A stretch of 64,000 nt of DNA. It comes from Escherichia phage vB_EcoM_SP1. Made by a program: the position numbers and the translations under genes. The notes beneath the pieces are model-generated. The model was not told the origin of the DNA. It worked only from the letters and a program-made list of their open reading frames with translations, and did not search any database. How positions within the stretch are numbered: the first letter of the stretch is position 1; every line of letters begins with the position of its first letter. Positions 1 to 64,000 of the stretch are shown one piece after another. The DNA is taken from sequence record MT682709.1; one strand, written 5' to 3'.

Positions 1-204
1 ATGAAATCATATAGAGTAAATTTAGAACTTTTTGATAAAGCAGTTCATCGAGAATATAGAATCATTCAACGCTTTTTCGATATGGGAGAAGCCGAAGAGT
101 TTAAAAACCGCTTTAAGGATATTAGAGATAAAATTCAATCCGACACCGCAACTAAAGATGAACTACTAGAAGTTGCTGAAGTTATTAAACGCAATATGAA
201 TTAA
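1..204 (+). CDS. small conserved protein immediately upstream of rIIA (rIIA.1-like), 67 aa
   Basis: ORF ending 10 nt before rIIA; position matches T4 rIIA.1. Confidence 0.5.
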
Positions 205-214
205 TGAGGAAATT

Positions 215-2392
215 ATGATTATCACCACTGAAAAAGAAACAATTCTTGGTAATGGTTCTAAATCAAAAGCATTTAGCATCACAGCATCTCCTAAAGTATT
301 TAAAATTCTATCATCTGATTTGTATACAAACAAGATTCGCGCAGTAGTCCGTGAATTGATTACCAACATGATTGATGCCCATGCTCTTAATGGAAATCCT
401 GAAAAATTTATCATTCAAGTTCCAGGACGATTAGACCCACGATTTGTTTGTCGAGACTTTGGTCCAGGTATGAGTGATTTTGATATTCAAGGTGATGATA
501 ATTCTCCTGGGTTGTATAATTCATACTTTAGTTCATCTAAGGCTGAATCTAACGATTTCATTGGTGGATTTGGTTTAGGTTCTAAATCTCCGTTTAGTTA
601 TACTGATACGTTTAGTATTACTTCGTACCATAAAGGTGAAATTCGCGGTTATGTAGCTTATATGGATGGTGACGGTCCGCAGATTAAACCTACATTCGTA
701 AAGGAAATGGGTCCAGACGATAAAACTGGTATTGAAATCGTAGTTCCAGTTGAAGAAAAAGACTTTAAAAACTTTGCTTATGAAGTTTCTTATATCATGC
801 GACCATTCAAAGATTTAGCTATCATTAACGGTCTTGACCGTGAAATTGATTATTTTCCGGATTTTGATGATTATTATGGTGTAAATCCAGAAAGATACTG
901 GCCAGATCGTGGTGGATTATATGCTATCTATGGTGGTATTGTTTATCCTATTGATGGCGTTATTAGAGACCGTAACTGGTTAAGCATTCGCAATGAAGTG
1001 AATTACATTAAGTTTCCAATGGGTTCACTTGATATTGCTCCATCGCGTGAGGCTCTTTCACTAGATGATCGTACTCGTAAAAATATTATTGAGCGTGTTA
1101 AAGAGCTTAGTGAGAAGGCATTCAATGAAGATGTAAAACGATTTAAAGAATCTACATCTCCTCGTCATACATACCGTGAATTGATGAAGATGGGATATTC
1201 TGCTCGGGATTATATGATTAGTAATTCAGTCAAATTTACGACTAAAAATCTGTCATATAAGAAGATGCAGAGCATGTTTGAACCTGACAGTAAGTTATGC
1301 AATGCAGGGGTTGTGTATGAAGTAAATCTTGACCCTCGACTGAAACGCATTAAGCAAAGCCATGAAACTTCAGCCGTTGCGTCAAGCTATCGTCTGTTTG
1401 GTATTAATACGACAAAAATTAATATTGTTATTGATAATACTAAAAATCGTGTTAATATTGTCCGTGGATTAGCACGCGCGTTAGATGATAGTGAATTTAA
1501 TAACACTTTAAATATTCATCACAATGAGCGTCTTCTGTTTATTAATCCGGAAGTAGAATCACAGATTGATTTACTCCCTGATATTATGGCAATGTTTGAA
1601 AGTGATGAAGTTAACATTCATTATTTGTCAGAAATTGAAGCTTTAGTTAAAAGTTATATTCCAAAGGCAGTAAAAAGTACAGCTCCTCGTCCTAAAACTG
1701 CCACTGCATTTAAGTTTGAAATTAAAGACGGGCGCTGGGAAAAAGAGGAATTGTTTACGCTCACATCAGAAGCAGATGAAATTACTGGTTATGTAGCATA
1801 CATGCATCGTTCTGATATTTTCTCTATGGATGGTACTACATCGCTTTGTCATCCATCTACGAATATTTTGATTCGTATGGCTAATCTTATTGGCATTAAT
1901 GAATTTTATGTTATTCGTCCGCTTTTACAGAAAAAGGTAAAAGAACTTGGTCAGTGTCAATGTATTTTTGAAACTCTGCGTGATTTATATGTAGATGCTT
2001 TTGATGATGTAGATTATGATAAGTATGTAGGTTATTCAAGTTCAGCTAAACGATATATTGATAAAATTATCAAGTATCCTGAACTAGATTTTATGATGAA
2101 GTACTTCAGTGTAGATGAAGTTTCTGAAGAATATACACGACTCGCTAATATGGTTAGTTCATTACAGGGTGTATATTTCAACGGTGGAAAAGATACCATC
2201 GGTCATGACATCTGGACAGTAACTAATCTTTTTGATGTATTATCAAATAATGCTTCAAAAAACAGTGATAAAATGGTTGCTGAGTTTACCAAGAAATTCC
2301 GTATTGTTTCCGACTTCATCGGTTATCGCAACTCTTTAAGTGATGATGAAGTCTCCCAAATCGCTAAAACTATGAAGGCCCTTGCGGCCTAA
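215..2392 (+). CDS. rIIA: rIIA membrane-associated protein (GHKL ATPase-like N-terminus)
   Basis: 725 aa as in T4 rIIA; G-rich ATP-lid-like motif FGLGSKSPF; followed directly by rIIB. Confidence 0.9.
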
Positions 2393-2403
2393 TAAGGAAA
2401 ATT

Positions 2404-3342
2404 ATGTACAATATTAAATGCCTGACCAAAAACGAACAAGCTGAAATTGTTAAACTGTATTCAAGTGGTAATTATACCCAACAGGAATTGGCTGATTGGC
2501 AAGGTGTATCGGTTGACACAATCCGTCGTGTTTTGAAAAATGCTGAAGAAGCTGAACGCTCTAAAGTTACCATTAGCGGTGATATTACAGTTAAAGTTAA
2601 TAACGATACAGTTATTGCTCCAGTTGCTAAATCTGACATTATTTGGAATGCATCTAAAAAATTCATTTCAATTACCGTTGATGGCGTAACTTATAACGCA
2701 ACTCCTAATACTCATTCAAACTTCCAGGAAATTCTTAATCTGCTTGTTGCAGATAAATTGGAAGAAGCGGCACAAAAAATTAATGTTCGTCGCGCTGTTG
2801 AAAAATATATTTCCGGTGATGTTCGAATTGAAGGTGGAAGCCTGTTCTATCAAAATATTGAATTGCGGTCTGGTTTAGTTGATCGTATTCTCGATTCGAT
2901 GGAAAAAGGTGAAAACTTTGAATTTTATTTTCCGTTCTTGGAAAATCTGTTGGAAAACCCAAGCCAAAAAGCAGTATCTCGACTCTTTGATTTCTTGGTA
3001 GCAAACGATATTGAAATTACAGAAGATGGTTACTTCTATGCTTGGAAAGTAGTTCGCAGCAATTACTTTGACTGTCATTCAAATACTTTTGATAACAGCC
3101 CTGGTAAAGTAGTTAAAATGCCACGTACTCGTGTGAATGACGATGATACACAAACTTGTTCTCGTGGTCTGCATGTGTGTTCTAAATCTTATATTCGTCA
3201 CTTTGGCAGTTCAACCAGTCGAGTTGTAAAAGTTAAAGTACATCCTCGCGATGTAGTATCAATTCCGATTGATTACAATGATGCTAAAATGCGTACCTGC
3301 CAATACGAAGTAATTGAAGACGTTACTGAACAATTTAAATAA
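2404..3342 (+). CDS. rIIB: rIIB protein
   Basis: 312 aa, same length as T4 rIIB; synteny after rIIA. Confidence 0.88.
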   Translation: MYNIKCLTKNEQAEIVKLYSSGNYTQQELADWQGVSVDTIRRVLKNAEEAERSKVTISGDITVKVNNDTVIAPVAKSDIIWNASKKFISITVDGVTYNATPNTHSNFQEILNLLVADKLEEAAQKINVRRAVEKYISGDVRIEGGSLFYQNIELRSGLVDRILDSMEKGENFEFYFPFLENLLENPSQKAVSRLFDFLVANDIEITEDGYFYAWKVVRSNYFDCHSNTFDNSPGKVVKMPRTRVNDDDTQTCSRGLHVCSKSYIRHFGSSTSRVVKVKVHPRDVVSIPIDYNDAKMRTCQYEVIEDVTEQFK

Positions 3343-3360
3343 GGGCTTCGGCCCTTAACT
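3342..3360 (+). terminator. GGGCTTCGGCCC UUCG-tetraloop hairpin after rIIB
   Basis: perfect GC stem with TTCG loop directly after stop codon; weak T-tract. Confidence 0.4.
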
Positions 3361-3370
3361 GAGGGAAATT

Positions 3371-3565
3371 ATGTTAGGTTATCAAGCACGGGTAAAAGAA
3401 GAATACGATCAATTAATGCTCAAAATTAATGCATTGAGCAAATTTTTAGAAAGCACAAAGTTTCTTACGGTTAATGAAGTTGAACAAGAACTACTGCTTT
3501 CGCAGTTCATCTCAATGAAATCTTATGCAGATTGTTTAGAGAAAAGAATTGCACAATTCAAATAA
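3371..3565 (+). CDS. hypothetical protein, 64 aa
   Basis: ORF with SD-like GAGGGAAAUU upstream; bracketed by two near-identical hairpins. Confidence 0.5.
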   Translation: MLGYQARVKEEYDQLMLKINALSKFLESTKFLTVNEVEQELLLSQFISMKSYADCLEKRIAQFK

Positions 3566-3570
3566 AATAA

Positions 3571-3592
3571 GGGGCTTCGGCCCTTTTGTTTT
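3571..3592 (+). terminator. rho-independent terminator GGGGCTTCGGCCC + T-tract
   Basis: GC stem, TTCG loop, TTTTGTTTT tail. Confidence 0.55.
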
Positions 3593-3603
3593 AAGGAAAA
3601 ATT

Positions 3604-3933
3604 ATGATTTATTGTATGAATATCGGTGATTCCGACATAAAAGAGATTAAACTGCACGGAAATCATCACGCTAATATTGTGTACTGTAATAAATTTGAGT
3701 TTGGTCACGAAAAACTTGGAGTTCTTTATTGCAATGATGTTATAGTCATAGATAAAAAGAAACTCGATGAACTTGACCGTGAGTCTTTAAATGAAAATGA
3801 TCGAATTTATTATGGTACTCTTAAAGTATATAACGCTTATCTTAGTGGTAAAAAGGAAAGTCTAAATGCAGAAAACGAATCCAGGTTTACAGAGACTATT
3901 TCAGATTCCGACATTTACCCTATCGAACAGTGA
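3604..3933 (+). CDS. hypothetical protein, 109 aa
   Basis: ORF with RBS AAGGAAAAAUU; overlaps predicted denB start by 68 nt so one of the two starts is uncertain. Confidence 0.4.
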   Translation: MIYCMNIGDSDIKEIKLHGNHHANIVYCNKFEFGHEKLGVLYCNDVIVIDKKKLDELDRESLNENDRIYYGTLKVYNAYLSGKKESLNAENESRFTETISDSDIYPIEQ

Positions 3934-4423
3934 CTTAACTAGTGAAATGAAGGTCAAAATTGCTGATACAGCAAGATACTCTTTAAAACAAAATCCTAAT
4001 CAGGATAAAGCAGAAGTCATCGAAAGATGCCGTATCGCTGTGTACGCAGAATTTTTTGTAGCAGACTGGCTGAGCGGGTATGTTAACAAAGGCCAAGAGG
4101 ATGTTAATGACCCGTATACATACGCATGGGATGTATTGGCACACCCAAGATACTGCGGGCTTCGTGTAGAAGTTAAGACACATCAAACTGACTCACGTTG
4201 GATTTCGGTAACAACCGGATGCAGCGGAGAGTATCCATACGGTTCTGGAATAAATCTAGGGCCCATTCTGAATCATCAGGTCGCTGACTGTATAATTATA
4301 TTCAACACTAAAGAAATTCATCCAGGTGTCATCCAGTACACTCCGAAGTTCATCGGTGATAGAGAAGACCTTCGTAAGGTTGTAAGAAAAAGCAACTACA
4401 ACGGATGGTATCTTTCCATTTAA
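3866..4423 (+). CDS. denB: endonuclease IV (dC-specific ssDNA endonuclease)
   Basis: 185 aa, matching T4 EndoIV length; synteny between rIIB and ndd. Confidence 0.7.
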   Translation: MQKTNPGLQRLFQIPTFTLSNSDLTSEMKVKIADTARYSLKQNPNQDKAEVIERCRIAVYAEFFVADWLSGYVNKGQEDVNDPYTYAWDVLAHPRYCGLRVEVKTHQTDSRWISVTTGCSGEYPYGSGINLGPILNHQVADCIIIFNTKEIHPGVIQYTPKFIGDREDLRKVVRKSNYNGWYLSI

Positions 4424-4438
4424 AAATTTCACAAGACA

Positions 4439-4470
4439 GTTTACATACCACAAGGACCGTGGTACTATAC
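4439..4470 (+). promoter_or_regulatory. T4-type early promoter (GTTTACA -35, TACTAT -10, 17-bp spacer)
   Basis: GTTTACA at 4439, TACTAT at 4463; conserved leader ACAACTATCAACTGATAC shared with promoters at 8300 and 24968. Confidence 0.5.
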
Positions 4471-4490
4471 AACTATCAACTGATACGGAT

Positions 4491-4709
4491 TTGGAGAATA
4501 AAATGTTTACTACAGCTGAATTAAAACGAGCAAAAGCTAAGAAAGGACAAGGAAAATATAAAGCTGAATTAGTTAAAGAACTTCAGTTTGCTGAGGCTGA
4601 ATTGAATTCAATGATTATTCAAAATGTTCCAGAAACTGAAATTGCTCTTAAGCGTATTGCGAATAAGTGTCTTCGTGATGCAATCGTCGATCTTTTAGCG
4701 GATTATTGA
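4491..4709 (+). CDS. hypothetical protein, 72 aa
   Basis: ORF downstream of early promoter, RBS GGAGAAUAAA. Confidence 0.55.
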   Translation: MENKMFTTAELKRAKAKKGQGKYKAELVKELQFAEAELNSMIIQNVPETEIALKRIANKCLRDAIVDLLADY

Positions 4710-4978
4710 GTAAAATGAAATTTAAATTTTATTACGCTAAACATAAAATAACTGATGAGTTTGTGTCAGTTGAATATTCTAGCGATGATGAAGGTATGAT
4801 TTATACTCGCTTGGGACTATCGCATTGGGAGTCTGATACGCCTTATTTTTCAACTCCCGAAGAAATTACACGCTTAGTTAATGGTCATATGAATGACCAC
4901 TGGGATGTAATTCTTTCAGATAGTCTTAAAGCGGCTATTAATAGTAATGAAATGAAAATCGCTGAGATTGAACTATGA
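4706..4978 (+). CDS. hypothetical protein, 90 aa
   Basis: ATGA start/stop overlap with upstream ORF. Confidence 0.55.
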   Translation: MSKMKFKFYYAKHKITDEFVSVEYSSDDEGMIYTRLGLSHWESDTPYFSTPEEITRLVNGHMNDHWDVILSDSLKAAINSNEMKIAEIEL

Positions 4979-5061
4979 GTTCATTATGGTGGTGTTTTGT
5001 TTGGTTAATTAGTATTCCATTAATTTGTTTAACATTTACTTTTGTGATGAGGTTATTATGA
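4975..5061 (+). CDS. tiny hydrophobic peptide, 28 aa (putative single-pass membrane peptide)
   Basis: ATGA-coupled to upstream ORF; sequence MSSLWWCFVWLISIPLICLTFTFVMRLL. Confidence 0.35.
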   Translation: MSSLWWCFVWLISIPLICLTFTFVMRLL

Positions 5062-5156
5062 AAATTTTGAATTCTATACTTATTGCTTGTGCATGGTGGG
5101 TTGCGCAAGTTTCGGCAGTAGTGATTGGTATTCACATTTATTACGAATATTTTTAA
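5058..5156 (+). CDS. tiny hydrophobic peptide, 32 aa
   Basis: ATGA-coupled; MKILNSILIACAWWVAQVSAVVIGIHIYYEYF. Confidence 0.4.
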   Translation: MKILNSILIACAWWVAQVSAVVIGIHIYYEYF

Positions 5157-5163
5157 AAAAGTT

Positions 5164-5218
5164 GTTTACAAGACTGTTCCTCTGTGGTATTATTATCCTA
5201 TCAACTACGGAGGAACAG
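5164..5218 (+). promoter_or_regulatory. early promoter with 9-bp inverted repeat bracketing the -10 (promoter-early stem-loop-like)
   Basis: GTTTACA at 5164, TATTAT at 5188; arms CTGTTCCTC 5174-5182 and GAGGAACAG 5210-5218. Confidence 0.4.
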
Positions 5219-5221
5219 AAA

Positions 5222-5335
5222 ATGAAAAAGATTGTTAAAGCTATATGGAATGTAGTTATAATACTAGTAGTTTTGAGTATATTCCCAATCGTTTTAATGA
5301 TTGATGTATTAAACGCTTACTTTGGATTTATGTGA
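5222..5335 (+). CDS. tiny hydrophobic peptide, 37 aa
   Basis: RBS GGAGGAACAGAAA then ATG; MKKIVKAIWNVVIILVVLSIFPIVLMIDVLNAYFGFM. Confidence 0.45.
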   Translation: MKKIVKAIWNVVIILVVLSIFPIVLMIDVLNAYFGFM

Positions 5336-5342
5336 GGAAAAT

Positions 5343-5540
5343 ATGAAGCGTAAACGCAGTGCTTTTACATTTATGGAATGGTTTTTCGATAATATTTTTC
5401 CGGCTTTATTCATTTTCATGTTGATTTTCGCCTTGGGTTCAGTTGTGGTTGGAATCTATTTGATGGCAGTTGTCGGAATGGATATTCACCAAAATGGTTT
5501 GAAATCTGTGGTTGAAACAATTTGGAATGGTGTAAAATAA
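5343..5540 (+). CDS. small membrane protein, 65 aa
   Basis: RBS GAGGAAAAU; basic N-terminus followed by long hydrophobic segment. Confidence 0.5.
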   Translation: MKRKRSAFTFMEWFFDNIFPALFIFMLIFALGSVVVGIYLMAVVGMDIHQNGLKSVVETIWNGVK

Positions 5541-5647
5541 TGAATTTACTAAGCATTTGGTTTTATATTCTTGTATTTTACATTGGTGCAAATTTCCCAT
5601 ATTGGATGGGATGGTCAACAACTGCATTTGGATTTTATACTCCCTGA
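5540..5647 (+). CDS. tiny hydrophobic peptide, 35 aa
   Basis: TAATG overlap with upstream ORF; aromatic-rich hydrophobic sequence. Confidence 0.4.
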   Translation: MNLLSIWFYILVFYIGANFPYWMGWSTTAFGFYTP

Positions 5648-5655
5648 GGTGAATT

Positions 5656-5871
5656 ATGAAAATTTTTAAAGATGTAAAGGTCGGTGAAATTTTTTGCTTA
5701 GATAATGGTGATCAGTTAATTCGTATTTCACCTCTTAAGAGCACTAGCGAGAAAATGACAGTTAACGCTACTTTAGCAAATAACAGTAATGAACGTTTCT
5801 GTATTGAAAATGATACTGAAACTTATACTGTAGAAGAATTCTGGGAATTAAGTGTCGACTGCGACGATTAA
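5656..5871 (+). CDS. hypothetical protein, 71 aa
   Basis: RBS GAGGUGAAUU; followed by hairpin GGCCGTATG-AATA-CATACGGCC. Confidence 0.55.
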   Translation: MKIFKDVKVGEIFCLDNGDQLIRISPLKSTSEKMTVNATLANNSNERFCIENDTETYTVEEFWELSVDCDD

Positions 5872-5930
5872 TTTATCGGCCGTATGAATACATACGGCCT
5901 TGGAGTAGAAAATAATTAGAGGAAATTAAC

Positions 5931-6386
5931 ATGAAATATATGACTGTTACTGATCTGAATAATGCAGGCGCAACTGTTATTGGTACAATCAAGGGCGGTG
6001 AATGGGTTTTTGGAACTCCGCATAAAGACATTTTGTCTAACCCTGGATTTTACTTTTTAGTGAGCAAATTTGGTGGTCCATTTGATAGTCCGTGTGTATC
6101 TGCACGATTTTATGTAGGTAATCAGCGTTCTAAGCAAGGATTCAGTGCAGTTCTAAGTCATATTCGCCAGCGTCGGTCTCAGCTTGCGCGTACTATTGCA
6201 AATAACAATGTTCCATACACAGTATTTTATCTACCTGCTTCTAAGATGAAACCTCTGACGACGGGATTTGGAAAAGGTCAGTTAGCTTTAGCGTTTACTC
6301 ATAATCATCATTCTGAGTATCAAACGCTTGAAGAAATGAATCGTATGTTGGCTGATAACTTTAAATTTGTTTTGCAGGCATATTAA
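5931..6386 (+). CDS. ndd: nucleoid disruption protein Ndd
   Basis: 151 aa as T4 Ndd; lies immediately upstream of stp. Confidence 0.8.
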
Positions 6387-6466
6387 TGAGTAATTTCCAT
6401 AATGAACATGTGATGCAGTTCTATCGTAACAATCTTAAAACTAAAGGCGTCTTCGGACGCCAGTGA
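6386..6466 (+). CDS. stp: Stp peptide (suppressor of three-prime phosphatase; modulator of host EcoprrI/PrrC)
   Basis: 26-aa translation [26 protein letters not shown] matches T4 Stp as recalled; TAATG overlap with ndd. Confidence 0.85.
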
Positions 6467-6473
6467 GGAAAAT

Positions 6474-6632
6474 ATGAATATCGCAAAATTATTAGGAGTT
6501 ATTTCATTTATTTGTTGGATAGTAGCATGTGTTTTAACTATCTGTATTGATGTCAGCAGCGTGTTTTCGCAAGCTTTAGCTCAGGGTATGTGTGCATATT
6601 TAACATTTGCGTTGTTATCTACTAATGATTAA
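6474..6632 (+). CDS. ac: small membrane protein, acriflavine-resistance gene ac-like
   Basis: 52-aa hydrophobic ORF between stp and gene 52 as in T4. Confidence 0.6.
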   Translation: MNIAKLLGVISFICWIVACVLTICIDVSSVFSQALAQGMCAYLTFALLSTND

Positions 6633-6765
6633 GAAAATCTTGGGCTATTCATTAGCCCTTGCTACTTTATTGGTAGCGCTATATTATGGAGTAATGTTCG
6701 GATTAATTCAAGTCGTGCTTTTCATTTCTGATGTTATTATGGCACTACATTCACTAGTATGGTAA
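6625..6765 (+). CDS. small hydrophobic protein, 46 aa (52.1-like)
   Basis: ORF overlapping ac stop, hydrophobic, immediately upstream of gene 52. Confidence 0.45.
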   Translation: MIKKILGYSLALATLLVALYYGVMFGLIQVVLFISDVIMALHSLVW

Positions 6766-6769
6766 ATTT

Positions 6770-8098
6770 ATGCAACTGAATAATCGCGATTTAAAAAGTA
6801 TCATTGATAATGAAGCACTGGCTTATGCTATGTACACGGTTGAAAATCGTGCTATTCCAAATATGATTGATGGATTTAAGCCAGTTCAACGATTTGTTAT
6901 TGCTCGAGCTCTTGATTTGGCGCGAGGAAATAAAGATAAGTTTCACAAGCTCGCTTCTATTGCAGGTGGTGTAGCTGACCTTGGATATCATCATGGTGAA
7001 AACTCTGCGCAAGACGCGGGGGCTTTGATGGCTAACACTTGGAATAATAACTTTCCTTTGTTAGATGGTCAAGGAAACTTTGGTTCTCGTACCGTTCAAA
7101 AAGCAGCAGCAAGTCGTTATATTTTTGCTCGTGTAAGTAAAAATTTCTATAACGTATATAAAGATACTGAATATGCTCCGGTACATCAAGATAAAGAACA
7201 CATTCCGCCTGCTTTCTATTTGCCTATTATTCCTACTGTTCTTCTTAATGGTGTTTCCGGTATTGCAACTGGTTATGCAACTTACATTCTTCCTCATAGT
7301 GTTTCTTCTGTCAAGAAAGCTGTACTACAAGCTCTTCAAGGAAAGAAAGTAACTAAACCGAAGGTAGAATTCCCAGAATTTCGCGGTGAAGTCGTTGAAA
7401 TTGACGGTCAATATGAAATTCGTGGAACGTACAAGTTTACTTCACGAACTCAAATGAATATCACTGAGATTCCGTATAAGTATGATCGTGAAACTTATGT
7501 GAGTAAAATCTTAGACCCGCTTGAAGATAAAGGCTTCATTACGTGGGATGATGCTTGTGGTGAGCATGGTTTTGGCTTTAAAATTAAATTCCGCAAAGAA
7601 TACTCTTTGAGTGATAACGAAGAAGAACGCCATGCAAAAATTATGAAAGACTTTGGGTTGATTGAGCGTCGTTCCCAAAATATTACAGTCATCAACGAGA
7701 AAGGAAAGTTACAAGTTTACGATAACGTAGTTGATTTAATTAAAGACTTCGTTGAAGTTCGTAAAACTTATGTCCAAAAGCGAATTGATAACAAAATCAA
7801 AGAAACTGAATCAGCATTTCGTTTAGCCTTTGCCAAGGCACATTTCATTAAGAAAGTAATTTCAGGTGAAATTGTTGTGCAGGGTAAAACTCGCAAAGAA
7901 CTGACCGAAGAACTTTCTAAAATTGAGATGTATTCTTCTTATGTCGATAAACTAGTCGGAATGAATATTTTTCATATGACTTCCGACGAAGCAAAGAAAC
8001 TTGCTGAAGAAGCTAAAGCTAAGAAAGAAGAAAACGAATATTGGAAAACTACTGATGTAGTTACCGAATACACCAAAGATTTAGAGGAAATCAAATGA
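6770..8098 (+). CDS. 52: DNA topoisomerase II medium subunit gp52
   Basis: 442 aa as T4 gp52; GyrA-like N-terminus with PVQRFV motif and TGYAT. Confidence 0.95.
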   Translation: MQLNNRDLKSIIDNEALAYAMYTVENRAIPNMIDGFKPVQRFVIARALDLARGNKDKFHKLASIAGGVADLGYHHGENSAQDAGALMANTWNNNFPLLDGQGNFGSRTVQKAAASRYIFARVSKNFYNVYKDTEYAPVHQDKEHIPPAFYLPIIPTVLLNGVSGIATGYATYILPHSVSSVKKAVLQALQGKKVTKPKVEFPEFRGEVVEIDGQYEIRGTYKFTSRTQMNITEIPYKYDRETYVSKILDPLEDKGFITWDDACGEHGFGFKIKFRKEYSLSDNEEERHAKIMKDFGLIERRSQNITVINEKGKLQVYDNVVDLIKDFVEVRKTYVQKRIDNKIKETESAFRLAFAKAHFIKKVISGEIVVQGKTRKELTEELSKIEMYSSYVDKLVGMNIFHMTSDEAKKLAEEAKAKKEENEYWKTTDVVTEYTKDLEEIK

Positions 8099-8244
8099 GT
8101 CCATTCATTGGTATTACAAGCGCGGCGTTAGTATCTGGTAGCATTTTACTGGCGGGGTTAGGTGTTGTTCCAGCCGTAGCAGGAGGTCTTCTTGCGTTCG
8201 GCATTCAACGTGTTATCATGACAGTTATCACAGTCATGCAGTAA
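8095..8244 (+). CDS. small hydrophobic protein, 49 aa
   Basis: ATGA overlap with gene 52 stop; Gly/Ala-rich hydrophobic sequence. Confidence 0.4.
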   Translation: MSPFIGITSAALVSGSILLAGLGVVPAVAGGLLAFGIQRVIMTVITVMQ

Positions 8245-8249
8245 TTTTA

Positions 8250-8280
8250 GGGAGAGCCTCGGCTCTCCCTTTTTATTTTA
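8250..8280 (+). terminator. rho-independent terminator
   Basis: GGGAGAGCC-TC-GGCTCTCCC hairpin followed by TTTTTATTTT. Confidence 0.65.
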
Positions 8281-8299
8281 AAATTTTTTTCACAAAACG

Positions 8300-8329
8300 G
8301 TTTACAACCAAAGCATACTGTTGTACTAT
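8300..8329 (+). promoter_or_regulatory. T4-type early promoter upstream of motA
   Basis: AT-rich UP region, GTTTACA at 8300, TACTAT at 8324; upstream 35 nt nearly identical to the cassette at 24939. Confidence 0.55.
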
Positions 8330-8370
8330 ACAACTATCAACTACTGATACAGAATTACGGAGATTAGAAA

Positions 8371-9006
8371 ATGTCTAAAGTAACTTACATCATCAAAGCT
8401 TCTAACGATGTTCTGAATGAAAAAACTGCTGCGATTTTAATTACCATTGCTAAGAAAGATTTCATTACAGCTGCAGAAGTTCGTGAGGTGCATCCAGATT
8501 TAGGTAACGCAGTAGTTAATAGTAATATTGGGGTATTGATTAAAAAAGGCCTGGTGGAGAAATCTGGTGATGGATTAATCATTACTGGTGAAGCTCAGGA
8601 TATTATTTCAAATGCAGCAACTTTATACGCACAGGAAAACGCTCCTGAACTGCTGAAAAAACGAGCAACTCGTAAAGCTCGCGAAATTACCTCTGATATG
8701 GAAGAAGATAAAGATTTCATGTTAAAACTTTTAGATGAAAATGGATTTGTTCTTAAAAAGGTTGAAACTTATCGTAGTAACTATCTCGCTATTTTAGAAA
8801 AACGCACTCACGGAATTCGTAATTTTGAAATTAACAACAATGGAAATATGCGAATTTTTGGATACAAAATGATGGAACATCATATTCAGAAATTTACTGA
8901 TATCGGAATGTCATGTAAAATCGCTAAAAACGGTAATGTGTATCTTGACATTAAACGCTCAGCAGAAAACATTGAAGCTGTAATCACCGTAGCATCTGAA
9001 CTGTGA
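8371..9006 (+). CDS. motA: middle-promoter transcription activator MotA
   Basis: 211 aa as T4 MotA; preceded by early promoter. Confidence 0.9.
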   Translation: MSKVTYIIKASNDVLNEKTAAILITIAKKDFITAAEVREVHPDLGNAVVNSNIGVLIKKGLVEKSGDGLIITGEAQDIISNAATLYAQENAPELLKKRATRKAREITSDMEEDKDFMLKLLDENGFVLKKVETYRSNYLAILEKRTHGIRNFEINNNGNMRIFGYKMMEHHIQKFTDIGMSCKIAKNGNVYLDIKRSAENIEAVITVASEL

Positions 9007-9016
9007 GGAATAAATA

Positions 9017-9346
9017 ATGAACAAGTTAGAAATTGTTAATGAACTTCGTCGTTGCGCAGAACCTACTCAGGAGGGATGGGACATCTGGTACCATGGGGCT
9101 TATCTTGGAACTATTGTAAAGATTAAGACTGGCAAATACATGATTATTCGTGAAAGTAAAGATGCTCCAGTAGGTATTCGCAATAATTTCATGGCAGCTA
9201 TAAGTTCCTTTACAGATTCAGCTTACGAAATTTACCTTGCTGATTATAAAGAATTCCAGGAATCTCAACCAGTTATTCGCTCAATTGGTGTTAACAAAGC
9301 TCAACAGAAAACTTTGTGGCAACGTATTAAAGGATGGTTTAAATGA
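9017..9346 (+). CDS. hypothetical protein, 109 aa
   Basis: ORF with RBS GAGGAAUAAAUA. Confidence 0.55.
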
Positions 9347-9804
9347 ACCCATTTATTAATCGTTTAAAAATGCTGAATGTTCCTTTATCTCGTGAAACTC
9401 CAGAAAGTCTTGTTGAAAAATTTAAAGCGCATGGTTATAAATGCACAGAAGAAGATATTCTTGCAGAAGTTCCCGAAATCTGTTGGCAGACCGCATACTG
9501 GGATGAAAACCAAAAGTACCAACGACGGATTGTTTGCGCAGCCAACCGTTTTAAATTAAAAGATGGACGAACTCTTATTATTCCGGGTGCTCGTCATTAT
9601 TCTAAAGACATGGCCGAAGTTTTAGATGTAGTTAAACCTCAATTAGTTACTCAGCAAGTTTGTGATGATGATCAAGGGTTTATTGACCAATATAGTAATT
9701 ATTGGACACGTGAAGAAGCAATGATTATTGCAACTTACGCTGGACAAGTACGTATTGAACGCGGTGGTAGTGAAAAAGAACTTTACTCTGAGGATCTTTA
9801 CTAA
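9343..9804 (+). CDS. hypothetical protein, 153 aa
   Basis: ATGA-coupled ORF. Confidence 0.55.
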
Positions 9805-10100
9805 TGAATATTAAAAAGTTTCAAATTGACGGAATTACTAATCAAATCCAGGCATTGGAATATGCCAATAAAATGATGTCAACTAATTGGGGAATTTATG
9901 CAAATGAACCAGCATTTCAGTTCTGTAATATGGAATTCACCAAAAAGCTCGTAGGAAAAGATTATGTGTGTCCATTTAGTTCTCCAATAAATGGAATGCT
10001 AAAACCTGCTTTACGCGATCTTTATATTGCGATGAACGAAGAAATGATAAAAGAACTAAAACGTCAACTGAAGGTGATTCAATTTGGCCAGGGAAATTAA
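9804..10100 (+). CDS. hypothetical protein, 98 aa
   Basis: TAATG-coupled ORF. Confidence 0.5.
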   Translation: MNIKKFQIDGITNQIQALEYANKMMSTNWGIYANEPAFQFCNMEFTKKLVGKDYVCPFSSPINGMLKPALRDLYIAMNEEMIKELKRQLKVIQFGQGN

Positions 10101-10302
10101 TTCAAAATCCGATTATTTTAACTCTCTCAATGATAAAGATAAAAATCTAATACGGCATTTTATTGTTGAGATGGGATATACTGATACACGTGATTTAAGA
10201 GAACATATATTTGAATGTGGTGTAGCTAAAAAGTTTTCATTCACGTGCAAATGTTTGAGAGAGGTAATTCAGCACTATGAACAATTTAGTCGCAAAACAT
10301 AA
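10084..10302 (+). CDS. hypothetical protein, 72 aa
   Basis: ORF overlapping upstream gene end; start uncertain. Confidence 0.4.
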   Translation: MAREINSKSDYFNSLNDKDKNLIRHFIVEMGYTDTRDLREHIFECGVAKKFSFTCKCLREVIQHYEQFSRKT

Positions 10303-10385
10303 TTTTAATAGAGCTTCTGTCCATAAAGATAAGAAGAAAGCGTTTAAAGAATCTAATCGCAAACAGAAACATAAGGGGAAGGTCT

Positions 10386-10664
10386 ATGATTATTGATTCT
10401 CAATCTGTAGTTCAATATACAATAAAAATTGATATTCTAGAAAAGCTATATAAGTTTCTACCAAATTTATACCACTCAATTGTTAATGAATTAGTTGAAG
10501 AACTACATCTCGAGAATAATGATTTCTTGGTTGGAACTTATAAAGATAACTCAAAGGCGGGATATTTTTACGTAATTCCAGCTCCAGGAAAAAGTATTGA
10601 TGATGTATTAAAAACTATAATGATTTACGTCCATGATTACGAAATTGAAGATTATTTCGAATGA
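10386..10664 (+). CDS. arn: anti-restriction nuclease Arn (McrBC inhibitor)-like acidic protein
   Basis: 92 aa, acidic C-terminus, located immediately upstream of asiA as in T4. Confidence 0.6.
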   Translation: MIIDSQSVVQYTIKIDILEKLYKFLPNLYHSIVNELVEELHLENNDFLVGTYKDNSKAGYFYVIPAPGKSIDDVLKTIMIYVHDYEIEDYFE

Positions 10665-10813
10665 GTCATAATCTTGAAAAGGTAATCGAGCATAATGTAG
10701 CTCAGGAACGTGAGTCGTTCAAGGAATTCGTAGAAAAAATTTTTGAAGAAAATAGCACAGACCGGTTTACAAATCAAGTGTCTGATGATATTATAATAAA
10801 GTCAACTAATTGA
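10661..10813 (+). CDS. hypothetical acidic protein, 50 aa
   Basis: ATGA overlap with arn stop. Confidence 0.4.
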   Translation: MSHNLEKVIEHNVAQERESFKEFVEKIFEENSTDRFTNQVSDDIIIKSTN

Positions 10814-10825
10814 GTGGTATAGTTA

Positions 10826-11098
10826 ATGAATAAAAACATTGATACAGTTCGTGAAATTATTACTGTTGCATCTATTTTGATTAAATTTTCCAGAGAAGAT
10901 ATTGTTGAGAATCGTGCTAATTTTATTGCATTTCTGAATGAGATTGGAGTAACGCATGAAGGTAGAAAGTTAAATCAGAATTCATTCCGTAAAATTGTTT
11001 CTGAATTAACCCAAGAAGATAAGAAAACCCTCATCGACGAATTCAACGAGGGTTTTGAAGGTGTATATCGATATCTAGAGATGTATACAAACAAATAA
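10826..11098 (+). CDS. asiA: anti-sigma70 factor AsiA
   Basis: 90 aa; sequence matches T4 AsiA as recalled. Confidence 0.9.
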   Translation: MNKNIDTVREIITVASILIKFSREDIVENRANFIAFLNEIGVTHEGRKLNQNSFRKIVSELTQEDKKTLIDEFNEGFEGVYRYLEMYTNK

Positions 11099-11755
11099 TT
11101 ATTTAGCCCTTCCTAATATTCTGGCCGCCTGAGAACATATTGATTCAAGGCGGTCATTACTTATATGATCATTTCTATACCAGTACATGGTTATTGTTCC
11201 AGCATAGATATTATCCAAATTGAAATATGGACAACTGTACATGTAGTTTATTTCGGGAGTAGGCTTTTTAGTTGGTAAAAAAGCAAATTTTGAATCGGAA
11301 TAATAATGACGTCCATTTAAATGAACTGTATATTCATCCATAGTTTTATCAACAGGATATCCTCCAAGTGATTTTTCGCTTATTGTTGAAGGTAATTTTC
11401 CTTCATATGCTATAATATCAACAAAATAGTTTAAGTTTTTAGGGCGGAAAGAATACACCGCACTAAAGTCTGCCTCAGATGATATGTGAACTATCTGGAG
11501 TTGTTCCAGGGCGACAGATTCAAAGCGTGCATTTCTTTCCTTTTCAATAATTTCACTGTATGTTTCATACTTTGATTGCTTATAGTACTCAAAGAAACTA
11601 TCTCCCCTATACCAAACAATCGCCATTATAAACAAAAGAATTACGACAGCTACTCGGGAAGCAAGAACCTTCCCGGTAGCGTTATCTTTGAACAAGCGAT
11701 CTAGAACACCCAACAGAATATCAGAGGGCGAAAATGATATTCTAGGTGCTGCCAT
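11099..11755 (-). CDS. t: holin T
   Basis: 218 aa as T4 holin; single N-terminal TM followed by large periplasmic domain; adjacent to gene 38. Confidence 0.9.
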   Translation of the reverse strand: MAAPRISFSPSDILLGVLDRLFKDNATGKVLASRVAVVILLFIMAIVWYRGDSFFEYYKQSKYETYSEIIEKERNARFESVALEQLQIVHISSEADFSAVYSFRPKNLNYFVDIIAYEGKLPSTISEKSLGGYPVDKTMDEYTVHLNGRHYYSDSKFAFLPTKKPTPEINYMYSCPYFNLDNIYAGTITMYWYRNDHISNDRLESICSQAARILGRAK

Positions 11756-11785
11756 AGACCCTCCTTTTAAGGATATTTATTCAAA

Positions 11786-12565
11786 TTATACTCTTGGACC
11801 ATATATTGCTCCAACGTTTTGCCATGTCGGTGTAGACCCTATGACGGCATAACCAGCAGCACCACCGTTATATTCTGTACCGTTCCCATGAATATTACAT
11901 CTACCTCCTGCTGAGCCAACTTCACCGCCATTCCCGCCTGTATATACCCAAAGAGACCCCTCACCGACAGATCCTGCACCCGGAGCGGAAATGGTGCCAG
12001 CGGTTGCACCAGCACCCATATGAGAGGAAGACCCGCCAGCACCGAATGGGCGACCACCACCACCACCAAATGATAGTCTACCGTAGTTACCGCCGCCGCC
12101 ACCGCCACCGCCGCCTGCAATAGCTCCACCATTATTAATTCTTAGTCTCCCACCAATATCGTTTTGAATACAATGACCTCCAGCTGAGCCAGGACTATTG
12201 CTACCGCCATTCCCGCCACGACCATACATCGTTACGCCGTGTATATTCAGTTGAACATATTCATTCGGTGTATCTCCGTACATGAAGAATAAAGGAACAT
12301 CTTTAGAATATGATACTAAATCTCCAGTGATATTAAACACTATAGGTGTACTACCTGCCTCAAAACATCTATCTCGGAACCATTGACCATTGAAGTTATG
12401 GTCTGCTCCAAGCGTGTGAATTATTTCTCTTGAGCGACCTGCAAATTGACTCATCCAGCAAGGAACACCCAATCTTAATTGACCAGCTGCTTGACTCATC
12501 CAGCGCTGACCCGTTTCATTTACAGCTGAACTTCCAATCCAGCCAGGAACTCCAACTACTGCCAT
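11786..12565 (-). CDS. 38: distal tail fibre adhesin gp38, T2-type with glycine-rich motifs
   Basis: 259 aa with poly-Gly runs ([17 protein letters not shown]) typical of T2-type gp38 adhesins, unlike the 183-aa T4 gp38 chaperone. Confidence 0.8.
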
Positions 12566-12601
12566 AATTTATACTCCAAAGGGGGCATTTCCCCCTTGTT
12601 G

Positions 12602-15600
12602 TTAGAATTTAAAATATTTACTAATTCTGCGAGCAATTTTAGTAAAGAGAGGCGTTTTCAATTCTTTAATTTCTTCACTCATTTCCTGAATAGCCTTAAT
12701 TAAAAGAGCATTCACCGCAGAGTTAGAAATTGTTAAAATCTCTTCTGGGTTATCAAGAGATCCGACATTAGAAGTGCTAACAGCTTCCGGTAAAATTTCT
12801 TGTAAATCCTGCGCGATAATACCAATCTCATGTGCGATGACTTCTCGGTCAGAAAGAGACTTAACTTTATCGTAGGTTTTAACTTTTAGTTTATTTACCT
12901 TATCTACCGCATTTTCTTCGTAGTCTTCAACGTTAATTTTCAGACGACGGTCGGAACGAATATAAACATCGTTACAGTAAACCGACGCACTAGATGTGAA
13001 ATCACCATTTGCAGCCCATGAATACCAGCCGCCTTTGTTCATATGCATCATTACGGTAGCATTACCACCGCCAGCATGAACACCCATTGCCGCAAGATAA
13101 TCAGCACCCCAATGAACTGCTTTCCAAATTGAATATGCTTGGGTTTGTGAATTCTGACAATCTAAGAGAATACCAGCAGGACGGTTGCGCCAGTCATCCC
13201 AAGCACCACCAAAAACATCACCACGGATAAGAGCGTATTCACTATTATAAGGAACTTGCTCTCCCGCTTTAATCATTGCACCCTGGAAGTGATGACTAAA
13301 TGAACCCCCATGATTATTGCGAATATGTAAAATACCCTCATCTGTAGCCCAGATAACAGCCTTTTCTGCATCGCTATCATCTTTAAACCAGATGTGGCGA
13401 GCACCAGTTGAGTTTTTGATGGTTATTCCGCTAGGTCCATGCACGGTCAAAGAACCAGCAACATCAAACATCAAACTGTTATCTGTCCTGCGTTCAGCAT
13501 AGAAGTGATAACCTTTTGAATCGCCGACTTCCAATACTGCCGCGCGACCAACTTCTGAATTTCCCCAATTGTTGATAGAGAATCGTTCAGAGCTATTATT
13601 CATCTGATTTAGGTATAATGTACCATCAGTGAATGTTTCGCCAAAGAAACGAGTTTTAATTGCACCTGTCGCTAAAGTACGTTCAGTGGAAAAATGGGCG
13701 CCTTGACTATCTTCTAACTGGATGATGTTATCACGAGCGTTATTGCTATCACCCCAATGGTTAAATTTAAAATAATCTCGTGATCCTAAACGTCCGGCGT
13801 CAAAAGTCATCAAGCCTTTCATGTTAATATCACCGCCGACCAGAACGTTATCCGGGAAGTTAACTGTACCATCAGCATTAAATCTTGATGTATGGCCCTG
13901 TGTTCCATCTTCTTTGATATGGTGTATCACGAATGTACCTGAATTAATTTCAGTACCTAAAGACCAAACTGCTTTACCTTGAAGGTATTTTTGCTTAACA
14001 ATCGGATAATATTTGCTTATAGCAGCATCATCATCGATTTCCTGGAAAATAGGAGCCGCTTGAACATATTGAATATCATAACCACCAGCGCCAGCGCCAT
14101 GACCAGTAAATTTAATATAGCCGTTTGCTGCGAACGTATTGTAACTTGATTGTAAATCTGGAATAGTAACTTTACCAGTATCTAAAGCCATACTAAACGG
14201 GCGAAGTGGACCGATATCGCCATGTTTACCTTCACCGTAAGCAGTTGGAATAATATGAAGACTGCCTTCTGAACGTCTAAAAATAGCTCCATAATCTGCG
14301 TTCCAAATGCGAAGACCATTTACAGCATTTGTCGCGATTTCACCGGCTGCGCTGATTGTACCGTCAAATGTAGCATTTTTTACTACTGTAAAGTTTTCAT
14401 TAACAATCTGGGTGCCATTTATAACCGATTCGATTTTACCCGCAGTTGTTCGTTGAATATAATGCATCCATCCAATATCATCAGAAATTTCCATGACATT
14501 TTTACGGGTGCCTTCACTTGGATTAGTAAAAGTATTTCCCCAAACAGCTATATACATGTTATCAACGGAGCTTTGACCCATGGTATAGCCTTTAAACATT
14601 AAAGTTGAATTATTATTTCTACCATCAATATTAACCGAACCACCAATAACGTCAATATTGCCTGGAGTAACTAACAAACCGCCATGAGTATTAATGTTTG
14701 TGGTACCCTTACCGCGGAAATAGTGATGATAGTTACCGCCTTGATAATATCCTAAAAGAGTTTGACCGTCACCATACGCGTTATTATCATGGTAAGTAAC
14801 AACAGTGGCTAATGCATAGTTTTCTGTCGGCGGCGTTGTCATAAGAATCCCGTCCGGAGAATAACCCATAACCATTTTTCTAAGGCTTTGTGTTTCCGCA
14901 GGGCCGTAGATGAAAGTTCTTGTTCCATTGTTTACTGTATGAAAATATCCGTCCTGATGCCATTTAAATCCGGTGTCATTATCACCAAGAGCAATTGAGG
15001 CCGTTCCTAATTCAGAATATCCTTTGGGGCCGCCTGGAAGACCTACAGAAATAGAATGACCCGCTTTCAATCCACCAGCCCAGTTAAACGACCAAAGATA
15101 AGTGTCTAAGCCATCTCCGGAATACCAGGTTATTCCGTCATTAACATTAACTTCGTGGAAAATACCTGCTCCTACAGCATTTCGCATAACACGGAGGTGG
15201 TTAATAGCCGTTTCGCCTTCTGCCATTGGAGTGTTATTTGATAATGAATAGATATCATAATCGCCCGTCTTCTTCCCATTTGTAATAACTTTATCGGTCA
15301 AAATCTGAGGAGACGAAATAGATTTCCATGCTGACACTTCAGGTGAAGTAAATAGGCCACTGCCTGAAAATGCATAGGTGCTTTCATCACCAGCGGCGTA
15401 GTCTTGAACGCGGATATTAACTACTTGCGTAGTTAATCCATCATTAGCCGGGGCATAAATGATTCCGCGTTCGCGGCTATTGCCATCGAAAAAACGAACA
15501 TGTGATGTACCTGAACTTTTTGTAATAATTTCTCCGCCTTCGGTCATAATCTGCCCGGCGGCAATAATATCGCGAGTTACTCGAGCAATACCAGTTAAAT

Positions 15601-15859
15601 TAAAATTACCTGTCTGAGTGAAGGTGCCATTTAAAGTATAATCACCAGTTTGATTATAGTTTCCTATATGAATAACATTCCCGTCAATGCTACCGCCTTT
15701 AGCAAAACCCAGATCAATGATATTTCCTTGGTCGTCTTTAGTAAAAAGTACGCGGTCTTTTAAGTTTATAGCCAATTCACCTTCGGCTAATACTGAAGCG
15801 GCAGGACGTGCTCCTGCAGTTTTGCTTCTTTTAAATTGTATTTGTTTTAAAGTAGCCAT
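12602..15859 (-). CDS. 37: long tail fibre distal subunit gp37 with C-terminal intramolecular chaperone domain
   Basis: 1085 aa; N-terminus MATLKQIQFKRSK as T4 gp37; C-terminal ~116 aa begins SDRRLKINV, resembling endosialidase-type self-cleaving chaperone domains. Confidence 0.9.
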   Translation of the reverse strand: MATLKQIQFKRSKTAGARPAASVLAEGELAINLKDRVLFTKDDQGNIIDLGFAKGGSIDGNVIHIGNYNQTGDYTLNGTFTQTGNFNLTGIARVTRDIIAAGQIMTEGGEIITKSSGTSHVRFFDGNSRERGIIYAPANDGLTTQVVNIRVQDYAAGDESTYAFSGSGLFTSPEVSAWKSISSPQILTDKVITNGKKTGDYDIYSLSNNTPMAEGETAINHLRVMRNAVGAGIFHEVNVNDGITWYSGDGLDTYLWSFNWAGGLKAGHSISVGLPGGPKGYSELGTASIALGDNDTGFKWHQDGYFHTVNNGTRTFIYGPAETQSLRKMVMGYSPDGILMTTPPTENYALATVVTYHDNNAYGDGQTLLGYYQGGNYHHYFRGKGTTNINTHGGLLVTPGNIDVIGGSVNIDGRNNNSTLMFKGYTMGQSSVDNMYIAVWGNTFTNPSEGTRKNVMEISDDIGWMHYIQRTTAGKIESVINGTQIVNENFTVVKNATFDGTISAAGEIATNAVNGLRIWNADYGAIFRRSEGSLHIIPTAYGEGKHGDIGPLRPFSMALDTGKVTIPDLQSSYNTFAANGYIKFTGHGAGAGGYDIQYVQAAPIFQEIDDDAAISKYYPIVKQKYLQGKAVWSLGTEINSGTFVIHHIKEDGTQGHTSRFNADGTVNFPDNVLVGGDINMKGLMTFDAGRLGSRDYFKFNHWGDSNNARDNIIQLEDSQGAHFSTERTLATGAIKTRFFGETFTDGTLYLNQMNNSSERFSINNWGNSEVGRAAVLEVGDSKGYHFYAERRTDNSLMFDVAGSLTVHGPSGITIKNSTGARHIWFKDDSDAEKAVIWATDEGILHIRNNHGGSFSHHFQGAMIKAGEQVPYNSEYALIRGDVFGGAWDDWRNRPAGILLDCQNSQTQAYSIWKAVHWGADYLAAMGVHAGGGNATVMMHMNKGGWYSWAANGDFTSSASVYCNDVYIRSDRRLKINVEDYEENAVDKVNKLKVKTYDKVKSLSDREVIAHEIGIIAQDLQEILPEAVSTSNVGSLDNPEEILTISNSAVNALLIKAIQEMSEEIKELKTPLFTKIARRISKYFKF

Positions 15860-15867
15860 AAGTCCTC

Positions 15868-16557
15868 TTAATAATAGCCGAAATCTTGAACAGAATCCTT
15901 AATAACAATTTGATCAAATCGTGGAACATGCGAGGGTTGAGATGCAGGATTCTGCGAAAAAAGGTTTGGCGCAGTTAAATTTCCTGTCATAGTATCTCCA
16001 GAGCGTAATACCCTAGAGTTTGCGTTTGCTGTAACAATATTTATTGCTCCATCGACATAATCTTTGCGAGTTAAGTGTGCTGGGCCGGTCGGTACTGAAG
16101 CATTAGAAATAACTTGTTGGCCAGAAACAATATTGCCAACTGTTTCAACTTTACCACTCCTGGCATTAAACCAGATTGTGCGTCCCTGGATCCCATCACT
16201 TGTGCATGTGTTCCAAATACCAATGCCGTACCATGAACGTAAATCCATGTTAGCTTTTTCTCTGGAAGCTCCATCTCCATTGCCAGAATATAACCCATTC
16301 AGGTCTGAACCGCCAGAAAACGTTGCAGAAATCCTAACGCCTTCTTTAAATTCTACTTCTTTTTGGAAACCTTGAGACTTTGTGCCACCATTAGCTTTAG
16401 AAACGAAATCGTTATCAGTTGCCTGTGGTTTATTGTATTCTGAATATATTTTAAATGATTTATAGAGTACATCGTCACCGGCTGGATTCAATGGAAAATT
16501 TCCTTGATGCCAAATGACAGAGCCTCCAGTTGTTGAACCTACTTTTAAATCAGCCAT
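15868..16557 (-). CDS. 36: long tail fibre distal connector gp36
   Basis: 229 aa; synteny between 35 and 37. Confidence 0.85.
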   Translation of the reverse strand: MADLKVGSTTGGSVIWHQGNFPLNPAGDDVLYKSFKIYSEYNKPQATDNDFVSKANGGTKSQGFQKEVEFKEGVRISATFSGGSDLNGLYSGNGDGASREKANMDLRSWYGIGIWNTCTSDGIQGRTIWFNARSGKVETVGNIVSGQQVISNASVPTGPAHLTRKDYVDGAINIVTANANSRVLRSGDTMTGNLTAPNLFSQNPASQPSHVPRFDQIVIKDSVQDFGYY

Positions 16558-16582
16558 TGTATGCCCCTTTTATTTTAATAGT

Positions 16583-16590
16583 ATTTATAA
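16583..16590 (-). promoter_or_regulatory. late promoter TATAAATA (minus strand) upstream of gene 36
   Basis: TATTTATA on plus strand, 26 nt upstream of the gene 36 start codon. Confidence 0.55.
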
Positions 16591-16597
16591 AGAAAAA

Positions 16598-16620
16598 GGG
16601 AACCCGAAGGCTCCCTCAAT
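16598..16620 (-). terminator. terminator hairpin after gene 35
   Basis: GGGAGCC-TTCG-GGTTCCC hairpin then T-tract on minus strand. Confidence 0.5.
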
Positions 16621-17739
16621 TTAAACTTCTCTAAATTCTTGCCCAAACACTTTACCAGTTTTAGACGATGCTTGCGTAGAAAGTACCATTATATCCGGAG
16701 GTGAAGCAGATTCACAGACATAATTAACTCGAATACCATTGACGCCAAATTCAGCAGGTTTTGAAATTCCGCCATTTCTTGATACTTCAGAAAAGCTTAA
16801 ATTTCTCATGCCACCTTGACCTGCTTGGGCAGTTCTTTGTGCATATATCGTAAATCCCGCTGCATTTTCTGGAATAACTACATAATCTTCCTTTAATTCC
16901 CATGACCCAGCTTGTCCGGTAAACTCAGCATATGTTGAAGAAATATATCCATTCGATTCATCATAAAAACGGATAGATATATTTGTAGTTCCAAGCGCAA
17001 GTAAATCGGCATCAGCATATAACTGTGCTTTAAGATAAAGAACATCACCAGGAATTAAATTATAATCAGATAGTTTACTTATAGCAGCTGAAGTTGGTAA
17101 TCGCGCAATTTCGTTATTAGTTCCACCAACTGCTGACATAAATTGCTCGACACTTTCATATGTTCTTTTAGGAAATCCTGTAGCTCCGACGTCTTCTAAA
17201 CTATCAAATACAACATCTAAAATAGTTTGATAGTCATCTGTGCTTTTTCTATTACTTAGTTTAACATGTTCCAATGCAATAGCTCTTTTAGAAGAAGTAT
17301 AAAAGGCAGCATATGATACGTCAAATCTTGACAATACAGAATCAGATGGAAAAGCAGACGTTCCTGCGGTTCTTATCCAAGATACTACCTCAGGAGGAAA
17401 ATTAACTTTTCCGTTAGTTAATATAGCAACAAGTCTATTATTCGTCAAAGAGTTCATGAAACCAACAAAAGCAGCTGATGTAGTATCATTTGAAGCCGAA
17501 AAAGCATATGACTTACTATCAACTAATGCTCCTGTAGAAGGGTCAAAAACTCTTAAATGAAGTCCTGCGCTAAATGTTTGACTTCCAACAGGATTATCCT
17601 GAAATTTAACGTATGGTCCTTCTGCAGTAGAAAGCGGGCAAGAACCCGCTATACTTATTTTATATCTTACTGAATTGCTTTCCGATAAAAATGGCGTTTG
17701 GACATATCCTTGTCCAAACTCTGCCATAAATTTTTCCAT
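16621..17739 (-). CDS. 35: long tail fibre hinge connector gp35
   Basis: 372 aa as T4 gp35; synteny. Confidence 0.85.
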   Translation of the reverse strand: MEKFMAEFGQGYVQTPFLSESNSVRYKISIAGSCPLSTAEGPYVKFQDNPVGSQTFSAGLHLRVFDPSTGALVDSKSYAFSASNDTTSAAFVGFMNSLTNNRLVAILTNGKVNFPPEVVSWIRTAGTSAFPSDSVLSRFDVSYAAFYTSSKRAIALEHVKLSNRKSTDDYQTILDVVFDSLEDVGATGFPKRTYESVEQFMSAVGGTNNEIARLPTSAAISKLSDYNLIPGDVLYLKAQLYADADLLALGTTNISIRFYDESNGYISSTYAEFTGQAGSWELKEDYVVIPENAAGFTIYAQRTAQAGQGGMRNLSFSEVSRNGGISKPAEFGVNGIRVNYVCESASPPDIMVLSTQASSKTGKVFGQEFREV

Positions 17740-17747
17740 AATACCTC

Positions 17748-20700
17748 TTATTCAACCCATTCAAATTTAACCGTTTTATTCACTGGGTCAGGAATAATGC
17801 GAACATTACCAATTCGTAAGAAATCACGAATAGTAAGATTCCCCATTATAGCATTATCAGATGGTAAAGCACCGATATCAGATGGCTGAGGAGGGTTACC
17901 TCCATCAAATACCTGAACAAAGCTTGACCAAGAATTTTTGGTTTTCTGCCATGTACGCGTCCAGCGAGTGGTGCGCGCTTCTGGGGTCGTTGGATAAGTA
18001 ATCCAATCTTGGTAAAGCGAATCGAGTGTGTTACCAAATTGAGTCAGCGTACCAGGAGATTTAACCTCTTCACCGCGTTCTAAGTATGGAAGCCCAGTCA
18101 CTTCATTAGTTTTTTCAACCATTTTAAAATAACCCGGGAACTGGTTATAAGTGGCTGAATCATTAATATCGATTGACCAGAATCCTACAGTATCAGATGT
18201 TGGCGCACGGGTATATAAATCAGAGGTTTTAGTACCCTGAGAACGAATTCTCGAGTTAACAGTTAAACCACCTGAAGTTATAGTAGCACCTTTGGCAATG
18301 ATTAAGCTTTCACCAATTGTAACCTGACCAGATTGATTATTAATTGATAATGGACGTAATCCATTAAACCCACCAGTCTGATCACCAGATGCAGTAAGCA
18401 TAAAATAGGTGTTAGCACCATCATTACGAATAAAGAATCCGTAATCACCATTTATTGCTCTAAAAGCATTCGACGATTTACTGATAAATTCGCCATTAGC
18501 AGTAACTGAACTACCGAATGTTGCAACGCCATTCGCATTCAATGTTCCTGAAGCATTCACATTTATCGGTGTTACTGTACCATTGATATTAAATGTTATA
18601 TTACCAGCTTTATTGCGCTGAGAATAAAAGTGACTAGACGTTTCATCACTAACTTCAAATACAGTAGAACGCGTTGTGTCTGATTCACCACTAAATTGAT
18701 TTCCCCACACTTTGACTGTCATCGTTTGAGCCGGGTTCGTTCCAGTTTGAGGTCCTTTCTCAAAAATCAGACGAGTTGCTGTTCCAGTATTAGAAATGGT
18801 TAGTGTACTATTTGCTGAAACTGATCCACCGAACGTAGCAGTACTAGATGATACAAGAGGGGCACTCAGATTCGTTTGTTGGGTTAAGGTTAGTGAACCA
18901 TTAACCGTTTGTGCAATATCCCTACGAATGAACTGAGATGAATCTAGACCATCCAGTAAATTACTATCTACAGCTTTTGCTTTTAACGGCAAATAATTTG
19001 CTAATACACGGTTTAATTCGTATGGCGATACTGCATAACTATTTTTCTCGTACAATTCTAATGACTGTGTTGAACCAACTGTATCATTACCAACGAATGT
19101 AATTGAACCAGATGAAGTTTTAACAAAACCTCTTACCAGAGTAGTAGCTGCCCAAGTAGGTTCACTCTGCACAATCCATTTTAAATTTTTTGGAGATACA
19201 GCAGTATTTGCTGACGTTCCAGTTACAGTTTCAGACTGAGTTGCAACTTTAATAACGCCTTCCTGCGCTTCAGTAGATTTAGTACCTAAAAGCTTTTTAG
19301 GAGTTATTAGAACATTATCTAATGTTCCTGCAGCAGCTTCAACTTGCGTAGCTACACGAAGTGTACCACGTTGTGTCTCATTTGCTTCAAGAATATTGAG
19401 GGTATAATGGTCCCAGAGAGTTCCTGATTCAACTAATCCAGATAGAGCAACAACAGAAGTACGATCAGTACTGTTAAATCTGGTTTTAATTTTTAATGGT
19501 GTAGAGATACGAGTATCGTCGACGCCTGCGTCGAATTCAACTTGCGTAGCAATTTCAGCTATACCACTTAAACTTTCAGTTGCTTTACGGTCATTTAAAG
19601 TTTTAGGAGTGACTGCACGAGTATAATCAGTTCCTGTATTAACTTCACTTTGCGTAGCAATTTCAATTAAACCAATTCTTGCATCAGTTGATGTCTTTTT
19701 ATGTAACGTTTCTGGCGTTACAACCGCATTTGCCCATCCTTCTTGGCTTTGTCCAGCAATTACTTCACTTTCAACTGCTAAAATTACTGCGCCTTGTTGG
19801 GTTGGAGTAGCTTTATACTGATCCAGAGCTTTAGGCGAAACAACTAAATTATTAGTGTTTTTATTATAAACGTTTGTACCATTTAATTCACGACTAGAAG
19901 CTGGAGTAGCTCCTGCAGTAGATACAAAGGTTACAATACCAGATAATGATTCAGAACCTTGACGAGCTTGAAGCTTTTTAGGAGTGACGATTGTAGTATC
20001 ATCAGTACCTGCGTTAGTTTCTTGCTGCGTCGCAATTTCAGCAACGCCTCTACGAGTTTCTGTGGCAGTTCTTTCATTCAGCTTTTTAGGAGTGACGATA
20101 ATATCATCAGCAAAAGAGAATGTAGTATCCTGGTTCACTTGGGCAGTAGTTGCTATTCTTGCGATACCTCTACGAGTTTCTGTAGCAGTACGGTTAGCTA
20201 ATGTTTCTGGAGTAATTGCTAATTCTTTTTGCGGAGAATTTTCTAAATCAGCATTTGCTTGAGCTTGTGTAGCTAAAGCTATTACGCCTAATCTTGCTCT
20301 AGTAGAATCATTTAAAGAATCAACTCTTTCAACTGTTGGAACGTTTTGTTGTACCACCCAGTATTTTCCATCAGAATCTTCTATATAAGCAAGCTGTAAA
20401 ACTGGAACATAATTAGTTTCGCCGTTAAAAACTAATTCTTGAACAGTCACCCATTCAGCTTCAGGTGGATATTCTGAACGTTTTGGGAATTGCAGCAATT
20501 GAACTGAAGAAGCAATTTTATCTTCACCAGCAGCTTTGATTTTAACTGTTTGGCCTTTTCTCATGTAATTCATGGAAATTTTAACAGTATCACCAATGGA
20601 AATATCAGTTGGAAGCTGAAGTTCAATTGTTTGGGTTGTTCCGTTATTTGCTCCAAATACCATAACTTCTTCATTTGGACGAATACTAGAATTAGTTGTT

Positions 20701-21617
20701 ATAATACGTAAACGTGCTTTACTATCCCCGTCAAACAATCTCCACAATTTTTCATTATCATCATACATCAAGAAACCATCAATCGATGTACGGCCTTCAA
20801 TGGAATGAGTTCCAACTTCTTGCACTGAAGTTGTTTCATCATATGTCGTGACAATTGTATGATAAAGTGGATTTAATTTGTCCAAATCGACGAAATTAAT
20901 AATATCGCCGTGATTAGCAAATCTCGGAAGTTTAATATTAATCGGCGCAGCGGAAGTAAATCTACGCACGATAAAATCGTTAGATTGCGCCTGATAAAGA
21001 CTTGCCGGTGTTACGACTACAGCTTCTCTGCTATAATCAGCAACATACATTTGCCACAGACGATTACTAAAAATTAAAACTATCTGCGATTTTGGATGAG
21101 TCATTAGTACTGATCGTACTTGCTGACCTCTAAAATTTACAATGCTTTGCACCGGAGCGGTAATTAAAACTTGGTTAACTCCAGGTTTTCCTCCAATGTC
21201 TTGGAGAACGATAGTATCTCCATCAATTGGGGAAGATGGTAAAGTAAATGTAATGTCATTACCAGCTGCAGTATCAACTGAAATTGATTCGCCTGACTTT
21301 AATTGATAAGGTCCTGATGAAACAGTTGTCCAATTAGCATCAGTACGTAATGCTCTCCAGCGTACACTATTAAAAGCTCCTGCTGGTTTTGGAATATCAT
21401 TTATAGCAGCCCAAAAGCGGTTATCATAAATGATTACAAAATCTTTTAAATATCCACGAGTTGGATCGTATTGTTGAACTGTGTTTTCTTGAATTAAGTA
21501 ATCAACGTTAACACCGTCAGTTCCTACGGTACGATCAGCTAAAGCTACGTTGATTATTTTATCGCCACCTGCGTCCAGACCGTCTTCTGCTCTGAACTTT
21601 CTTTTAATCTCGGCCAT
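17748..21617 (-). CDS. 34: long tail fibre proximal subunit gp34
   Basis: 1289 aa as T4 gp34; internal ~40-aa tail-fibre repeats (TPKKL..ATE..GV..IAT). Confidence 0.9.
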   Translation of the reverse strand: MAEIKRKFRAEDGLDAGGDKIINVALADRTVGTDGVNVDYLIQENTVQQYDPTRGYLKDFVIIYDNRFWAAINDIPKPAGAFNSVRWRALRTDANWTTVSSGPYQLKSGESISVDTAAGNDITFTLPSSPIDGDTIVLQDIGGKPGVNQVLITAPVQSIVNFRGQQVRSVLMTHPKSQIVLIFSNRLWQMYVADYSREAVVVTPASLYQAQSNDFIVRRFTSAAPINIKLPRFANHGDIINFVDLDKLNPLYHTIVTTYDETTSVQEVGTHSIEGRTSIDGFLMYDDNEKLWRLFDGDSKARLRIITTNSSIRPNEEVMVFGANNGTTQTIELQLPTDISIGDTVKISMNYMRKGQTVKIKAAGEDKIASSVQLLQFPKRSEYPPEAEWVTVQELVFNGETNYVPVLQLAYIEDSDGKYWVVQQNVPTVERVDSLNDSTRARLGVIALATQAQANADLENSPQKELAITPETLANRTATETRRGIARIATTAQVNQDTTFSFADDIIVTPKKLNERTATETRRGVAEIATQQETNAGTDDTTIVTPKKLQARQGSESLSGIVTFVSTAGATPASSRELNGTNVYNKNTNNLVVSPKALDQYKATPTQQGAVILAVESEVIAGQSQEGWANAVVTPETLHKKTSTDARIGLIEIATQSEVNTGTDYTRAVTPKTLNDRKATESLSGIAEIATQVEFDAGVDDTRISTPLKIKTRFNSTDRTSVVALSGLVESGTLWDHYTLNILEANETQRGTLRVATQVEAAAGTLDNVLITPKKLLGTKSTEAQEGVIKVATQSETVTGTSANTAVSPKNLKWIVQSEPTWAATTLVRGFVKTSSGSITFVGNDTVGSTQSLELYEKNSYAVSPYELNRVLANYLPLKAKAVDSNLLDGLDSSQFIRRDIAQTVNGSLTLTQQTNLSAPLVSSSTATFGGSVSANSTLTISNTGTATRLIFEKGPQTGTNPAQTMTVKVWGNQFSGESDTTRSTVFEVSDETSSHFYSQRNKAGNITFNINGTVTPINVNASGTLNANGVATFGSSVTANGEFISKSSNAFRAINGDYGFFIRNDGANTYFMLTASGDQTGGFNGLRPLSINNQSGQVTIGESLIIAKGATITSGGLTVNSRIRSQGTKTSDLYTRAPTSDTVGFWSIDINDSATYNQFPGYFKMVEKTNEVTGLPYLERGEEVKSPGTLTQFGNTLDSLYQDWITYPTTPEARTTRWTRTWQKTKNSWSSFVQVFDGGNPPQPSDIGALPSDNAIMGNLTIRDFLRIGNVRIIPDPVNKTVKFEWVE

Positions 21618-21652
21618 TCTCCCGGGCTCCTATTGTGTTTTCAATAATAAGT

Positions 21653-21660
21653 ATTTATAC
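21653..21660 (-). promoter_or_regulatory. late promoter TATAAATA (minus strand) upstream of gene 34
   Basis: TATTTATA on plus strand ~36 nt upstream of gene 34 start. Confidence 0.55.
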
Positions 21661-21662
21661 TT

Positions 21663-21692
21663 GTTTACTTTAAGATTTGGATGGTATATAAT
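21663..21692 (+). promoter_or_regulatory. early promoter upstream of rnh
   Basis: GTTTAC at 21663, TATAAT at 21687, 17-18 bp spacing. Confidence 0.5.
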
Positions 21693-21721
21693 AGAAATCT
21701 CACTAATTGAACGAGGTTCAT

Positions 21722-22639
21722 ATGGATTTAGAAATGATGCTGGATGAAGATTACAAAGAAGGAATTTGCTTAATTGACTTTAGTCAAATTGCACTTTCGA
21801 CTGCTTTAGTAAACTTTCCAGATAAAGAAAAAATTAATTTATCAATGGTTCGTCATTTGATATTGAACTCAATTAAGTTTAATGTCAAAAAAGCAAAAAC
21901 TCTTGGATACACTAAAATTGTACTGTGTATCGATAACGCGAAATCTGGATACTGGCGTCGTGATTTTGCTTATTACTATAAGAAAAACCGTGGAAAAGCA
22001 CGAGAAGAATCTACTTGGGACTGGGAAGGTTATTTTGAATCCAGCCATAAAGTTATAGATGAATTGAAAGCTTATATGCCATACATTGTTATGGATATTG
22101 ATAAGTATGAAGCAGATGACCATATTGCTGTTCTTGTTAAAAAGTTCTCTTTAGAAGGACATAAGATTTTAATCATTTCATCGGATGGTGACTTTACTCA
22201 ACTTCACAAATACCCAAATGTTAAGCAATGGTCACCGATGCACAAGAAATGGGTTAAAATTAAAAGCGGTTCTGCTGAAATTGACTGTATGACTAAAATC
22301 CTTAAAGGCGACAAAAAGGATAACGTCGCTTCAGTTAAAGTACGATCTGACTTTTGGTTTACCAGAGTTGAAGGTGAACGAACTCCTTCAATGAAAACAT
22401 CTATTGTTGAAGCTATTGCTAATGACCGTGAGCAAGCTAAGGTGCTTCTCACCGAATCTGAATATAATCGATACAAAGAAAATTTAGTTCTAATTGATTT
22501 TGATTATATTCCTGATAATATTGCTTCAAACATTGTGAATTACTATAATTCATATAAATTACCACCGCGTGGCAAAATTTATTCATATTTTGTAAAAGCG
22601 GGTCTTTCTAAATTAACTAATAGCATTAATGAATTTTGA
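21722..22639 (+). CDS. rnh: RNase H (5'-3' exonuclease, FEN-1 family)
   Basis: 305 aa from ATG at 21722; sequence MDLEMMLDEDYKEGICLIDFSQ as T4 RNase H. Confidence 0.9.
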   Translation: MDLEMMLDEDYKEGICLIDFSQIALSTALVNFPDKEKINLSMVRHLILNSIKFNVKKAKTLGYTKIVLCIDNAKSGYWRRDFAYYYKKNRGKAREESTWDWEGYFESSHKVIDELKAYMPYIVMDIDKYEADDHIAVLVKKFSLEGHKILIISSDGDFTQLHKYPNVKQWSPMHKKWVKIKSGSAEIDCMTKILKGDKKDNVASVKVRSDFWFTRVEGERTPSMKTSIVEAIANDREQAKVLLTESEYNRYKENLVLIDFDYIPDNIASNIVNYYNSYKLPPRGKIYSYFVKAGLSKLTNSINEF

Positions 22640-22647
22640 GGTGAATA

Positions 22648-22917
22648 ATGGCTAAAAAAGAAATGGTTGAATTTGATGAAGCTATCCATGGCGAAGACTT
22701 AGCTAAATTTATTAAAGAAGCATCTGACCATAAACTGAAAATTTCTGGTTATAATGAATTGATTAAAGATATTCGAATTCGTGCTAAAGATGAACTTGGC
22801 GTTGATGGTAAGATGTTTAATCGTCTGTTAGCTTTGTATCATAAAGATAACCGTGATGTGTTTGAAGCTGAAACCGAAGAGGTAGTTGAACTTTATGACA
22901 CAGTTTTCTCTAAATGA
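22648..22917 (+). CDS. dsbA: dsDNA-binding protein DsbA (late transcription enhancer)
   Basis: 89 aa, position between rnh and gene 33 as in T4. Confidence 0.75.
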   Translation: MAKKEMVEFDEAIHGEDLAKFIKEASDHKLKISGYNELIKDIRIRAKDELGVDGKMFNRLLALYHKDNRDVFEAETEEVVELYDTVFSK

Positions 22918-23233
22918 TATTCGTCCGGTCGATGAGACCGGTCTTTCAGAAAAAGAACTTTCAATTAAGAAAGAAAAGGATGAAATAGCAAAACTTCTTG
23001 ACCGCCAAGAAAATGGATTTATTATTGAAAAAATGGTAGAAGAGTTTGGAATGAGTTATCTTGAAGCTACAACAGCATTCTTGGAAGAAAATTCTATTCC
23101 TGAAACTCAATTTGCTAAATTTATTCCTTCGGGTATAATTGAAAAAATTCAGTCAGAAGCTATTGACGAAAATCTTTTACGTCCTTCTGTTGTTCGTTGT
23201 GAAAAAACTAATACATTAGATTTTCTACTATGA
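22895..23233 (+). CDS. 33: late transcription co-activator gp33
   Basis: 112 aa from ATG at 22895; synteny dsbA-33-59. Confidence 0.8.
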   Translation: MTQFSLNDIRPVDETGLSEKELSIKKEKDEIAKLLDRQENGFIIEKMVEEFGMSYLEATTAFLEENSIPETQFAKFIPSGIIEKIQSEAIDENLLRPSVVRCEKTNTLDFLL

Positions 23234-23883
23234 TTAAACTCCGCATGCCTGCTGGTGGTGAAAGATATATTGATGGTAAATCAGTTTATAAATTATACTT
23301 AATGATAAAACAACATATGAATGGAAAGTATGATGTAATTAAGTATAATTGGTGCATGCGGGTGTCTGATGCCGCTTATCAAAAGCGAAGGGATAAGTAT
23401 TTTTTCCAGAAGTTATCAGAAAAATATAAATTAAAGGAACTTGCTTTAATCTTTATAAGCAATCTTGTTGCTAACCAGGATGCTTGGATTGGTGACATCT
23501 CTGACGCTGATGCACTTGTGTTTTATCGTGAATATATCGGACGCTTAAAGCAAATTAAATTTAAGTTTGAAGAAGATATTCGCAATATTTACTATTTTAG
23601 TAAAAAAGTTGAAGTTTCTGCTTTTAAAGAAATCTTTGAATATAATCCAAAAGTTCAATCAAGTTATATTTTTAAACTACTTCAATCGAATATAATTTCG
23701 TTTGAGACGTTTATCTTGCTTGATTCGTTTTTAAATATAATTGATAAACATGATGAACAGACTGATAATTTAGTCTGGAATAATTATTCTATAAAGTTAA
23801 AAGCTTATAGAAAAATTTTAAATATTGATTCACAGAAAGCTAAAAATGTTTTCATTGAAACTGTGAAATCCTGTAAGTATTAA
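23230..23883 (+). CDS. 59: helicase loader gp59
   Basis: 217 aa as T4 gp59; ATGA coupling to gene 33; immediately upstream of gene 32. Confidence 0.9.
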   Translation: MIKLRMPAGGERYIDGKSVYKLYLMIKQHMNGKYDVIKYNWCMRVSDAAYQKRRDKYFFQKLSEKYKLKELALIFISNLVANQDAWIGDISDADALVFYREYIGRLKQIKFKFEEDIRNIYYFSKKVEVSAFKEIFEYNPKVQSSYIFKLLQSNIISFETFILLDSFLNIIDKHDEQTDNLVWNNYSIKLKAYRKILNIDSQKAKNVFIETVKSCKY

Positions 23884-23891
23884 TTGCTTAT

Positions 23892-23899
23892 TATAAATA
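23892..23899 (+). promoter_or_regulatory. late promoter TATAAATA upstream of gene 32
   Basis: exact TATAAATA octamer. Confidence 0.5.
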
Positions 23900-23914
23900 G
23901 ATTATAATTATCTC

Positions 23915-23987
23915 ACTGACCAGCTATGAGGTCATACATCGTCATAGCACCAACTGTTAATTAAATTAAATTAAAAAGGAAATAAAA
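23915..23987 (+). promoter_or_regulatory. gene 32 autogenous translational operator (5' pseudoknot region plus unstructured UUAAA-repeat leader)
   Basis: GACCAGCTATGAGGTCATACATCGTCATAGCAC followed by TTAATTAAATTAAATTAAAAAGGAAATAAAAATG, as described for T4 gene 32. Confidence 0.6.
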
Positions 23988-24896
23988 ATGTTTAAACGTA
24001 AATCTACTGCTGAACTCGCTGCACAAATGGCTAAACTGGCTGGAAATAAAGGTGGTTTTTCTTCTGAAGATAAAGGCGAGTGGAAACTGAAACTCGATAA
24101 TGCGGGTAACGGTCAAGCAGTAATTCGTTTTCTTCCGTCTAAAAATGATGAACAAGCACCATTCGCAATTCTTGTAAATCACGGTTTCAAGAAAAATGGT
24201 AAATGGTATATTGAAAACTGTTCATCTACCCACGGTGATTACGATTCTTGTCCAGTATGTCAGTACATCAGTAAAAATGATTTGTATAACACTGACAATA
24301 AAGAGTACGGTCTTGTTAAACGTAAAACTTCTTACTGGGCTAACATTCTTGTAGTAAAAGACCCAGCTGCTCCAGAAAATGAAGGTAAAGTATTTAAATA
24401 CCGTTTCGGTAAGAAAATCTGGGATAAAATCAATGCAATGATTGCAGTTGATGTTGAAATGGGTGAAACTCCGGTTGATGTAACTTGTCCGTGGGAAGGT
24501 GCTAACTTTGTACTGAAAGTTAAACAAGTTTCTGGTTTTAGTAACTACGACGAATCTAAATTCCTGAATCAATCTGCGATTCCAAACATTGATGATGAAT
24601 CTTTCCAGAAAGAACTGTTCGAACAAATGGTTGACCTTTCTGAAATGACTTCTAAAGATAAATTCAAATCGTTTGAAGAACTGAGCACTAAGTTCAGTCA
24701 AGTTATGGGAACTGCTGCTATGGGCGGTGCCGCAGCAACTGCCGCTAAGAAAGCTGATAAAGTTGCTGATGATTTGGATGCATTCAATGTTGATGACTTC
24801 AAAACAAAAACTGAAGATGATTTTATGAGCTCAAGCTCTGGCAGTTCATCTGGCGCTGATGACACGGACCTGGATGACCTTTTGAATGACCTTTAA
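23988..24896 (+). CDS. 32: ssDNA-binding protein gp32
   Basis: 302 aa; [18 protein letters not shown]-terminus and acidic C-terminus as T4 gp32. Confidence 0.95.
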
Positions 24897-24918
24897 TAGA
24901 TTATATTACTAATTAATT

Positions 24919-24946
24919 GGGGACCCTAGAGGTCCCCTTTTTTATT
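24919..24946 (+). terminator. rho-independent terminator after gene 32
   Basis: GGGGACC-CTAGA-GGTCCCC hairpin plus TTTTTTATTTT. Confidence 0.65.
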
Positions 24947-24967
24947 TTAAAATTTTTTCACAAAACA

Positions 24968-24997
24968 GTTTACATTCTTGTCATTCCATGGTACTAT
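24968..24997 (+). promoter_or_regulatory. T4-type early promoter
   Basis: GTTTACA at 24968, TACTAT at 24992; near-identical upstream AT-rich block to promoter at 8300. Confidence 0.55.
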
Positions 24998-25041
24998 ACA
25001 ACTATCGGCAATACTGCTGATGATTAAAAGAGGAAAATAAT

Positions 25042-25272
25042 ATGGCTAAAGTTGATATTGACATCGTTGATTTTGAATATATTGAAGAAATTATTCGTAA
25101 TCGTTATCCTGAACTTAGTATCACAAGTATTCATGATGATCCCAATTATTGCAATTTTTCTATTGTCATTGAAGGTCCTCTTGAAGACCTCACCCGCTTT
25201 ATGGCTAATGAATATTGTGATGGCATGGATTCTGAAGATGCAGAATTTTATATGGGACTGATTGAACAATAA
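25042..25272 (+). CDS. hypothetical acidic protein, 76 aa
   Basis: ORF with RBS AGAGGAAAAUAAU. Confidence 0.5.
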
Positions 25273-25316
25273 TTATCAAGGGGCTATTACAGCCCCGTTA
25301 AAATGAGGAAAACACA

Positions 25317-25697
25317 ATGTATACTGGTAGAAAGTATGAACTTGTTCCAAGACTTATTGATACATTTATTAATTATAGCCCACGTTCTAATTCATCAATA
25401 GTTAAAGCTATTCGAGATAATGGCGGATGGTTTGAAGTTAAAGAAGTTTCTGTCGCTAATGGATATAAAGCAGTAAAACACATTGAATGCGCAAATGGAA
25501 AGCATTTTTACCTCAAAGATAGACTTTTAGAAATTTGTGAAGACGAATTTCATTGTTTTCGTGAGTATAAAGAACCGACTTCTGAAGAAGATGAAGTCGA
25601 AGACAAGATTTCTGGCGTAACAAAAATTCACTGCATTGTAGACGAAAACAATGTAGATGAAATCATTGAACTTTTGCGAAAAACTTTCAAAAAGTAG
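25317..25697 (+). CDS. hypothetical protein, 126 aa
   Basis: ORF with RBS AUGAGGAAAACAC. Confidence 0.55.
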   Translation: MYTGRKYELVPRLIDTFINYSPRSNSSIVKAIRDNGGWFEVKEVSVANGYKAVKHIECANGKHFYLKDRLLEICEDEFHCFREYKEPTSEEDEVEDKISGVTKIHCIVDENNVDEIIELLRKTFKK

Positions 25698-25726
25698 TTT
25701 ACAGTAGGGTAGTAGTGTGATACTAT
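25697..25726 (+). promoter_or_regulatory. early promoter with imperfect inverted repeat around -10
   Basis: GTTTACA at 25697, TACTAT at 25721. Confidence 0.45.
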
Positions 25727-25751
25727 TACCCTATCAACTAAGGAGAATAAA

Positions 25752-25994
25752 ATGAGATTACAACGCCAGAGCATTAAAGATTCAGAAGTTAGAGGTAAAT
25801 GGTATTTTAATATCATAGGTAAAGATTCTGAACTTGTTGAAAAAGCTGAACATCTTTTACGTGACGTGGGATGGGAAGATGAATGCGATGGATGCCCTCT
25901 TTATGAGGATGGAGAAAGCGCAGGATTCTGGATTTACCACTCTGACGTTGAACAGTTTAAAGCTGATTGGAAAAGTGTGAAAAAGTCTGTTTAA
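25752..25994 (+). CDS. hypothetical protein, 80 aa
   Basis: ORF with RBS AGGAGAAUAAA. Confidence 0.55.
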   Translation: MRLQRQSIKDSEVRGKWYFNIIGKDSELVEKAEHLLRDVGWEDECDGCPLYEDGESAGFWIYHSDVEQFKADWKSVKKSV

Positions 25995-26004
25995 GGAAAA
26001 TAAT

Positions 26005-26834
<830 letters not shown>

Positions 26835-26854
26835 AATAACGCGTGGCGGAAAAT

Positions 26855-27205
26855 ATGAACTTTAATTATTATCCTATTCTATTAGAAAAAGACGCGAAAC
26901 AACCAAAATGGCAGGGTCCTCAGTTTATCAAAGGCGTCTATCAATTAGTAGTTCCCAAAGACAAGATTTATAGCAGCAGTTATTGCACTGAATCCGCTTG
27001 CAGTATTTTCGGTAATAGTTCTCCGTATTGGAATTTTGATATAAAACTGGATAGAAATATCGATATTTGGTTGAAAGCTATGGATATTGGCAATATTACG
27101 TTTGATGAGAATAATTATCATATTATTGGTCGCTTTTCCAAACGCGGTAAAGAATTGTATTTCACGCCTGAAATTGAAAGAAAATTTGATGCTAAACCGT
27201 ATTGA
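26855..27205 (+). CDS. hypothetical protein, 116 aa, inserted between frd and td
   Basis: ORF from ATG 26855 (GTG at 26843 possible); no recognisable motif; occupies a 420-bp segment not expected at the T4 frd/td overlap. Confidence 0.5.
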   Translation: MNFNYYPILLEKDAKQPKWQGPQFIKGVYQLVVPKDKIYSSSYCTESACSIFGNSSPYWNFDIKLDRNIDIWLKAMDIGNITFDENNYHIIGRFSKRGKELYFTPEIERKFDAKPY

Positions 27206-27211
27206 TTATTT

Positions 27212-27234
27212 AGCTTCATAAAATGTATTATAAT
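27212..27234 (+). promoter_or_regulatory. possible MotA-dependent middle promoter upstream of td
   Basis: MotA-box-like AGCTTCA at 27212 and TATAAT at 27229. Confidence 0.3.
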
Positions 27235-27250
27235 TTATATAAGGTACTAA

Positions 27251-28111
27251 ATGAAACAATACCAAGATTTAATTAAAGACATTTTTGAAAATGGCTATGA
27301 AACCGATGACCGAACAGGCACAGGAACAATTGCTTTGTTCGGTACTAAATTACGCTGGGATTTAACTAAAGGTTTTCCTGCAGTAACGACTAAGAAGCTC
27401 GCCTGGAAAGCTTGTATTGCTGAGCTAATATGGTTTTTGTCAGGAAGTACTAACGTAAATGATTTACGATTAATTCAGCATGATTCATTAATTCAAGGCA
27501 AAACAGTCTGGGATGAAAATTACGAAAATCAAGCAAAAGATTTAGGATACCATAGCGGTGAACTTGGTCCAATTTATGGAAAACAATGGCGTGATTTTGG
27601 CGGTGTAGACCAAATTGTAGAAGTTATTGATCGTATTAAAAAACTGCCAAATGATAGACGTCAAGTTGTTTCAGCATGGAATCCAGCTGAACTCAAGCAA
27701 ATGGCATTACCGCCTTGTCACATGTTCTATCAGTTTAATGTGCGTAATGGCTATTTGGATTTACAGTGGTATCAACGATCAGTAGATGTTTTCCTCGGTC
27801 TTCCATTTAATATTGCATCATATGCTGCGTTAGTTCATATTGTAGCTAAGATGTGTAATCTTATTCCTGGAGATTTGATATTTTCTGGCGGTAATACTCA
27901 TATCTATATGAATCACGTTGAACAATGTAAAGAAATTTTACGTCGTGAACCTAAAGAGCTTTGTGAACTGGTAATAGGCGGATTGCCTTATAAATTCCGT
28001 CATCTTTCTACTAAAGAACAATTAAAATATGTTCTTAAACTCAGGCCTAAAGATTTCGTTCTTAAAGGTTACGAATCACACCCTCCTATTAAAGGAAAAA
28101 TGGCGGTGTAA
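27251..28111 (+). CDS. td: thymidylate synthase, intronless
   Basis: 286 aa continuous ORF matching spliced T4 Td; no group I intron interrupts the ORF. Confidence 0.95.
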   Translation: MKQYQDLIKDIFENGYETDDRTGTGTIALFGTKLRWDLTKGFPAVTTKKLAWKACIAELIWFLSGSTNVNDLRLIQHDSLIQGKTVWDENYENQAKDLGYHSGELGPIYGKQWRDFGGVDQIVEVIDRIKKLPNDRRQVVSAWNPAELKQMALPPCHMFYQFNVRNGYLDLQWYQRSVDVFLGLPFNIASYAALVHIVAKMCNLIPGDLIFSGGNTHIYMNHVEQCKEILRREPKELCELVIGGLPYKFRHLSTKEQLKYVLKLRPKDFVLKGYESHPPIKGKMAV

Positions 28112-28134
28112 TTAATTATTAATTGCGAGGATAT

Positions 28135-28398
28135 ATGATTTTACGATTTAAAGATACTTCTGGTGTAGTTCTTTTTACACTTCCTAACCCAAGTGAGTTA
28201 GAAGTTCCAGGACCAAATCAGCCTATTATCATTTATGGCAAAAAATATTATACTCATAAAATGACTCGTGAGTATTTTGATAATAAAATTTCTACAGTTA
28301 AAACTTCTTCAGATTGTTACTATGATATTACTGTTTTAACGGAAAAACAATATGACGAATTATCACCGCGCGGGCCGTCTATGCCAGGTAGTGAATAA
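28135..28398 (+). CDS. hypothetical protein, 87 aa
   Basis: ORF from ATG 28135 with RBS GCGAGGAUAU. Confidence 0.5.
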
Positions 28399-28678
28399 AT
28401 ATAAATCCGACTTTGATGTTAATATTCACCGTGGTACATTTTGGGGAAATTACGTCGGTAAAGATGCTGGCAGCCGGGAGGCTGCCATTGAATTATTCAA
28501 AAAAGATTTTATACGTCGAATTAAATCCGGAGAAATAACTAAAGCACATTTAGAGCCTTTACGTGGAATGAGGCTAGGATGCACATGTAAACCAAAGCCG
28601 TGTCATGGTGATATAATAGCTCATATAGTTAACCGATTGTTTAAAGACGATTTTCAAGTTGAGGACTTATGCAATTAA
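28352..28678 (+). CDS. hypothetical protein, 108 aa, with [12 protein letters not shown] motif
   Basis: Cys/His motif C-x-C-x-P-x-P-C-H-G-D; overlaps nrdA start by 10 nt. Confidence 0.5.
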
Positions 28679-30933
28679 TTAATGTTATCAAAAGTAGTGG
28701 TGTTTCTCAAAGCTTTGACCCGCAAAAAATTATTAAAGTTTTATCTTGGGCAGCTGAAGGAACATCTGTAGATCCTTATGAATTATATGAAAATATTAAA
28801 TCATATCTCCGTGATGGAATGACAACTGATGACATTCAGACTATTGTCATTAAGGCTGCTGCGAATTCTATTTCAGTTGAAGAGCCTGATTATCAATACG
28901 TAGCTGCACGCTGTTTAATGTTTGCTCTTCGTAAACATGTGTACGGACAATATGAACCACGTTCATTTATTGACCATATTTCTTACTGTGTAAATGAAGG
29001 TAAATACGACCCTGAACTGTTGTCAAAATATTCAGCAGAAGAAATTACATTTTTAGAATCAAAAATTAAGCACGAACGGGATATGGAATTTACTTATTCC
29101 GGGGCGATGCAATTAAAAGAAAAATATCTCGTTAAAGATAAAACCACTGGTCAAATTTATGAAACTCCACAGTTTGCATTTATGACTATTGGAATGGCAT
29201 TGCATCAAGATGAACCTGTTGACAGATTAAAACATGTTATTCGTTTTTATGAAGCAGTATCTACTCGACAGATTTCATTGCCAACTCCTATTATGGCTGG
29301 TTGTCGTACTCCAACTCGGCAGTTTAGTTCATGCGTTGTTATTGAGGCAGGTGATTCGCTGAAGTCTATCAACAAAGCTTCTGCTTCAATTGTTGAATAT
29401 ATCTCCAAACGAGCTGGAATCGGCATTAACGTTGGTATGATTCGTGCCGAAGGTTCTAAGATTGGCACAGGTGAAGTGCGTCATACTGGTGTTATTCCTT
29501 TTTGGAAACATTTTCAGACTGCTGTTAAATCATGTTCACAGGGCGGAATTCGTGGCGGCGCTGCTACTGCTTATTATCCTATTTGGCATTTGGAAGTTGA
29601 AAATCTTCTCGTTTTGAAAAATAACAAAGGCGTAGAAGAAAACCGTATCCGTCATATGGATTATGGTGTCCAGCTGAATGATTTGATGATGGAACGTTTT
29701 GGAAAGAACGACTACATTACTTTGTTCAGTCCGCATGAAATGGGTGGCGAGCTTTATTATTCTTATTTTAAAGACCAAGACCGTTTCCGTGAATTATACG
29801 AAGCAGCAGAAAAAGATCCTAATATTCGTAAAAAGCGTATTAAAGCTCGTGAATTATTTGAATTGCTCATGACTGAACGCTCAGGAACAGCAAGGATTTA
29901 TGTACAGTTCATTGATAATACGAATAACTATACTCCGTTTATTCGTGAAAAGGCACCTATTCGTCAGAGTAACTTGTGTTGTGAAATTGCTATTCCAACA
30001 AATGATGTGAATAGTCCTGATGCTGAAATTGGATTGTGCACGTTATCTGCATTTGTGTTGGATAACTTCGATTGGCAAGACCAAGATAAAATTAATGAAT
30101 TAGCAGAAGTTCAAGTTCGCGCTCTTGATAATCTTTTGGATTACCAAGGATATCCAGTTCCTGAAGCAGAAAAAGCTAAAAAGCGTCGAAATCTTGGTGT
30201 AGGTGTTACCAACTATGCAGCTTGGCTGGCAAGTAACTTTGCTTCTTATGAAGATGCTAACGATTTAACACATGAACTATTTGAGAGATTACAGTATGGA
30301 CTCATTAAAGCATCCATTAAGCTCGCCAAAGAAAAAGGACCTTGCGAATATTATTCAGACACTCGTTGGTCTCGAGGCGAATTACCTATCGACTGGTACA
30401 ATAAAAAGATTGACCAAATCGCAGCTCCAAAATACGTTTGTGACTGGTCGTCGCTGCGGGAAGACCTTAAGCTCTTTGGCATCCGTAATAGCACATTATC
30501 AGCACTTATGCCATGTGAGTCATCTTCCCAAGTTTCTAACAGTACAAACGGTATCGAGCCTCCACGTGGACCAGTCTCTGTTAAAGAATCAAAAGAGGGC
30601 TCCTTTAATCAAGTCGTGCCCAATATTGAGCATAACATAGACCTCTATGATTATACATGGAAATTAGCTAAGAAAGGTAATAAACCTTATCTTACGCAGG
30701 TAGCTATTATGCTGAAATGGGTTTGTCAATCAGCTTCAGCGAATACATACTATGACCCCCAAATCTTCCCTAAAGGCAAGGTTCCAATGTCAATAATGAT
30801 TGATGACATGCTATACGGATGGTATTATGGCATTAAAAATTTCTATTATCATAATACCCGTGATGGTTCTGGTACTGATGATTATGAAATAGAAACTCCT
30901 AAAGCCGACGATTGTGCAGCGTGTAAATTGTAA
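28669..30933 (+). CDS. nrdA: aerobic ribonucleotide reductase large subunit
   Basis: 754 aa as T4 NrdA; ATP-cone N-terminus, catalytic Cys motifs, C-terminal CAACKL. Confidence 0.95.
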   Translation: MQLINVIKSSGVSQSFDPQKIIKVLSWAAEGTSVDPYELYENIKSYLRDGMTTDDIQTIVIKAAANSISVEEPDYQYVAARCLMFALRKHVYGQYEPRSFIDHISYCVNEGKYDPELLSKYSAEEITFLESKIKHERDMEFTYSGAMQLKEKYLVKDKTTGQIYETPQFAFMTIGMALHQDEPVDRLKHVIRFYEAVSTRQISLPTPIMAGCRTPTRQFSSCVVIEAGDSLKSINKASASIVEYISKRAGIGINVGMIRAEGSKIGTGEVRHTGVIPFWKHFQTAVKSCSQGGIRGGAATAYYPIWHLEVENLLVLKNNKGVEENRIRHMDYGVQLNDLMMERFGKNDYITLFSPHEMGGELYYSYFKDQDRFRELYEAAEKDPNIRKKRIKARELFELLMTERSGTARIYVQFIDNTNNYTPFIREKAPIRQSNLCCEIAIPTNDVNSPDAEIGLCTLSAFVLDNFDWQDQDKINELAEVQVRALDNLLDYQGYPVPEAEKAKKRRNLGVGVTNYAAWLASNFASYEDANDLTHELFERLQYGLIKASIKLAKEKGPCEYYSDTRWSRGELPIDWYNKKIDQIAAPKYVCDWSSLREDLKLFGIRNSTLSALMPCESSSQVSNSTNGIEPPRGPVSVKESKEGSFNQVVPNIEHNIDLYDYTWKLAKKGNKPYLTQVAIMLKWVCQSASANTYYDPQIFPKGKVPMSIMIDDMLYGWYYGIKNFYYHNTRDGSGTDDYEIETPKADDCAACKL

Positions 30934-31664
30934 TGAATTATCAAAAAATCTATAATGACCTAATTTCCCGAGCTCAGGCTCGGGAACCTTTATCTGAATA
31001 TAAAGAGACACATCATATAGTCCCTAAATGCATGGGAGGTTCTGATGATAAAGAAAATTTAGTTGAATTAACAGCTAGAGAACATTTTATAGCGCATCTA
31101 TTACTATGTAAGATAAATGAAGGCCATTTTGGGCTTGCCTCTGCGTTAACGTTAATGGCAACAGATAAAGCTGGTAATAGAATTAATAACAGATTGTATA
31201 GCTTGCACAGAAAATTATTTGCTAAAGCTAATTCTGATTTCTTTAAGAAATATTGGAAAAATAATCCTCATCCTAGAGGAATGTTAGGCAAGCATCATAA
31301 AAACGAAACTAAACAACATGTATCAAACGTGAATAGGTATGCATGCCCATCTATCGAAATACATAAATTCTCATTAGATGGGGATTTCATAGAAACCTTT
31401 CACTCTATTGCGGCAGCGTCCAGGTCAGTTAATGGAAACGGGTCAAATATCAAATATTGTGCTGAGGGTAAATTTCAATATGCCTATGGATTTAGATGGT
31501 CATATCAACTTGATGCAAAGTTTGATAAAATACAACCAAGAGATTATAAAGGAATCCGCGGTAAGAAATGGATTAATAATGGAAGTGAATGCACGCTTAT
31601 AGGTAAAGATGATATTATACCGCCAGGTTGGAAACGCGGCAGAATTTTAAAGAGGAAAAATTAA
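30933..31664 (+). CDS. mobE: free-standing HNH homing endonuclease (mobE-like)
   Basis: 243 aa; HNH core HHIVPKCMGGSDDKENLVELTAREHFIAH; C-terminal YGFRWSY motif; inserted between nrdA and nrdB with TAATG overlaps at both ends. Confidence 0.75.
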   Translation: MNYQKIYNDLISRAQAREPLSEYKETHHIVPKCMGGSDDKENLVELTAREHFIAHLLLCKINEGHFGLASALTLMATDKAGNRINNRLYSLHRKLFAKANSDFFKKYWKNNPHPRGMLGKHHKNETKQHVSNVNRYACPSIEIHKFSLDGDFIETFHSIAAASRSVNGNGSNIKYCAEGKFQYAYGFRWSYQLDAKFDKIQPRDYKGIRGKKWINNGSECTLIGKDDIIPPGWKRGRILKRKN

Positions 31665-32842
31665 TGTCTACAGTTTTTAATACAAATCCAGTTGATGTTT
31701 TAAAAGAACCTATGTTTTTTGGTTCAGGTCTTGGTATTGCGCGTTATGATATTCAACGGCATCGAGTATTTGAAGAACTTACAGAAAAGTCCTTATCATT
31801 TTTCTGGCGCCCGGAAGAAGTAAACTTAATGATGGATGCTGCACAGTTTAATAAGCTTCCTCAGTATCAGCAAAATATTTTTACTAATAATCTGAAGTAT
31901 CAATCACTTTTGGATAGCATTCAGGGTCGTGCGCCGTCTGCTGTACTTATGTCATTAATTTCAGATCCGAGCCTTGATACATGGGTTGCTACGTGGACTT
32001 TTAGTGAAACTATTCACAGCCGTTCATATACACATATCATGCGAAATCTTTATACTGATCCATCGAAGGTATTTGATGAAATTGTATTAGATGAAGCTAT
32101 TATGAAACGTGCTGAATCCATTGGACGTTATTATGATGATGTTCTGATTAAAACCCGTGAATGGGAAAATGCTAAAGAATTTGTAGAACTAGCTAAAGAA
32201 TCTCCTGATGCCGACTTTCGTTTAAACCGAGCTATTAAACGAGAAGCCGAAGCTAAACGTGCTTTAATGAAGTCTCTTTACCTCTGCTTGCATGTAATCA
32301 ACGCATTAGAAGCTATTCGTTTTTATGTATCTTTCGCATGTACCTTTAACTTCCATAAAAACATGGAAATCATGGAAGGTAATGCCAAGATTATGAAGTT
32401 CATTGCACGTGATGAGCAGCTTCACCTTAAAGGCACCCAATATATTATTCGTCAGCTTCAATCCGGTACTGATGGTGATGAATGGGTTAAAATTGCTCAA
32501 GAGTGTGAACAAGAAGCAGTTGATATTTTCATGGAAGTTAACCGCCAAGAAAAAGATTGGGCAGTTCATTTATTTAAAGATGGCGATGTTCCTGGATTAA
32601 ATACAAATAGCATGTGGGGTTTTATTGATTACTTAACTGTATCTCGTATGAAACAGTGTGGTCTTCCATGCCCAATTACCGATGCTCCGGTTAAACATCC
32701 ATATCCTTGGATTCGTGAATATCTTAATTCTGATAATGTTCAATCCGCGCCACAAGAAGTAGAATTGTCATCTTACCTTGTTGCACAGATTGATAATGAT
32801 GTTGATGATAAAGTTATGATGAGTTTTAAAAAATACTTTTAA
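31664..32842 (+). CDS. nrdB: aerobic ribonucleotide reductase small subunit, intronless
   Basis: 392 aa continuous ORF from ATG 31664; di-iron ligands (E..H motifs) present; no intron. Confidence 0.9.
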   Translation: MSTVFNTNPVDVLKEPMFFGSGLGIARYDIQRHRVFEELTEKSLSFFWRPEEVNLMMDAAQFNKLPQYQQNIFTNNLKYQSLLDSIQGRAPSAVLMSLISDPSLDTWVATWTFSETIHSRSYTHIMRNLYTDPSKVFDEIVLDEAIMKRAESIGRYYDDVLIKTREWENAKEFVELAKESPDADFRLNRAIKREAEAKRALMKSLYLCLHVINALEAIRFYVSFACTFNFHKNMEIMEGNAKIMKFIARDEQLHLKGTQYIIRQLQSGTDGDEWVKIAQECEQEAVDIFMEVNRQEKDWAVHLFKDGDVPGLNTNSMWGFIDYLTVSRMKQCGLPCPITDAPVKHPYPWIREYLNSDNVQSAPQEVELSSYLVAQIDNDVDDKVMMSFKKYF

Positions 32843-32869
32843 GGAGTGGGCCGCAAGGCCCATTTTATT

Positions 32870-34457
<1,588 letters not shown>

Positions 34458-34460
34458 GCT

Positions 34461-34514
34461 GTTTACAAGTCCCTCGTGTTGTGTTATAGTAGTCTTACTG
34501 ACATAACATGAGGA
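34461..34514 (+). promoter_or_regulatory. early promoter cassette, copy 1 of a perfect 54-bp repeat
   Basis: GTTTACA at 34461, TATAGT at 34485; identical to 48746-48799. Confidence 0.55.
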
Positions 34515-34518
34515 CTTT

Positions 34519-35025
34519 ATGATGGATTTGCAGCTTATTACTACTGAAATGGTCGTTGAAGCATACGGTGATACTACAGATGGGATTTCTGTATTCAAAG
34601 GAAATCGTCGAGTTGGATATATCACTGATCTTAAGAAAGATTTAGCTAAGCAAGTCAAGCGGAAAACGACCATTAAAGAATATCGAAATCGTCGTCTTGA
34701 GCAAGCCCGCGATATGCTTCCTGATGCGGTTGAAGAGATGAAAGTCTTTTTAGAAAATCAACTCGCTAAGTATGAGTGCGAAGTGTTCATTAATCAGACT
34801 CAGCCCAATGTTCATATCAATAGCTGTAAATGCTACATCATCGTTAATCCTTTGACTGGAAAGCATCGTCTTGGAATTAGTAATCCAAATCGTAGTGCAT
34901 CGGATATGGCAGAAGATGTTGAGGCATGCTTTAAAATTTCTAAATCTCCGGCTGAACATCATATTTTAATTAACGGTCTTTCTCAAGATGATATTGTAGA
35001 GGTTATTAAAACTTTATGCAATTAA
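34519..35025 (+). CDS. alc: Alc (blocks host transcription elongation on dC-DNA)
   Basis: 168 aa ORF (T4 Alc 167 aa); position between rnlA and pseT cluster. Confidence 0.7.
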   Translation: MMDLQLITTEMVVEAYGDTTDGISVFKGNRRVGYITDLKKDLAKQVKRKTTIKEYRNRRLEQARDMLPDAVEEMKVFLENQLAKYECEVFINQTQPNVHINSCKCYIIVNPLTGKHRLGISNPNRSASDMAEDVEACFKISKSPAEHHILINGLSQDDIVEVIKTLCN

Positions 35026-35369
35026 GTAATACTACAGCAGGTTTGCTATTAATTGTAATTGCATTGGGCGGAACTTCTTTAATTTTAAAAAATAAAATTG
35101 AAAGATTAGAAACGTCTGTTGTAGAAATTACAAAAACGGCCAATGAAAACGCTTTAGCATTAAACAATTTGCGAATTCAGTATAATTATATTGATGCGAT
35201 GAATAATAAAAATCGTGAGGCAATTGCTGCTATTGAGCGTGAAAATGAAAAACTGCGCAAAGACGCAAAGAAGGCGGATGTGGTGGCTCATAAGCCAGGA
35301 TTGGTTGAAAAACAAATCAACAACTCCTTCAACAAGTTCGCAGAAGACATCCAGGACCTTTCTAAATGA
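35016..35369 (+). CDS. inner-membrane spanin component (pseT.3-like)
   Basis: 117 aa; N-terminal TM LLLIVIALGGTSLIL then coiled-coil-like region; paired with downstream lipoprotein. Confidence 0.6.
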   Translation: MQLSNTTAGLLLIVIALGGTSLILKNKIERLETSVVEITKTANENALALNNLRIQYNYIDAMNNKNREAIAAIERENEKLRKDAKKADVVAHKPGLVEKQINNSFNKFAEDIQDLSK

Positions 35370-35665
35370 TTAAACTATCAGCAGTAATATTATCTATTGG
35401 TCTTCTAGTTGGTTGTTCGACAAATCCTCTAGAAGTAAAGAAAGAAACAGTTCATCCTAATTGGCCTGTACAAATAAAGTCATATGATGAAGCTAAACTA
35501 TCTTGGCAAGTTAAAGTTATTGATGGTAAAGCTTGGGTCGGTATGCCATTTGAAGATTCCCAGGAATTTCGTATTTGGCTTAATGATGTAAAACGATATG
35601 TACATGACCAAAAAACTATGATATGTTATTATCGTCAAGAGTTAAAAGAGGATAAATGCAAATGA
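35366..35665 (+). CDS. outer-membrane lipoprotein spanin component (pseT.2-like)
   Basis: 99 aa; signal peptide with lipobox LLVGCS; ATGA-coupled to upstream spanin partner. Confidence 0.65.
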   Translation: MIKLSAVILSIGLLVGCSTNPLEVKKETVHPNWPVQIKSYDEAKLSWQVKVIDGKAWVGMPFEDSQEFRIWLNDVKRYVHDQKTMICYYRQELKEDKCK

Positions 35666-35886
35666 TTTCATGGCATCAATTTGAACATCTCAAAGGATTG
35701 ATTTATGAATCCGAGATGGCTGCAATGATTTATGGACGCCAGATTCAACGGTTAGAATCTTTACCTCCAACTAATGATGTTTTATTAGCTCAATCTCGGG
35801 CTAATCTTAAAAATGAATACCAAAATAAGTGGGGTAAAGCATCTAAAGACCTGCATGATTATATTCAATCATTGGTTGAGAAATAA
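35656..35886 (+). CDS. hypothetical protein, 76 aa
   Basis: ORF overlapping upstream stop. Confidence 0.5.
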   Translation: MQMISWHQFEHLKGLIYESEMAAMIYGRQIQRLESLPPTNDVLLAQSRANLKNEYQNKWGKASKDLHDYIQSLVEK

Positions 35887-35889
35887 TAA

Positions 35890-37114
<1,225 letters not shown>

Positions 37115-37115
<1 letters not shown>

Positions 37116-37312
37116 TGGCGTGGCATCATGAAACTTGGTCTATTGTTATTGTAAATAGTGGTTTAGTTGGTACTAGTAATGGGCAATTTTGTGTATTCAC
37201 TAGTGAAATCAGAGCTTGGGAGGAATGCCTTAAATTAAGAGAAAAGAATCCTGATATTGAACTAACAGTAAAGAAAACTAAACTGCCTTTACCATGGAAA
37301 ACTTATGAATAA
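37115..37312 (+). CDS. hypothetical protein, 65 aa
   Basis: ORF coupled to pseT stop. Confidence 0.45.
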
Positions 37313-37505
37313 TATAGAAAAGATTTATCGTCTTTGTGATAAAATTGAAAAAGAAAAGAAATATCTATTTTGTTTATGGCCTATTGTTGACGGAAGAGTA
37401 GGCCTAGATGTTCTTGATTATGAAACAGAAGACAAAGTAGATGGTTCAACTTTTGATAACGCTTTGGATGTTATTGATTGGCTCGAAGAAAATTATGTGA
37501 GGTAA
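37305..37505 (+). CDS. hypothetical protein, 66 aa
   Basis: overlapping ORF. Confidence 0.45.
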   Translation: MNNIEKIYRLCDKIEKEKKYLFCLWPIVDGRVGLDVLDYETEDKVDGSTFDNALDVIDWLEENYVR

Positions 37506-37507
37506 AT

Positions 37508-37783
37508 ATGTTTCCGACTTACTCTAAAATCGTAGAAGTAGTGTTTAGCCAAATTATCGCTAATAACATGTTTGAAAAGCTTGATAATGCAGCTGAACTT
37601 CGAATCCACGCTCAAGTGACTCATGTATTGAATACTTTGCTTCCAGACCAGGTGGATTCTGTTGCCATCACGTTGTATCCAGGTTCAGCGCATATCATTG
37701 TTGTATTCGGTCTTGATGCTGAGCTAGTCATCAAAGGCGATATTCGCTTTGAATCACAGACATCAGAATTCAAAGCAATTTAA
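37508..37783 (+). CDS. hypothetical protein, 91 aa
   Basis: ORF from ATG 37508 with RBS GUGAGGUAAAU. Confidence 0.45.
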   Translation: MFPTYSKIVEVVFSQIIANNMFEKLDNAAELRIHAQVTHVLNTLLPDQVDSVAITLYPGSAHIIVVFGLDAELVIKGDIRFESQTSEFKAI

Positions 37784-37785
37784 TA

Positions 37786-37824
37786 GTTTACTTTACGGTA
37801 GAGTTGTGATATTATAGCTCTACC
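37786..37824 (+). promoter_or_regulatory. early promoter with 7-bp inverted repeat bracketing the -10
   Basis: GTTTAC at 37786, TATTAT at 37810; arms GGTAGAG 37797-37803 and CTCTACC 37818-37824. Confidence 0.45.
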
Positions 37825-37845
37825 AAAACAAATGAGGAAATTGAA

Positions 37846-38373
37846 ATGAGCGAATGGTTTGAAGAAGATAAGGTTTATCGCTTTAAAGCTGGATATAAAG
37901 ATATTTTTAATGAAACTTGCGGGGCTAATAAACGAATTGCCCAGTTTATTGGGGAAAATTCATTTAAAGTAAAAATAGATCCTGCGAAAAATGTTATTAG
38001 CATTAAACGCGAAATTGATGATTGTTGGTATAAAGCTGTTGATGTAATGGGCGAATCTTATAAAGTTAGCCCGTTATTTTCAATTGCTTATATGTTAGAA
38101 TATTCTTTTTTCGAAGAAGTTCAAAAAGATGATTCTGTCAGTAAATTTGAAATTAAAACTGATAAAGAAATTAAGTGGAAAGTAGTAGGTATTACTGGTT
38201 GTATGTTTTATATCTATGCTCAAACTGATACGAAGGAAGAAGCTAAAAAGAAAGCTCTAGAATATCTTGAAGAGTATGAAGAAGGTCCGGTAATGATTAC
38301 TCAAGATGCTGAATTAGTTTCTGTCAAATTAGTTAAAAACGTTGAAAGTAAGGAGCTGGGATCAACATGCTAA
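37846..38373 (+). CDS. hypothetical protein, 175 aa
   Basis: ORF with RBS AUGAGGAAAUUGAA. Confidence 0.55.
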   Translation: MSEWFEEDKVYRFKAGYKDIFNETCGANKRIAQFIGENSFKVKIDPAKNVISIKREIDDCWYKAVDVMGESYKVSPLFSIAYMLEYSFFEEVQKDDSVSKFEIKTDKEIKWKVVGITGCMFYIYAQTDTKEEAKKKALEYLEEYEEGPVMITQDAELVSVKLVKNVESKELGSTC

Positions 38374-38603
38374 GTGAAAAACCGATTACTGTTAAAGAAT
38401 TCCAAGAAAAAGTTAAGCTATTTGCACAGGAATTGGTAAATAAGGTTTCTGAACGATTTCCTGAAACATCGGTTCGTGTTATTACTGAAACTCCTCGTTC
38501 AGTATTAGTAATTGTGAATCCAGGTGATGGCGATCAAATATCGCATCTTAAACTGGATTTTGATGGATTAGTTGAAGCACAAAGGGTGTATGGCGTACTA
38601 TGA
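38367..38603 (+). CDS. hypothetical protein, 78 aa
   Basis: overlapping ORF. Confidence 0.5.
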   Translation: MLSEKPITVKEFQEKVKLFAQELVNKVSERFPETSVRVITETPRSVLVIVNPGDGDQISHLKLDFDGLVEAQRVYGVL

Positions 38604-38938
38604 TGAATTTAACTGATATAATTGATAATTGTCTTGAAAATGATACTGGCGATCATAGAGCGCTTGATTCTGAAACAGCACAGTTCATTAGAATAACTTT
38701 AATGAATGATACTCTGGTGAATAGTATTCATCCTTCTGTGTATGATGCTATTATTGTGACGAAGTATCCAGTTGAGCTTCACAAAAAGATGACTGGCGCA
38801 GTTTTTAATGATAAGAAAAACCGCTTTAAAGATGGGCTGAATATAATTACTTCTGTTGTTAAAAGTATAACTAAACTTCGTCACGAAATTTATCGTGTTG
38901 AAACTGCTAAATCTGCTTATCTGGTGATTATGAAATGA
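38600..38938 (+). CDS. hypothetical protein, 112 aa
   Basis: ATGA-coupled ORF. Confidence 0.5.
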   Translation: MMNLTDIIDNCLENDTGDHRALDSETAQFIRITLMNDTLVNSIHPSVYDAIIVTKYPVELHKKMTGAVFNDKKNRFKDGLNIITSVVKSITKLRHEIYRVETAKSAYLVIMK

Positions 38939-39516
38939 AAGCGAGTACAGTACTTCAAATTGCATATTTAGTATCGCAGGAATCAAAATGTTGCTCCTGG
39001 AAGGTAGGAGCAGTAATTGAAAAGAATGGACGTATTATTTCTACTGGGTATAATGGTTCCCCCGCAGGGGGTGTGAACTGTTGTGATTATGCTGCTGAGC
39101 AAGGTTGGTTGTTAAATAAGCCTAAACATACTATCATTCAAGGTCATAAGCCCGAATGTGTATCATTTGGTTCAACTGATCGCTTTGTCTTGGCGAAAGA
39201 ACATCGTAGTGCTCACTCGGAATGGTCATCTAAAAATGAAATTCATGCTGAACTAAACGCAATTTTGTTTGCTGCACGAAATGGTTCTTCTATTGAAGGT
39301 GCTACTATGTATGTAACACTTTCTCCTTGTCCAGATTGTGCAAAAGCGATAGCTCAATCTGGAATTAAAAAACTGGTTTATTGCGAAACATACGACAAAA
39401 ATAAACCCGGTTGGGATGATATTCTGCGAAATGCGGGTATTGAAGTGTTTAATGTTCCTAAGAAAAACTTGAATAAGTTAAACTGGGAAAATATCAACGA
39501 ATTCTGTGGTGAATAA
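38935..39516 (+). CDS. cd: dCMP deaminase
   Basis: 193 aa; zinc-binding HAELNA and PCxxC motifs. Confidence 0.9.
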   Translation: MKASTVLQIAYLVSQESKCCSWKVGAVIEKNGRIISTGYNGSPAGGVNCCDYAAEQGWLLNKPKHTIIQGHKPECVSFGSTDRFVLAKEHRSAHSEWSSKNEIHAELNAILFAARNGSSIEGATMYVTLSPCPDCAKAIAQSGIKKLVYCETYDKNKPGWDDILRNAGIEVFNVPKKNLNKLNWENINEFCGE

Positions 39517-39752
39517 TGAAATTTCGTTTGGTAAAACTCACAGCAATTAGTTCTTATTCTAACGAGAACATCTCATTTGCTGTAGAGTATAAGAAATATT
39601 TTTTCTCTAAATGGAAACAGTATTATAAAACTGATTGGACTAGTATTGATAGGCCGTATAGTTGGAAATCTGATTTAGAAAAATGTCAAAAATTACTTTC
39701 CACCCTTAAAGAACGTGGAACAACTCATATTAAAACTGTAATAGGTAAATAA
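39516..39752 (+). CDS. hypothetical protein, 78 aa
   Basis: TAATG-coupled ORF. Confidence 0.5.
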   Translation: MKFRLVKLTAISSYSNENISFAVEYKKYFFSKWKQYYKTDWTSIDRPYSWKSDLEKCQKLLSTLKERGTTHIKTVIGK

Positions 39753-40061
39753 ATGAAACTGACAACTGAGCAGAAAGTAGCAATTCGTGAAATTTTGAAA
39801 ACTAAATTGTCCATGGGTGTTTCAAACGTAGTTTTTGAAAAGTCTGATGGTACTATTCGTACTATGAAAGGTACTCGTGATGCAGACTTTATGCCAATCA
39901 TGCAAACTGGTAAATTGACTGAATCTACTCGGAAAGAATCTACTGATATGATTCCACTATTTGATGTTGAACTTGGTGCATGGCGAGGTTTTTCTATTGA
40001 CAAATTGATTTCTGTTAATGGTATGAAAGTTGAGCATTTGCTCCAATTTATTGGTAAATAA
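39753..40061 (+). CDS. hypothetical protein, 102 aa
   Basis: ORF immediately upstream of gene 31. Confidence 0.5.
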   Translation: MKLTTEQKVAIREILKTKLSMGVSNVVFEKSDGTIRTMKGTRDADFMPIMQTGKLTESTRKESTDMIPLFDVELGAWRGFSIDKLISVNGMKVEHLLQFIGK

Positions 40062-40087
40062 ATGCTTTAAGAATTATTTGTTATTAT
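40060..40087 (+). promoter_or_regulatory. MotA-dependent middle promoter upstream of gene 31
   Basis: MotA box AATGCTTTA at 40061 and TATTAT -10 about 12 bp downstream. Confidence 0.5.
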
Positions 40088-40117
40088 TAATTCATCTGTT
40101 AACAAAAAGGAAAAACG

Positions 40118-40453
40118 ATGTCTGAAGTACAACAGCTACCAATTCGTGCTGTCGGTGAATATGTTATTTTAGTTTCTGAACCTGCACAAGCCGGTGATGA
40201 AGAAGTTACAGAATCAGGACTTATTATTGGTAAACGTGTCCAAGGTGAAGTTCCTGAACTGTGTGTAGTTCACTCTGTCGGTCCTGATGTTCCTGAAGGT
40301 TTCTGCGAAGTTGGCGATTTGACTTCTCTTCCAGTTGGTCAAATTCGAAATGTTCCGCATCCTTTTGTAGCTCTGGGTCTTAAGCAGCCAAAAGAAATTA
40401 AACAAAAATTCGTTACTTGTCACTATAAAGCTATTCCGTGTCTTTATAAGTGA
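40118..40453 (+). CDS. 31: co-chaperonin gp31 (GroES analogue)
   Basis: 111 aa as T4 gp31; sequence [19 protein letters not shown]. Confidence 0.9.
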
Positions 40454-40461
40454 TATAAATA
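40454..40461 (+). promoter_or_regulatory. late promoter TATAAATA
   Basis: exact octamer directly after gene 31 stop. Confidence 0.45.
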
Positions 40462-40600
40462 ATAATATGAATTGGGTGTCGGAATAATAAGTTAACCGAA
40501 CAATTCTATGTGGTAGTCTACAACTGAGAGATCTGTCGAAAGAAGATGAAATTCAGAAGAACGTGACTACCGAGTTTTAATCTCTAACGAGAATTTTTAA

Positions 40601-40849
40601 ATGATTAAACAATTACAACACGCTCTTGAACTGCAACGAAACGCATGGAATAATGGTCACGAAAACTATGGCGCATCTATTGATGTTGAAGCCGAAGCTC
40701 TTGAAATCCTGCGTTATTTCAAACATCTGAATCCTGCTCAAACTGCATTAGCTGCTGAGCTTCAGGAAAAAGATGAACTTAAATATGCTAAGCCTCTGGC
40801 TTCTGCTGCACGAAAAGCAGTTCGTCACTTTGTGGTAACACTGAAGTAA
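40601..40849 (+). CDS. rIII: lysis inhibition accessory protein rIII
   Basis: 82 aa as T4 RIII; position between 31 and the 30.x cluster. Confidence 0.85.
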   Translation: MIKQLQHALELQRNAWNNGHENYGASIDVEAEALEILRYFKHLNPAQTALAAELQEKDELKYAKPLASAARKAVRHFVVTLK

Positions 40850-41247
40850 TTTACTGGAGATTCACTGCCTTAGTGTGAGCTAAAATCGAGGAGCCGTCGA
40901 ACTGTCTGATTAATGATTTGCGAATCATTATAGTTTTAAGACCCCGGCAGTTTTACGGTGTACCTCTTGAATGTTATTCTTATAGCGGCAAGTGCATGCT
41001 ACCCCGAGGTGATGGCCAATCGGGAGTACGCCTCAAGGCCTATATATCCATCAGTATATATCTTATCCTCGAGAAATCGAACCCGGAACCTTTAAGCTAA
41101 CGGTGTGCAACAGATAAGAGCTATAAGGTATGATGACGGGTTTATGGTTATCCTGGTCGTTAAATATCCAAAAACCTATGTTCCCCTTGAGGGCTTGCGC
41201 AGGCAATGCCAATAAGTCCTGCATTTTCATTTAAAAGAGAATTTATA

Positions 41248-41424
41248 ATGGCAAAACAAGCTAAAGCAAAGAAAGCAGTTGAAAAGAAAGTTGGTGATTC
41301 TAAACGCGCTGGCTACAAGCGTGGGTCGAACTCTCGTATCAATCAAACTGTTGAGAAGATCATGCGCCGAGCACGTGCGGTTCTTCGAGATGATGCTTCT
41401 CGTTTTGGTAAGCAGAAAGCATAA
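41248..41424 (+). CDS. small highly basic protein, 58 aa
   Basis: ORF from ATG 41248, Lys/Arg-rich; followed by strong terminator. Confidence 0.5.
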   Translation: MAKQAKAKKAVEKKVGDSKRAGYKRGSNSRINQTVEKIMRRARAVLRDDASRFGKQKA

Positions 41425-41428
41425 GTTG

Positions 41429-41455
41429 AGGACTCCTTCGGGAGTCCTTTTTTAT
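41429..41455 (+). terminator. rho-independent terminator
   Basis: GGACTCC-TTCG-GGAGTCC hairpin plus TTTTTTATTTT. Confidence 0.65.
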
Positions 41456-41477
41456 TTTCCAAAGATTGCATAAAGTT

Positions 41478-41510
41478 GTTTACAGTATGGTTCCTTTGTG
41501 ATAGTATTAT
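41478..41510 (+). promoter_or_regulatory. early promoter
   Basis: GTTTACA at 41478, TAGTAT/TATTAT -10; TTTGTG/CACAAA inverted repeat around -10. Confidence 0.45.
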
Positions 41511-41534
41511 CTTACACAAACAAAGGAGAATAAA

Positions 41535-41867
41535 ATGAAAACGATTAATCTGAACGCTGCAGTTAAAACTAAATGCTTCAATGGTAAATATGATGAAACT
41601 ATGTGGTTCTTAATGGCAGTTGAAGGTGATATTATTGAAGTAGAAACAACAGAAGGTATGGGAACAGATTTCACCTTTACAATTCAAGTTCATAATTTCT
41701 TTACTGGTTGGATTTATGAATTGAATACAGTAATCGTTGGAAAAATTGAACAAAATGAATTAGGTGAATGGTATTATGTTACAGCTCGCCAACGTGCCGA
41801 ACGCTTAATTGAGAAGATGAAAAAAGTTGGTAAACTTGACATGCAGCATTGGAAAGTAGTAAAATAA
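41535..41867 (+). CDS. hypothetical protein, 110 aa
   Basis: ORF with RBS AAGGAGAAUAAA. Confidence 0.55.
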   Translation: MKTINLNAAVKTKCFNGKYDETMWFLMAVEGDIIEVETTEGMGTDFTFTIQVHNFFTGWIYELNTVIVGKIEQNELGEWYYVTARQRAERLIEKMKKVGKLDMQHWKVVK

Positions 41868-41869
41868 TT

Positions 41870-41909
41870 GTTTACTTTGGTACAGGACATGATATTATAT
41901 ACCTGTACC
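41870..41909 (+). promoter_or_regulatory. early promoter with 8-bp inverted repeat bracketing the -10
   Basis: GTTTAC at 41870, TATTAT at 41893; arms GGTACAGG 41879-41886 and CCTGTACC 41902-41909. Confidence 0.5.
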
Positions 41910-41934
41910 GCAATTAAACATCTTGGAGAATAAA

Positions 41935-42300
41935 ATGAACTACATTAACTTTGAACGTAAATATGTTTCTAATGGTATTGCAGGTTCTATTGATACCATC
42001 TGCCTTTGGAAACATCAAAATGGATCAGTATGCGAAATTGAACAGTATATGACTCCTAACTACGTTTATATGCGATTTGAAAACGGTATTACAGTTTCAA
42101 TCACGATGGAAGGTTCCAACTTTAAAATCGCTCTGGATGATGATTTTCGTCAACGCGATTTAGGGACTCACCCTTGCTGGAATGGTGCTAATCGCAAGCT
42201 TCTAGTTAAAACTTGGATTCGTCATATTCTGAGTAACAGAGCTAAACCTGAGCATCTTGAAGCAATCTTTGATGTAGTTCTTAACGAATTTGATATTTAA
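41935..42300 (+). CDS. hypothetical protein, 121 aa
   Basis: ORF from ATG 41935 with RBS GGAGAAUAAA. Confidence 0.55.
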   Translation: MNYINFERKYVSNGIAGSIDTICLWKHQNGSVCEIEQYMTPNYVYMRFENGITVSITMEGSNFKIALDDDFRQRDLGTHPCWNGANRKLLVKTWIRHILSNRAKPEHLEAIFDVVLNEFDI

Positions 42301-42309
42301 AATAAAATG

Positions 42310-42325
42310 AGGGGCTTCGGCCCCT
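42310..42325 (+). terminator. GGGGCTTCGGCCCC hairpin
   Basis: perfect 6-bp GC stem with TTCG loop; weak T-tract. Confidence 0.45.
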
Positions 42326-42341
42326 TACTGAGGAAAATACT

Positions 42342-42629
42342 ATGTTTATGACTACTTATTTTGATACCCGCAAAAATTTCTGTGAAGTGGTTTTCTCAAA
42401 GGCGCCTAAAGACCTTCCTGCTCATTTGCAGCCTACCAGTGAATCGATTAAAAACTACGTTGATGTGGTTTGTCCTTTAGAGTTTCGTACTGTAAATGGG
42501 CGCGATACTTTAGCTATCACTAAACTCAATCGCGAAATTGACATTGACCCTTCAATTGCGCATGAAATTAACATTTCTGATATTGGCGGCGGTAATGTTA
42601 AATCGCACGGTTTTCAGATGAGGTTCTAA
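42342..42629 (+). CDS. hypothetical protein, 95 aa
   Basis: ORF with RBS GAGGAAAAUACU. Confidence 0.5.
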   Translation: MFMTTYFDTRKNFCEVVFSKAPKDLPAHLQPTSESIKNYVDVVCPLEFRTVNGRDTLAITKLNREIDIDPSIAHEINISDIGGGNVKSHGFQMRF

Positions 42630-42826
42630 TGAAATTCTTTTTAGGTCAAACTGTTGAATTAAAGGGAGTTGGTATACCTGGATTAATTTCTAAGGTTTTA
42701 CCCGCATTTAAATTGGGAGATGTTCAAGTAAAAGAGGCCTATATTGTTTCCTGGGTAGATGGAAATGAAGACCTTCGTATGGGTGATGAATTATCTCCTA
42801 TTTACGGATTAAAGGAATTAGTATGA
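42629..42826 (+). CDS. hypothetical protein, 65 aa
   Basis: TAATG-coupled ORF. Confidence 0.45.
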   Translation: MKFFLGQTVELKGVGIPGLISKVLPAFKLGDVQVKEAYIVSWVDGNEDLRMGDELSPIYGLKELV

Positions 42827-43029
42827 ATATAATTAATAAGATTTTTGGAATTCAGTACATTAAGGTCACATATAAAGTAACAGATAAAAATCCGTATACT
42901 GATGAACACGAAGAACCGCAAGTTAAGTCTATTATATTAGAAAAAGGCAGTGACTGGCCAGTTGAATTTCGTCTACCAAACTATGGTCATTGGGCTGATA
43001 TTGAAATTATAAGCATTGAAAATGTCTGA
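42823..43029 (+). CDS. hypothetical protein, 68 aa
   Basis: ATGA-coupled ORF. Confidence 0.45.
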   Translation: MNIINKIFGIQYIKVTYKVTDKNPYTDEHEEPQVKSIILEKGSDWPVEFRLPNYGHWADIEIISIENV

Positions 43030-43480
43030 GTTAGAGATTAGAAGTAATTTTAGGTGGCCATCATGTGCATTAAGTAATTTCGCCCAATGGCCTTTCGTTA
43101 TGGATGGTATCCAATTTGGAGGTCTTGAAGGATTCCTCCAAGGGTGTAAGGTGAAAAATGTTGAACAACAACGTCGTATATTTGGGTTATCCGGGCTTGC
43201 CGCCCAACAAGCTGGAAGGTCTTATGCTAGAGCTCAGGACCATGGGACTCTCTTCTGGCTTGGAGTTCCGTTTTCAAGATACTCCCCGGCGTGGAAAGAA
43301 TTATACACAAATGCATATTTTGAAGCAGCGATCCAAAACAAGGGCTTTCGTGATGCATTACAAGCCTCGAAAGGAAAAGTTTTGAAGCACAGCATGGCTA
43401 GTGGTCTAACAAAAGATGATACAATACTAACCGAATCTGAATTTATTGATGTGTTAAACCTATTAAGAGACTCTCTATGA
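43016..43480 (+). CDS. NADAR/YbiA-family (DUF1768-like) protein, putative N-glycosidase or ADP-ribosyl processing enzyme
   Basis: 154 aa; motif LSNFAQWPFVMDGIQF resembles the FSNFAAWPIKVDG block of E. coli YbiA as recalled. Confidence 0.55.
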   Translation: MKMSELEIRSNFRWPSCALSNFAQWPFVMDGIQFGGLEGFLQGCKVKNVEQQRRIFGLSGLAAQQAGRSYARAQDHGTLFWLGVPFSRYSPAWKELYTNAYFEAAIQNKGFRDALQASKGKVLKHSMASGLTKDDTILTESEFIDVLNLLRDSL

Positions 43481-44325
43481 AGCCTACTATTTTAACTGAT
43501 ATTGATGGAGTATGTTTAAGCTGGCAATCAGGCCTTCCTTATTTTGCTCAGAAATATAATCTTCCGTTAGAACATATTTTAAAAATGATCCAGGATGAGA
43601 AATTTATTTCTCCAGGTAAACTCTTTAATTGTGATGAAGAACTTGGTGTCAAGTTAATTGAAAAATACAATCGTTCAGATTTTATTCGTTACTTGTCTCC
43701 ATATAAAGATGCTCTGTGTGTAATTAACAAATTAAAAGAAGATTATAATTTTGTAGCTGTTACAGCATTGGGTGATTCTATTGACGCGCTGCTGAATCGT
43801 CAATTTAATTTGAATGCTCTTTTTCCTGGTGCCTTCTCAGAAGTAATGATGTGTGGTCATGATTCTTCAAAAGAAGAGTTGTTCAAAAAGGCAAAAGAGA
43901 AATATAACGTAATTTGTTATATTGACGATCTCGCTCACCACTGCGATCACGCGAGTGAAATATTAAATGTTCCTGTTTATTGGATGGCTCGAGGGGAGCG
44001 TGACAGTATTCCAAAAACTGCACAGCGAGTTTATACATGGAATGATGTAGAGAATAAGCTTTTTCCATCGAAGGAAAATAAAGAAAGTTTTGATAGTGAA
44101 AAAGTTATAAAAGATGTAATTGAGAAGATGATCAAAAACGATTCTTTTCCTTGGAACACTACCTGGAGAACTCCTGGATTTAATCCTTATAATCATCTAT
44201 ATCATCCATATCATCCATATCAGACACATCCGTTTCAGACATGGAACTATATTAAACCTGGTGGCATAGAGTATTTGTATAATAGACCTACTAGTGGTGA
44301 TAATATTTTCCAAGGAGCATTCTAA
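43477..44325 (+). CDS. HAD-superfamily hydrolase-like protein with C-terminal HPY repeats
   Basis: 282 aa; N-terminal DIDGV (HAD motif I) and YIDD motif; C-terminal HPYHPYQTHPFQ. Confidence 0.55.
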   Translation: MKPTILTDIDGVCLSWQSGLPYFAQKYNLPLEHILKMIQDEKFISPGKLFNCDEELGVKLIEKYNRSDFIRYLSPYKDALCVINKLKEDYNFVAVTALGDSIDALLNRQFNLNALFPGAFSEVMMCGHDSSKEELFKKAKEKYNVICYIDDLAHHCDHASEILNVPVYWMARGERDSIPKTAQRVYTWNDVENKLFPSKENKESFDSEKVIKDVIEKMIKNDSFPWNTTWRTPGFNPYNHLYHPYHPYQTHPFQTWNYIKPGGIEYLYNRPTSGDNIFQGAF

Positions 44326-44594
44326 TGTTTGTTGTTCATACTATTTATGAAAATGAAGGTAATACTACACGTGATTACGGTCACGTAAATCAATTTTTTA
44401 GATGCAATCCAGAATTCCGAGCTCAAAAAGACGAACGAATTTTTAAAAAATGTGTAGAGCAAGGTTTCATTTACGTCAAGCACTGGATGCAAGGAAATAA
44501 AGTTAGAACCACATATCATAGGTCTTTGACTGAGCTTAATGATGAATTGATTTATAATAGAACTGTAAATCAAACTCTGAAGGATGAACAATGA
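44325..44594 (+). CDS. hypothetical protein, 89 aa
   Basis: ORF coupled to upstream stop. Confidence 0.5.
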   Translation: MFVVHTIYENEGNTTRDYGHVNQFFRCNPEFRAQKDERIFKKCVEQGFIYVKHWMQGNKVRTTYHRSLTELNDELIYNRTVNQTLKDEQ

Positions 44595-46054
44595 TTCTTA
44601 AAATTCTGAATGAAATAGCATCTATTGGTTCAACTAAACAAAAACAAGCAATTCTTGAAAAGAATAAAGATAATGAATTGCTTAAACGGGTATATCGTCT
44701 GACTTATTCTCGTGGGTTACAGTATTATATCAAGAAATGGCCTAAACCTGGTATTGCTACTCAGAGTTTTGGAATGTTGACTCTTACCGATATGCTTGAC
44801 TTCATTGAATTCACGTTAGCTACTCGGAAATTGACTGGAAATGCGGCAATTGAGGAATTAGTAGGTTATATTACTGACGGTAAAAAAGATGATGTTGAAG
44901 TCTTACGTCGAGTAATGATGAGAGACCTTGAATGCGGTGCTTCGGTATCTATTGCAAACAAAGTTTGGCCAGGTTTAATTCCTGAACAACCTCAAATGCT
45001 TGCAAGTTCTTATGATGAAAAAGGCATTAATAAGAATATCAAATTTCCAGCCTTTGCCCAGTTAAAAGCTGATGGAGCTCGGTGTTTTGCTGAAGTTAGA
45101 GGTGATGAATTAGATGACGTTCGTCTTTTATCACGAGCTGGTAATGAATATCTAGGATTAGATCTTCTTAAGGAAGAATTAATCAAAATGACCGCTGAAG
45201 CCCGCCAGATTCATCCAGAAGGCGTGTTAATTGATGGCGAATTGGTATACCATGAGCAAGTTAAAAAGGAGCCAGAAGGCCTAGATTTTCTTTTTGATGC
45301 TCATCCTGAAAACAGTAAAGTTAAAGATTTCGCAGAAGTAGCTGAATCACGTACTGCTTCTAATGGCATCGCCAATAAATCTTTAAAGGGAACAATTTCT
45401 GAAAAAGAAGCACAATGCATGAAGTTTCAGGTCTGGGATTATGTACCGTTGGTAGAAATATACGGTCTTCCAGCATTTCGTTTGAAATATGATGTACGTT
45501 TTTCTAAACTAGAACAAATGACATCAGGCTATGATAAAGTAATTTTAATTGAAAACCAAGTAGTAAATAACCTAGATGAAGCTAAGGTAATTTATAAAAA
45601 GTATATTGACCAAGGTCTTGAAGGTATTATTCTCAAAAATATCGATGGATTATGGGAAAATGCTCGTTCAAAAAATCTCTATAAATTTAAAGAAGTAATT
45701 GATGTTGATTTAAAAATTGTAGGAATTTATCCTCACCGTAAAGACCCTACTAAAGCAGGTGGATTTATTCTTGAGTCAGAGTGTGGAAAAATTAAGGTAA
45801 ATGCTGGTTCAGGCTTAAAAGATAAAGCCGGCGTAAAATCACATGAACTTGACCGTACTCGCATTATGGAAAACCAAAATTATTATATTGGAAAAATTCT
45901 AGAGTGCGAATGCAACGGTTGGTTAAAATCTGATGGCCGCACTGATTACGTTAAATTATTTCTTCCGATTGCGATTCGTTTACGTGAAGATAAAACTAAA
46001 GCTAATACATTCGAGGATGTATTTGGTGATTTTCATGAGGTAACTGGTCTATGA
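44591..46054 (+). CDS. 30: ATP-dependent DNA ligase gp30
   Basis: 487 aa as T4 ligase; adenylation motif KADGAR. Confidence 0.95.
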   Translation: MILKILNEIASIGSTKQKQAILEKNKDNELLKRVYRLTYSRGLQYYIKKWPKPGIATQSFGMLTLTDMLDFIEFTLATRKLTGNAAIEELVGYITDGKKDDVEVLRRVMMRDLECGASVSIANKVWPGLIPEQPQMLASSYDEKGINKNIKFPAFAQLKADGARCFAEVRGDELDDVRLLSRAGNEYLGLDLLKEELIKMTAEARQIHPEGVLIDGELVYHEQVKKEPEGLDFLFDAHPENSKVKDFAEVAESRTASNGIANKSLKGTISEKEAQCMKFQVWDYVPLVEIYGLPAFRLKYDVRFSKLEQMTSGYDKVILIENQVVNNLDEAKVIYKKYIDQGLEGIILKNIDGLWENARSKNLYKFKEVIDVDLKIVGIYPHRKDPTKAGGFILESECGKIKVNAGSGLKDKAGVKSHELDRTRIMENQNYYIGKILECECNGWLKSDGRTDYVKLFLPIAIRLREDKTKANTFEDVFGDFHEVTGL

Positions 46055-46239
46055 AAGCTTACTTAGAAACAATTGTCATTGCTCAAAAAGAAGGTGGAGA
46101 TGTTTCTACTTCTGTATCACAAGTCATTCTCGAATTTGTAGATGCATACGCTTATAATAAATTTACAGAAACATTTGATGCCTATGAAAAAGGACCAAAG
46201 TTTGAAATATATCGTACTCTCTTACCACTAGATTACTAA
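46051..46239 (+). CDS. hypothetical protein, 62 aa
   Basis: ATGA-coupled to ligase; followed by hairpin GGCCTTCGGGCC. Confidence 0.5.
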   Translation: MKAYLETIVIAQKEGGDVSTSVSQVILEFVDAYAYNKFTETFDAYEKGPKFEIYRTLLPLDY

Positions 46240-46260
46240 AGGCCTTCGGGCCTTTAATTT

Positions 46261-46268
46261 TATAAATA
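46261..46268 (+). promoter_or_regulatory. late promoter TATAAATA upstream of alt
   Basis: exact octamer 21 nt upstream of alt start. Confidence 0.5.
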
Positions 46269-46288
46269 GAATAAACACTAGAGAGGAT

Positions 46289-48385
46289 ATGATGGAACTA
46301 ATTACAGAATTATTTGACGAAGATACTACTCTTCCGATTACAAACTTAAATCCAAAGAAGAAAATACCACAAATTTTTTCAGTTCATGTTGATGACGCAA
46401 TTGAACAACCAGGTTTTCGTTTATGTACCTATACATCTGGAGGTGATACTAATCGCGATTTAAAGATGGGCGATAAAATGATGCATATTGTTCCTTTTAC
46501 ATTAACCGCTAAAGGTTCAATTGCTAAATTGAAAGGTCTTGGTCCAAGCCCAATTAATTATATCAATTCGGTTTTTACTGTTGCAATGCAAACAATGCGT
46601 CAGTATAAAATTGATGCCTGTATGCTCCGTATTCTTAAGTCTAAAACTGCTGGTCAAGCTCGACAAATTCAAGTTATTGCTGATAGACTTATCCGTAGTC
46701 GTTCAGGTGGCAGATACGTCCTTCTTAAGGAACTCTGGGATTATGATAAAAAGTATGCATATATTCTTATACATCGCAAAAATGTATCACTAGAAGACAT
46801 TCCAGGGGTTCCGGAAATTAGTACCGAGCTCTTTACTAAAGTTGAATCGAAGGTCGGTGATGTTTATATCAATAAAGATACTGGAGCTCAAGTAACTAAA
46901 AATGAGGCAATTGCAGCATCTATTGCACAAGAAAATGATAAACGTTCTGACCAAGCTGTAATCGTTAAAGTTAAAATTTCCCGTAGAGCAATTGCACAAA
47001 GTCAATCATTAGAGTCTTCTAGATTTGAAAGTGAATTATTCCAGAAGTATGAATCTACAGCAGCTAATTTTAATAAACCAGCTACTGCACCTTTAATTCC
47101 CGAAGCAGAAGAAATGAAAATTGGAATTAATTCATTAGCTTCTAAAACTAAGGCAGCAAAAATCATTGCCGAAGGAACTGCAGATGAACTTCATTATGAC
47201 TATAAATTCTTTTCAAAAAGTGAGGTTAATGAAGTTTCTGAAAAAATTAAAGATGTAATTCTTAATGCGATTAAAAATGAACCGACTACTTCAATAAAAT
47301 GTTTAGAGAAATACGCAGCAGCTGTTAATCAATTATTTGAAGAATATAAAGATACTTGGCTTGATAAACATAATAAAACCCGTAAAGGACAGCCAGATGA
47401 AGTCTGGGAAGAAATAACTAAAAATTCCTGGAACGCGACAAAAACTAAATTCCTCAAAAGAATGATTTATAGTTTCTCTGGAATTGGTGCAGGTCCAATG
47501 ATTGATATTACTATTGCCCGTGATGGTTCTAAATATACTCCATCACAAAAGCGTGGCATTAGAGAGTATTGCGGTTCAGGATATACTGACATCAATAATC
47601 TTCTTTTGGGTCGTTATGATCCAGAACGTTATGAAGTAATGAGTGAAAAAGAAATTGAAGCTGCTATAACTAATTTAGATTCTGCTTTTGAAAATGGTGA
47701 TCGTATACCAGAAGGCATTACAGTTTATCGTGCTCAAAGTATGACTGCTCCTATATACGAAGCACTAGTTAAAAATAAAGTATTCTATTTCAGAAATTTT
47801 GTATCTACTTCTTTAACTCCTATCATTTTTGGACGTTTTGGAATTACACATGCTGGTATTGGTCTTTTAGAACCAGAATCTCGCAATGAATTAACAGTTG
47901 ATAAAAATGAAGAAGGAATAACTATTAATCCAAACGAAATAAGAGCGTATAAAGAAAATCCTGAATACGTTAAAGTTCAAATAGGATGGGCAATTGATGG
48001 AGCTCATAAAGTTAATGTTGTATATCCAGGAAGTCTCGGAATAGCAACAGAAGCTGAAGTTATTCTACCGCGTGGATTGATGGTCAAAGTTAATAAAATA
48101 ACTGATGCTTCTAATAATGACGGAACAACATCTAATAATACAAAACTCATTCAAGCTGAAGTTATGACTACGGAAGAGCTCACCGAATCGGTAATCTATG
48201 ATGGAGACCATTTAATGGAAACTGGTGAATTGGTTGCAATGACAGGTGATATTGAAATAGAAGACAGAGTTGACTTTGCATCATTTGTTTCATCAAACGT
48301 TAAACAGAAAGTAGAATCATCTCTTGGAATTATTGCGTCTTGCATAGATATTACAAACATGCCTTACAAGTTCGTTCAAGGATAA
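46289..48385 (+). CDS. alt: ADP-ribosyltransferase Alt (head-packaged)
   Basis: 698 aa; N-terminus MELITELFD with I-x-E prohead-protease site; position after gene 30. Confidence 0.85.
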   Translation: MMELITELFDEDTTLPITNLNPKKKIPQIFSVHVDDAIEQPGFRLCTYTSGGDTNRDLKMGDKMMHIVPFTLTAKGSIAKLKGLGPSPINYINSVFTVAMQTMRQYKIDACMLRILKSKTAGQARQIQVIADRLIRSRSGGRYVLLKELWDYDKKYAYILIHRKNVSLEDIPGVPEISTELFTKVESKVGDVYINKDTGAQVTKNEAIAASIAQENDKRSDQAVIVKVKISRRAIAQSQSLESSRFESELFQKYESTAANFNKPATAPLIPEAEEMKIGINSLASKTKAAKIIAEGTADELHYDYKFFSKSEVNEVSEKIKDVILNAIKNEPTTSIKCLEKYAAAVNQLFEEYKDTWLDKHNKTRKGQPDEVWEEITKNSWNATKTKFLKRMIYSFSGIGAGPMIDITIARDGSKYTPSQKRGIREYCGSGYTDINNLLLGRYDPERYEVMSEKEIEAAITNLDSAFENGDRIPEGITVYRAQSMTAPIYEALVKNKVFYFRNFVSTSLTPIIFGRFGITHAGIGLLEPESRNELTVDKNEEGITINPNEIRAYKENPEYVKVQIGWAIDGAHKVNVVYPGSLGIATEAEVILPRGLMVKVNKITDASNNDGTTSNNTKLIQAEVMTTEELTESVIYDGDHLMETGELVAMTGDIEIEDRVDFASFVSSNVKQKVESSLGIIASCIDITNMPYKFVQG

Positions 48386-48388
48386 ATC

Positions 48389-48774
48389 ATGGAACTTATT
48401 GCAGAATTATTTGACGGCGCTTCGGCGCCGGTTGTTAACTTAAATCCTAAGCATAAAATACCTCAAATTTTTGCTATTCAAGCCGGTGAAGAAAGCGTAC
48501 TTCCTGGATTTAGATTTTGTACATACACCTCTGACGGTGATACAAATAAAACGTTAAACCAGGCGATAAAATGATGCATATCGTAATGATAGGTGTTAAT
48601 GAGAAACTATCATTAGTTAAGCTTAAAAACTTGAGTGGAAATCAAATTGGTGTCATTAATGCTGTTTTTGATACTGCTCTTCAAACAATGAAACAGTATA
48701 AAATCGACGCATGCCTATTCCGCGTACTAAAAAGTTCAAAATGTAGTTTACAAGTCCCTCGTGTTGTGTTATAG
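48389..48774 (+). pseudogene. frameshifted, truncated paralog of the alt N-terminal region (two ORFs of 61 and 67 aa)
   Basis: MELIAELFD..CTYTSDGDTN and MMHIV..QTMKQYKIDACLFRVLK align with Alt residues ~1-125; a 1-nt indel before AAAATGATGCAT separates the two frames. Confidence 0.55.
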
Positions 48775-48799
48775 TAGTCTTACTGACATAACATGAGGA
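48746..48799 (+). promoter_or_regulatory. early promoter cassette, copy 2 of the perfect 54-bp repeat
   Basis: identical to 34461-34514; GTTTACA -35 and TATAGT -10. Confidence 0.5.
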
Positions 48800-48806
48800 A
48801 CACAAA

Positions 48807-49097
48807 ATGAAATCTTCTTTACGCTTTTTAGGTCAAGAACTTGTAGTTGAAGGCGTTATTCCTGCTGATAATGCTTTTAACGAAGCGGTTTACGATGAAT
48901 TTATTAAAATTTTTGGAACAGATAAAAAGTTCGGAATTTTTCCTTCTGAAAATTTTTCAAAGCCAGAACAGACTGAAAGTATTTTTCAGGGTGTAGTAAC
49001 AGGTAAATTTGAGTCAGAAGCTCCGGTAAAAATTGAAGTTTATATTGAAGACAGTTTAGTTGCTTCAGTTGCTGCTTTTATTTCATTCCGTAAATAA
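48807..49097 (+). CDS. hypothetical protein, 96 aa
   Basis: ORF downstream of promoter cassette with RBS GAGGAACACAAA. Confidence 0.55.
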   Translation: MKSSLRFLGQELVVEGVIPADNAFNEAVYDEFIKIFGTDKKFGIFPSENFSKPEQTESIFQGVVTGKFESEAPVKIEVYIEDSLVASVAAFISFRK

Positions 49098-49102
49098 AAA
49101 TA

Positions 49103-49122
49103 TGGGGACCTTTCGGTCCCCA
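49103..49122. terminator. bidirectional terminator hairpin between convergent genes
   Basis: GGGGACC-TTTC-GGTCCCC with A/T tracts on both sides. Confidence 0.6.
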
Positions 49123-49125
49123 TTG

Positions 49126-50091
49126 TTATATTGCTCCTAATATTTTACTTTGCGAATTGACAATTCCTGTCATAGTATTAATATTTGAAATGCTTCCTGC
49201 AGTTCCCCCTAATCTACTAAGTCGTGAAAGCGAATTAGATAGTCCAGTAACACCTCCACTATTTCCGAGAACGCTTTGAATACCATTTATAGTAGCAGAT
49301 TCAAGCCATTCAAGGGCAGCTTGTCTATCAACTGCTCCAGCCTGCATGACTCTATAAGCGAAAGTAACATCAAATGTAGTTATTTGGTTATCTCCATCAT
49401 ACGATAACTCAGGAGCACTCACAGATGTTGGAATGCAGCCAGTGAACATCACCGCAGTATGTGGTAATCCATTGCGAGAATGAAGATTAACCTGAATATC
49501 TGCCTCGACATCTTGCGGTAAAGCACGCAATCCAGTTACTGGGTCTTGAACAGCGTTAACCCAGTCTTGCATTGCACGATAGTTACAAGCTTCTGAATCC
49601 ATTCTGAATGAAATAACCAAAGGGTCTAATTCTCTTCCAGTTATACGAATATTAGGAGAGTTATAGTTCCAGTCAGTTTCATAAGATAATCTATTTTCTG
49701 GCATTTTTACAGAGTATATCATCAATCCAGATGAGTTATATGCCATGTTAAAGAAGTCAATTAAATATGTACCAACTGTAAATGAGCCCAATAAACTTTG
49801 AACTGTACGTTGACTCATGGCGCCAATAAGATATTTACTAACCCCTGATTTTCTTATCAGTTTTTGTGTGCCAGCAGTAATTAGCGTGGTAATTCCCTGA
49901 TTAATATCGCCTTGAGTCAATCCTAACCAATCTGAATTTAGACCCAAGTTATTATAAGAAAAGTTGCTAATTGAACTTATCAACGAAGAGCTTTTAGTTG
50001 ATGGAGTTGTCGCAAAAACGCAGCTAAACATATTATTACGCTGGAAATCTGCGTTTATTGCTTGATTATTAAATTCCTCTAAAGAATACAT
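49126..50091 (-). CDS. 54: baseplate tail-tube initiator gp54
   Basis: 321 aa; synteny 54-48-29. Confidence 0.85.
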   Translation of the reverse strand: MYSLEEFNNQAINADFQRNNMFSCVFATTPSTKSSSLISSISNFSYNNLGLNSDWLGLTQGDINQGITTLITAGTQKLIRKSGVSKYLIGAMSQRTVQSLLGSFTVGTYLIDFFNMAYNSSGLMIYSVKMPENRLSYETDWNYNSPNIRITGRELDPLVISFRMDSEACNYRAMQDWVNAVQDPVTGLRALPQDVEADIQVNLHSRNGLPHTAVMFTGCIPTSVSAPELSYDGDNQITTFDVTFAYRVMQAGAVDRQAALEWLESATINGIQSVLGNSGGVTGLSNSLSRLSRLGGTAGSISNINTMTGIVNSQSKILGAI

Positions 50092-51185
50092 TAAAAAGTC
50101 CCCGCATATAAAGAAGCACGGTTTAACGTGATAATTTCTCTCATAGTAATCTCAAGAGTAAATGTACTAGGGAGGTTTGGAGCAATAGCTAATCCGTTAA
50201 AGTTACCATTAGGCGTTTTATCAAATCTGATGCTTTGTATTTGGCATGGACCAAATATTTCAGTTTTTCCATCAAACTTAGATGTTGCACCAAAGTTTTT
50301 CACCATCCAAATTGTCGGGTTTGAAACTACTAGAACGTTAGTTAAACTCGATGTCATTTTCTCAAATAGTGTTTTATTTTTAGCTGCGTCTTCCGGAGAT
50401 AAAGGTTCAATTAACGTAGAACGATACCAATCATCTAAATACCCCTTTATTTCAGCAGCATATTGAGATTTGCCCGTTTCACCATAAGAAAAATAGTTAA
50501 AATACTGATAGATATTAATAATAGCCATTAAATCTTCTGTTGAACGTGGAGTCAAATCCCATGTAAACACTTTAGTTCTATTCTCAGCACCACCATACAT
50601 ACTTCTGGCTGTAGTATAAATCTGTTCATTATTATCAGCCATTATACCTTGTGTTATACTTTCCAGTGCCCCAAATACTGCAGTTGAAGCAATATTACTT
50701 AGCACACCAGTAGCAGTACCTCCGCCTCTGCTGATAAGACTTTCTTGAACATCATTAAATCTATGTGATGATGTATCAACATCGGATTTAGATCTTGGTA
50801 AAAGAATATTTGCAACAGGGGCTTTACTTATTGTTCCTGAATTATTATCTGATATTAATCCATTTGACAGTTTTGATACTGTATTACTGATAGTGTTTCT
50901 GGCTGTACGTAAAATACTCGAAGATGAAGAAGAGTAGTTAGATCTCATCGATCTAAGACTTCCAGAATCCCTAGATGACATATTGTACGCAGTAAATAAT
51001 AATCCATTCTTATATAGATCTGTTACCTGGAAGTCCCCTGTAGTGTCATTACCACTAGCACGCCCAGTTGGAAACTGGGCTGTGTATGTTTTAGTTCCTA
51101 CTTCTGATTTAGTACTCTGTCCGGCTGAAATTTTCTCACCGGACTTTTTAATTAAATCAGCAGTTATTTCTTTAACAATTGCCAT
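50091..51185 (-). CDS. 48: baseplate tail-tube junction protein gp48
   Basis: 364 aa as T4 gp48. Confidence 0.85.
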   Translation of the reverse strand: MAIVKEITADLIKKSGEKISAGQSTKSEVGTKTYTAQFPTGRASGNDTTGDFQVTDLYKNGLLFTAYNMSSRDSGSLRSMRSNYSSSSSSILRTARNTISNTVSKLSNGLISDNNSGTISKAPVANILLPRSKSDVDTSSHRFNDVQESLISRGGGTATGVLSNIASTAVFGALESITQGIMADNNEQIYTTARSMYGGAENRTKVFTWDLTPRSTEDLMAIINIYQYFNYFSYGETGKSQYAAEIKGYLDDWYRSTLIEPLSPEDAAKNKTLFEKMTSSLTNVLVVSNPTIWMVKNFGATSKFDGKTEIFGPCQIQSIRFDKTPNGNFNGLAIAPNLPSTFTLEITMREIITLNRASLYAGTF

Positions 51186-51193
51186 ATTATTCC

Positions 51194-52966
51194 TTAATTA
51201 ACTCCAGTCGCATCAAATACACCAGGAGCAGTCGTGCTCGTTACGGGTGTCATATTATGAACGACAGTATTTTTCTTAATAACATTATTAGTATTATTGA
51301 TTGAAGGAGATGCTTGCTGAACAGGAGCTTGCTGTGCTTTGTTCTTTTCAATAACCTGGACCTGTTTCGCTTCTGGCGATTTAGCAGAAGTTTCAGGTTT
51401 GGCATTAGGCTGATTTTTCTTGAGCTCTTGATAAGTAGCATCAATTTTAGAAAATCTAGCAGCAAGTTCTTTTTTAACTGCCGGTGAATTGTTTAAATCC
51501 GGGTCATCCATCCGTTTTTTAAGGTCTTCATAGGCAGATTCAACAGATTTAACCGTTGAGTCTTTACTCATATCAGCTGAATCAGCATATTTTTCAAAGC
51601 GAATCATTGCGGCACGGGCTTCATTAGCCTTCATTAAAGCATTTTTTCTTTCTTCAGGTGAAAGTTGCTTTAATTTTTCTTCTTCTGCTGCGCGTTCTTC
51701 GTCGGTAGTTAGTGCTTCTTTATTATCAACCCCACGAATCCAATTAGATGCACGAGTTTTCCAATTAGCAATTTTATCTAATCCTTTTGCTATCGGACCA
51801 AGGTCTCCATTCATTCGTTTATCTTGATAATTTGCAACTTTTTCCTGGTCTTCTTTATTGAGAGATGCTCCAGTAGAATTTTGGAAATTTTCTAGTGCTC
51901 TTCCTTCTACTTCATCAGCAGTATCCTTCATGCCAGGAATGACTCGAAGAATTGCAGCAGATAATTTAGCCATTCCAAGCTGAATAAGTTCACCTAAATT
52001 AAAAAGAACCTTTCCAAGCCCTTCAACAATAGCTACTGTTAATCCACCCCAATCTCCCGCTTCCCAGAACTTTTTAATTTCATCAATAGAACTAAAGATG
52101 CTCTGTAATAAAGGACCCCATGTTCCGGTTTCGCTAGAGAATTTAGTAAAGTCTGTACTAAACAAATCCCAAGCCTGCGAAAATTTATCTGACCAATATT
52201 TAAAGTGAACCATCAAAAGGTCTATTCCAACAACAACAGCCAATATCATTGCAGTCATTTTAGCAGCTTCAATAGCAGCACTGACGGTGTACTTAAATAG
52301 CATGCTTGATATTTTATCAGTAATTGAAATGGATTTCTTAAATCCAAAATCAACTGTCTTTGTTAATTTATCTAAAGCTTGAGATAATTTTAAGTTAAAT
52401 GCTTCTTTTTTCTGTTTTTCTTCTGGTGATTCTTGTTTGGGTTCAACTGGTTGAGGGGTAGGGAAAAAATCAGCGTCAGGATCATTATTAACTGCTTCGG
52501 GAGCTGGTAATAAAGGACCCACAGATTCGGCAGTATCATCCTCAACGACTTTAACAGGAATAGCGCTTTCAACCGTGGCTAAACTAGTTCCCGTCTGTTG
52601 AATTCCAGCTGTCTGAATTTTTTGCTCTAGTAAACTTGTTAATTTATCTAATTTGCTTCCGAGTGATTCACCGATTTCTTTATTAATATTGTTGCCAATT
52701 TCGACAGTTTCAGCAATTAACTCAGAACCAGCAGTAGTATCACTCACTGCGCTTTCTACGTTATCAATTGCTCCAATTATTTCATTCGATTTTTCTTCGA
52801 CAGTTTGAGCTATTAATTCAGAGGCAGCTTGAGCATCATCCAATTTCGTAGATATATCATTAAGTCCAGATAAAGTATTAGAAGCGGATTTAGCCGCTTC
52901 CTGTGTTGGTTTATTATCTGAAATAACTTTTCTACGCATCGTTTGCATTTCTTGTGGCTTTTTCAT
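51194..52966 (-). CDS. 29: tail length tape-measure / baseplate hub protein gp29
   Basis: 590 aa as T4 gp29. Confidence 0.85.
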   Translation of the reverse strand: MKKPQEMQTMRRKVISDNKPTQEAAKSASNTLSGLNDISTKLDDAQAASELIAQTVEEKSNEIIGAIDNVESAVSDTTAGSELIAETVEIGNNINKEIGESLGSKLDKLTSLLEQKIQTAGIQQTGTSLATVESAIPVKVVEDDTAESVGPLLPAPEAVNNDPDADFFPTPQPVEPKQESPEEKQKKEAFNLKLSQALDKLTKTVDFGFKKSISITDKISSMLFKYTVSAAIEAAKMTAMILAVVVGIDLLMVHFKYWSDKFSQAWDLFSTDFTKFSSETGTWGPLLQSIFSSIDEIKKFWEAGDWGGLTVAIVEGLGKVLFNLGELIQLGMAKLSAAILRVIPGMKDTADEVEGRALENFQNSTGASLNKEDQEKVANYQDKRMNGDLGPIAKGLDKIANWKTRASNWIRGVDNKEALTTDEERAAEEEKLKQLSPEERKNALMKANEARAAMIRFEKYADSADMSKDSTVKSVESAYEDLKKRMDDPDLNNSPAVKKELAARFSKIDATYQELKKNQPNAKPETSAKSPEAKQVQVIEKNKAQQAPVQQASPSINNTNNVIKKNTVVHNMTPVTSTTAPGVFDATGVN

Positions 52967-53496
52967 TCAAATAATCCAATAATATTGCCAATTCCAGTTA
53001 TTGGACCATTAGGGCCAGGAATTGCTAAAGTTGTAAAAATATCATTTGCCCATTTTAAAACGAATGCTGGCATCTCAAGAAAATTAATTTCTTTAACTTC
53101 ATCATTGACCTTAAGCAAGCATTTAGATAACATATCGCTCACCGTTAAAAATTGTTCAAATTTTCCAGGAGGTCTAAAATAAAATGTATTTCCTTGGTAT
53201 TGAAATTCTAATCTTTGGCATACATAGACATCATTAATGTCATAAGTATAGCCATCTATTTCTTTACGAGATTTAATCTTTCCATTAAATTCCAATAAAT
53301 GAATAGAAACGAAATCAACTTCTGCCGGTGATAAATTCGGACAAATAGAATCAATAAGAAGTTTTAAATTTTCATCAGGACCTTTAACATCCTTTAAAAT
53401 GTTATAATGTTTAAGACCCATTTTAGGAATAGAAACTTCTTTATTGCTTATTGGAAGAACTACTTTCTTCAGTGGTAGTATCAGATTTAAATTCAT
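52963..53496 (-). CDS. 28: baseplate hub distal subunit gp28
   Basis: 177 aa as T4 gp28. Confidence 0.8.
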
Positions 53497-54616
53497 TTTT
53501 AACCTTAACTGGGTCTATTGTTTCCAGTTTCGTTGCATTAGTGAACATATATAGATGAGTTACGGAATTATTATTTGATAATTCGTGGATAACTTCATCA
53601 ACGTAAAATTCGGTTTTAAATTGATTTTTACTATCATTAAAAATAATTTTAACACCAGGAGTCAAGTTAAAATTACCGACAGTAGAACATTTAGCATAGC
53701 CATCATATTGCGCCATAGTTTGAAGACGAATAGCTTCTTCATATCCATTCCTATAAGTCATTTCAGAATAAGCACCTGACCTTGACACTACAATAGAGTT
53801 TTCTCCCTTTCCTGTAGTAATCATTGGCAATGAAGAATCTAAAAATGAATGAGCATAGATAGTAGCGTTTTTCATTGGGTCGCGTTTATGAGGATTCGAT
53901 TTAGTCAACCAAACGAAATCATATGCTAATGGATATTTTAATTCTTGGATGAATTGACCTATTAAAGATGGCTCACCGACAATCATTGGATATGGTTCTT
54001 GATTTATCATCATATCATAGTCCATCATGTTAACTCCCATGATGTCTTGCCACACAAATACAAATTTGTCGCTTCCTACAGCTAGAGCAACTTCTCTGAC
54101 ATACGACAAATAGTTTTCAAATGTACTAGTCCACGGAATATCAGGAACATAAGCATTTATAGCATTTATTGCTGGAGTCAATAGCGTACGGTCTTGATAA
54201 ATGACGCCAAGCATTTCCTTTATAGATTCACCTGCATCAGGAAAAAACGGTCTGCCAAATTTAAGATTTTCTATAGAATGAATAGTTCCCAATTCAATAG
54301 CAATGATGTTATCACCTTTTGAATCTACTGACACGGAAAAATGCTTACATCCATAAATTCTTGTTTTAACATTATTAATATCGTTTGCATTAGCTACAGA
54401 AATCTGAATTATTTCATTTCCATCCATTTTTGTATGGATGTTTTTAGAATCATAAAACTGCAGCATTCCTTCATTTCGGCCATAAAGAGAATCCCGCATA
54501 GTTAATGTGGTAATAGTAGCAGCTAATTCAACAAATCTATTATTACTCCAAGCGTCGTAGCTATCAAATAATTTAACGCTGAGATTTGGATATCCTGGGC
54601 GTTGCAACATACTCAT
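53441..54616 (-). CDS. 27: baseplate hub subunit gp27
   Basis: 391 aa as T4 gp27. Confidence 0.85.
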
Positions 54617-55365
54617 TATTGTTTATCCTTCTCAATCAGTTTTAATACGAATCCGCGCTCGGCAGGAATCATTTTCATTATTGAATTTAAGCTATAATTA
54701 CTTTTTACGAGTGTGTGATTAATTTGATAAAAAGTAAATATCTCATCTGGGTTAACTAATAGCTTAAACACATCTATTATATCAGTGTATTTTTTTACAT
54801 ACTTGTCACAACAGGACATGTGTAGCGTTAAATTAATAGGATTCATTGCATCAAGAATTTTTTCTAATGTTTCTATCTCGATTGCATCAACAAGTTCTAT
54901 TTGACTTGATTCGCTAATTTCCTTCCAATCATACCATGTTTCATCTACTTGAACAGAATGAATATTTTCAGTAATCATCTTTGCTTTATTTTCATAAAAC
55001 TCAGAAGGAAACTTTAATTTAATTTTAACATTAGCTACATCAAAAACAGGTTCCTTTAATTCTTTTTGATATATTTCAAATGGAACTGTCTTTTCTTTTT
55101 TACATTTTGGACATACAAATGTGACCGGTACTTTAGTTTTACCTATTGACCCTACAAATACCTGCAAAAATATAAATGGTTGCCAAGTCTTCGGATAGTC
55201 TCCAAAATAATCAGCAATTAAATCAGCAATTATTTCTTTTTGTTCTTGTGGTGACCGATGTTCTATATCGTTTCGAACTAACAAAAAATCTCGATAATCT
55301 TCTACCGTAAATGGTTTAAAACGATGAACACCATCTGGTAATTTACAACGAATAATGTTTGCCAT
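54616..55365 (-). CDS. 51: baseplate hub assembly catalyst gp51
   Basis: 249 aa as T4 gp51. Confidence 0.8.
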
Positions 55366-55382
55366 AGATGCTCCTTTTATTC

Positions 55383-55394
55383 TATTTATAAATA
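55383..55394. promoter_or_regulatory. divergent late promoters (TATTTATAAATA) for genes 51 and 26
   Basis: overlapping TATAAATA octamers on both strands in the 50-nt divergent intergenic region. Confidence 0.5.
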
Positions 55395-55415
55395 TGATAA
55401 ATAAAGGAGCTAAAT

Positions 55416-56042
55416 ATGTATGAATACAAATTTGATGTGAGAGTTGGTTCTAAAATAATCAACTGTCGCGCATTTACTCTTAAAGACTATCTAGAACTTA
55501 TTACTGCTAAAAAGAACGGTTCAGTAGAAGAGATCGTTAAAAAGCTAATTAAAGACTGTACAAATGCAAAAGATTTAAACCGCCAAGAATCAGAACTACT
55601 ATTGATTCATTTATGGGCGCATTCTCTTGGAGAAGTTAATCACGAAAACTCCTGGAAGTGCACCTGTGGAACTGAAATACCAACCCATATAAATCTATTA
55701 CATACACAAATAGATGCACCAGAAGACCTCTGGTATACACTGGGCGACATTAAAATTAAGTTCCATTACCCTAAAATTTTTGATGATAAAAATATAGCCC
55801 ACATGATAGTATCATGCATAGAAACGATTCATGCTAACGGGGAAAGCATTCCAATTGAAGACTTGAATGAAAAAGAGTTGGAAGATTTATATTCTATCAT
55901 CACAGAGTCAGATATTGTAGCTATAAAAGATATGCTTTTAAAGCCTACTGTTTATTTGGCTGTTCCAATTAAGTGTCCAGAGTGTGGAAAATCTCACGCT
56001 CATGTAATAAGAGGACTCAAAGAATTCTTTGAGCTATTGTAA
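55416..56042 (+). CDS. 26: baseplate hub subunit gp26
   Basis: 208 aa as T4 gp26. Confidence 0.8.
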
Positions 56043-56440
56043 TGGCAAATATTAATAAGCTTTATTCTGACATTGACCCAGAAATGAAAATGGATTGGGA
56101 CAAAGATGTTTCTAGATCTCTTGGATTAAGGTCAATTAAAAACAGTCTTTTAGGAATTATTACAACCAGAAAAGGGTCAAGGCCATTTGACCCAGAATTT
56201 GGATGCGATTTATCTGATCAACTTTTTGAGAATATGACTCCTCTTACTGCTGATACCGTTGAGCGCAACATTGAAAGTGCAGTAAGAAACTACGAGCCAC
56301 GTATTGATAAATTAGCAGTTAATGTAATACCAGTTTATGATGATTATACTCTGATAGTAGAAATACGCTTTTCGGTCATCGATAACCCTGATGATATTGA
56401 GCAGATAAAACTGCAACTGGCTTCCAGTAATAGAGTATAA
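56042..56440 (+). CDS. 25: baseplate wedge subunit gp25 (GPW/gp25 family)
   Basis: 132 aa; GSRPFDPEFGCDL motif. Confidence 0.9.
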   Translation: MANINKLYSDIDPEMKMDWDKDVSRSLGLRSIKNSLLGIITTRKGSRPFDPEFGCDLSDQLFENMTPLTADTVERNIESAVRNYEPRIDKLAVNVIPVYDDYTLIVEIRFSVIDNPDDIEQIKLQLASSNRV

Positions 56441-56466
56441 TGCTTCACGTATAAACGTGGTATAAT
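56438..56466 (+). promoter_or_regulatory. MotA-dependent middle promoter upstream of uvsY
   Basis: MotA box TGCTTCA at 56441 and TATAAT at 56461 (13-bp spacing). Confidence 0.55.
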
Positions 56467-56506
56467 GAATCTAAGTCCATCCAATAACAATTGAATAGAG
56501 AACAAT

Positions 56507-56920
56507 ATGAAATTAGAAGATCTTCAAGAAGAATTGAAGAAAGATGTGTTTATAGATTCGACTAAATTACAGTATGAAGCAGCTAATAATGTGATGTTAT
56601 ATAGTAAATGGCTCAATAAGCATTCAAGTATTAAAAAGGAAATGCTTAGAATTGAAGCGCAGAAAAAAGTTGCTCTTAAAGCTAAATTAGACTACTACTC
56701 GGGACGAGGAGATGGTGATGAATTTAGTATGGATCGTTATGAAAAATCAGAAATGAAGACAGTTCTATCAGCTGATAAGGATGTTTTAAAAGTTGATACT
56801 TCATTACAATATTGGGGAATTTTATTGGATTTCTGTAGCGGAGCTCTTGATGCTATTAAATCGCGTGGATTTGCTATTAAGCATATTCAAGACATGCGAG
56901 CATTTGAGGCTGGAAAATAA
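56507..56920 (+). CDS. uvsY: recombination mediator UvsY
   Basis: 137 aa as T4 UvsY. Confidence 0.9.
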   Translation: MKLEDLQEELKKDVFIDSTKLQYEAANNVMLYSKWLNKHSSIKKEMLRIEAQKKVALKAKLDYYSGRGDGDEFSMDRYEKSEMKTVLSADKDVLKVDTSLQYWGILLDFCSGALDAIKSRGFAIKHIQDMRAFEAGK

Positions 56921-57144
56921 TGAAATATAGCATTGATGATGCTTTTAATTATGAAGAAGAATTCGAAACGGAAATTCAATTCTTAATGAAAAAGTATAAT
57001 CTCAAGCGTCAGGATATTCGTATCCTGGCTGACCACCCATGCGGTGAAGATGTACTTTATATTAAAGGAAAATTTGCCGGATATCTTGATGAATATTTTT
57101 ATTCTAAAGATATGGGCATTGATATGCATATGAGAGTTATATAA
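56920..57144 (+). CDS. hypothetical protein, 74 aa
   Basis: TAATG-coupled to uvsY. Confidence 0.55.
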   Translation: MKYSIDDAFNYEEEFETEIQFLMKKYNLKRQDIRILADHPCGEDVLYIKGKFAGYLDEYFYSKDMGIDMHMRVI

Positions 57145-57147
57145 ATA
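57140..57147 (+). promoter_or_regulatory. late promoter TATAAATA
   Basis: exact octamer 26 nt upstream of ORF at 57173. Confidence 0.45.
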
Positions 57148-57172
57148 GATATATAATTTAGAGGAGACAATC

Positions 57173-57340
57173 ATGTCAGATAAGATTTGTGTTGTCTGTA
57201 AAACTCCAATCGATTCTGCATTGGTTGTTGAAACAGACAAAGGTCCTGTACATCCTGGGCCTTGCTATAATTACATTAAAGAACTACCAGTTTCAGAAAG
57301 TTCGGAAGAACAATTAAATGAAACACAACTTTTGCTATAG
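57173..57340 (+). CDS. small Cys-containing protein, 55 aa (possible zinc ribbon)
   Basis: RBS GAGGAGACAAUC; CVVC...HPGPC motif; below track length cutoff, hand-translated. Confidence 0.45.
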   Translation: MSDKICVVCKTPIDSALVVETDKGPVHPGPCYNYIKELPVSESSEEQLNETQLLL

Positions 57341-57362
57341 TGTGACCTTTAGTCTATAGTTT

Positions 57363-57393
57363 TGGCCCTTCCTTTTTGGTTGGGCCTTTTTTA
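57363..57393. terminator. bidirectional terminator between convergent genes
   Basis: GGCCC...GGGCC hairpin with T-tract. Confidence 0.5.
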
Positions 57394-57395
57394 AT

Positions 57396-57638
57396 TTAAA
57401 AGCTTTCTTCTACTTCATCGTCTGAATCTTCTAATTCAGCTCTTTTTCCTGCCAAAGCATCTCTGACAGAGATGTCATCAGTATCTTTTAATTCAGTTTC
57501 TTTAACTCTTTTCTTATAATAAGCTTCAAGTTCTTCTAGACCTTCTAATGTTTGGCAAGAGGCAATTTTACCCATAAATTCATCAATAGAAGCTTCATAA
57601 AGAAATTGTTTAAATTCTAGTAACATCTTTTTCTCCAA
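57396..57638 (-). CDS. UvsW.1 small acidic protein
   Basis: 80 aa acidic ORF immediately downstream of uvsW on the same strand. Confidence 0.65.
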   Translation of the reverse strand: MEKKMLLEFKQFLYEASIDEFMGKIASCQTLEGLEELEAYYKKRVKETELKDTDDISVRDALAGKRAELEDSDDEVEESF

Positions 57639-57651
57639 AGGGCCGAAGCCC

Positions 57652-59163
57652 TTATAAATTAACTGTTTTCATTACGTAATTAAATTTTTCATCTGCGTAG
57701 CGCTGAATACGATCAATGCCGTGTTTTAAAAGATAGTTCAAATGAACATATTTCTTTTTCGTATTAGCAGATTTTGGCTTGACGCCACAATCATCAATGA
57801 GGTCCCAGACCGTTGCGATTGTTTTAGAACCATGCTTACGTAATACACGACCTATTGTTTGCAATACAATAATTTTAGATTTAACACCGTGCGCTAAAAC
57901 AACGTGATGCAGATTTTTAACTGAAATACCAGTAGAAAATACACCATAACTAGCTACTATAATTATTCCTTTACCATTTTCAGCTAAGGTTTTCATTACG
58001 TTGCGTGTTTCAGTATCAACTTCCCCTGATACGTAATAAACTTTATCGTATTCATTTTTAATTAAATCGAAAATAGCTTTACCATGTGATACATGCTTAA
58101 ACATGACAAAAGCGTTTTCATCTTTTTGCGCAAGTTTAATAGCTAATTTAGCGATCCATTTATTTCTTTTACTGAGCCCAGTAATAATTTTTATTTCTTC
58201 TTGGTAAGTTTTTCCCTTTAATTTAGTAGTGAACTCATCAGGATAACGAAGAAAAATACTATTAATTTTTAGCTCAGTTACTTGTCCATCTTCCATTAAT
58301 TTAGAAGTCGTTACTGGCTTAAATATTTCACCAAACATTCCAACATACTGCATGATATTGGCTTTGCCATCTCGTAATGAACCAGACAAACCGAATTTGA
58401 ACATGCAGTTATTTAAACCTGATATGATAGATGAAATACTTTTTCCTGTAGCAAGATGGCATTCATCATTCATCATCATTCCAAACTGTGAGAACCATTC
58501 TTTTGGTTGTTTTACTACAGTTTGCCATGTACCAACAATTACTGGTGCATCATTTTTATATTTATCATCTTTTGATGCACCGCCGCCGATTTTCTTTATC
58601 ATTGCATGACTGAATAAACGATAATCAACAAAGTCATCAGCCATCTGAGTTGTTAAAGCAGTTGTTGGAACAATGATAAGAATTTTACCTTCATAATTTT
58701 CCAAATAATAACGTGCAAGCAAAGCTTGAATTAAAGATTTACCTGCGGATGTTGGAAGATTAAGAATTCTACGACGATTAACTAACCCTTCGAACACTGC
58801 ATCTTTTTGATACCAATGCGGTTCAATTCTTTTATTTCCTGAATAGATTTCTAATTTAGAAAGCCATTCATCAAAATCTTTTCTTGATAATTCTTCTTTT
58901 TCGTTAATTTGCGGGTCAATCCAGGCTTTATAGCCAAAGTTATCGCAGAACTTTTTAATTTGCCCAACTAAGCCGAACGGAAGAAGGCGATTATAATCTA
59001 AAAGACGGATTCGTCCATCCCAGTGACCATACTTGTATTTCGGATTAAAACGATACCCATCAGCTTCAAAGCTAAAGAAATCACGGAGTTCATGAAATGT
59101 ACTTTCTTCACAATCAATTCTCACGTGACTAAAATCATAAAAATGTACTTTAATGTCAGTCAT
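57652..59163 (-). CDS. uvsW: SF2 DNA helicase UvsW
   Basis: 503 aa; motifs PTSAGKS (Walker A) and DECH box. Confidence 0.9.
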   Translation of the reverse strand: MTDIKVHFYDFSHVRIDCEESTFHELRDFFSFEADGYRFNPKYKYGHWDGRIRLLDYNRLLPFGLVGQIKKFCDNFGYKAWIDPQINEKEELSRKDFDEWLSKLEIYSGNKRIEPHWYQKDAVFEGLVNRRRILNLPTSAGKSLIQALLARYYLENYEGKILIIVPTTALTTQMADDFVDYRLFSHAMIKKIGGGASKDDKYKNDAPVIVGTWQTVVKQPKEWFSQFGMMMNDECHLATGKSISSIISGLNNCMFKFGLSGSLRDGKANIMQYVGMFGEIFKPVTTSKLMEDGQVTELKINSIFLRYPDEFTTKLKGKTYQEEIKIITGLSKRNKWIAKLAIKLAQKDENAFVMFKHVSHGKAIFDLIKNEYDKVYYVSGEVDTETRNVMKTLAENGKGIIIVASYGVFSTGISVKNLHHVVLAHGVKSKIIVLQTIGRVLRKHGSKTIATVWDLIDDCGVKPKSANTKKKYVHLNYLLKHGIDRIQRYADEKFNYVMKTVNL

Positions 59164-59192
59164 GTCTAAATACCATGTAATAAATATATCTA

Positions 59193-59200
59193 TATTTATA
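59193..59200 (-). promoter_or_regulatory. late promoter TATAAATA (minus strand) upstream of uvsW
   Basis: TATTTATA on plus strand 30 nt upstream of uvsW start. Confidence 0.5.
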
Positions 59201-59213
59201 CTGAGGAAATATT

Positions 59214-59894
59214 ATGATAGATAAAGATTATATTGCAGAGCTGAAGGCTCTTGATGATAATAAAGAAGCTAAAGCTAAATTAGCTGAATATGCTGAACAG
59301 TTTGGTATAAAGGTCAAAAAGAATAAATCTTTTGATAATATCGTTATTGATATTGAAGAAGCCCTCCAGAAGCTCGCTAGTGAACCTATGCCAGAGACTG
59401 ATGGGTTATCTATTAAAGACTTAATCAATGCTGCTGATGCTGCAGAGGGGTTAAAATATGACGATGAAGAAGTCAATCCAGAAGCAGCACTTCTGATTGA
59501 TTCTCCGGTTAAATCTGACATTAAAATTGAAGTAGTAGAAACGGATAAAATTCCTGAAAATACCGATGTTTTGATTGAAGATACTCCTTTTGTTGAAGAA
59601 AAATTCGAACAGGCTGTAGCTGAGATTATTGAATCTGAAAAGCCGTCTGTATTTACTCTTCCGGAAAACTTTAGTCCGAATCTTCAGCTGATTGGAAAAA
59701 ATCCAGGATTCTGTACGGTTCCTTGGTGGATTTATCAATGGATCGCTGAAACTCCGGATTGGAAATCTCACCCAACTAGTTTTGAACACGCGTCGGCACA
59801 CCAAACTTTATTTAGCTTAATTTACTACATTAATCGTGACGGATCAGTTCTAATTCGTGAAACACGCAATTCTTCTTTCGTAACATTAAAATAA
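59214..59894 (+). CDS. acidic protein, 226 aa (inh / hoc.1-like)
   Basis: position between uvsW and hoc; acidic; name assignment from synteny only. Confidence 0.5.
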   Translation: MIDKDYIAELKALDDNKEAKAKLAEYAEQFGIKVKKNKSFDNIVIDIEEALQKLASEPMPETDGLSIKDLINAADAAEGLKYDDEEVNPEAALLIDSPVKSDIKIEVVETDKIPENTDVLIEDTPFVEEKFEQAVAEIIESEKPSVFTLPENFSPNLQLIGKNPGFCTVPWWIYQWIAETPDWKSHPTSFEHASAHQTLFSLIYYINRDGSVLIRETRNSSFVTLK

Positions 59895-59903
59895 GGATAA
59901 CTT

Positions 59904-61322
59904 ATGGCTTTTACAGTTGATATAACTCCTAAAACACCAACAGGGGTTATTGATGAAACCAAGCAGTTTACTGCTACACCCAGTGGTGAAACTGGAGGTG
60001 GAACTATTACCTATGCTTGGAGTGTAGATAATGTTCCACAGGATGGAGCTGAAGCAACCTTTAATTATGTATTAAAAGGACCTGCTGGTCAAAAGACTAT
60101 TAAAGTGGTTGCAACAAATACAGTTCCAGAAGCTGAAGCTGAAACAGCTGAAATTAGTACAACTATCACAGTTCAAAATAAGACACAGACAACTACCTTA
60201 ACTGTAACTCCTAATAGTCCTCCAGAAGGAGTAATCGGAACAGCCGTTGAATTTACTGCTGCCTTAGCTTCACAGCCATCGGGCGCATCTGCTACGTATC
60301 AATGGTACGTTGACGGTTCTCCTGTGAGCGAAGCAACTTCTGCTACATTCAATTATACTCCTACTACAAGCGGAGTTAAAAAAATTAAGTGTGTAGCTCA
60401 AGTAACTGCGACAGATTATGATGCACTGAGCGTTACTTCTAATGAAGTATCATTGACGGTTAATAAAAAGACGCAGACAACTACCTTAACTGTAACTCCT
60501 GATAGTCCTGCTGCTGGAGTAATTGGAACCCCGGTTCAATTTACTGCTGCCTTAGCTTCTCAACCTGATGGAGCGTCTGCCACGTATCAGTGGTATGTAG
60601 ATGATTCACAAGTTGGTGGAGAAACTAACTCTACATTTAACTATACTCCAACTACAAGTGGAGTAAAAAGAATTAAATGCGTAGCCCAAGTAACTGCAGA
60701 AAATTATAATGAAAAGGAAGTTACTTCCAATGAAGTATCATTGACAGTTAATAAGAAGACAATGAATCCACAGATTGCATTGACTCCTCCTTCTATTAAT
60801 GTTCAGCAGGATGCTTCGGCTACATTTACTGCTAATGTTACTGGCGCACCTGAAGCAGCACAAATTACTTACTCATGGAAGAAAGATTCTTCTCCGGTGG
60901 AAGGGTCAACTAACGTATATACTGTTGATACCTCATCTATTGGAAGTCAAACTATTGAAGTTACTGCTGTCGTTGCAGCAACTGACTATGATAGTAAAAC
61001 AGTTAAAGCCACAGGTCAAGTTCAAGTGACTGATAAAGTTGCTCCGGAACCAGAAGGTGAATTACCTTATGTTCATCCTCTTCCACATCGTAGCTCAGCT
61101 TATATCTGGTGCGGTTGGTGGGTTATGGATGAAATCCAAAAAATGACTGAAGAAGGTAAAGATTGGAAAACTGAAGATCCAGATAGTAAGTACTACTTGC
61201 ATCGTTACACTCTTCAGAAGATGATGAAAGACTATCCAGAAGTTGATGTTCAAGAATCGCGTAATGGATACATCATTCATAAAACTGCTTTAGAAACTGG
61301 TATCATCTATACCTATCCATAA
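59904..61322 (+). CDS. hoc: highly immunogenic outer capsid protein Hoc with four Ig-like domains
   Basis: 472 aa; N-terminus and C-terminal capsid-binding region match T4 Hoc as recalled; two diverged ~96-aa tandem Ig-like repeats. Confidence 0.8.
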   Translation: MAFTVDITPKTPTGVIDETKQFTATPSGETGGGTITYAWSVDNVPQDGAEATFNYVLKGPAGQKTIKVVATNTVPEAEAETAEISTTITVQNKTQTTTLTVTPNSPPEGVIGTAVEFTAALASQPSGASATYQWYVDGSPVSEATSATFNYTPTTSGVKKIKCVAQVTATDYDALSVTSNEVSLTVNKKTQTTTLTVTPDSPAAGVIGTPVQFTAALASQPDGASATYQWYVDDSQVGGETNSTFNYTPTTSGVKRIKCVAQVTAENYNEKEVTSNEVSLTVNKKTMNPQIALTPPSINVQQDASATFTANVTGAPEAAQITYSWKKDSSPVEGSTNVYTVDTSSIGSQTIEVTAVVAATDYDSKTVKATGQVQVTDKVAPEPEGELPYVHPLPHRSSAYIWCGWWVMDEIQKMTEEGKDWKTEDPDSKYYLHRYTLQKMMKDYPEVDVQESRNGYIIHKTALETGIIYTYP

Positions 61323-61327
61323 TCTCA

Positions 61328-61343
61328 GGGGCTTCGGCCCCTT
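61328..61343 (+). terminator. GGGGCTTCGGCCCC hairpin after hoc
   Basis: GC stem with TTCG loop followed by TTTCTTCATTTT. Confidence 0.5.
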
Positions 61344-61410
61344 TCTTCATTTTGAAAGCACACAAAACACAATCAGAAAACGATGTATATAATGGCACCA
61401 ACTCGATAAC

Positions 61411-61626
61411 ATGAGATTGATTATGAGAACTGAGGTTGTGGTGTTTACACTCCATGAGTCTGGAAAGTCATTCATTGAAATTGCTCGTGAATTGAACTTA
61501 CAGGCAAAGGAAGTGGCTGTATTATGGGCTCGAGCTATGACTGCTAAGAATAAATTTGAGACTCGAGAAAAAGTTGTCTATAGAAAAAGACATATTAATA
61601 AAAAGGTGAAAAATGGAACAGTATGA
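61411..61626 (+). CDS. hypothetical basic protein, 71 aa
   Basis: ORF between hoc and rnlB. Confidence 0.45.
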   Translation: MRLIMRTEVVVFTLHESGKSFIEIARELNLQAKEVAVLWARAMTAKNKFETREKVVYRKRHINKKVKNGTV

Positions 61627-61891
61627 TCTTTATGAAAATGAATCTTTTGCTAATCAATTACGCGAAAAAGCACTTAAAAGCAAACAGTTCAAGCTAGAGT
61701 GTTTTATTAAAGATTTTTCGGAACTTGCTAATAAAGCAGCTGAACAAGGTAAAACATATTTTAGTTATTATTGTACTGCTCGTGATAAATTGATTACTGA
61801 AGAAATTGGTGATTGGCTGAGAAAAGAAGGATTTAGCTTTAAAGTCAATAGTGATCAACGTGATGGTGATTGGTTAGAAATTACATTTTGA
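61613..61891 (+). CDS. hypothetical protein, 92 aa
   Basis: ORF with RBS AAGGUGAAAAAU. Confidence 0.5.
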   Translation: MEQYDLYENESFANQLREKALKSKQFKLECFIKDFSELANKAAEQGKTYFSYYCTARDKLITEEIGDWLRKEGFSFKVNSDQRDGDWLEITF

Positions 61892-61900
61892 GGATTAATT

Positions 61901-62905
61901 ATGTTTAAAAAGTATAGCAGTCTTGAAAATCATTACAATTCTAAATTCATTGAAAAACTTTACAGTTTAGGATTGACTGGCGGCGAATGGGTAGCTCGTG
62001 AAAAGATTCACGGTACAAACTTTTCATTGATTATTGAGCGTGATAAAGCAACTTGTGCTAAACGTACTGGACCGATTCTTCCTGCTGAAGATTTCTTTGG
62101 GTATGAAATTATTCTAAAGAATTATGCTGATTCCATTAAAGCAGTACAAGATATTATGGAAACTTCAGCAGTTGTATCTTATCAAGTCTTTGGCGAATTC
62201 GCTGGACCTGGCATTCAGAAGAATGTTGATTATGGTGATAAAGATTTTTATGTATTTGACATTATTGTTACTACTGAAAGTGGTGATGTGACTTATGTCG
62301 ATGATTATATGATGGAATCATTCTGTAATACATTTAAATTTAAAATGGCTCCACTTTTAGGTCGCGGTAAATTTGAAGAGCTTATTAAATTGCCAAACGA
62401 TTTAGATTCTGTCGTTCAAGATTATAATTTTACAGTAGACCATGCTGGATTAGTTGATGCAAATAAATGCGTTTGGAATGCCGAAGCAAAAGGCGAAGTA
62501 TTTACCGCTGAAGGATATGTATTGAAACCTTGTTATCCTTCTTGGATGCCTAATGGCAATCGCGTAGCGATTAAATGCAAGAACTCTAAATTTAGTGAAA
62601 AGAAAAAGTCTGATAAGCCTATTAAAGCTAAAGTTGAACTGTCAGAAGCTGATAATAAATTGCTGGGAATTTTAGCTTGCTATGTTACACTGAACCGAGT
62701 AAATAACGTTATTTCTAAAATTGGCGAAATTGGTCCAAAAGATTTTGGAAAGGTGATGGGACTAACTGTTCAAGATATTTTGGAAGAAACTTCTCGTGAA
62801 GGTATTACTCTAACTCAAGCGGATAATCCTTCTTTGATTAAAAAGGAATTAGTTAAAATGGTACAAGATGTACTTCGTCCGGCTTGGATTGAATTGGTAA
62901 GTTAA
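61901..62905 (+). CDS. rnlB: RNA ligase 2
   Basis: 334 aa as T4 Rnl2; motif I EKIHGTN. Confidence 0.9.
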
Positions 62906-62912
62906 ATAAAAA

Positions 62913-62931
62913 GGGACCGAAAGGTCCCTTT
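62913..62931. terminator. bidirectional terminator between rnlB and gene 24
   Basis: GGGACC-GAAA-GGTCCC hairpin flanked by A- and T-tracts. Confidence 0.6.
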
Positions 62932-62934
62932 GTT

Positions 62935-64000
62935 TTATTCATCAACGATAATTTTTGGTAGCTTAACACCTAATAAAACAGACAAATCTGAACGACCCGC
63001 CATTTTATCCATGTCTCCACCATCAATTATTCTTGCTTCTTTTTCATCTTTTGCTACAGTGTAAGGATTTGCAGATAAAGCATATCTAACCAATAAACCG
63101 ATAGATGGCTGCAAACTTTCTGGATCAACTACAACTTTAAATGCACCTACATGTTCAGGGTCATCTAAGTCAAGACCTTCTGTATACGGAGCATAGAAAA
63201 TTGATCCAACAATTTCTTTTTCGCCAATATTTTCTACCACACCGACGATTACATAATCTAATGGGCTGTTAGTATCGCAATAAAGCGGTAAACCATTAGC
63301 TAAGAACCCGTAGGCATTTTGTGAAAGATATTTGTCATCTTCTGGTTTATGTTTTAACCAACCTGATGCAGCAAGAATCGCAGCGGCACGAGCTGAAGCA
63401 ACGCAGAACGTTGCTGTATAAGTTGATTCTTTTTGGATATGTGAAACCATTTCACATACCATTCGGTATAATGAACGACCAGCTTCAGGTGCAGATGCAT
63501 AACTCAAATCAATGAATCCAGTATCAGTAATTCCTGTAACTTTATAGCGTTTTGACACTGTAATCAAAGACTGTAGAATATCTTTATTGATTTCATCCGC
63601 CATTTCAGTTGCAAGCAAATCTTCCAAGAAATTAGGAGCATCGAATCCATTTGCTTCTAAATCTTGTGCCAATTCAACTGTGATGCCAGTTTTAAGTTTA
63701 CGAGATTTAACTGCGGTTTGCCATTTATTAATCTGGAATCTAGCATCCGCAATTTCGCTATCAGAGCTTTCAAATTTGCTCGTTGACGCTGCGTCAGAAA
63801 ATAGACGAACCTTTAAAAGAACAATTGCAATCTGAAGAGCTAATTCTAAATCGCTTTCTTCAATGGTAGCAAATGGTGTATCTTCTAATACTTTATAAAC
63901 GATATTATTATATTTGAATAAATCGCCTTTATTGAGAGTTAATTTAGACTCTTCTGTTAATTCTGTGATTTGTTCTCGGTCTACATACCCAGCTTCGCCA
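62935..64000 (-). CDS. 24: capsid vertex protein gp24, partial (N-terminus beyond window end)
   Basis: reverse frame open to position 64000; translation ...ADARFQINKWQTAVKSRKLKTGITVELAQDLEANGF... matches T4 gp24 as recalled. Confidence 0.85.
   Translation of the reverse strand, partial: GEAGYVDREQITELTEESKLTLNKGDLFKYNNIVYKVLEDTPFATIEESDLELALQIAIVLLKVRLFSDAASTSKFESSDSEIADARFQINKWQTAVKSRKLKTGITVELAQDLEANGFDAPNFLEDLLATEMADEINKDILQSLITVSKRYKVTGITDTGFIDLSYASAPEAGRSLYRMVCEMVSHIQKESTYTATFCVASARAAAILAASGWLKHKPEDDKYLSQNAYGFLANGLPLYCDTNSPLDYVIVGVVENIGEKEIVGSIFYAPYTEGLDLDDPEHVGAFKVVVDPESLQPSIGLLVRYALSANPYTVAKDEKEARIIDGGDMDKMAGRSDLSVLLGVKLPKIIVDE

Follow-up and report, generated by a model that had tools for sequence, protein, structure and literature searches.

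Between the genes denB and ndd, the early region of Escherichia phage vB_EcoM_SP1 (MT682709.1) contains a string of very short hydrophobic open reading frames (ORFs), which raises the question of whether these are genuine genes and, if so, how they are expressed and what their products might do. We analyzed 64,000 nucleotides of this genome, referred to here as the window. The window belongs to a Tequatrovirus (T4-like phage) and matched 507 T4-like phage records, with a best match of 97.7%. Judging from sequence, the five small ORFs at 4975-5647 are orthologues of T4 ndd.6, ndd.5, ndd.4, ndd.3 plus ndd.2a, and ndd.2. All five lie on the plus strand (28, 32, 37, 65, and 35 aa), and alignment with T4 gave the same order between denB and ndd on the early strand; T4 has ndd.6 to ndd.2 in the same position and with the same lengths (RefSeq NC_000866, T4p275 to T4p270; PHROGs 8851, 5011, 3098, 2401, and 4135). 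Amino acid identity to the T4 ndd.x products was 91 to 96% (100% across the 40-residue ndd.2a part), and the PHROG matches of ndd.6, ndd.5, ndd.4, and ndd.2 each covered the whole peptide. The ndd.2 to ndd.6 genes are already annotated in T4, and the promoter and stem-loop described below are a published PeSL cassette; neither is new. The genes of the locus are as follows:

3866-4423, denB, 185 aa, upstream flank of the ORF string
4503..4709, plus strand, 68-aa soluble ORF (phrog_4535), missing in T4; context, outside the five
4715..4978, plus strand, 87-aa soluble ORF (phrog_2390), stop overlapping the ndd.6 start (ATGA)
4975..5061, plus strand, ndd.6 orthologue, 28 aa, one transmembrane (TM) helix (MSSLWWCFVWLISIPLICLTFTFVMRLL); phrog_8851, E = 3e-17; 96% identity to T4 ndd.6
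5058..5156, plus strand, ndd.5 orthologue, 32 aa, one TM helix; phrog_5011, E = 1.5e-25; 93% identity to T4 ndd.5; start overlapping the ndd.6 stop (ATGA)
5222..5335, plus strand, ndd.4 orthologue, 37 aa; phrog_3098, E = 3e-21; 91% identity to T4 ndd.4
5343..5540, plus strand, 65-aa DUF7248 protein, equal to T4 'ndd.3' plus 'ndd.2a' as a single gene; PF23906, phrog_2401
5540..5647, plus strand, ndd.2 orthologue, 35 aa; phrog_4135, E = 4e-23; 91% identity to T4 ndd.2; start overlapping the preceding stop (TAATG)
5656..5871, plus strand, soluble 71-aa ndd.1 orthologue, with which the second coupled group ends
5931-6386, ndd, 151 aa, downstream flank, followed by stp, ac, 52.1, and gene 52

The two soluble ORFs between denB and ndd.6 distinguish this phage from T4, and the number of ORFs between denB and ndd ranged from 1 to about 9 among relatives. 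As we see it, the region from rIIB/denB to ndd/gene 52 is nonessential and hyperplastic, with five genuine genes whose T4 counterparts are transcribed early. Our overall reading, to which we give a probability of roughly 0.6, is that these are orthologues of the T4 ndd.x genes, that they are genuine genes arranged in two early units, that a PeSL element would mask a Shine-Dalgarno (SD) sequence between those units, and that the products would have an accessory role in the membrane.

The initial annotation had described the five ORFs as small, single-helix, and rich in Trp, Ile, and Phe, and hydropathy and composition agree. Each peptide has one strongly hydrophobic stretch (best 19-residue Kyte-Doolittle mean, 1.55 to 3.05), and Trp, Ile, and Phe account for 5.6, 12.7, and 10.2% of residues in the five peptides, as against 1.4, 7.4, and 4.3% in the window's long ORFs. 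Short hydrophobic ORFs are common in this genome, however: the window holds 27 ORFs of 25 to 70 aa with a comparable hydrophobic stretch, mostly inside other genes. This abundance favors the view that the five ORFs are nonfunctional as proteins, being either chance hydrophobic frames of AT-rich DNA or frames translated just for coupling or mRNA stability. Published T4 data can be read in the same direction. The RNAs of T4 ndd.2 to ndd.6 are of the early class (PMC9697503), and the peptides were undetected in a proteomic survey that gave their small size as the reason (PMC9697503, supplementary file 4); the ndd.1 protein was detected and is of the early class (PMC9697503, supplementary files 4 and 6). 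CRISPRi-ART knock-down scored each of the T4 genes as 'Not Fit', with no fitness effect in the laboratory host (PMC11879866, supplementary file 15). Moreover, T4 retains just the last 8 codons of the 87-aa ORF in the alignment, as a mini-ORF that does no more than overlap the ndd.6 start, so that coupling as such appears to be maintained.

The five ORFs stand out beyond chance because they are conserved, not because they are hydrophobic. In the annotated frame, comparison of 20 Tequatrovirus genomes gave dN/dS values of 0.19 for ndd.6, 0.08 for ndd.5, 0.08 for the DUF7248 gene, and 0.11 for ndd.2, while both other frames of these four genes gave about 0.9 or above. Variable sites in ndd.4 were too few within the genus (7 of 111), and divergent lineages were used instead; there, pS was 0.24 to 0.94 and pN 0.05 to 0.27 (pN/pS, about 0.3), and both alternative frames were closed by stops. 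The initial annotation had pointed to close relatives as the place to look for scattered stops and frameshifts. None were scattered: we found three isolated frameshifts in 20 genomes times five ORFs, one of which is that of the T4 RefSeq record and is missing in two modern T4 assemblies. Homologues of ndd.4, the DUF7248 gene, ndd.2, and ndd.6 lie between denB and ndd even where Ndd identity is only 46 to 65%, and those in divergent phages retain invariant polar or aromatic residues next to the helix. The ndd.6 family keeps the motif WCxIWxxxIPxIC; ndd.4 has a basic N terminus, one TM helix, an invariant Asp past the helix, and an aromatic tail; the DUF7248 protein has a basic N terminus, one TM helix, and, in the family alignment, a conserved C-terminal GLKSVVExIWNG; and ndd.2 has the motif GxNxxYWxG, 12 aromatic residues, and no charged residue at all. 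Frame-specific purifying selection, the rarity of frameshifts, and amino acid motifs conserved at 25 to 60% identity between genera whose synonymous sites are saturated all speak against chance or coupling-only frames; the comparative data largely refute that view, which we consider very improbable. On these grounds, the five ORFs are genuine protein-coding genes for predicted single-helix peptides under purifying selection. Pfam had no match for the four smaller peptides, and NCBIfam had none for any of the five; a search of Rfam likewise gave no relevant entry. Many public annotations omit some of these genes, in line with the remark in the initial annotation that most of them fall below normal gene-calling cutoffs.

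The same annotation had treated the five ORFs as translationally coupled. This applies to the ATGA joint of ndd.6 and ndd.5 and to the group from ndd.4 onward; a single chain is not what we found, as the two groups are split by a 65-nt gap that bears a promoter. The regulatory features are as follows:

4440..4468, plus strand, early-type promoter, TTTACA-17-TACTAT with TG (promoter scan); fits the T4/PST early consensus TTTACW-N17-TAYWAT (PMC4122927)
5165..5193, plus strand, internal early-type promoter, TTTACA-17-TATTAT with TG and an A/T tract upstream (10/12 match, joint best in the scanned stretch)
5174..5218, plus strand, stem-loop, arms of 15 bp each (5174-5188 and 5204-5218), loop of 15 nt that includes most of the -10 hexamer (fold and inverted repeat)
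5878..5899, plus strand, GC-rich hairpin (GGCCGUAUG-AAUA-CAUACGGCC) without a U-tract, between ndd.1 and ndd (fold, -17.4 kcal/mol; z = -3.1)

The 4440 promoter would drive the 68-aa ORF, the 87-aa ORF, ndd.6, and ndd.5; its homologous position in Yersinia phage fPS-65 carries the annotation 'predicted early promoter'. Among the loci examined, ndd.5 was restricted to Tequatrovirus. We also considered ndd.5 as a lipoprotein (LIAC at residues 8 to 11) and judged this unlikely because the preceding signal has only 10 residues. The cassette at 5165-5221 would drive the second group, in which ndd.4 is followed after a 7-nt gap by the 65-aa gene, which joins ndd.2 through the TAATG overlap, and ndd.1 follows ndd.2 after an 8-nt gap.

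The 65-aa gene is split in the T4 RefSeq record into 'ndd.3' and 'ndd.2a', whereas it is intact here. The split arises because one G is missing from that record; the G is present in two modern T4 assemblies, where the gene is intact. The protein scored 73.4 bits with Pfam PF23906, whose curated gathering threshold is 27, over residues 5 to 63 of 65. An exhaustive HMMER search with it gave five representatives at an E value of ≤0.001, of which two are long, repetitive, and probably spurious, and no lead beyond T4-like phages; a homologous-protein search returned close relatives only. An obligate pair of ndd.4 and the DUF7248 gene was considered and dropped, as several lineages have ndd.4 followed by an ndd.1 or ndd.2 homologue or by nothing. 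Since the DUF7248 gene does not always adjoin ndd.4, joint action of the peptides is not required.

We found ndd.4 in 595 phage records. In most of 36 divergent T4-like loci a homologue occupies the interval from denB to ndd, and in L031 it is the sole gene there; ndd.4 is missing in some ndd-bearing phages (L022/L023 and L033/L034). By its distribution, ndd.4 forms the broadly conserved core, and the other peptides of the locus come and go by module shuffling. The T4 gene is annotated five codons longer than the one here, from an ATG that results from a C-to-T change within the SD region.

What lies ahead of ndd.4 matches published PeSL cassettes (Arbiol et al. 2010, PMC2839356; Comeau et al. 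2014, PMC4122927), which consist of an A/T-rich tract, a sigma-70-like promoter (TTTACW-N17-TAYWAT), and an SD sequence with a start codon at the 3' end; all of these are present here. The A/T-rich sequence TTTTTAAAAAAG lies directly 5' of the internal promoter. PeSL stem-loops sit between the -35 and -10 elements or over the -10 (PMC2839356), as does this one, and the surroundings also correspond, being a hyperplastic region beside indels between close relatives, such as the absence from T4 of two ORFs after the 4440 promoter. The ndd.4/.5 locus is itself an example in the 2014 paper (PMC4122927, Fig. 6A), and a full-text literature search on ndd.2a and ndd.4 found a main-text mention only in the PeSL paper. 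The authors see in the stem-loop an attenuator of transcription and a site of recombination, and the word 'translation' is missing from the 2010 text (PMC2839356). The cassette here differs from their description in that the 3' arm is the SD sequence itself and no U-tract follows the stem.

Both the internal promoter and a 9-bp palindrome had been proposed at the outset, and both are borne out; the palindrome comprises nine perfect base pairs (5174-5182 and 5210-5218), and its real extent is larger, a 15-bp stem. The promoter is conserved in the 20 Tequatrovirus genomes. In divergent phages, a promoter-like sequence stands ahead of every ndd.4 homologue examined; a stricter pattern matched about two-thirds and missed several divergent promoters, which were read by eye. 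The predicted transcription start is near A5200, 7 nt past the -10 element and 12 nt past the 5' arm of the stem. The 3' arm contains the ndd.4 SD sequence, GGAGG (5209-5213), and the ATG is at 5222. In the RNA fold of a long transcript, the stem-loop reached -23.2 kcal/mol (z = -4.4; 0 of 200 shuffles equally stable), and 11 nucleotides of the SD region are predicted to base-pair with sequence 5' of the predicted transcription start. The predicted RNA of the cassette's own promoter had no significant fold (z = -0.65). The 5' arm includes the stretch CTGTTCCTC.

The PeSL stem-loop would thus pair the promoter spacer with the ndd.4 SD sequence. Because the 3' arm is that SD sequence, we infer from the modeled folds that RNAs reading through from upstream would fold and hide the ndd.4 ribosome-binding site, while RNAs begun near 5200, which lack the 5' arm, would be open and translated. 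There is T4 precedent for masking of a promoter-embedded ribosome-binding site in genes e, soc, 49, and I-TevI (reviewed in PMC3014915, section 29). In those genes the SD sequence lies in a helix whose 5' strand is upstream of the promoter start, so that long RNAs are masked and short ones open, the same logic as predicted here. There, however, a late internal promoter is combined with masked RNAs of the early or middle class, so that control is temporal; here the promoters at 4440 and 5165 are both early-type, and the temporal logic of e, soc, and 49 is therefore not directly transferable.

The stem architecture, in which the 5' arm occupies the spacer or overlaps the -10 element and the 3' arm falls on the SD sequence, recurs with different arm sequences in Tequatrovirus and in lineages L007, L009/L013, L015, L021, L029, and L031; in L038 the arm adjoins the SD sequence. 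Within the one subgroup that could be aligned, 95.8% of cells were paired and two pairs had changed on both sides, compared with 28 to 54% pairing when the partner was slid. This formal count is limited to that subgroup since the all-lineage alignment fell into different registers, and the other lineages were judged by individual folds. In T4, two changes leave the stem intact: C to U, which gives G.U, and U to C, which gives G-C. SD masking is not universal: the stem ends 5 to 6 nt short of the SD sequence in L016/L017, and the structure is weak in L025 and L028.

A different role for the stem-loop, with a likelihood that we put somewhat short of even, is that it acts on transcription or on DNA, attenuating or terminating upstream RNAs and serving as a homology patch for module-shuffling recombination, with the SD overlap incidental. 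In the published work, a PeSL stem-loop lowered the output of a transcriptional lacZ reporter placed downstream to the same degree as the rrnB T1 terminator, and PeSLs border indels and give rise to excised mini-circles (PMC2839356); the exchange of ndd.4/.5 between T4 and PST is an example in the 2014 paper (PMC4122927). Indels lie right at the cassettes in our comparison as well, with the T4 junction downstream of the 4440 promoter falling at a start codon, and a guide off-target table places the ndd.4 leader also ahead of T4 nrdC.8. At two other early promoters in the window (25698 and 37787), as in L016/L017, stems around the -10 element stop short of the SD sequence; selection may therefore act on the stem-loop itself and not on SD masking. 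On the other side, AGAAAAUGAAAAAG comes after the stem at 5174-5218 and there is no U-tract, so that the stem is not a canonical intrinsic terminator. Furthermore, in about 9 of 12 lineages the SD GGAG lies within the 3' arm, and covariation of the arms preserves this pairing; a terminator or a recombination patch needs neither. A role in transcription or recombination concerns the regulatory element only and can coexist with the main explanation. A more specific idea, which we offer tentatively and think unlikely to hold in full, is that the stem-loop at ndd.4 is primarily a translational insulator, which would let the first gene of the cassette be translated solely from RNAs begun at its own early promoter. 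The exposed GGAG would then be open to RegB cleavage, and the two effects together would limit ndd.4 synthesis to a brief pulse right after infection. Such an insulator role could extend to the similar stem-loop at 41479 of the window and to others in T4-like genomes.

As for the peptides themselves, we propose that, once inserted in the host inner membrane, they would have an accessory, modulating effect on proteins of the host envelope or membrane or on membrane-bound defenses, and that this would matter solely in particular hosts or conditions. We hold this role of accessory inner-membrane microproteins to be the likeliest, with low confidence. The absence of a knock-down phenotype is consistent with an accessory role and equally with a very minor one. 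The T4 record labels of 'outer membrane' and 'periplasmic' are predictions by their wording ('hypothetical predicted ...'). Bacterial AcrZ and MgrB (regulators) and Hok and TisB (type I toxins) share the size range and single-helix build; no sequence link was found in NCBIfam for the five peptides or in PDB for the DUF7248 protein, and the analogy would be functional only. Closer to hand, Ac (52 aa) and gp52.1 (46 aa), encoded at 6474-6632 and 6625-6765 of the window, are likewise small, early, and nonessential, with one or two hydrophobic helices; they belong to families different from the ndd.x peptides, and Ac has a genetic phenotype, acridine sensitivity, by record annotation.

Three other functions were weighed against modulation of host membrane proteins. 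The initial annotation had suggested superinfection exclusion, to which envelope resealing after DNA injection may be added; early transcription and predicted membrane location would suit it, and the T4 exclusion functions Imm and Sp are small early membrane proteins. To our knowledge, though, Imm and Sp explain the known T4 exclusion phenotypes, and the PHROG families of the ndd.x peptides carry no such annotation. The pooled knock-down likewise gave no fitness effect, in a screen blind to exclusion, and we consider this role unlikely. Membrane-damaging peptides of the type I toxin or holin kind, depolarizing the inner membrane to help host shut-off, would be expected to be short and very hydrophobic, as these are, ndd.2 most visibly with its uncharged, aromatic sequence, and Hok- and TisB-type toxins have a matching size range. 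An early collapse of the proton motive force would, however, harm T4 development, and each family retains specific polar or aromatic motifs outside the helix, which argues for specific contacts and not for bulk membrane damage. Knock-down had no fitness effect, NCBIfam returned no toxin match for the five peptides, and the DUF7248 protein, the sole PDB query, matched no PDB sequence; such an activity is quite unlikely.

The position of ndd.4 suggests instead that, with or without its neighbors, it might work with Ndd and/or DenB, for example as a membrane tether for the nucleoid moved by Ndd. The synteny is tight, given the ndd.4 homologues between denB and ndd in most of the divergent loci, alone in one, and ndd.4 and ndd share one early transcription unit. 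According to the T4 record, Ndd 'binds host HU protein and host DNA to the membrane', although a hydrophobic segment is lacking in Ndd itself. Against this stand the ndd phages that lack ndd.4 and the disruption of the E. coli nucleoid by cloned ndd alone; the region is hyperplastic, and so the adjacency of ndd.4 and ndd may reflect just a shared early, nonessential status. We regard a partnership of this kind as distinctly improbable.

Roughly a third of T4 proteins are without known function (PMC9697503), and the smallest escape gene callers as well as mass spectrometry. No new kind of system is revealed here. The analysis does place ndd.2 to ndd.6 under clear purifying selection, singles out ndd.4 as the conserved core, and corrects the T4 reference annotation, in which ndd.3 and ndd.2a are one DUF7248 gene. 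It also yields a concrete, testable model in which the PeSL cassette could gate ndd.4 translation. Selection, the annotation fix, and the gating model together make these peptides reasonable targets for conditional-essentiality screens in natural hosts and with defense systems. If the translational insulator were real, the published 'promoter-terminator' motif would be a promoter-coupled translation switch, and ndd.4, the only peptide that the locus retains universally, would be a dose-sensitive immediate-early effector.

The + strand of the locus carries, in order, denB (3866-4423), two soluble ORFs, five small ORFs, ndd.1, ndd (5931-6386), stp, ac, 52.1, and gene 52; this is the classical nonessential early region of T4, between rIIB and gene 52. 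A total of 507 phage records matched the stretch from 4400 to 5950; for 413, the match spanned 80% or more of it. Tequatrovirus (T4-like) phages account for nearly all the records, with Escherichia, Shigella, Yersinia, and Salmonella as hosts, and the best match was Escherichia phage vB_EcoM_SYGD1 (97.7%). The five small hydrophobic ORFs reported in the initial annotation were all present, with one strongly hydrophobic segment per peptide:

4975-5061, + strand, ndd.6, 28 aa
5058-5156, + strand, ndd.5, 32 aa
5222-5335, + strand, ndd.4, 37 aa
5343-5540, + strand, ndd.3/2a (DUF7248), 65 aa
5540-5647, + strand, ndd.2, 35 aa

The described richness in Trp, Ile, and Phe amounts to 4-fold, 1.7-fold, and 2.4-fold enrichment, respectively, over the long ORFs in the window. 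Translational coupling had been proposed for all five ORFs; it holds within two groups but does not form one chain, as a 65-nt promoter-bearing gap separates ndd.5 from ndd.4. The first group (an upstream 87-aa ORF, ndd.6, and ndd.5) is joined through ATGA overlaps, and the second (ndd.4, the 65-aa gene, ndd.2, and ndd.1) has, in order, a 7-nt gap with the Shine-Dalgarno (SD) sequence overlapping the stop, a TAATG overlap, and an 8-nt gap. More small hydrophobic ORFs follow downstream on the same strand, namely, ac (6474-6632, 52 aa), 52.1 (6625-6765, 46 aa), and a Gly/Ala-rich ORF of 49 aa (8095-8244) directly after gene 52, so that at least eight predicted membrane peptides are encoded in a 3.3-kb stretch.

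At the same place, the T4 RefSeq record lists ndd.6 (28 aa), ndd.5 (32 aa), ndd.4 (42 aa), ndd.3 (26 aa), ndd.2a (40 aa), ndd.2 (36 aa), and ndd.1 (71 aa). The window peptides are 91 to 96% identical to the T4 ndd.x products (100% over the 40-residue ndd.2a portion), full-length matches link every one of them to an existing PHROG family, and Pfam places the 65-aa protein in DUF7248. We regard their identity as T4 ndd.x orthologues as nearly certain, and the feature is already known, both as annotated T4 genes and as a published promoter-early stem-loop (PeSL) cassette. As anticipated for ORFs below gene-calling cutoffs, most of 13 related records inspected were incomplete: only AdolfPortmann and T4 list all five, with T4 splitting one, and the remaining records leave out one to four. 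Residues 8 to 11 of ndd.5 form an invariant lipobox-like LIAC, with just 10 residues before the Cys, fewer than a normal lipoprotein signal peptide requires; this motif may be the reason for an old "outer membrane protein" label.

At the start of the 65-aa gene (window 5343-5350), NC_000866 reads ATGAACGTAAACGC, whereas the window, 18 other Tequatrovirus genomes, and the T4 assemblies OZ035787.1 and OZ209057.1 read ATGAAGCGTAAACGC; one G is absent from the T4 RefSeq sequence after ATGAA. Without this G, the frame called "ndd.3" arises and "ndd.2a" is left as a truncated call. Because the 65-aa ORF is intact in the two modern T4 assemblies and all other relatives, ndd.3 and ndd.2a are one DUF7248 gene, and the split probably reflects either a sequencing error in the reference or a mutation specific to one stock. 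ndd.3 appears as a PHROG singleton in one supplementary table (PMC11879866). The 42-aa annotation of T4 ndd.4 goes back to a C-to-T change inside the SD/stem (window 5209-5224 compared with T4), which introduces an ATG five codons ahead of the conserved start; counted from the start conserved in all relatives, ndd.4 is 36 to 41 aa long.

We aligned 20 Tequatrovirus genomes to examine ORF integrity and dN/dS. The initial annotation had set scattered stops or frameshifts in relatives against its reading; the ORFs were intact save for three isolated frameshifts, found in the 65-aa gene of the T4 RefSeq record, at the end of ndd.6 in IMG/VR 2974742932 (2-nt insertion), and in the middle of ndd.2 in phage slur11 (1-nt insertion). 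The latter two are either sequencing errors or recent inactivations. In the annotated frame, dN/dS was 0.19 for ndd.6, 0.08 for ndd.5, 0.08 for the 65-aa gene, and 0.11 for ndd.2, compared with approximately 0.9 or higher in the other two frames of each. Only 7 of 111 sites vary in ndd.4 within the genus, so that its near-invariant DNA makes a within-genus dN/dS meaningless. Across seven divergent lineages, its pS was 0.24 to 0.94 (synonymous sites near saturation) and its nonsynonymous divergence 0.05 to 0.27 (mean ratio, 0.30), with stops in both alternative frames.

Further, 36 T4-like loci were retrieved via Ndd (46 to 94% identity). Their denB-ndd intervals range from about 200 to 2,200 bp and keep small hydrophobic ORFs of the ndd.x families despite this variation. 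ndd.4 homologues were found in almost every lineage and as the sole denB-ndd gene in one locus (L031). Their shared layout is a basic N terminus, a single helix followed by an invariant Asp, and an aromatic tail. DUF7248 proteins have an invariant C-terminal GLKSVVExIWNG-like motif, ndd.2 homologues GxNxxYWxG, and ndd.6 homologues WCxIWxxxIPxIC; ndd.5 was found in Tequatrovirus only among these loci. By tblastn, 595 phage records contained ndd.4 and 494 contained the 65-aa protein, every one from a phage of Enterobacterales. The DUF7248 family is narrow, since an exhaustive HMMER search with the 65-aa protein against 1.84 billion representatives returned five matches. The five ORFs are real, conserved genes.

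The proposed internal early promoter corresponds to a promoter-like site, TTTACA-17-TATTAT (5165-5193), the joint-best score over the 3.1 kb scanned. The inverted repeat noted there as a 9-bp palindrome is real but larger, a 15-bp stem (5174-5188/5204-5218). From about 5150 to 5224, the cassette runs A/T tract, TTTACA-17-TATTAT with TG, stem-loop with most of the -10 in the loop, GGAGG, and ATG. This is the architecture of the published PeSL; Comeau et al. give TTTACW-N17-TAYWAT as the T4/PST early promoter consensus and use an exchange of ndd.4/.5 between T4 and PST as an illustration (PMC4122927). T4 lacks the 68-aa and 87-aa ORFs that follow an upstream promoter at 4440 (window 4491-4978), the deletion having fused the start codon of the first ORF with the final eight codons of the second. 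What remains is a mini-ORF missing from the annotation, MKIAEIEL, and its stop codon continues to overlap the start of ndd.6, which suggests that ndd.6 translation depends on coupling. The indels at the locus fit the PeSL picture of Comeau et al. The ndd.4 leader is found a second time ahead of T4 nrdC.8, judging by the off-targets in a guide table (PMC11879866).

A near-identical junction, (T)TCTGAGGAAAATATTATG, in which a stop overlaps the SD sequence ahead of a start, occurs at 5333-5345 and 5645-5658 and, in loci L007 to L032, ahead of differing genes (DUF7248, ndd.2-like, ndd.1-like, and others). From one lineage to another, ndd.4 has a different downstream neighbor at this point, and the junction resembles a second recombination hotspot alongside the PeSLs. 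In a distant T4-like contig (L038, 2346-2759), the place of the small peptides after an ndd.4-like gene is taken by a 137-aa ORF bearing a typical lipoprotein signal (…LIGC), another predicted envelope-directed product at this locus. Between ndd.1 and ndd, a GC-rich 9-bp hairpin without a U-tract (5878-5899; arms GGCCGTATG/CATACGGCC; -17.4 kcal/mol for the 76-nt stretch containing it) might serve in attenuation, RNA processing, or mRNA stabilization.

The ndd.4 stem (-23.2 kcal/mol; z = -4.4; 0 of 200 shuffles equally stable) may mask the SD sequence. Its 3' arm, ACUACGGAGGAACAG, is the ndd.4 SD sequence, and the transcript predicted to start approximately 7 nt past the -10 (near 5200) is without the 5' arm and has no significant structure. 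The SD sequence would be held in the stem on read-through transcripts and free on own-promoter transcripts. This arrangement matches the logic at T4 e, soc, 49, and I-TevI, where long transcripts hide the SD sequence and those from a promoter within the structure leave it open (PMC3014915). In divergent phages, an early-type promoter-like sequence precedes every ndd.4 homologue examined, and in most lineages a predicted helix pairs the promoter spacer or -10 with the SD sequence by differing sequences (e.g., CAUCUCCAUUAG/CUAAUGGAGAUG, CUCCGUUAG/CUAACGGAG, UUGUUCUUCGG/CUGGAGAACAA, and AGUACUCCU/AGGAGUACU). In the sole subgroup aligning in register, 95.8% of cells were paired, dropping to 28 to 54% when the partner was slid by 1 to 3 columns, and two pairs were altered on both sides (A-U to G-C and U-A to G-C). 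T4 differs from the window by two changes that preserve the stem. In individual folds of two loci (L016 and L017) the stem ends short of the SD sequence, and in two others (L025 and L028) it is weak.

Three further early-type promoters have stable stem-loops around the -10 (41479-41537, 25698-25755, and 37787-37850; z = -3.5 to -3.9). At 41479, the 3' arm holds the SD sequence (AAGGAG) of a downstream 110-aa ORF (41535-41867); the stems at 25698 and 37787 do not reach the SD sequence. Because of these two stems, the exceptional loci, and the early class of both promoters at the ndd locus, we infer masking rather than assert it. The published reading of the PeSL stem-loop as an attenuator or recombination site is a live alternative and is compatible with masking. 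GGAG occurs in the SD sequence of the first cistron after each early promoter here, and internal cistrons have GAGG. RegB targets exposed GGAG, and secondary structure protects against it (PMC3014915); RegB cleavage of exposed GGAG would sharpen a brief pulse of expression.

A time-resolved T4 study classes the ndd.2, ndd.2a, ndd.3, ndd.4, ndd.5, and ndd.6 RNAs as "early" without a protein call, cites P39249 (ndd.4 in that listing) as too small for LC-MS, and reports Ndd and Ndd.1 as early proteins (PMC9697503). In a genome-wide dCas13d knockdown, ndd, ndd.1 to ndd.6, stp, ac, and denB were all "Not Fit," i.e., without measurable fitness contribution in the laboratory host (PMC11879866, supplementary file 15). 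The literature searched assigns no function to the ndd.2 to ndd.6 peptides. The five genes are real, conserved, early transcribed in T4, and dispensable in the laboratory, and every product has a single predicted hydrophobic helix flanked by motifs specific to its family.

The peptides would insert into the inner membrane, with the N termini of ndd.4, ndd.5, and DUF7248 inside by the positive-inside rule. From the polar and aromatic residues that never vary and from the predicted periplasmic tail conserved in DUF7248, we infer that they may act via specific contacts with host membrane or envelope proteins; an accessory, host-dependent role would accord with the hyperplastic, shuffled locus. 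We give this model a probability of about one in three. Each rival (exclusion, membrane damage, partnership with Ndd, and nonfunctional frames) is improbable. What the locus still offers is the function of the peptides, together with the correction of the T4 annotation and a testable model of translation masking.

Follow-up and report, generated by a model that had tools for sequence, protein, structure and literature searches.

Shared sequence blocks in three early-promoter cassettes of a T4-like phage

The intergenic region upstream of motA in Escherichia phage vB_EcoM_SP1 (MT682709.1) raises the question why its promoter is so similar to promoters of other, distant genes. In the first-pass annotation of the 64,000-nt stretch of DNA analysed here (the window), the promoters before motA, after gene 32 and at 4439-4470 were described as members of one family, each following a terminator hairpin, and were interpreted as portable terminator-promoter modules delimiting early gene cassettes.

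The window comes from a T4-like phage of the genus Tequatrovirus: over 7800-9000 it shares 99.2% identity with Escherichia phage BF15, and 95-99% with some 480 further Tequatrovirus records. On the plus strand the genes follow, by the BF15/T4 annotation, in the order 60, rIIA, rIIB, denB.1, denB, the ndd-region ORFs, ndd, ac, 52, motA.1, motA, arn, asiA; tail-fibre genes lie on the opposite strand after asiA, and are followed by rnh, dsbA, 33, 59, 32, and frd.3 onwards. Therefore, the plus strand of the window is the early-transcription strand of T4. The gene names assigned earlier are correct, as ORF 8371-9006 translates as T4 MotA and ORF 23988-24896 is gp32. Coordinates of all features are given in Table 1.

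Table 1. Elements of the three cassettes and early promoters of the window
Feature	Coordinates	Strand	Remarks
Post-denB early promoter, without terminator	4416..4477	+	orthologue T4 167085; annotated early promoter in fPS-90
GTTTACA of the post-denB promoter	4439-4445	+	
Spacer TACCACAAGGACCGTGG of the post-denB promoter	4446-4462	+	17 bp; TGn present (TGG)
TACTAT of the post-denB promoter	4463-4468	+	
ACAACTATC of the post-denB promoter	4469-4477	+	predicted +1, A at 4475
28-nt leader and 68-aa ORF	4475..4709	+	ORF 4503-4709
Intrinsic terminator hairpin AGGGAGAGCC-TCGG-CTCTCCCT	8249..8270	+	ends the gene 52 / motA.1 unit; terminator scan
A/T-rich block TTTTTATTTTAAAATTTTTTTCACAAAACG	8271..8299	+	UP-element position, about -65 to -37; near-identical block 24938-24967
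-35 element GTTTACA of the motA promoter	8300..8306	+	T4 early consensus GTTTAC at -36..-31 (PMC1524935)
Spacer ACCAAAGCATACTGTTG of the motA promoter	8307..8323	+	17 bp; base 8322 is T
-10 hexamer TACTAT of the motA promoter	8324..8329	+	
Start-site block ACAACTATC	8330..8338	+	exact in all three sites; ACAACT/ATC
Predicted motA leader, 35 nt	8336..8370	+	unstructured, fold z -0.39
motA	8371..9006	+	211 aa; served by the cassette; ORF list, BF15/T4 annotation
Gene 32 terminator hairpin GGGGACC-CTAGA-GGTCCCC, then TTTTTT	24919..24937	+	annotated terminator in fPS-90, D5505
Post-gene-32 early promoter	24938..25006	+	orthologue at T4 146874
UP-like block of the post-32 promoter	24938-24967	+	
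GTTTACA of the post-32 promoter	24968-24974	+	
Spacer TTCTTGTCATTCCATGG of the post-32 promoter	24975-24991	+	17 bp; TGn present (TGG)
TACTAT of the post-32 promoter	24992-24997	+	
ACAACTATC of the post-32 promoter	24998-25006	+	predicted +1, A at 25004
Post-32 leader	25004-25041	+	SD GAGG 25030-25033
frd.3 homologue ORF	25042-25272	+	76 aa; PHROG without known function
Window early promoters, -35 hexamers	4440, 5165, 8301, 10766, 21664, 24969, 25698, 34462, 37787, 41479, 41871, 48747	+	

The reported sharing of blocks is fully borne out, with the strings located where they had been placed. The 16-mer GTACTATACAACTATC is common to all three sites, with exact matches at 4462, 8323 and 24991 and no other occurrence in the window even when up to three mismatches are allowed; at this level of mismatch 0.57 occurrences are expected by chance, and three or more copies were seen in none of 100 shuffles. 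The likeness of the upstream blocks of the motA and post-32 copies holds as well: the 25-nt string AAATTTTTTCACAAAACNGTTTACA matches the window only at 8282 (one mismatch) and 24950 (no mismatches), with the chance expectation of 0.00. One correction concerns the wording of the motA copy, where the window reads TTGTACTAT, not TGGTACTAT. GTTTACA by itself is not enriched in the window (13 observed occurrences vs 10.8 expected), so the signal resides in the extended blocks.

The similarity persists upon careful alignment. Over positions -36..+47 (83 nt) pairs within the trio are 69-78% identical, compared to the average of 60% for the 63 other pairs formed by the 12 early promoters of the window, and both the alignment and block-wise identities make the trio the tightest cluster among the twelve. 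The spacers differ among the three copies, and the similarity is concentrated upstream of the -35 element, where the promoters at 8301 and 24969 are 89% identical, and from -10 to +12, with 83% identity in all three pairs. Beyond +3 the sequences differ (AACTACTGATAC, AACTGATAC, GGCAATACTGC), including an ACT repeat of variable length.

The T4 early promoters that precede motA, frd.3 and ndd.6 are the orthologues of the three sites. In T4 the elements are found at the corresponding places, behind motA.1, the gene 32 terminator and denB, and all three are annotated as "predicted early promoter" in the RefSeq phage fPS-90; both observations support the original reading, that these are early promoters of the T4 type. 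No curated promoter features are present in the T4 records NC_000866 and AF158101. We also considered Pe144.6 (PMC6024815) as a possible name of the post-32 promoter in old map units, but the source text does not permit the assignment.

Known T4 early promoters feature GTTTAC at -36..-31, an A-rich segment at -40..-44, a GT-rich stretch before the -10 element, and T-12, A-11, T-7 (PMC1524935); they have also been described as combining UP, -35, TGn and -10 elements with additional conserved regions (PMC2988021). In the window, GTTTAC occupies -36..-31 in the copies starting at 4439, 8300 and 24968, and all three have a 17-bp spacer, within the 16-18 bp of this promoter class, and TACTAT (T-12, A-11, T-7; TAnnnT). 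Extended -10 TGn, which according to the literature is frequent but not obligatory in T4 early promoters, is represented by TGG at 4440 and 24969, while the motA copy of the window has TTG, compared to TGG in every orthologue seen. The A/T-rich UP-like region consists of AAAATTTTTT(T)CACAAAAC at 8280-8298 and 24949-24966, and of AAAAATTTCACAAGAC at 4422-4437; within TTTTTATTTTAAAATTTTTTTCACAAAACG, the distal part is AAAATTTTTTT and the proximal one, CACAAAAC. The block at 8271-8299 presumably matches the UP consensus of Estrem 1998. All three promoters are on the plus (early) strand, their predicted leaders of 28-38 nt precede ATGs at 4503, 8371 and 25042, and the SDs (GGAG, GGAG and GAGG, respectively) are located 6-8 nt before ATG. 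The start of the motA transcript is predicted at A in position 8336, seven nucleotides past the -10 hexamer, by the T4 numbering T-12 A-11 T-7 (PMC1524935).

Compared to their T4 counterparts, which occupy orthologous positions and are near-identical in sequence, the motA copy of the window lacks TGn, the post-32 copy has another spacer, and the post-denB copy drives another first ORF. Among promoters of other origin, rrnB P1, T7 A1 and lambda PL likewise owe a very high polymerase affinity to good -35 and -10 hexamers preceded by A/T-rich sequence at -40 to -60 (PMC2613000, PMC2988021; for the positions of UP subsites, see PMC2613000). The T4 type differs from these in its -35 element, which is GTTTAC instead of TTGACA, in the conservation of a GT-rich stretch ahead of -10 and of the start-site block, and in being present as a family of paralogues in a single genome.

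That each promoter follows a terminator hairpin is true for two copies of the three. The hairpin at 8249-8270 (RNA fold of -19 kcal/mol, z -4.1) is an annotated terminator at the orthologous place in fPS-90 and D5505, and its T-run (8271-8275) merges with the UP-like block; the hairpin at 24919-24937 has the fold of -14.3 kcal/mol, z -2.0. Upstream of 4439 we observe no significant hairpin, the sole fold being -4.2 kcal/mol with z -0.26, and fPS-90 annotates terminators only before the motA and post-32 copies. The A/T block of the post-denB copy (4416-4438) includes the final codons of denB and its stop codon (4421-4423), and the promoter at 4439 begins 16 nt past this stop codon. As it has no terminator, the 4439 copy is a promoter-leader cassette, not a terminator-promoter module. 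The hairpin sequences of the motA and post-32 copies are unrelated, so the repetition begins only at the T-run. The two central bases of the motA.1 hairpin, TC in the window, read GA in T4, so that the centre of the palindrome is flipped to its reverse complement.

The predicted leaders of the trio have no significant structure (folding z -0.3 to -1.45), and therefore an RNA element in the leader was rejected; no Rfam family is found anywhere in the window. A candidate palindromic operator in the leader, TATCA-N-TGATA, was discarded too, as the spacing of its arms varies by 3 nt (ACT vs ACTACT) and it is missing from the third copy. In the post-denB cassette the SD lies within GGAGAATAAAA (4493-4503), an exact match to the consensus of strong RegB sites, GGAGRAYARAA (PMC3014915), and the motA SD, GGAG at 8359-8362, fits a RegB-type site at six of seven flanking positions (consensus from PMC3014915).

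Each site is a composite element of about 90-130 bp. In two cases of three it starts with the terminator of the upstream unit, whose T-run enters the next element, an A/T-rich UP-like block that could be contacted by the C-terminal domains of the RNA polymerase alpha subunits. It continues with the core (GTTTACA at -35, a 17-bp spacer, usually with the TGn extended -10, and TACTAT) and ends with the start-site block ACAACT/ATC, a short unstructured leader, SD and ATG. Such a combination should let the unmodified host polymerase fire at once upon DNA entry, and the leader with its SD would provide for immediate translation and, in the two copies with GGAG, for later inactivation by RegB. Given the matches of the SDs to the RegB consensus, the cassette may thus bundle immediate transcription, efficient translation and, in two copies of three, an early mRNA inactivation site.

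The trio is part of a wider family. When a profile is made from 12 candidate sites, its only matches in the window are these 12, all on the plus strand; in T4 the same profile gives about 33 matches at E<0.005, each of them on the early strand, and 32 were extracted. Hairpin and promoter are combined in only three of the twelve window sites (8301, 24969, 41479). The TACTAT-ACAAC sub-type has eight members in T4, located before imm.1, nrdC.9, nrdC.10, rI.-1 (a variant), e.8, frd.3, motA and ndd.6, and the window holds the three members of its range. In near-complete T4-like IMG/VR contigs the exact 16-mer GTACTATACAACTATC is present in up to eight copies, always on one strand, and the 102-nt motA cassette has matches in 550 phage records at 3390 places, that is, about 6.2 per record and typically seven per genome. 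Tequatrovirus genomes contain about 6-7 close copies of the sub-type each. Only about five close relatives with motA are available in IMG/VR. More distant T4-like phages (MotA 52-70% identical) also have a hairpin, a GTTTACA promoter and an A-rich upstream block before motA, while their -10 and leader blocks differ from those of the window; therefore the arrangement is old, and the particular set of blocks is Tequatrovirus-specific.

Two further features were observed in this family. Segments 34461-34510 and 48746-48795 of the window precede different genes and are identical in promoter core and early leader. In T4, an inverted repeat of at least 6 nt between the spacer and the bases just after -10 is present in 11 of the 32 early promoters, about a third, and in six of these it is 7 to 13 nt long; the null expectations are 7.4% and 1.4%, with the permutation p < 1/2000. 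The stems of this dyad vary in sequence between promoters, with a compensatory difference in one pair of paralogues, and the trio does not have it. We have found no mention of the dyad in the searchable literature, whose coverage does not extend to older T4 papers.

Comparison of genomes reveals a mosaic structure of the cassettes. The 17-nt spacer AGCATAAAGCTTTATGG is identical in the T4 promoters at 55383 (nrdC.10) and 146874 (frd.3), and a 36-nt stretch comprising the leader, SD and ATG is common to T4 55383 and the post-denB cassette of the window (4440). The spacer at the post-32 locus is dimorphic: T4 and BF15 have the nrdC.10 type, and the window, fPS-90, D5505 and IMG/VR contigs, the e.8/imm.1 type, one contig's post-32 spacer being identical to the imm.1 spacer of another contig. 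The post-32 spacer of the window is thus unlike those of T4 and BF15 and resembles spacers of other paralogues, with BF15 being the closest relative of the window at motA. One IMG/VR phage has lost the UP and -35 parts of two of its cassettes by deletion between short microhomologies. The shared and swapped spacers and the shared leader point to exchange among paralogous copies of the Tequatrovirus cassettes, beyond convergence alone. A possible trace of concerted evolution, the T/C variant of the upstream block in the motA and post-32 copies, is concordant in seven of eight genomes, which is not significant (Fisher P ~0.11) and is phylogenetically confounded.

The content of ORFs next to the cassettes differs as well. 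D5505-type phages have an additional ORF of 75 aa inserted between motA and its cassette; a 23-nt direct repeat of leader sequence, CTATCAAATAAATGAACTGAAAC, and a second early promoter flank this ORF. Behind the post-denB cassette we observe two ORFs in the window; in BF15, the first ORF with most of the second missing; one ORF in fPS-90, D5505 and sampled IMG/VR relatives; and an 8-codon remnant in T4. The 68-aa ORF of this cassette is present in the window and BF15, and absent at this place in T4, fPS-90, D5505 and IMG/VR relatives. Cargo ORFs behind the cassettes are assigned to PHROG families without known function. Homology between the window and T4 ends precisely at the ATG of the cassette in two places, 4505 and 37848, and within the cassette at 25747.

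Cassette boundaries coincide with breakpoints in gene content at individual loci (post-denB, motA, and the cassettes at 25698 and 37787); in the comparison of the whole window with T4, only three of about eight ORF-scale indels abut a cassette, which is not significant (P ~0.08, with a rough null of about 12 cassettes per 88 gene starts). The other relatives were sampled around motA, which biases their indel counts, and the comparison with T4 is the only unbiased one. The T4 deletion 4505/4946 is explicable by a 9-nt microhomology (AATAAAATG / AATGAAATG) without a second cassette. On this evidence the association of breakpoints with cassettes may be regarded as suggestive. The 195-nt segment 3657-3851, at first considered private to the window, turned out to be a common presence/absence polymorphism, with at least 80% query coverage in 231 phage records.

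The first-pass annotation had noted that such cassettes are described for T4-type phages, and this agrees well with published data: repeated promoters, with or without a terminator, are located at points of ORF shuffling, including in the T4/PST pair (PMC2839356, PMC4122927). These elements are known as PeSLs, promoter-early stem-loops of T4-type phages (Arbiol et al. 2010, PMC2839356; Comeau et al. 2014, PMC4122927), and in the T4/PST pair have the form TTTACW-N17-TAYWAT with an upstream stem-loop, SD and ATG (PMC4122927). The window copies show the same order of elements, namely a stem-loop (two copies of three), an A/T-rich region, a sigma-70-like promoter, SD and ATG; all three have TTTACA-N17-TACTAT, and, like PeSLs, they form many copies conserved over about 100 bp and adjoin ORF indels and replacements. 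Unlike a full PeSL, the 4439 copy has no stem-loop, so that two members of the trio are full PeSLs, and the third is the promoter-leader half. Overall, the anatomy of the trio does not depart from known T4 early promoters or PeSLs, and the finding is real but ordinary, both being already documented, including exchanges in the ndd region (PMC4122927).

Experiments have demonstrated recombination between PeSLs (PMC2839356; Arbiol et al. 2010), and mini-circles are reported for phages RB49 and phi1. For the copies in the window it may be deduced from its footprints, that is, chimeric combinations of blocks and swapped spacers. Small accessory ORFs that travel with, or land beside, their own expression signals are also characteristic of lambdoid morons and integron gene cassettes, a comparison drawn in the PeSL papers themselves. 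Unlike integron cassettes, exchange in T4-type phages involves neither an integrase nor an attC-like site, and is thought to result from general recombination of the phage acting on the repeated promoter sequence. As for the portable terminator-promoter modules proposed initially, the terminator is not a constant part, as seen from the 4439 copy and the small fraction of hairpin-promoter combinations, while portability of the cassettes would be consistent with the comparative mosaicism.

What, then, keeps the copies alike? Very probably, the three sites are sigma-70-dependent immediate-early promoters whose similarity is maintained by selection and by descent with exchange; their activity, start sites and strength are predicted from sequence. 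Two causes of near-identity would act together here, namely purifying selection on polymerase contacts, and common descent with continuing exchange (gene conversion and unequal recombination) among about 6-8 paralogues per genome. As the copies would provide patches of homology at gene starts, we propose that junctions of ORF insertions, deletions and replacements tend to fall into a cassette or at its end. Selection alone could explain part of the similarity, namely the UP-like block, -35 and TGn/-10. Its extreme form, in which all copies independently converged to the optimum for E. coli RNA polymerase without shared ancestry, exchange or any role in shuffling, finds some support in the coincidence of the conserved blocks with known polymerase contact regions and in the distant T4-like phages (MotA 52-70%), which retain GTTTACA and the A-rich block with other -10 and leader blocks. 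Still, leaders and the 5' halves of spacers are not constrained by any consensus, yet are identical between non-orthologous promoters, as in the 17-nt spacer of T4 55383 and 146874 and the 36-nt segment of window 4440 and T4 55383; orthologous promoters have spacers matching paralogues in other genomes, and direct repeats of the cassette sequence flank the inserted ORF in D5505. Pure convergence is hence quite unlikely. Chance resemblance of A/T-rich intergenic sequences would fit the A/T-richness of the genome and the unremarkable frequency of GTTTACA (13 vs 10.8), but has next to no probability and is already refuted by the three exact 16-mers, compared to 0.57 expected with three mismatches, by the 25-mer with its expectation of 0.00, and by conservation of the sites in T4 and hundreds of relatives.

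Another explanation treats TACTAT-ACAACTATC(AACTAC) as a recognition element for a phage factor or a signal acting at the RNA level, marking a co-regulated subset of immediate-early genes. Indeed, this block is invariant in eight T4 promoters and all sampled relatives, while other early promoters use TACCCTATC, AGACCTATC and similar sequences; what determines Alt stimulation and early shut-off is described as unexplained, and promoters identical in -35/TGn/-10 respond differently (PMC2988021). On the other hand, the block is situated where discriminator and start-site contacts of the polymerase are expected, past +3 the copies diverge, the ACT repeat being variable, which leaves no fixed operator-like dyad, the leaders have neither significant structure nor an Rfam match, and no shared function is apparent among the genes behind the block (motA, frd.3 and small ORFs of unknown function). 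We consider this explanation very unlikely. A related proposal, in which the TACTAT-ACAACTATC promoters form a distinct sub-class homogenised by gene conversion, without the dyad, and with the start-site block serving as a signal for differential control, e.g., in response to Alt ADP-ribosylation or in early shut-off, seems improbable. If the sub-class reading were true, T4 early promoters would comprise mechanistically different classes rather than one optimised sigma-70 type. The trio provides promoters, predicted start sites and two terminators for annotation of three transcription units, and, for comparative purposes, differences in ORF content from relatives that start at the cassette ATG.

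The motA promoter of the window has a peculiarity of its own. Base 8322 is T in the window and G in T4, BF15, phage P8 and every other orthologue seen, and therefore the extended -10 TGn is lost in this promoter. This -14 G>T substitution, changing TGG to TTG, is private to the window: the 102-nt motA cassette has a 100% match in no phage record, and phage P8 is identical to the window over the aligned motA-cassette region apart from this base. As motA is the master activator of middle transcription, the substitution could lower or delay MotA synthesis in this phage. It also perfects a small quasi-palindrome, GTTGTA-CTA-TACAAC.

About one in three T4 early promoters carries a perfect inverted repeat around the –10 hexamer, one arm lying in the spacer and the other in the bases directly after the hexamer, so that TGn and the –10 itself would be placed in the loop. 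Among the 32 early promoters extracted genome-wide in T4 (loci L004, L005, L006, and L002), 11 have a repeat of at least 6 nt, and 6 have one of 7–13 nt, compared to the null expectations of 7.4 and 1.4%, respectively (permutation p < 1/2000). The sequence of the stem varies from promoter to promoter in T4, and the paralogous promoters at T4 57989 and 20611 show a compensatory T:A to C:G difference in it. Three promoters of the window also have such a repeat (see the table below), and it is absent from the ACAACTATC trio, that is, the look-alike promoters following denB, preceding motA and following gene 32. We have found no mention of the –10-flanking repeat of T4 early promoters in the searchable literature.

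The early promoter of motA has a private G>T substitution at –14 (TGG to TTG), by which the extended –10 element TGn is lost; the same substitution makes the quasi-palindrome GTTGTA–CTA–TACAAC perfect. It is the sole difference between the window and phage P8 across the aligned region, and the 102-nt motA cassette has no 100% match in any record of the phage collection. The substitution could be a genuine regulatory variant in the promoter of the master activator of middle genes, or else a sequencing error.

In the middle of the upstream motA.1 terminator hairpin, the window, BF15 and P8 have the two bases TC, and T4, fPS-90 and D5505 have GA. These dinucleotides are reverse complements of each other, the pattern to be expected if the palindrome centre had flipped in a strand-switch event.

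D5505-type phages carry two additional elements between the motA.1 terminator–promoter cassette and motA: an ORF of 75 aa and another early promoter, which reads GTTTACT...TACTAT AGACCTATC. The ORF lies between the two copies of a 23-nt direct repeat consisting of leader sequence, and the motA-proximal promoter of these phages is similar to the one in front of motA in distant T4-like phages (loci L052 and L053).

Coordinates of individual features in the window and in related phages
Feature	Genome	Coordinates	Context
Inverted repeat around –10	window	–35 at 25698, 37787, 41871	
G>T at –14	window	8322 (within 8321–8323)	motA early promoter
Hairpin centre	window	8258–8261	motA.1 terminator
Extra ORF and second promoter region	D5505 (L056)	5425–5905	orthologous to window 8240–8373
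Repeated promoter pair	window	34461–34510, 48746–48795	
Orthologues of the pair	T4	136335, 123092	before alc; alt.-2/alt.-3 region
195-nt segment	window	3657–3851	part of small ORF starting at 3604, between denB.1 terminator and denB
Small ORFs of 68 and 87 aa	window	4503–4978	between post-denB promoter and ndd.6
Corresponding locus	T4	167019–166994	

Two cassettes of the family in the T4-like contig IMGVR_UViG_2974787500_000001 (IMG/VR loci L041 and L023) lack UP, –35 and spacer. In both, the deleted stretch starts at the hairpin's 3′ arm in the terminator and stops immediately ahead of the –10 hexamer, with microhomologies of 2–3 nt at its ends, and the terminator is thus joined directly to TATGGTACTAT or CTGTGGTACTAT.

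One more repeated promoter pair shares an identical GTTTACAAGTCCCTCGTGTTGTGTTATAGTAGTCTTACTGACATAACATGAGGA, with different genes downstream and unrelated sequences upstream.

The 195-nt segment near denB, which does not adjoin any promoter cassette, is missing in T4, BF15, fPS-90, D5505 and the IMG/VR relatives; since 231 phage records cover it in full (at least 80% of the query), it represents an ordinary presence/absence polymorphism. Both small ORFs downstream of the post-denB promoter belong to PHROGs of unknown function, and the second one alone is present in the relatives sampled. Most of it is lost in BF15, and in T4 only its final eight codons (MKIAEIEL) remain, joined to the cassette ATG, with a 9-nt microhomology (AATAAAATG / AATGAAATG) at the deletion junction.

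Follow-up and report, generated by a model that had tools for sequence, protein, structure and literature searches.

A Peptidase_S74-type chaperone domain at the C-terminus of the long tail fibre protein gp37 of a T2-like coliphage

Results

Organization of the tail fibre locus

The window, that is, the whole 64-kb stretch of DNA that was analysed, is part of the genome of a T-even (Tequatrovirus, T2-like) coliphage. About 4.3 kb around the tail fibre locus show 98% DNA identity to Escherichia phages LYE-01 and vB_EcoM_IME340, whose annotations at this locus are holin, tail fibre adhesin, long tail fibre distal subunit and hinge connector. The fibre genes all lie on the minus strand. According to the ORF listing, gp34 is encoded at 17748-21617, gp35 at 16621-17739 and gp36 at 15868-16557, the last one also being identified by Pfam. 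Gene 37 (12602-15859), coding for 1085 amino acids plus the stop codon, was assigned as the long tail fibre distal subunit precursor on the basis of the six-frame ORF listing, the annotation of LYE-01 and IME340 and the Pfam matches to Gp34_trimer and Peptidase_S74. Directly downstream, 36 nt past the gp37 stop, is gene 38 (11786-12565), encoding a tail fibre adhesin of 259 amino acids, and beyond it the holin gene t (11099-11755), found in the ORF listing and by Pfam.

The Gp34_trimer match (PF21446) lies inside gp37 at residues 450-556 (14192-14512, minus strand), with 29.3 bits against a cutoff of 27. This family is also matched by the gp37 proteins of T2 and T4, the score of the latter (25.5 bits) being below the cutoff, and it is a module that occurs in both half-fibres, the proximal one (gp34) and the distal one (gp37).

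The C-terminal domain of gp37

The end of gene 37 (12605-12985, minus strand) is translated as SVYCNDVYIR|SDRRLKINVEDYEEN...ISKYFKF, and the junction that concerns us here reads ...DVYIR-SDRRLKINVEDY... The earlier note had drawn attention to the motif S-DRRLKINVEDY at 12605-12955, regarding it as the start of a self-cleaving chaperone domain of the endosialidase type. The motif is indeed present, codon 12953-12955 specifies Ser969, and the domain runs from Ser969 to Phe1085, up to the gp37 stop codon and hence to the extreme C-terminus of the fibre protein; its length is 117 residues, one more than the approximate 116 first given. It is supported by Pfam, by the searches of PDB sequences, by the AlphaFold model and by Foldseek.

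The search with the Peptidase_S74 HMM, proposed in the earlier note along with the view that the lack of a hit would speak against the domain, returned a match. PF13884 (Peptidase_S74, 'Chaperone of endosialidase') aligns to gp37 residues 969-1027 with 53.5 bits, against a curated gathering cutoff of 22, and an E-value of 3e-14. The match spans positions 1-57 of the 58 in the profile, and Ser969 corresponds to profile position 1. In the model, a beta-hairpin and then a long helix at the C-terminus come after this S74 core (12779-12955, minus strand).

In a single-sequence search of PDB sequences, the gp37 C-terminus aligned to the gp37 chain of Salmonella phage S16 (6f45_A) across ...SSDRRIKKDIKAF... 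with an E-value of 2.7e-12. Using the 117 residues as query, tblastn retrieved 1631 phage records having homologous C-termini, which span T-even relatives, straboviruses of Aeromonas, Vibrio and Klebsiella, and T5-like and Tls-like siphoviruses, as well as hyaluronidase/PblB proteins of Streptococcus prophages and one Alteromonas podovirus. A diverse alignment (n=11) combined this gp37 with 10 further phage proteins from the tblastn search, each represented by its C-terminus. The profile of these 11 sequences recovered from the PDB sequences S16 gp37 (6f45_A, 1.3e-27), the MyRF ICA domain (7dc3, 1.5e-14), the tail fibre 8jov (3.8e-11) and the GA-1 neck-appendage chaperone (3gud, 2e-4), whose crystallised chain starts with SDERHK. 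The K1F endosialidase and T5 pb1 were reached neither by the single-sequence search nor by the 11-sequence profile in PDB sequences.

Three residues, Ser969, Asp970 and Lys974, are invariant in the 11 phylogenetically diverse phage homologues, and all the sequence upstream of the serine is unalignable, as would be expected if a portable C-terminal module had been joined to unrelated tips. In 54 database homologues the same three residues, and also Leu973, show no variation, and PF13884 is present in 54 of the 55 database protein matches; these are mostly short or partial proteins and not full-length gp37, so that they are uninformative on the diversity of the shaft. The serine and the lysine (12938-12940, minus strand) are arranged in SDRRLK as Ser and Lys+5, the same spacing as Ser1264 and Lys1269 of T5 (PMC4690869).

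Predicted fold

An AlphaFold2 monomer model of gp37 residues 869-1085 had a mean pLDDT of 77. The chaperone part scored mostly 85-96 over residues 969-1065, and the tip that precedes it was modelled with moderate confidence (pLDDT 43-82). In the model a small alpha/beta unit is combined with beta-hairpins and a C-terminal helix of 37 residues (H116-121, strands 126-176 and helix 178-214 in the positions of the monomer model). When this model was compared with the PDB by Foldseek, the only matches with E below 0.1 were 7dc3 (MyRF ICA), 3gw6 (K1F endosialidase chaperone) and 3gud (GA-1). The best of them was 7dc3 (E 1.7e-5, TMt 0.70). The K1F domain was reached by the fold search alone, with E about 1e-2 and a high rmsd, the poor superposition being explained by the stalk residues that 3gw6 also includes. 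Taken together, the HMM match, the invariant Ser, Asp and Lys and the fold match support the assignment of the gp37 C-terminus as an S74-type intramolecular chaperone, in agreement with the first description of this region.

The helix is followed by a basic amphipathic tail, KTPLFTKIARRISKYFKF, at gp37 residues 1068-1085 (12605-12658, minus strand), for which the model confidence was 64-73. This tail of about 18 amino acids is common to phage fPS-90, is missing in T2 and FriedrichMiescher, and is replaced by different tails in other lineages. One could imagine a further function of the released chaperone trimer that is due to this tail, for example in membrane association, release timing or interaction with gp57A; we consider this very doubtful compared with a neutral extension.

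The gp38 adhesin and the 37-38 intergenic region

The view of gp38 as an adhesin, also put forward in the earlier note, was borne out, since the protein is of the T2/S16 type by two Pfam families and by its docking residues. It matches PF05268 (GP38) with 232.9 bits and PF21721 (Gp38_N) with 73.8 bits, and the best PDB matches are 9v85, a GFP-gp38 fusion (5e-78), and 6f45_D, the S16 gp38 (3e-53). In an alignment of its first 60 residues with S16 gp38, Trp9, Trp22 and Trp37 coincide with the docking tryptophans of S16. In gp38 of the S16 type these tryptophans are prongs that enter three hydrophobic pockets, related by symmetry, at the tip of gp37 (PMC6851490, PMC7917993).

The region from the gp37 stop (12602-12604) to the gp38 start (12565) contains a stable hairpin, A-GGGGG-AAAUG-CCCCC-U (12580-12596, minus strand), followed by UU and the GGAG Shine-Dalgarno sequence of gene 38. 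Its 71-nt context has a folding energy of -18.1 kcal/mol (z -2.3). T2 carries at the same intergenic position a hairpin of other sequence, GAGGGC-UUCG-GCCCUC. This suggests that the hairpin is a conserved structural element, acting for instance in mRNA stabilisation, partial termination or translational control. A scan for sigma-70 promoters and terminators around the locus gave nothing above shuffled expectation.

Two further observations concern gene 38. A 97-aa ORF in another frame (11839-12132, minus strand), rich in Val and Ala, lies over the Gly-rich part of the gene with its GGN repeats, and is most likely a compositional artefact rather than a gene. In addition, a 303-aa NCBI entry named 'tail fiber domain-containing protein [Escherichia coli]' (P0007) begins with the first ~157 residues of a gp38 adhesin, as far as its poly-Gly run, and continues in the same frame with the tip and S74 chaperone of gp37 (…GGGGGQATVMMHMNKGG…DVYIRSDRRLK…). 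It corresponds to 12100-12565 of the window joined to about 12650-13070, both on the minus strand, so that the two parts stand in the opposite order to the genes of the phage. As the junction sits in Gly-codon repeats, this protein is probably a recombination or assembly artefact.

Discussion

Relation to the T2 and T4 fibres

In T4-type fibres the gp37 needle domain at the tip is the receptor binder and gp38 is a removable chaperone. T4 gp37, used as a negative control, matched Collar, Phage_fiber and Gp34_trimer and had no S74 domain, and T4 gp38, about 183 amino acids long in this type, had no GP38 match and is not an adhesin. The gp37 and gp38 encoded in the window show the opposite pattern, and these controls rule out an arrangement of the T4 type. 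The positive control, T2 gp37 (1341 aa), carries Peptidase_S74 at 1243-1300, and its NVYIR|SDIRLK aligns with DVYIR|SDRRLK of our protein through the junction; T2 gp38 is likewise an adhesin of the GP38 family. However, T2 gp37 and this gp37 share only 31% identity over the last 267 residues, and the T2 chaperone, with 99 amino acids, ends right after the coiled coil, whereas here the extra basic tail follows.

Already in 1986, Drexler, Riede and Henning reported processing of the T2 gp37 C-terminus (cited in PMC3157838). Many T-even phages, for example T2 and T6, lose the C-terminus of gp37 by cleavage before the fibre is capped by gp38, this being the predominant form and T4 the exception (PMC3157838); S16-like fibres, with a gp38 adhesin and a cleaved gp37, were likewise called predominant (PMC6851490). 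Thus, the difference from T4 that had been stressed at the outset holds as far as the T4 proteins are concerned, but it does not distinguish this phage, as the S16/T2 form is the common one (PMC3157838, PMC6851490).

Relation to other S74 systems

The gene order 37-38-t is shared with Salmonella phage S16 (6F45; Dunne et al. 2018 as summarised in PMC7917993 and PMC6851490), and both phages have an S74 domain at the gp37 C-terminus, the motif S-D-R-R-[LI]-K and a gp38 architecture with three docking tryptophans. They differ in the tip that precedes the cut (DLNVS in S16, DVYIR here) and slightly in the length of the chaperone (113 against 117 aa). The two gp38 proteins give a phmmer score of 184 bits, a divergence about as expected for a different receptor. 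The CASP13 paper describes the S16 tip and does not mention the chaperone. The chaperone of fPS-90 is 70% identical to that of our gp37 and ends in the same tail (...KTPFFTKIARKISNYFKF); the fPS motif has G where R stands here, and the upstream shaft is different.

The K1F endosialidase CIMCD (3GW6), the GA-1 CIMCD (3GUD) and the chaperone of the T5 pb1 L-shaped fibre (PMC4690869) belong to the same Pfam/MEROPS S74 family and share with this domain the Ser...Lys(+5) dyad and the location at the C-terminus of a trimeric fibre or spike with beta structure. In those systems the chaperone is released after folding and the mature tip is itself an enzyme or a receptor binder, whereas here the tip would be the socket for a separate monomeric adhesin. 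The best structural match, the MyRF ICA (7DC3), comes from a eukaryotic transcription factor in which cleavage frees the N-terminal DNA-binding trimer from the ER membrane, so that the domain alone is shared, not the system.

Cleavage of gp37 and capping by gp38

Several homologues with known or predicted cleavage sites bear on where gp37 would be cut. In S16 the last 113 residues of gp37 are autocleaved at DLNVS^SDRRIKK, exposing the gp38 docking surface, and for the fPS phages autocleavage at DVYIR^SDGRLKI, with gp38 docking as the next step, has been predicted (PMC7917993); this site differs in one residue from the junction DVYIR|SDRRLKI found here. In T5 pb1, for which the structure of an S1264A mutant was solved, the cleaved bond is Thr1263-Ser1264; this mutant is not cleaved, the serine has Lys1269 as its activator, and the mature fibre is left without the Ser, as also reported for K1F (PMC4690869). 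Self-cleavage after folding and the need for the domain in trimer folding have been shown in the homologues of T2 (PMC3157838), S16 (PMC7917993) and T5 (PMC4690869). Since the published sites of S16, T5 and fPS all precede the serine, the cut is predicted between Arg968 and Ser969 (12953-12958, minus strand), a position that also agrees with the invariance of the serine in the homologues, with its place as PF13884 position 1 and with the first residue of 3gud. The mature gp37 would then comprise residues 1-968 (12956-15859, minus strand) and end in the beta-strand DVYIR, the putative gp38 docking tip, and Ser969 would leave with the chaperone. In the earlier note cleavage was placed after the serine with a mature fibre of about 968 residues; the figure of 968 agrees with our prediction, and the bond has to be moved to the other side of the serine.

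It is highly probable, in our view, that gp37 is an S74 chaperone precursor that cleaves itself before Ser969 and whose tip is capped by a gp38 monomer. The protein would be made as a 1085-aa precursor with the Peptidase_S74-type chaperone in its last 117 residues. Three chaperone domains would associate via their helices and hairpins, nucleating the trimeric beta-helical tip and setting its register, and the serine would probably be placed beside the activating lysine only in a correctly folded trimer. The 'folding sensor' of T5 and K1F involves an Arg from the neighbouring chain and an Asp, both upstream. After folding, Ser969, as the predicted nucleophile activated by Lys974 as the general base of the Ser-Lys dyad, would attack the Arg968-Ser969 bond in each chain. 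The chaperone trimer would then dissociate and expose the flat DVYIR tip of the 968-aa gp37, onto which one gp38 monomer would dock, with Trp9, Trp22 and Trp37 from the three-helix domain at its N-terminus reaching into three pockets related by symmetry. In this scheme gp38 is expected to remain in the virion as the receptor-binding protein.

Other explanations must be weighed against self-cleavage before Ser969. The same domain could cut on the C-terminal side of the serine, leaving a 969-aa mature fibre that ends in Ser969, and a model for phi29 in which the Ser is retained is mentioned in PMC4690869. However, S16 and fPS, the closest characterised relatives, are cut or predicted to be cut before the serine (PMC7917993), T5 and K1F lack it in their mature fibres, and the 3gud chain begins with it, which makes a cut after Ser969 improbable. 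It could also be supposed that the S74 domain is a non-cleaving relic retained on the mature gp37, with gp38 binding elsewhere or only transiently. Such a relic would hardly be expected to keep the catalytic residues Ser969 and Lys974 and the neighbouring Asp970 intact and invariant, nor would the gp38 attachment domain and its tryptophans be conserved; moreover, gp38 docks on the cleavage-exposed surface in the S16 structure (PMC7917993), and T2, with the same junction, is processed (PMC3157838). We therefore regard a retained relic as very improbable.

That SDRRLK is a chance resemblance in an unrelated C-terminus has a negligible probability, given an HMM match over 57 of the 58 profile positions, the large number of phage records with homologous C-termini and fold matches confined to chaperone structures; the HMM, profile and fold results together rule it out. 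The reading of gp37 as a precursor that is cleaved before Ser969 and capped by gp38 is thus the one that we adopt.

Meaning of the assignment

The mechanism, the structures (3GW6, 3GUD, T5 pb1 and MyRF), the Ser-Lys dyad and the distribution of this domain have already been published, and a near-identical motif was discussed for the fPS phages in 2021 (PMC7917993). The feature was correctly recognised, and it is a known one, now identified in a further T2-like phage. Nevertheless, it has some practical consequences. For annotation, the product of gene 37 in the virion is predicted to have 968 and not 1085 amino acids, and the receptor-binding protein would be gp38 instead of gp37. For host-range engineering, gp38 swaps need a gp38 N-terminal domain matched to the type of gp37 tip, and for expression of the fibre the chaperone must stay in the construct.

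Other features of the window

Elsewhere in the window, neither a group I intron nor any other Rfam family at gathering score was found over the whole 64 kb, and ARAGORN detected no tRNA genes over the same stretch. A 243-aa ORF with a NUMOD1 domain (30933-31664, plus strand) lies between nrdA (28669-30933) and nrdB (about 31628-32842), starting at the nrdA stop and overlapping the listed nrdB start. NUMOD1 is typical of free-standing homing endonucleases.

Follow-up and report, generated by a model that had tools for sequence, protein, structure and literature searches.

What is a gene of 243 codons doing between nrdA and nrdB, and at which DNA is its product aimed? The original prediction for this locus of Escherichia phage vB_EcoM_SP1 (MT682709.1) was a free-standing HNH homing endonuclease, lodged there with overlapping stop and start codons at both ends. 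We followed this up in the window, by which we mean the whole 64,000-nucleotide stretch that was analysed, and found the gene to be the RB3 allele of mobE, which in T-even phages encodes a free-standing HNH homing endonuclease. A mobE between nrdA and nrdB is textbook material, an ordinary selfish gene in T4-like phages and of little discovery value; the haplotype comparison described below offers a prediction that is inexpensive to test: a different target, the 3′ end of nrdA. The present analysis shows what the gene is, how it is built, that it is under purifying selection and that it bears the marks of recent horizontal spread; for nicking and homing, for the function of the terminator and for the reliance on promoters further upstream we draw on the literature about T4 mobE. 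As a whole, the explanation we favour (an RB3 allele of mobE, expressed by coupled translation and homing near the nrdA/nrdB junction) is one we hold with considerable confidence.

The gene occupies 30933..31664 on the plus strand. Upstream on the same strand lies nrdA (28669..30933, 754 aa), which encodes the large subunit of ribonucleotide reductase and matches the Pfam families ATP-cone, Ribonuc_red_lgN and Ribonuc_red_lgC; downstream comes nrdB (31664..32842, plus strand, 392 aa), intron-less and covered by one unbroken match to Ribonuc_red_sm. Both junctions are as predicted. The nrdA stop codon TAA (30931-30933) overlaps the mobE ATG (30933-30935) in a TAATG at 30931-30935, an arrangement common to the window, T4, RB3 and 12 other carriers, and the mobE stop codon TAA (31662-31664) overlaps the nrdB ATG (31664-31666) in another TAATG. 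We rejected the idea of a chance open reading frame: the gene is 100% conserved, syntenic and under purifying selection. The window's source is a Tequatrovirus; from td to nrdA it is about 95.6% identical to T4 in alignment. No second Mob paralog was found in the window.

At the DNA level mobE is identical at 732/732 nt to its counterparts in RB3 (AY262130.2, KM606994) and Sf23. The gene has therefore been described already, and GenBank annotation of the RB3-type allele goes back to the RB3 records (AY262130.2 / ABI48926.1; RB3_226 in KM606994 and NC_025419). The first report of mobE in RB3 is said to be that of Sandegren et al. in 2005. The allele is present in about 54-61 database phages, and the window protein matches PHROG 655, 'homing endonuclease', with an E value of 1e-57. 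In IMG/VR we saw one close relative by protein, and four loci by the DNA pattern at the end of nrdA.

The prediction had also remarked that td and nrdB are uninterrupted and that no segE-like gene sits beside uvsW, and both remarks stand. In td (27251-28111, 286 aa, continuous) the site of the T4 group I intron with I-TevI is empty, a clean absence of 1017 nt at 27799/27800 (plus strand) in the T4 alignment. In nrdB the site of the group I intron with I-TevIII of T4 and RB3 (32337..32340, plus strand) is likewise empty; about 598 nt are cleanly absent at the T4 intron position, and the protein reads ...YVSFACTFNFHK. At the uvsW/inh junction (59157..59177), the segE site of T4, the two genes are about 20 nt apart, compared with 636 nt in T4, and the same alignment finds segG absent at 23884-23920. 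Nor does mobE itself lie within a group I intron, being placed between two complete genes. A scan with Rfam gathering thresholds was negative for group I introns in the window, yet it failed to pick up the established nrdB introns of T4 and RB3 as well and is thus uninformative; with that positive control failing, intron absence rests on td and nrdB being colinear with the spliced T4 genes. mobE is therefore present in the window phage with none of five other T4 mobile elements in the part compared (td intron/I-TevI, nrdB intron/I-TevIII, segE, segG), and its standing alone among them fits independent gain and loss. The combination of mobE with an intron-less nrdB is the usual state for carriers of the RB3-type allele: nrdB is uninterrupted, in the stretch fetched, in all 10 of 10 carriers outside RB3, the window included, and the intron occurs in the RB3 group alone.

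Protein anatomy and allele types

The protein is built in two parts: an N-terminal HNH nuclease (H28/N42/H51), followed by a string of small DNA-binding modules comprising a NUMOD3-like stretch, a NUMOD1 helix-turn-helix and a basic C-terminal module. The canonical HNH core and the C-terminal YGFRWSY module named in the prediction are both there. The core, aa 21-55 (30993..31097, plus strand; ...EYKETHHIVPKCMGGSDDKENLVELTAREHFIAH), is identified by Pfam HNH (E 0.0012), by structure alignments and by invariant columns. It takes the form HH(27-28)...N42...H51/H55, these residues being invariant in 7 homologs, and H28, N42 and H51 are likely the catalytic ones. In alignments they fall on the HNH motifs of proteins whose structures have been solved, namely the 6me0 maturase, McrA and Cas8f-HNH (6me0, 6ghc, 8ydb). 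Inactive catalytic residues would have spoken against a nuclease; the H-N-H residues are intact.

The NUMOD1-type helix-turn-helix module spans aa 147-191 (31371..31505, plus strand) and ends in YAYGFRWSY. Its Pfam match (PF07453, aa 147-177) scores 25.9 bits, above the cut-off of 22.8, and recurs in 6 of 7 homologs; YGFRWSY, aa 185-191, follows directly after it. The region also weakly matches the DNA-binding end of TIGR01453, a group I intron endonuclease family. The basic module, aa 205-243 (31545..31661, plus strand; KGIRGKKWINNG...IPPGWKRGRILKRKN), has no Pfam match in the window protein or its homologs; it is conserved in homologs from other genera and presumably provides another contact to DNA. 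Searches of PDB sequences by phmmer and profile matched the short HNH motif alone, with no I-HmuI and nothing for the DNA-binding part, and a single-sequence AlphaFold2 model (mean pLDDT 36) was too low in confidence for judging a beta-beta-alpha-metal fold.

How does this compare with the version of the gene that has been studied? mobE of T4, at the same locus, was characterised experimentally by Wilson & Edgell (2009, PMC2790892), and alignment with T4 MobE was the check the prediction had proposed. BLASTP aligned aa 1-105, with 97% identity over aa 1-58 and weak similarity thereafter; the remainder is unrelated. There is thus no full-length homology to T4 MobE, the C-terminal 185 aa being unrelated, and what the alignment recovers is mobE in its RB3 allele, with aa 1-58 alone shared with T4. 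Tequatrovirus mobE comes in three allele types: RB3-type (243 aa), T4-type (232 aa) and slur04-type (213 aa). (The T4 length is that of a recent assembly; NC_000866, with a 141-aa mobE plus nrdB.1, differs by two 1-nt insertions.) A 5′ cassette, nt 1-170 or aa 1-57 (30933..31102, plus strand), is 96.5% identical in nucleotides to T4-type and 84-93% to slur04-type mobE, and beyond nt 170 no DNA relationship is left among the alleles. The name 'mobE' is used as if for a single gene, in annotation pipelines and publications alike, although the T4 and RB3-type proteins have only a 58-residue HNH cassette in common. The target mapped for T4 should not be carried over to the RB3-type allele without a test.

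Might MobE be something other than the homing nuclease, binding DNA as a specificity factor or regulator and bringing in a different phage nuclease? Wilson & Edgell themselves allowed for action through another nuclease, having never obtained cleavage by T4 MobE in vitro (PMC2790892), and the window protein's own Pfam HNH score (PF01844) is 19.3 bits, below the gathering cut-off of 21.4. Six of 7 family members do match that model at E<=0.01, the best at 2.8e-5. Deletion of the HNH motif in T4 MobE, however, abolishes nicking (Wilson & Edgell 2009, PMC2790892), the H-N-H residues do not vary among six genera, and the HNH cassette is the sole part conserved among all three allele types. We regard recruitment as highly improbable.

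Expression, selection and spread

mobE has no ribosome-binding site of its own, and we found no plausible promoter for it; translation would be coupled to the nrdA stop codon through UAAUG. A sigma-70-like match across the mobE start (30928-30956) we read as chance; its -10 hexamer is TATAAC in T4. An intrinsic-terminator hairpin lies inside the gene at 30965..30986 (plus strand), with a 9-bp stem and a 4-nt loop followed by CCUUUAUCU; its start lies about 30 nt after the AUG, where about 27 nt is the spacing expected of MobE, and the RNA folds at -16.7 kcal/mol (z -4.3). Its sequence is identical in T4 mobE, where it terminates 30-50% of transcripts (PMC2790892). This weak terminator, some 30 nt into the gene, would attenuate the mobE transcript. 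The Shine-Dalgarno sequence of nrdB, AAGAGGA (31650..31656, plus strand), falls within the last mobE codons, 8 nt before the ATG, and is homologous to the pre-nrdB sequence AAGTGGAAAATTTATG of mobE-less phages. Aplg8 and JoYop, the two most divergent carriers, which encode an intact 248-aa MobE variant, have a crossover exactly at this Shine-Dalgarno sequence. A simple pattern scan of 31100-31664 found no MotA-type middle promoter for nrdB with <=2 mismatches; the same consensus scan finds TGCTTAA-12-TACAAT in T4.

Such intimate wiring invites the thought that mobE is an immobile, domesticated remnant, which once homed and is now kept for the nrd operon, its coupled translation, nrdB ribosome-binding site and terminator balancing NrdA and NrdB levels, its nuclease no longer driving spread. 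With the nrdB Shine-Dalgarno inside mobE and overlaps at both junctions, the gene is embedded in a way that, as Wilson & Edgell argued (PMC2790892), selects against deletion; there is, moreover, no self-protective polymorphism at the known T4 nick site. The pattern of variation points the other way. pN/pS is about 0.1 across the whole protein, DNA-binding modules included, and disrupted copies number 0 of the 9 alleles compared. Between the window and RB3, mobE differs at 0/732 nt (as it does from Sf23), set against 44/1500 nt in the adjoining nrdA and 29/480 nt in nrdB; identical alleles occur in phages whose flanks differ by 3-6%, and the RB3-type allele adjoins at least three different nrdB haplotypes, which indicates recent transfer. 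From about nt 96 the window's nrdB haplotype matches that of the mobE-less phage G2133 and not that of RB3. Furthermore, about 80% of related phages thrive with a 51-nt spacer where mobE would be, and therefore the operon does not need it. Domestication we consider improbable.

Identical mobE amid differing flanks is what a mobile gene in the course of recent spread should show. We infer that the RB3-type allele in the window is active. Homing would proceed during mixed infection: MobE would nick or cut the DNA of a mobE-less relative near the nrdA/nrdB junction, and recombinational repair from the mobE-carrying genome would copy mobE and a short flank into the recipient.

Target site

T4 MobE nicks T2 nrdB at nt 122-126 (PMC2790892), which accords, as does our haplotype comparison, with the earlier guess that nrdA or nrdB of competing phages is the target. 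Does the RB3-type allele act at the same place? We compared 24 Tequatrovirus junctions: 22 taken from the phage collection, one on an IMG/VR contig and that of the window, the loci in IMG/VR by themselves being too few for a population analysis. Carriers of T4- and slur04-type alleles differ from empty phages by 14 fixed differences in nrdB, a private haplotype at nt 6-119, and this tract ends at the published T4 nick site, which makes it a positive control of the approach. RB3-type carriers, Aplg8 and JoYop included, show no fixed difference from empty phages in nrdB. Their fixed differences are confined to the last 27 nt of nrdA (30906..30932, plus strand), where 7 substitutions (positions -27, -24, -17, -14, -12, -3 and -1) give GCCGACGATTGTGCAGCGTGTAAATTGTAA in place of the GCTGAAGATTGTTCATCCTGTAAATTATGA of mobE-less phages. 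The block is present in 11/11 RB3-type carriers (...DDCAACKL) and 0/8 mobE-less phages (...EDCSSCKL), although these 11 carriers and 8 empty phages are non-independent lineages and the association could simply reflect tight physical linkage.

These haplotypes mark this 27-nt stretch as a candidate for the region that RB3-type MobE recognises, or that confers immunity to it, and suggest that this allele targets the nrdA 3′ end; it probably recognises a different DNA site from the studied T4 version, its cut site predicted to lie in the nrdA 3′ end or the spacer and not at nrdB nt 122-126. Codon 42 of nrdB in RB3-type carriers is AAG, as in T2, with no protective change at the T4 nick site, which leaves two options: another target, or an enzyme that cleaves its own genome too.

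The alternative is that the RB3-type allele keeps T4 MobE's specificity for nrdB nt 122-126, the block at the end of nrdA then being no more than a hitch-hiking relic of the first insertion. All these phages agree in locus, in HNH cassette and in the conserved nrdB DNA that encodes FFWRPEE, and the nrdA block is common to T4-type and RB3-type carriers. That block, however, has decayed in 3/5 T4/slur04-type carriers and in 0/11 RB3-type carriers. RB3-type carriers have no fixed nrdB difference over nt 7-300 (two have lost even the codon-2 difference), the window's RB3-matching tract stops short of nrdB nt 96, without reaching the T4 nick site downstream, and the C-terminal 185 aa, the presumed DNA-binding part, is unrelated to that of T4 MobE. 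Shared specificity seems unlikely to us, though far from negligible. The fuller version of the retargeting reading is itself tentative, and we put it somewhat short of an even chance: the three allele types would share a 5′ cassette (nrdA end, HNH core and terminator) with DNA-binding modules swapped in place, the RB3-type having been retargeted to the last ~30 bp of nrdA or the 51-nt spacer, and the nrdA block would be an immunity or co-conversion footprint. If the nrdA 3′ end is truly the target, here is a natural example of homing endonuclease retargeting by in-place exchange of DNA-binding modules.

Relatives and comparable systems

The general plan of MobE resembles that of I-HmuI and I-HmuII, the intron-encoded HNH nicking homing endonucleases of Bacillus phages SPO1 and SP82, in which an N-terminal HNH without zinc-binding cysteines is followed by an extended NUMOD-type DNA-binding chain. 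One MobE homolog weakly matches PF22083, I-HmuI_NUMOD-like. The differences are that the Bacillus enzymes are encoded within introns and that no sequence match was found between MobE and their solved structure.

With T4, the window shares the locus, the overlap of nrdA stop and mobE ATG, the first 58 residues with the HNH motif and the internal hairpin, and neither gene has a promoter immediately upstream. T4 MobE has NUMOD3 repeats and a C-terminal CPHCGK...HYDKC zinc finger where the window protein has a NUMOD1 helix-turn-helix and a basic tail, and the MotA-type promoter in the 3′ part of T4 mobE has no counterpart found in the window allele.

The same insertion site is used by an unrelated protein. 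Hef of phage U5, reported by Sandegren et al. 2005 as cited in PMC2988022, is encoded by a free-standing homing endonuclease gene that has inserted at the nrdA/nrdB site of this T-even phage. An IMG/VR Tequatrovirus contig has a 486-aa open reading frame at this site, with weak PD-(D/E)xK signals, that is possibly hef-like.

Further afield, homologs at 44-72% amino acid identity occupy the nrdA/nrdB junction in Gaprivervirus, Gualtarvirus, Gelderlandvirus, Roskildevirus and Schizotequatrovirus. The mobE-type genes of the Straboviridae (Vibrio phage phi-pp2 PEG274, PMC3468402; S16, MP1, RZ, Cronus and PVA8) encode full-length homologs at the same junction, with that range of identity in the C-terminal part and the TAATG overlap mostly kept; they belong to other genera and hosts than the window phage, and the PVA8 homolog has, in addition, a T4-type zinc finger at its C terminus. 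Closest of all is RB3, whose mobE agrees in every one of its nucleotides, in position and in both TAATG junctions. RB3 differs in also having the nrdB group I intron with an intact I-TevIII, which the window is without, and the window's nrdB diverges from that of RB3 at about nt 96 to resemble the nrdB of G2133.

A known mobE allele between nrdA and nrdB

The 243-aa ORF at 30933-31664 (+) sits between two complete genes: nrdA (754 aa) on its left and nrdB (392 aa) on its right, the latter giving a single unbroken Ribonuc_red_sm match in Pfam. At both ends of mobE the upstream stop overlaps the downstream ATG as TAATG, and the final mobE codons contain the Shine-Dalgarno sequence of nrdB (AAGAGGA, 31650-31656). 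The original prediction had described just this ORF, with an HNH core, a YGFRWSY module and stop/start overlaps at both ends, and the ORF call, the junctions and Pfam bear it out. A NUMOD1 match above the Pfam curated cut-off covers aa 147-177, with YAYGFRWSY immediately after it; the HNH score falls slightly under its cut-off (19.3 versus 21.4 bits). The HNH residues themselves, HH(27-28)...N42...H51, are present and unchanged across seven homologs, and the motif aligns with HNH motifs from proteins of known structure (group II intron maturase 6me0, McrA 6ghc and Cas8f-HNH).

The gene matches RB3 mobE (AY262130.2, annotated as 'MobE, putative homing endonuclease'; KM606994) at 100% of its 732 nt, and likewise its counterpart in Shigella phage Sf23. 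This identity and the invariant HNH motif support the predicted free-standing HNH homing endonuclease. Judged by sequence, the window mobE exactly duplicates an allele that had been annotated before, from a homing endonuclease class that is well studied, and as such is already known. The RB3-type allele occurs at 95% identity or more in about 54-61 of ~690 related phage records; a 51-nt spacer replaces mobE in most of the remainder. Among the carriers examined, the commonest arrangement is mobE with an nrdB that lacks the intron. The same junction also holds homologs (44-72% identity across the C-terminal 185 aa) in five further genera, represented by Gaprivervirus RZ, Gualtarvirus MP1, Gelderlandvirus S16, Roskildevirus Cronus and Schizotequatrovirus PVA8. 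A Vibrio phage with a mobE-type gene at this junction has been published (PMC3468402). A 486-aa ORF takes up the site in a Tequatrovirus contig (IMGVR_UViG_2974742932_000001); its PD-(D/E)xK signals (REase_MTES_1575, DUF559) are weak and below threshold, and it may be a hef-type occupant as described for phage U5.

T4 mobE lacks its own promoter, is co-transcribed with nrdA and is attenuated by a terminator hairpin 27 nt past the AUG (PMC2790892). The identical hairpin sequence is found in the window at 30965-30986 (9-bp stem, -16.7 kcal/mol, z -4.3). T4 has a MotA-type promoter candidate in the 3' part of mobE; none was found in the RB3-type allele of the window.

Mobility, and the T4 elements that are missing

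The gene bears the marks of an element moving between genomes together with short flanks, as judged from the following findings combined. None of the nine mobE alleles compared is disrupted, two further carriers (phages Aplg8 and JoYop) have an intact 248-aa variant, and pN/pS against the window is ~0.1. With 0 differences from RB3 and Sf23 in the 732 nt of mobE, the window differs from RB3 at 44 of 1500 nt in nrdA and at 29 of the first 480 nt of nrdB. Its nrdB matches RB3 only to about nt 50-95 and beyond that matches the mobE-less phage G2133. At least three distinct nrdB haplotypes adjoin the same mobE allele.

The window is a Tequatrovirus, ~95-96% identical over 24 kb to RB3, U115, Sf23 and others. 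Alignment to T4 confirms that td and nrdB are uninterrupted and that uvsW has no segE beside it, as had been read from the sequence: the td intron with I-TevI (1017 nt in T4) is cleanly absent at 27799/27800, the nrdB intron with I-TevIII (~598 nt) at 32337/32340, where NrdB reads through as ...YVSFACTFNFHK, and segE at 59157-59177. Missing too is segG beside gene 32 (23884-23920). An Rfam scan of the window gave no intron match, to which we attach no weight because it also missed the known introns of the T4 and RB3 control loci. No second Mob paralog was found within the window.

Other departures from T4 accompany these. Frd and td overlap directly in T4; the window has an additional 409 nt there and a 120-aa ORF (26843-27205, +; PHROG 1928, function unknown, E 1e-33). 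A 106-aa ORF between pseT.1 and pseT (35890-36210, +; PHROG 2364, function unknown, E 1e-58) is likewise not in T4, nor is a 520-nt segment between cd.3 and cd.2 with a 175-aa ORF (37846-38373, +) that has no Pfam match. Within the alt region, the stretch 47098-47528 fails to align with T4 DNA, both flanks being 94-96% identical. In the uvsW region (57396-59163, -), uvsW stops at TAA after 503 aa, followed by a GGGCTTCGGCCC hairpin and then by uvsW.1, a separate ORF with a ribosome-binding site ahead of it; the T4 reference (NC_000866.4) has one base fewer and a single annotated 587-aa UvsW.

Allele types and where they may cut

At least three allele types go by the name mobE: RB3-type (243 aa), T4-type (232 aa) and slur04-type (213 aa). 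They have in common the nrdA end and aa 1-57, with the HNH core and terminator (nucleotide identity to the window 96.5% for T4-type, 84-93% for slur04-type), and beyond this diverge completely. The alignment to T4 MobE that the original prediction had proposed shows the gene to be mobE, in its RB3 and not its T4 form. In the RB3 type the divergent part has a NUMOD1 helix-turn-helix and a basic tail; T4- and slur04-type proteins have NUMOD3 repeats there, with a zinc finger at the C-terminus. There is evidence of module shuffling between types: the homolog in Vibrio phage PVA8 (L008 2330-3172) joins an RB3-type body to a zinc finger, CPHCGK..NKGNALRWHYDNC, otherwise confined to T4- and slur04-type proteins. 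The T4 reference (L003 35717-36417, NC_000866) splits MobE into mobE (141 aa) and nrdB.1, with one additional base at each of nt 351 and 438 relative to a recent T4 assembly (L001 3501-4199, OZ209057), where it is a single 232-aa ORF.

T4 mobE is required for strand-specific nicking of T2 nrdB at nt 122-126; it is inherited preferentially and brings the defunct I-TevIII intron along (PMC2790892). Our comparison took in 200 nt at the nrdA end and 300 nt at the nrdB start for 22 Tequatrovirus junctions (9 RB3-type, 2 T4-type, 3 slur04-type, 8 empty), to which the two most divergent RB3-type carriers, Aplg8 and JoYop, were later added to make 11. Carriers of the T4 and slur04 types are set apart from every empty phage by 14 nrdB positions, from nt 6 to 119, and in nrdA only by -3 and -1. 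The comparison thus recovers the known T4 target, as this nrdB tract stops at the published nick site. RB3-type carriers show instead seven fixed differences in the final 27 nt of nrdA (11/11; GCCGACGATTGTGCAGCGTGTAAATTGTAA versus GCTGAAGATTGTTCATCCTGTAAATTATGA in empty phages, NrdA ending CAACKL versus CSSCKL), and codon 2 as the sole difference in nrdB. Even that is lost in Aplg8 (L097 634-1380) and JoYop (L098 689-1435), where a crossover in GGAAAA just 5' of the nrdB ATG restored the empty-phage start ATGAGC, changed the MobE C-terminus to ...KRKIYEHSF and left mobE and nrdB overlapping by 17 nt; the adjoining nrdB of Aplg8 has the slur04-type haplotype. The T2-like sequence coding for LTEK(Q/S)LSFFWRPEE, which lies at the T4 nick site, is retained by RB3-type carriers of six genera. 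Separately, nrdB aa ~165-200 (window 32150-32270; the same stretch in loci L009-L014 and L079-L083) shows no correlation with mobE type.

These patterns suggest, at odds near or slightly below even, that the RB3-type allele recognises the 3' end of nrdA, or else the spacer, instead of nrdB nt 122-126. The nrdA block is partly recombined away in three of five T4/slur04-type carriers and in none of 11 RB3-type carriers. Tight physical linkage could account for the patterns as well, and the lineages compared are few and not independent. The sole new element here is the proposal, open to testing, that enzymes of the RB3 and T4 types differ in their targets.
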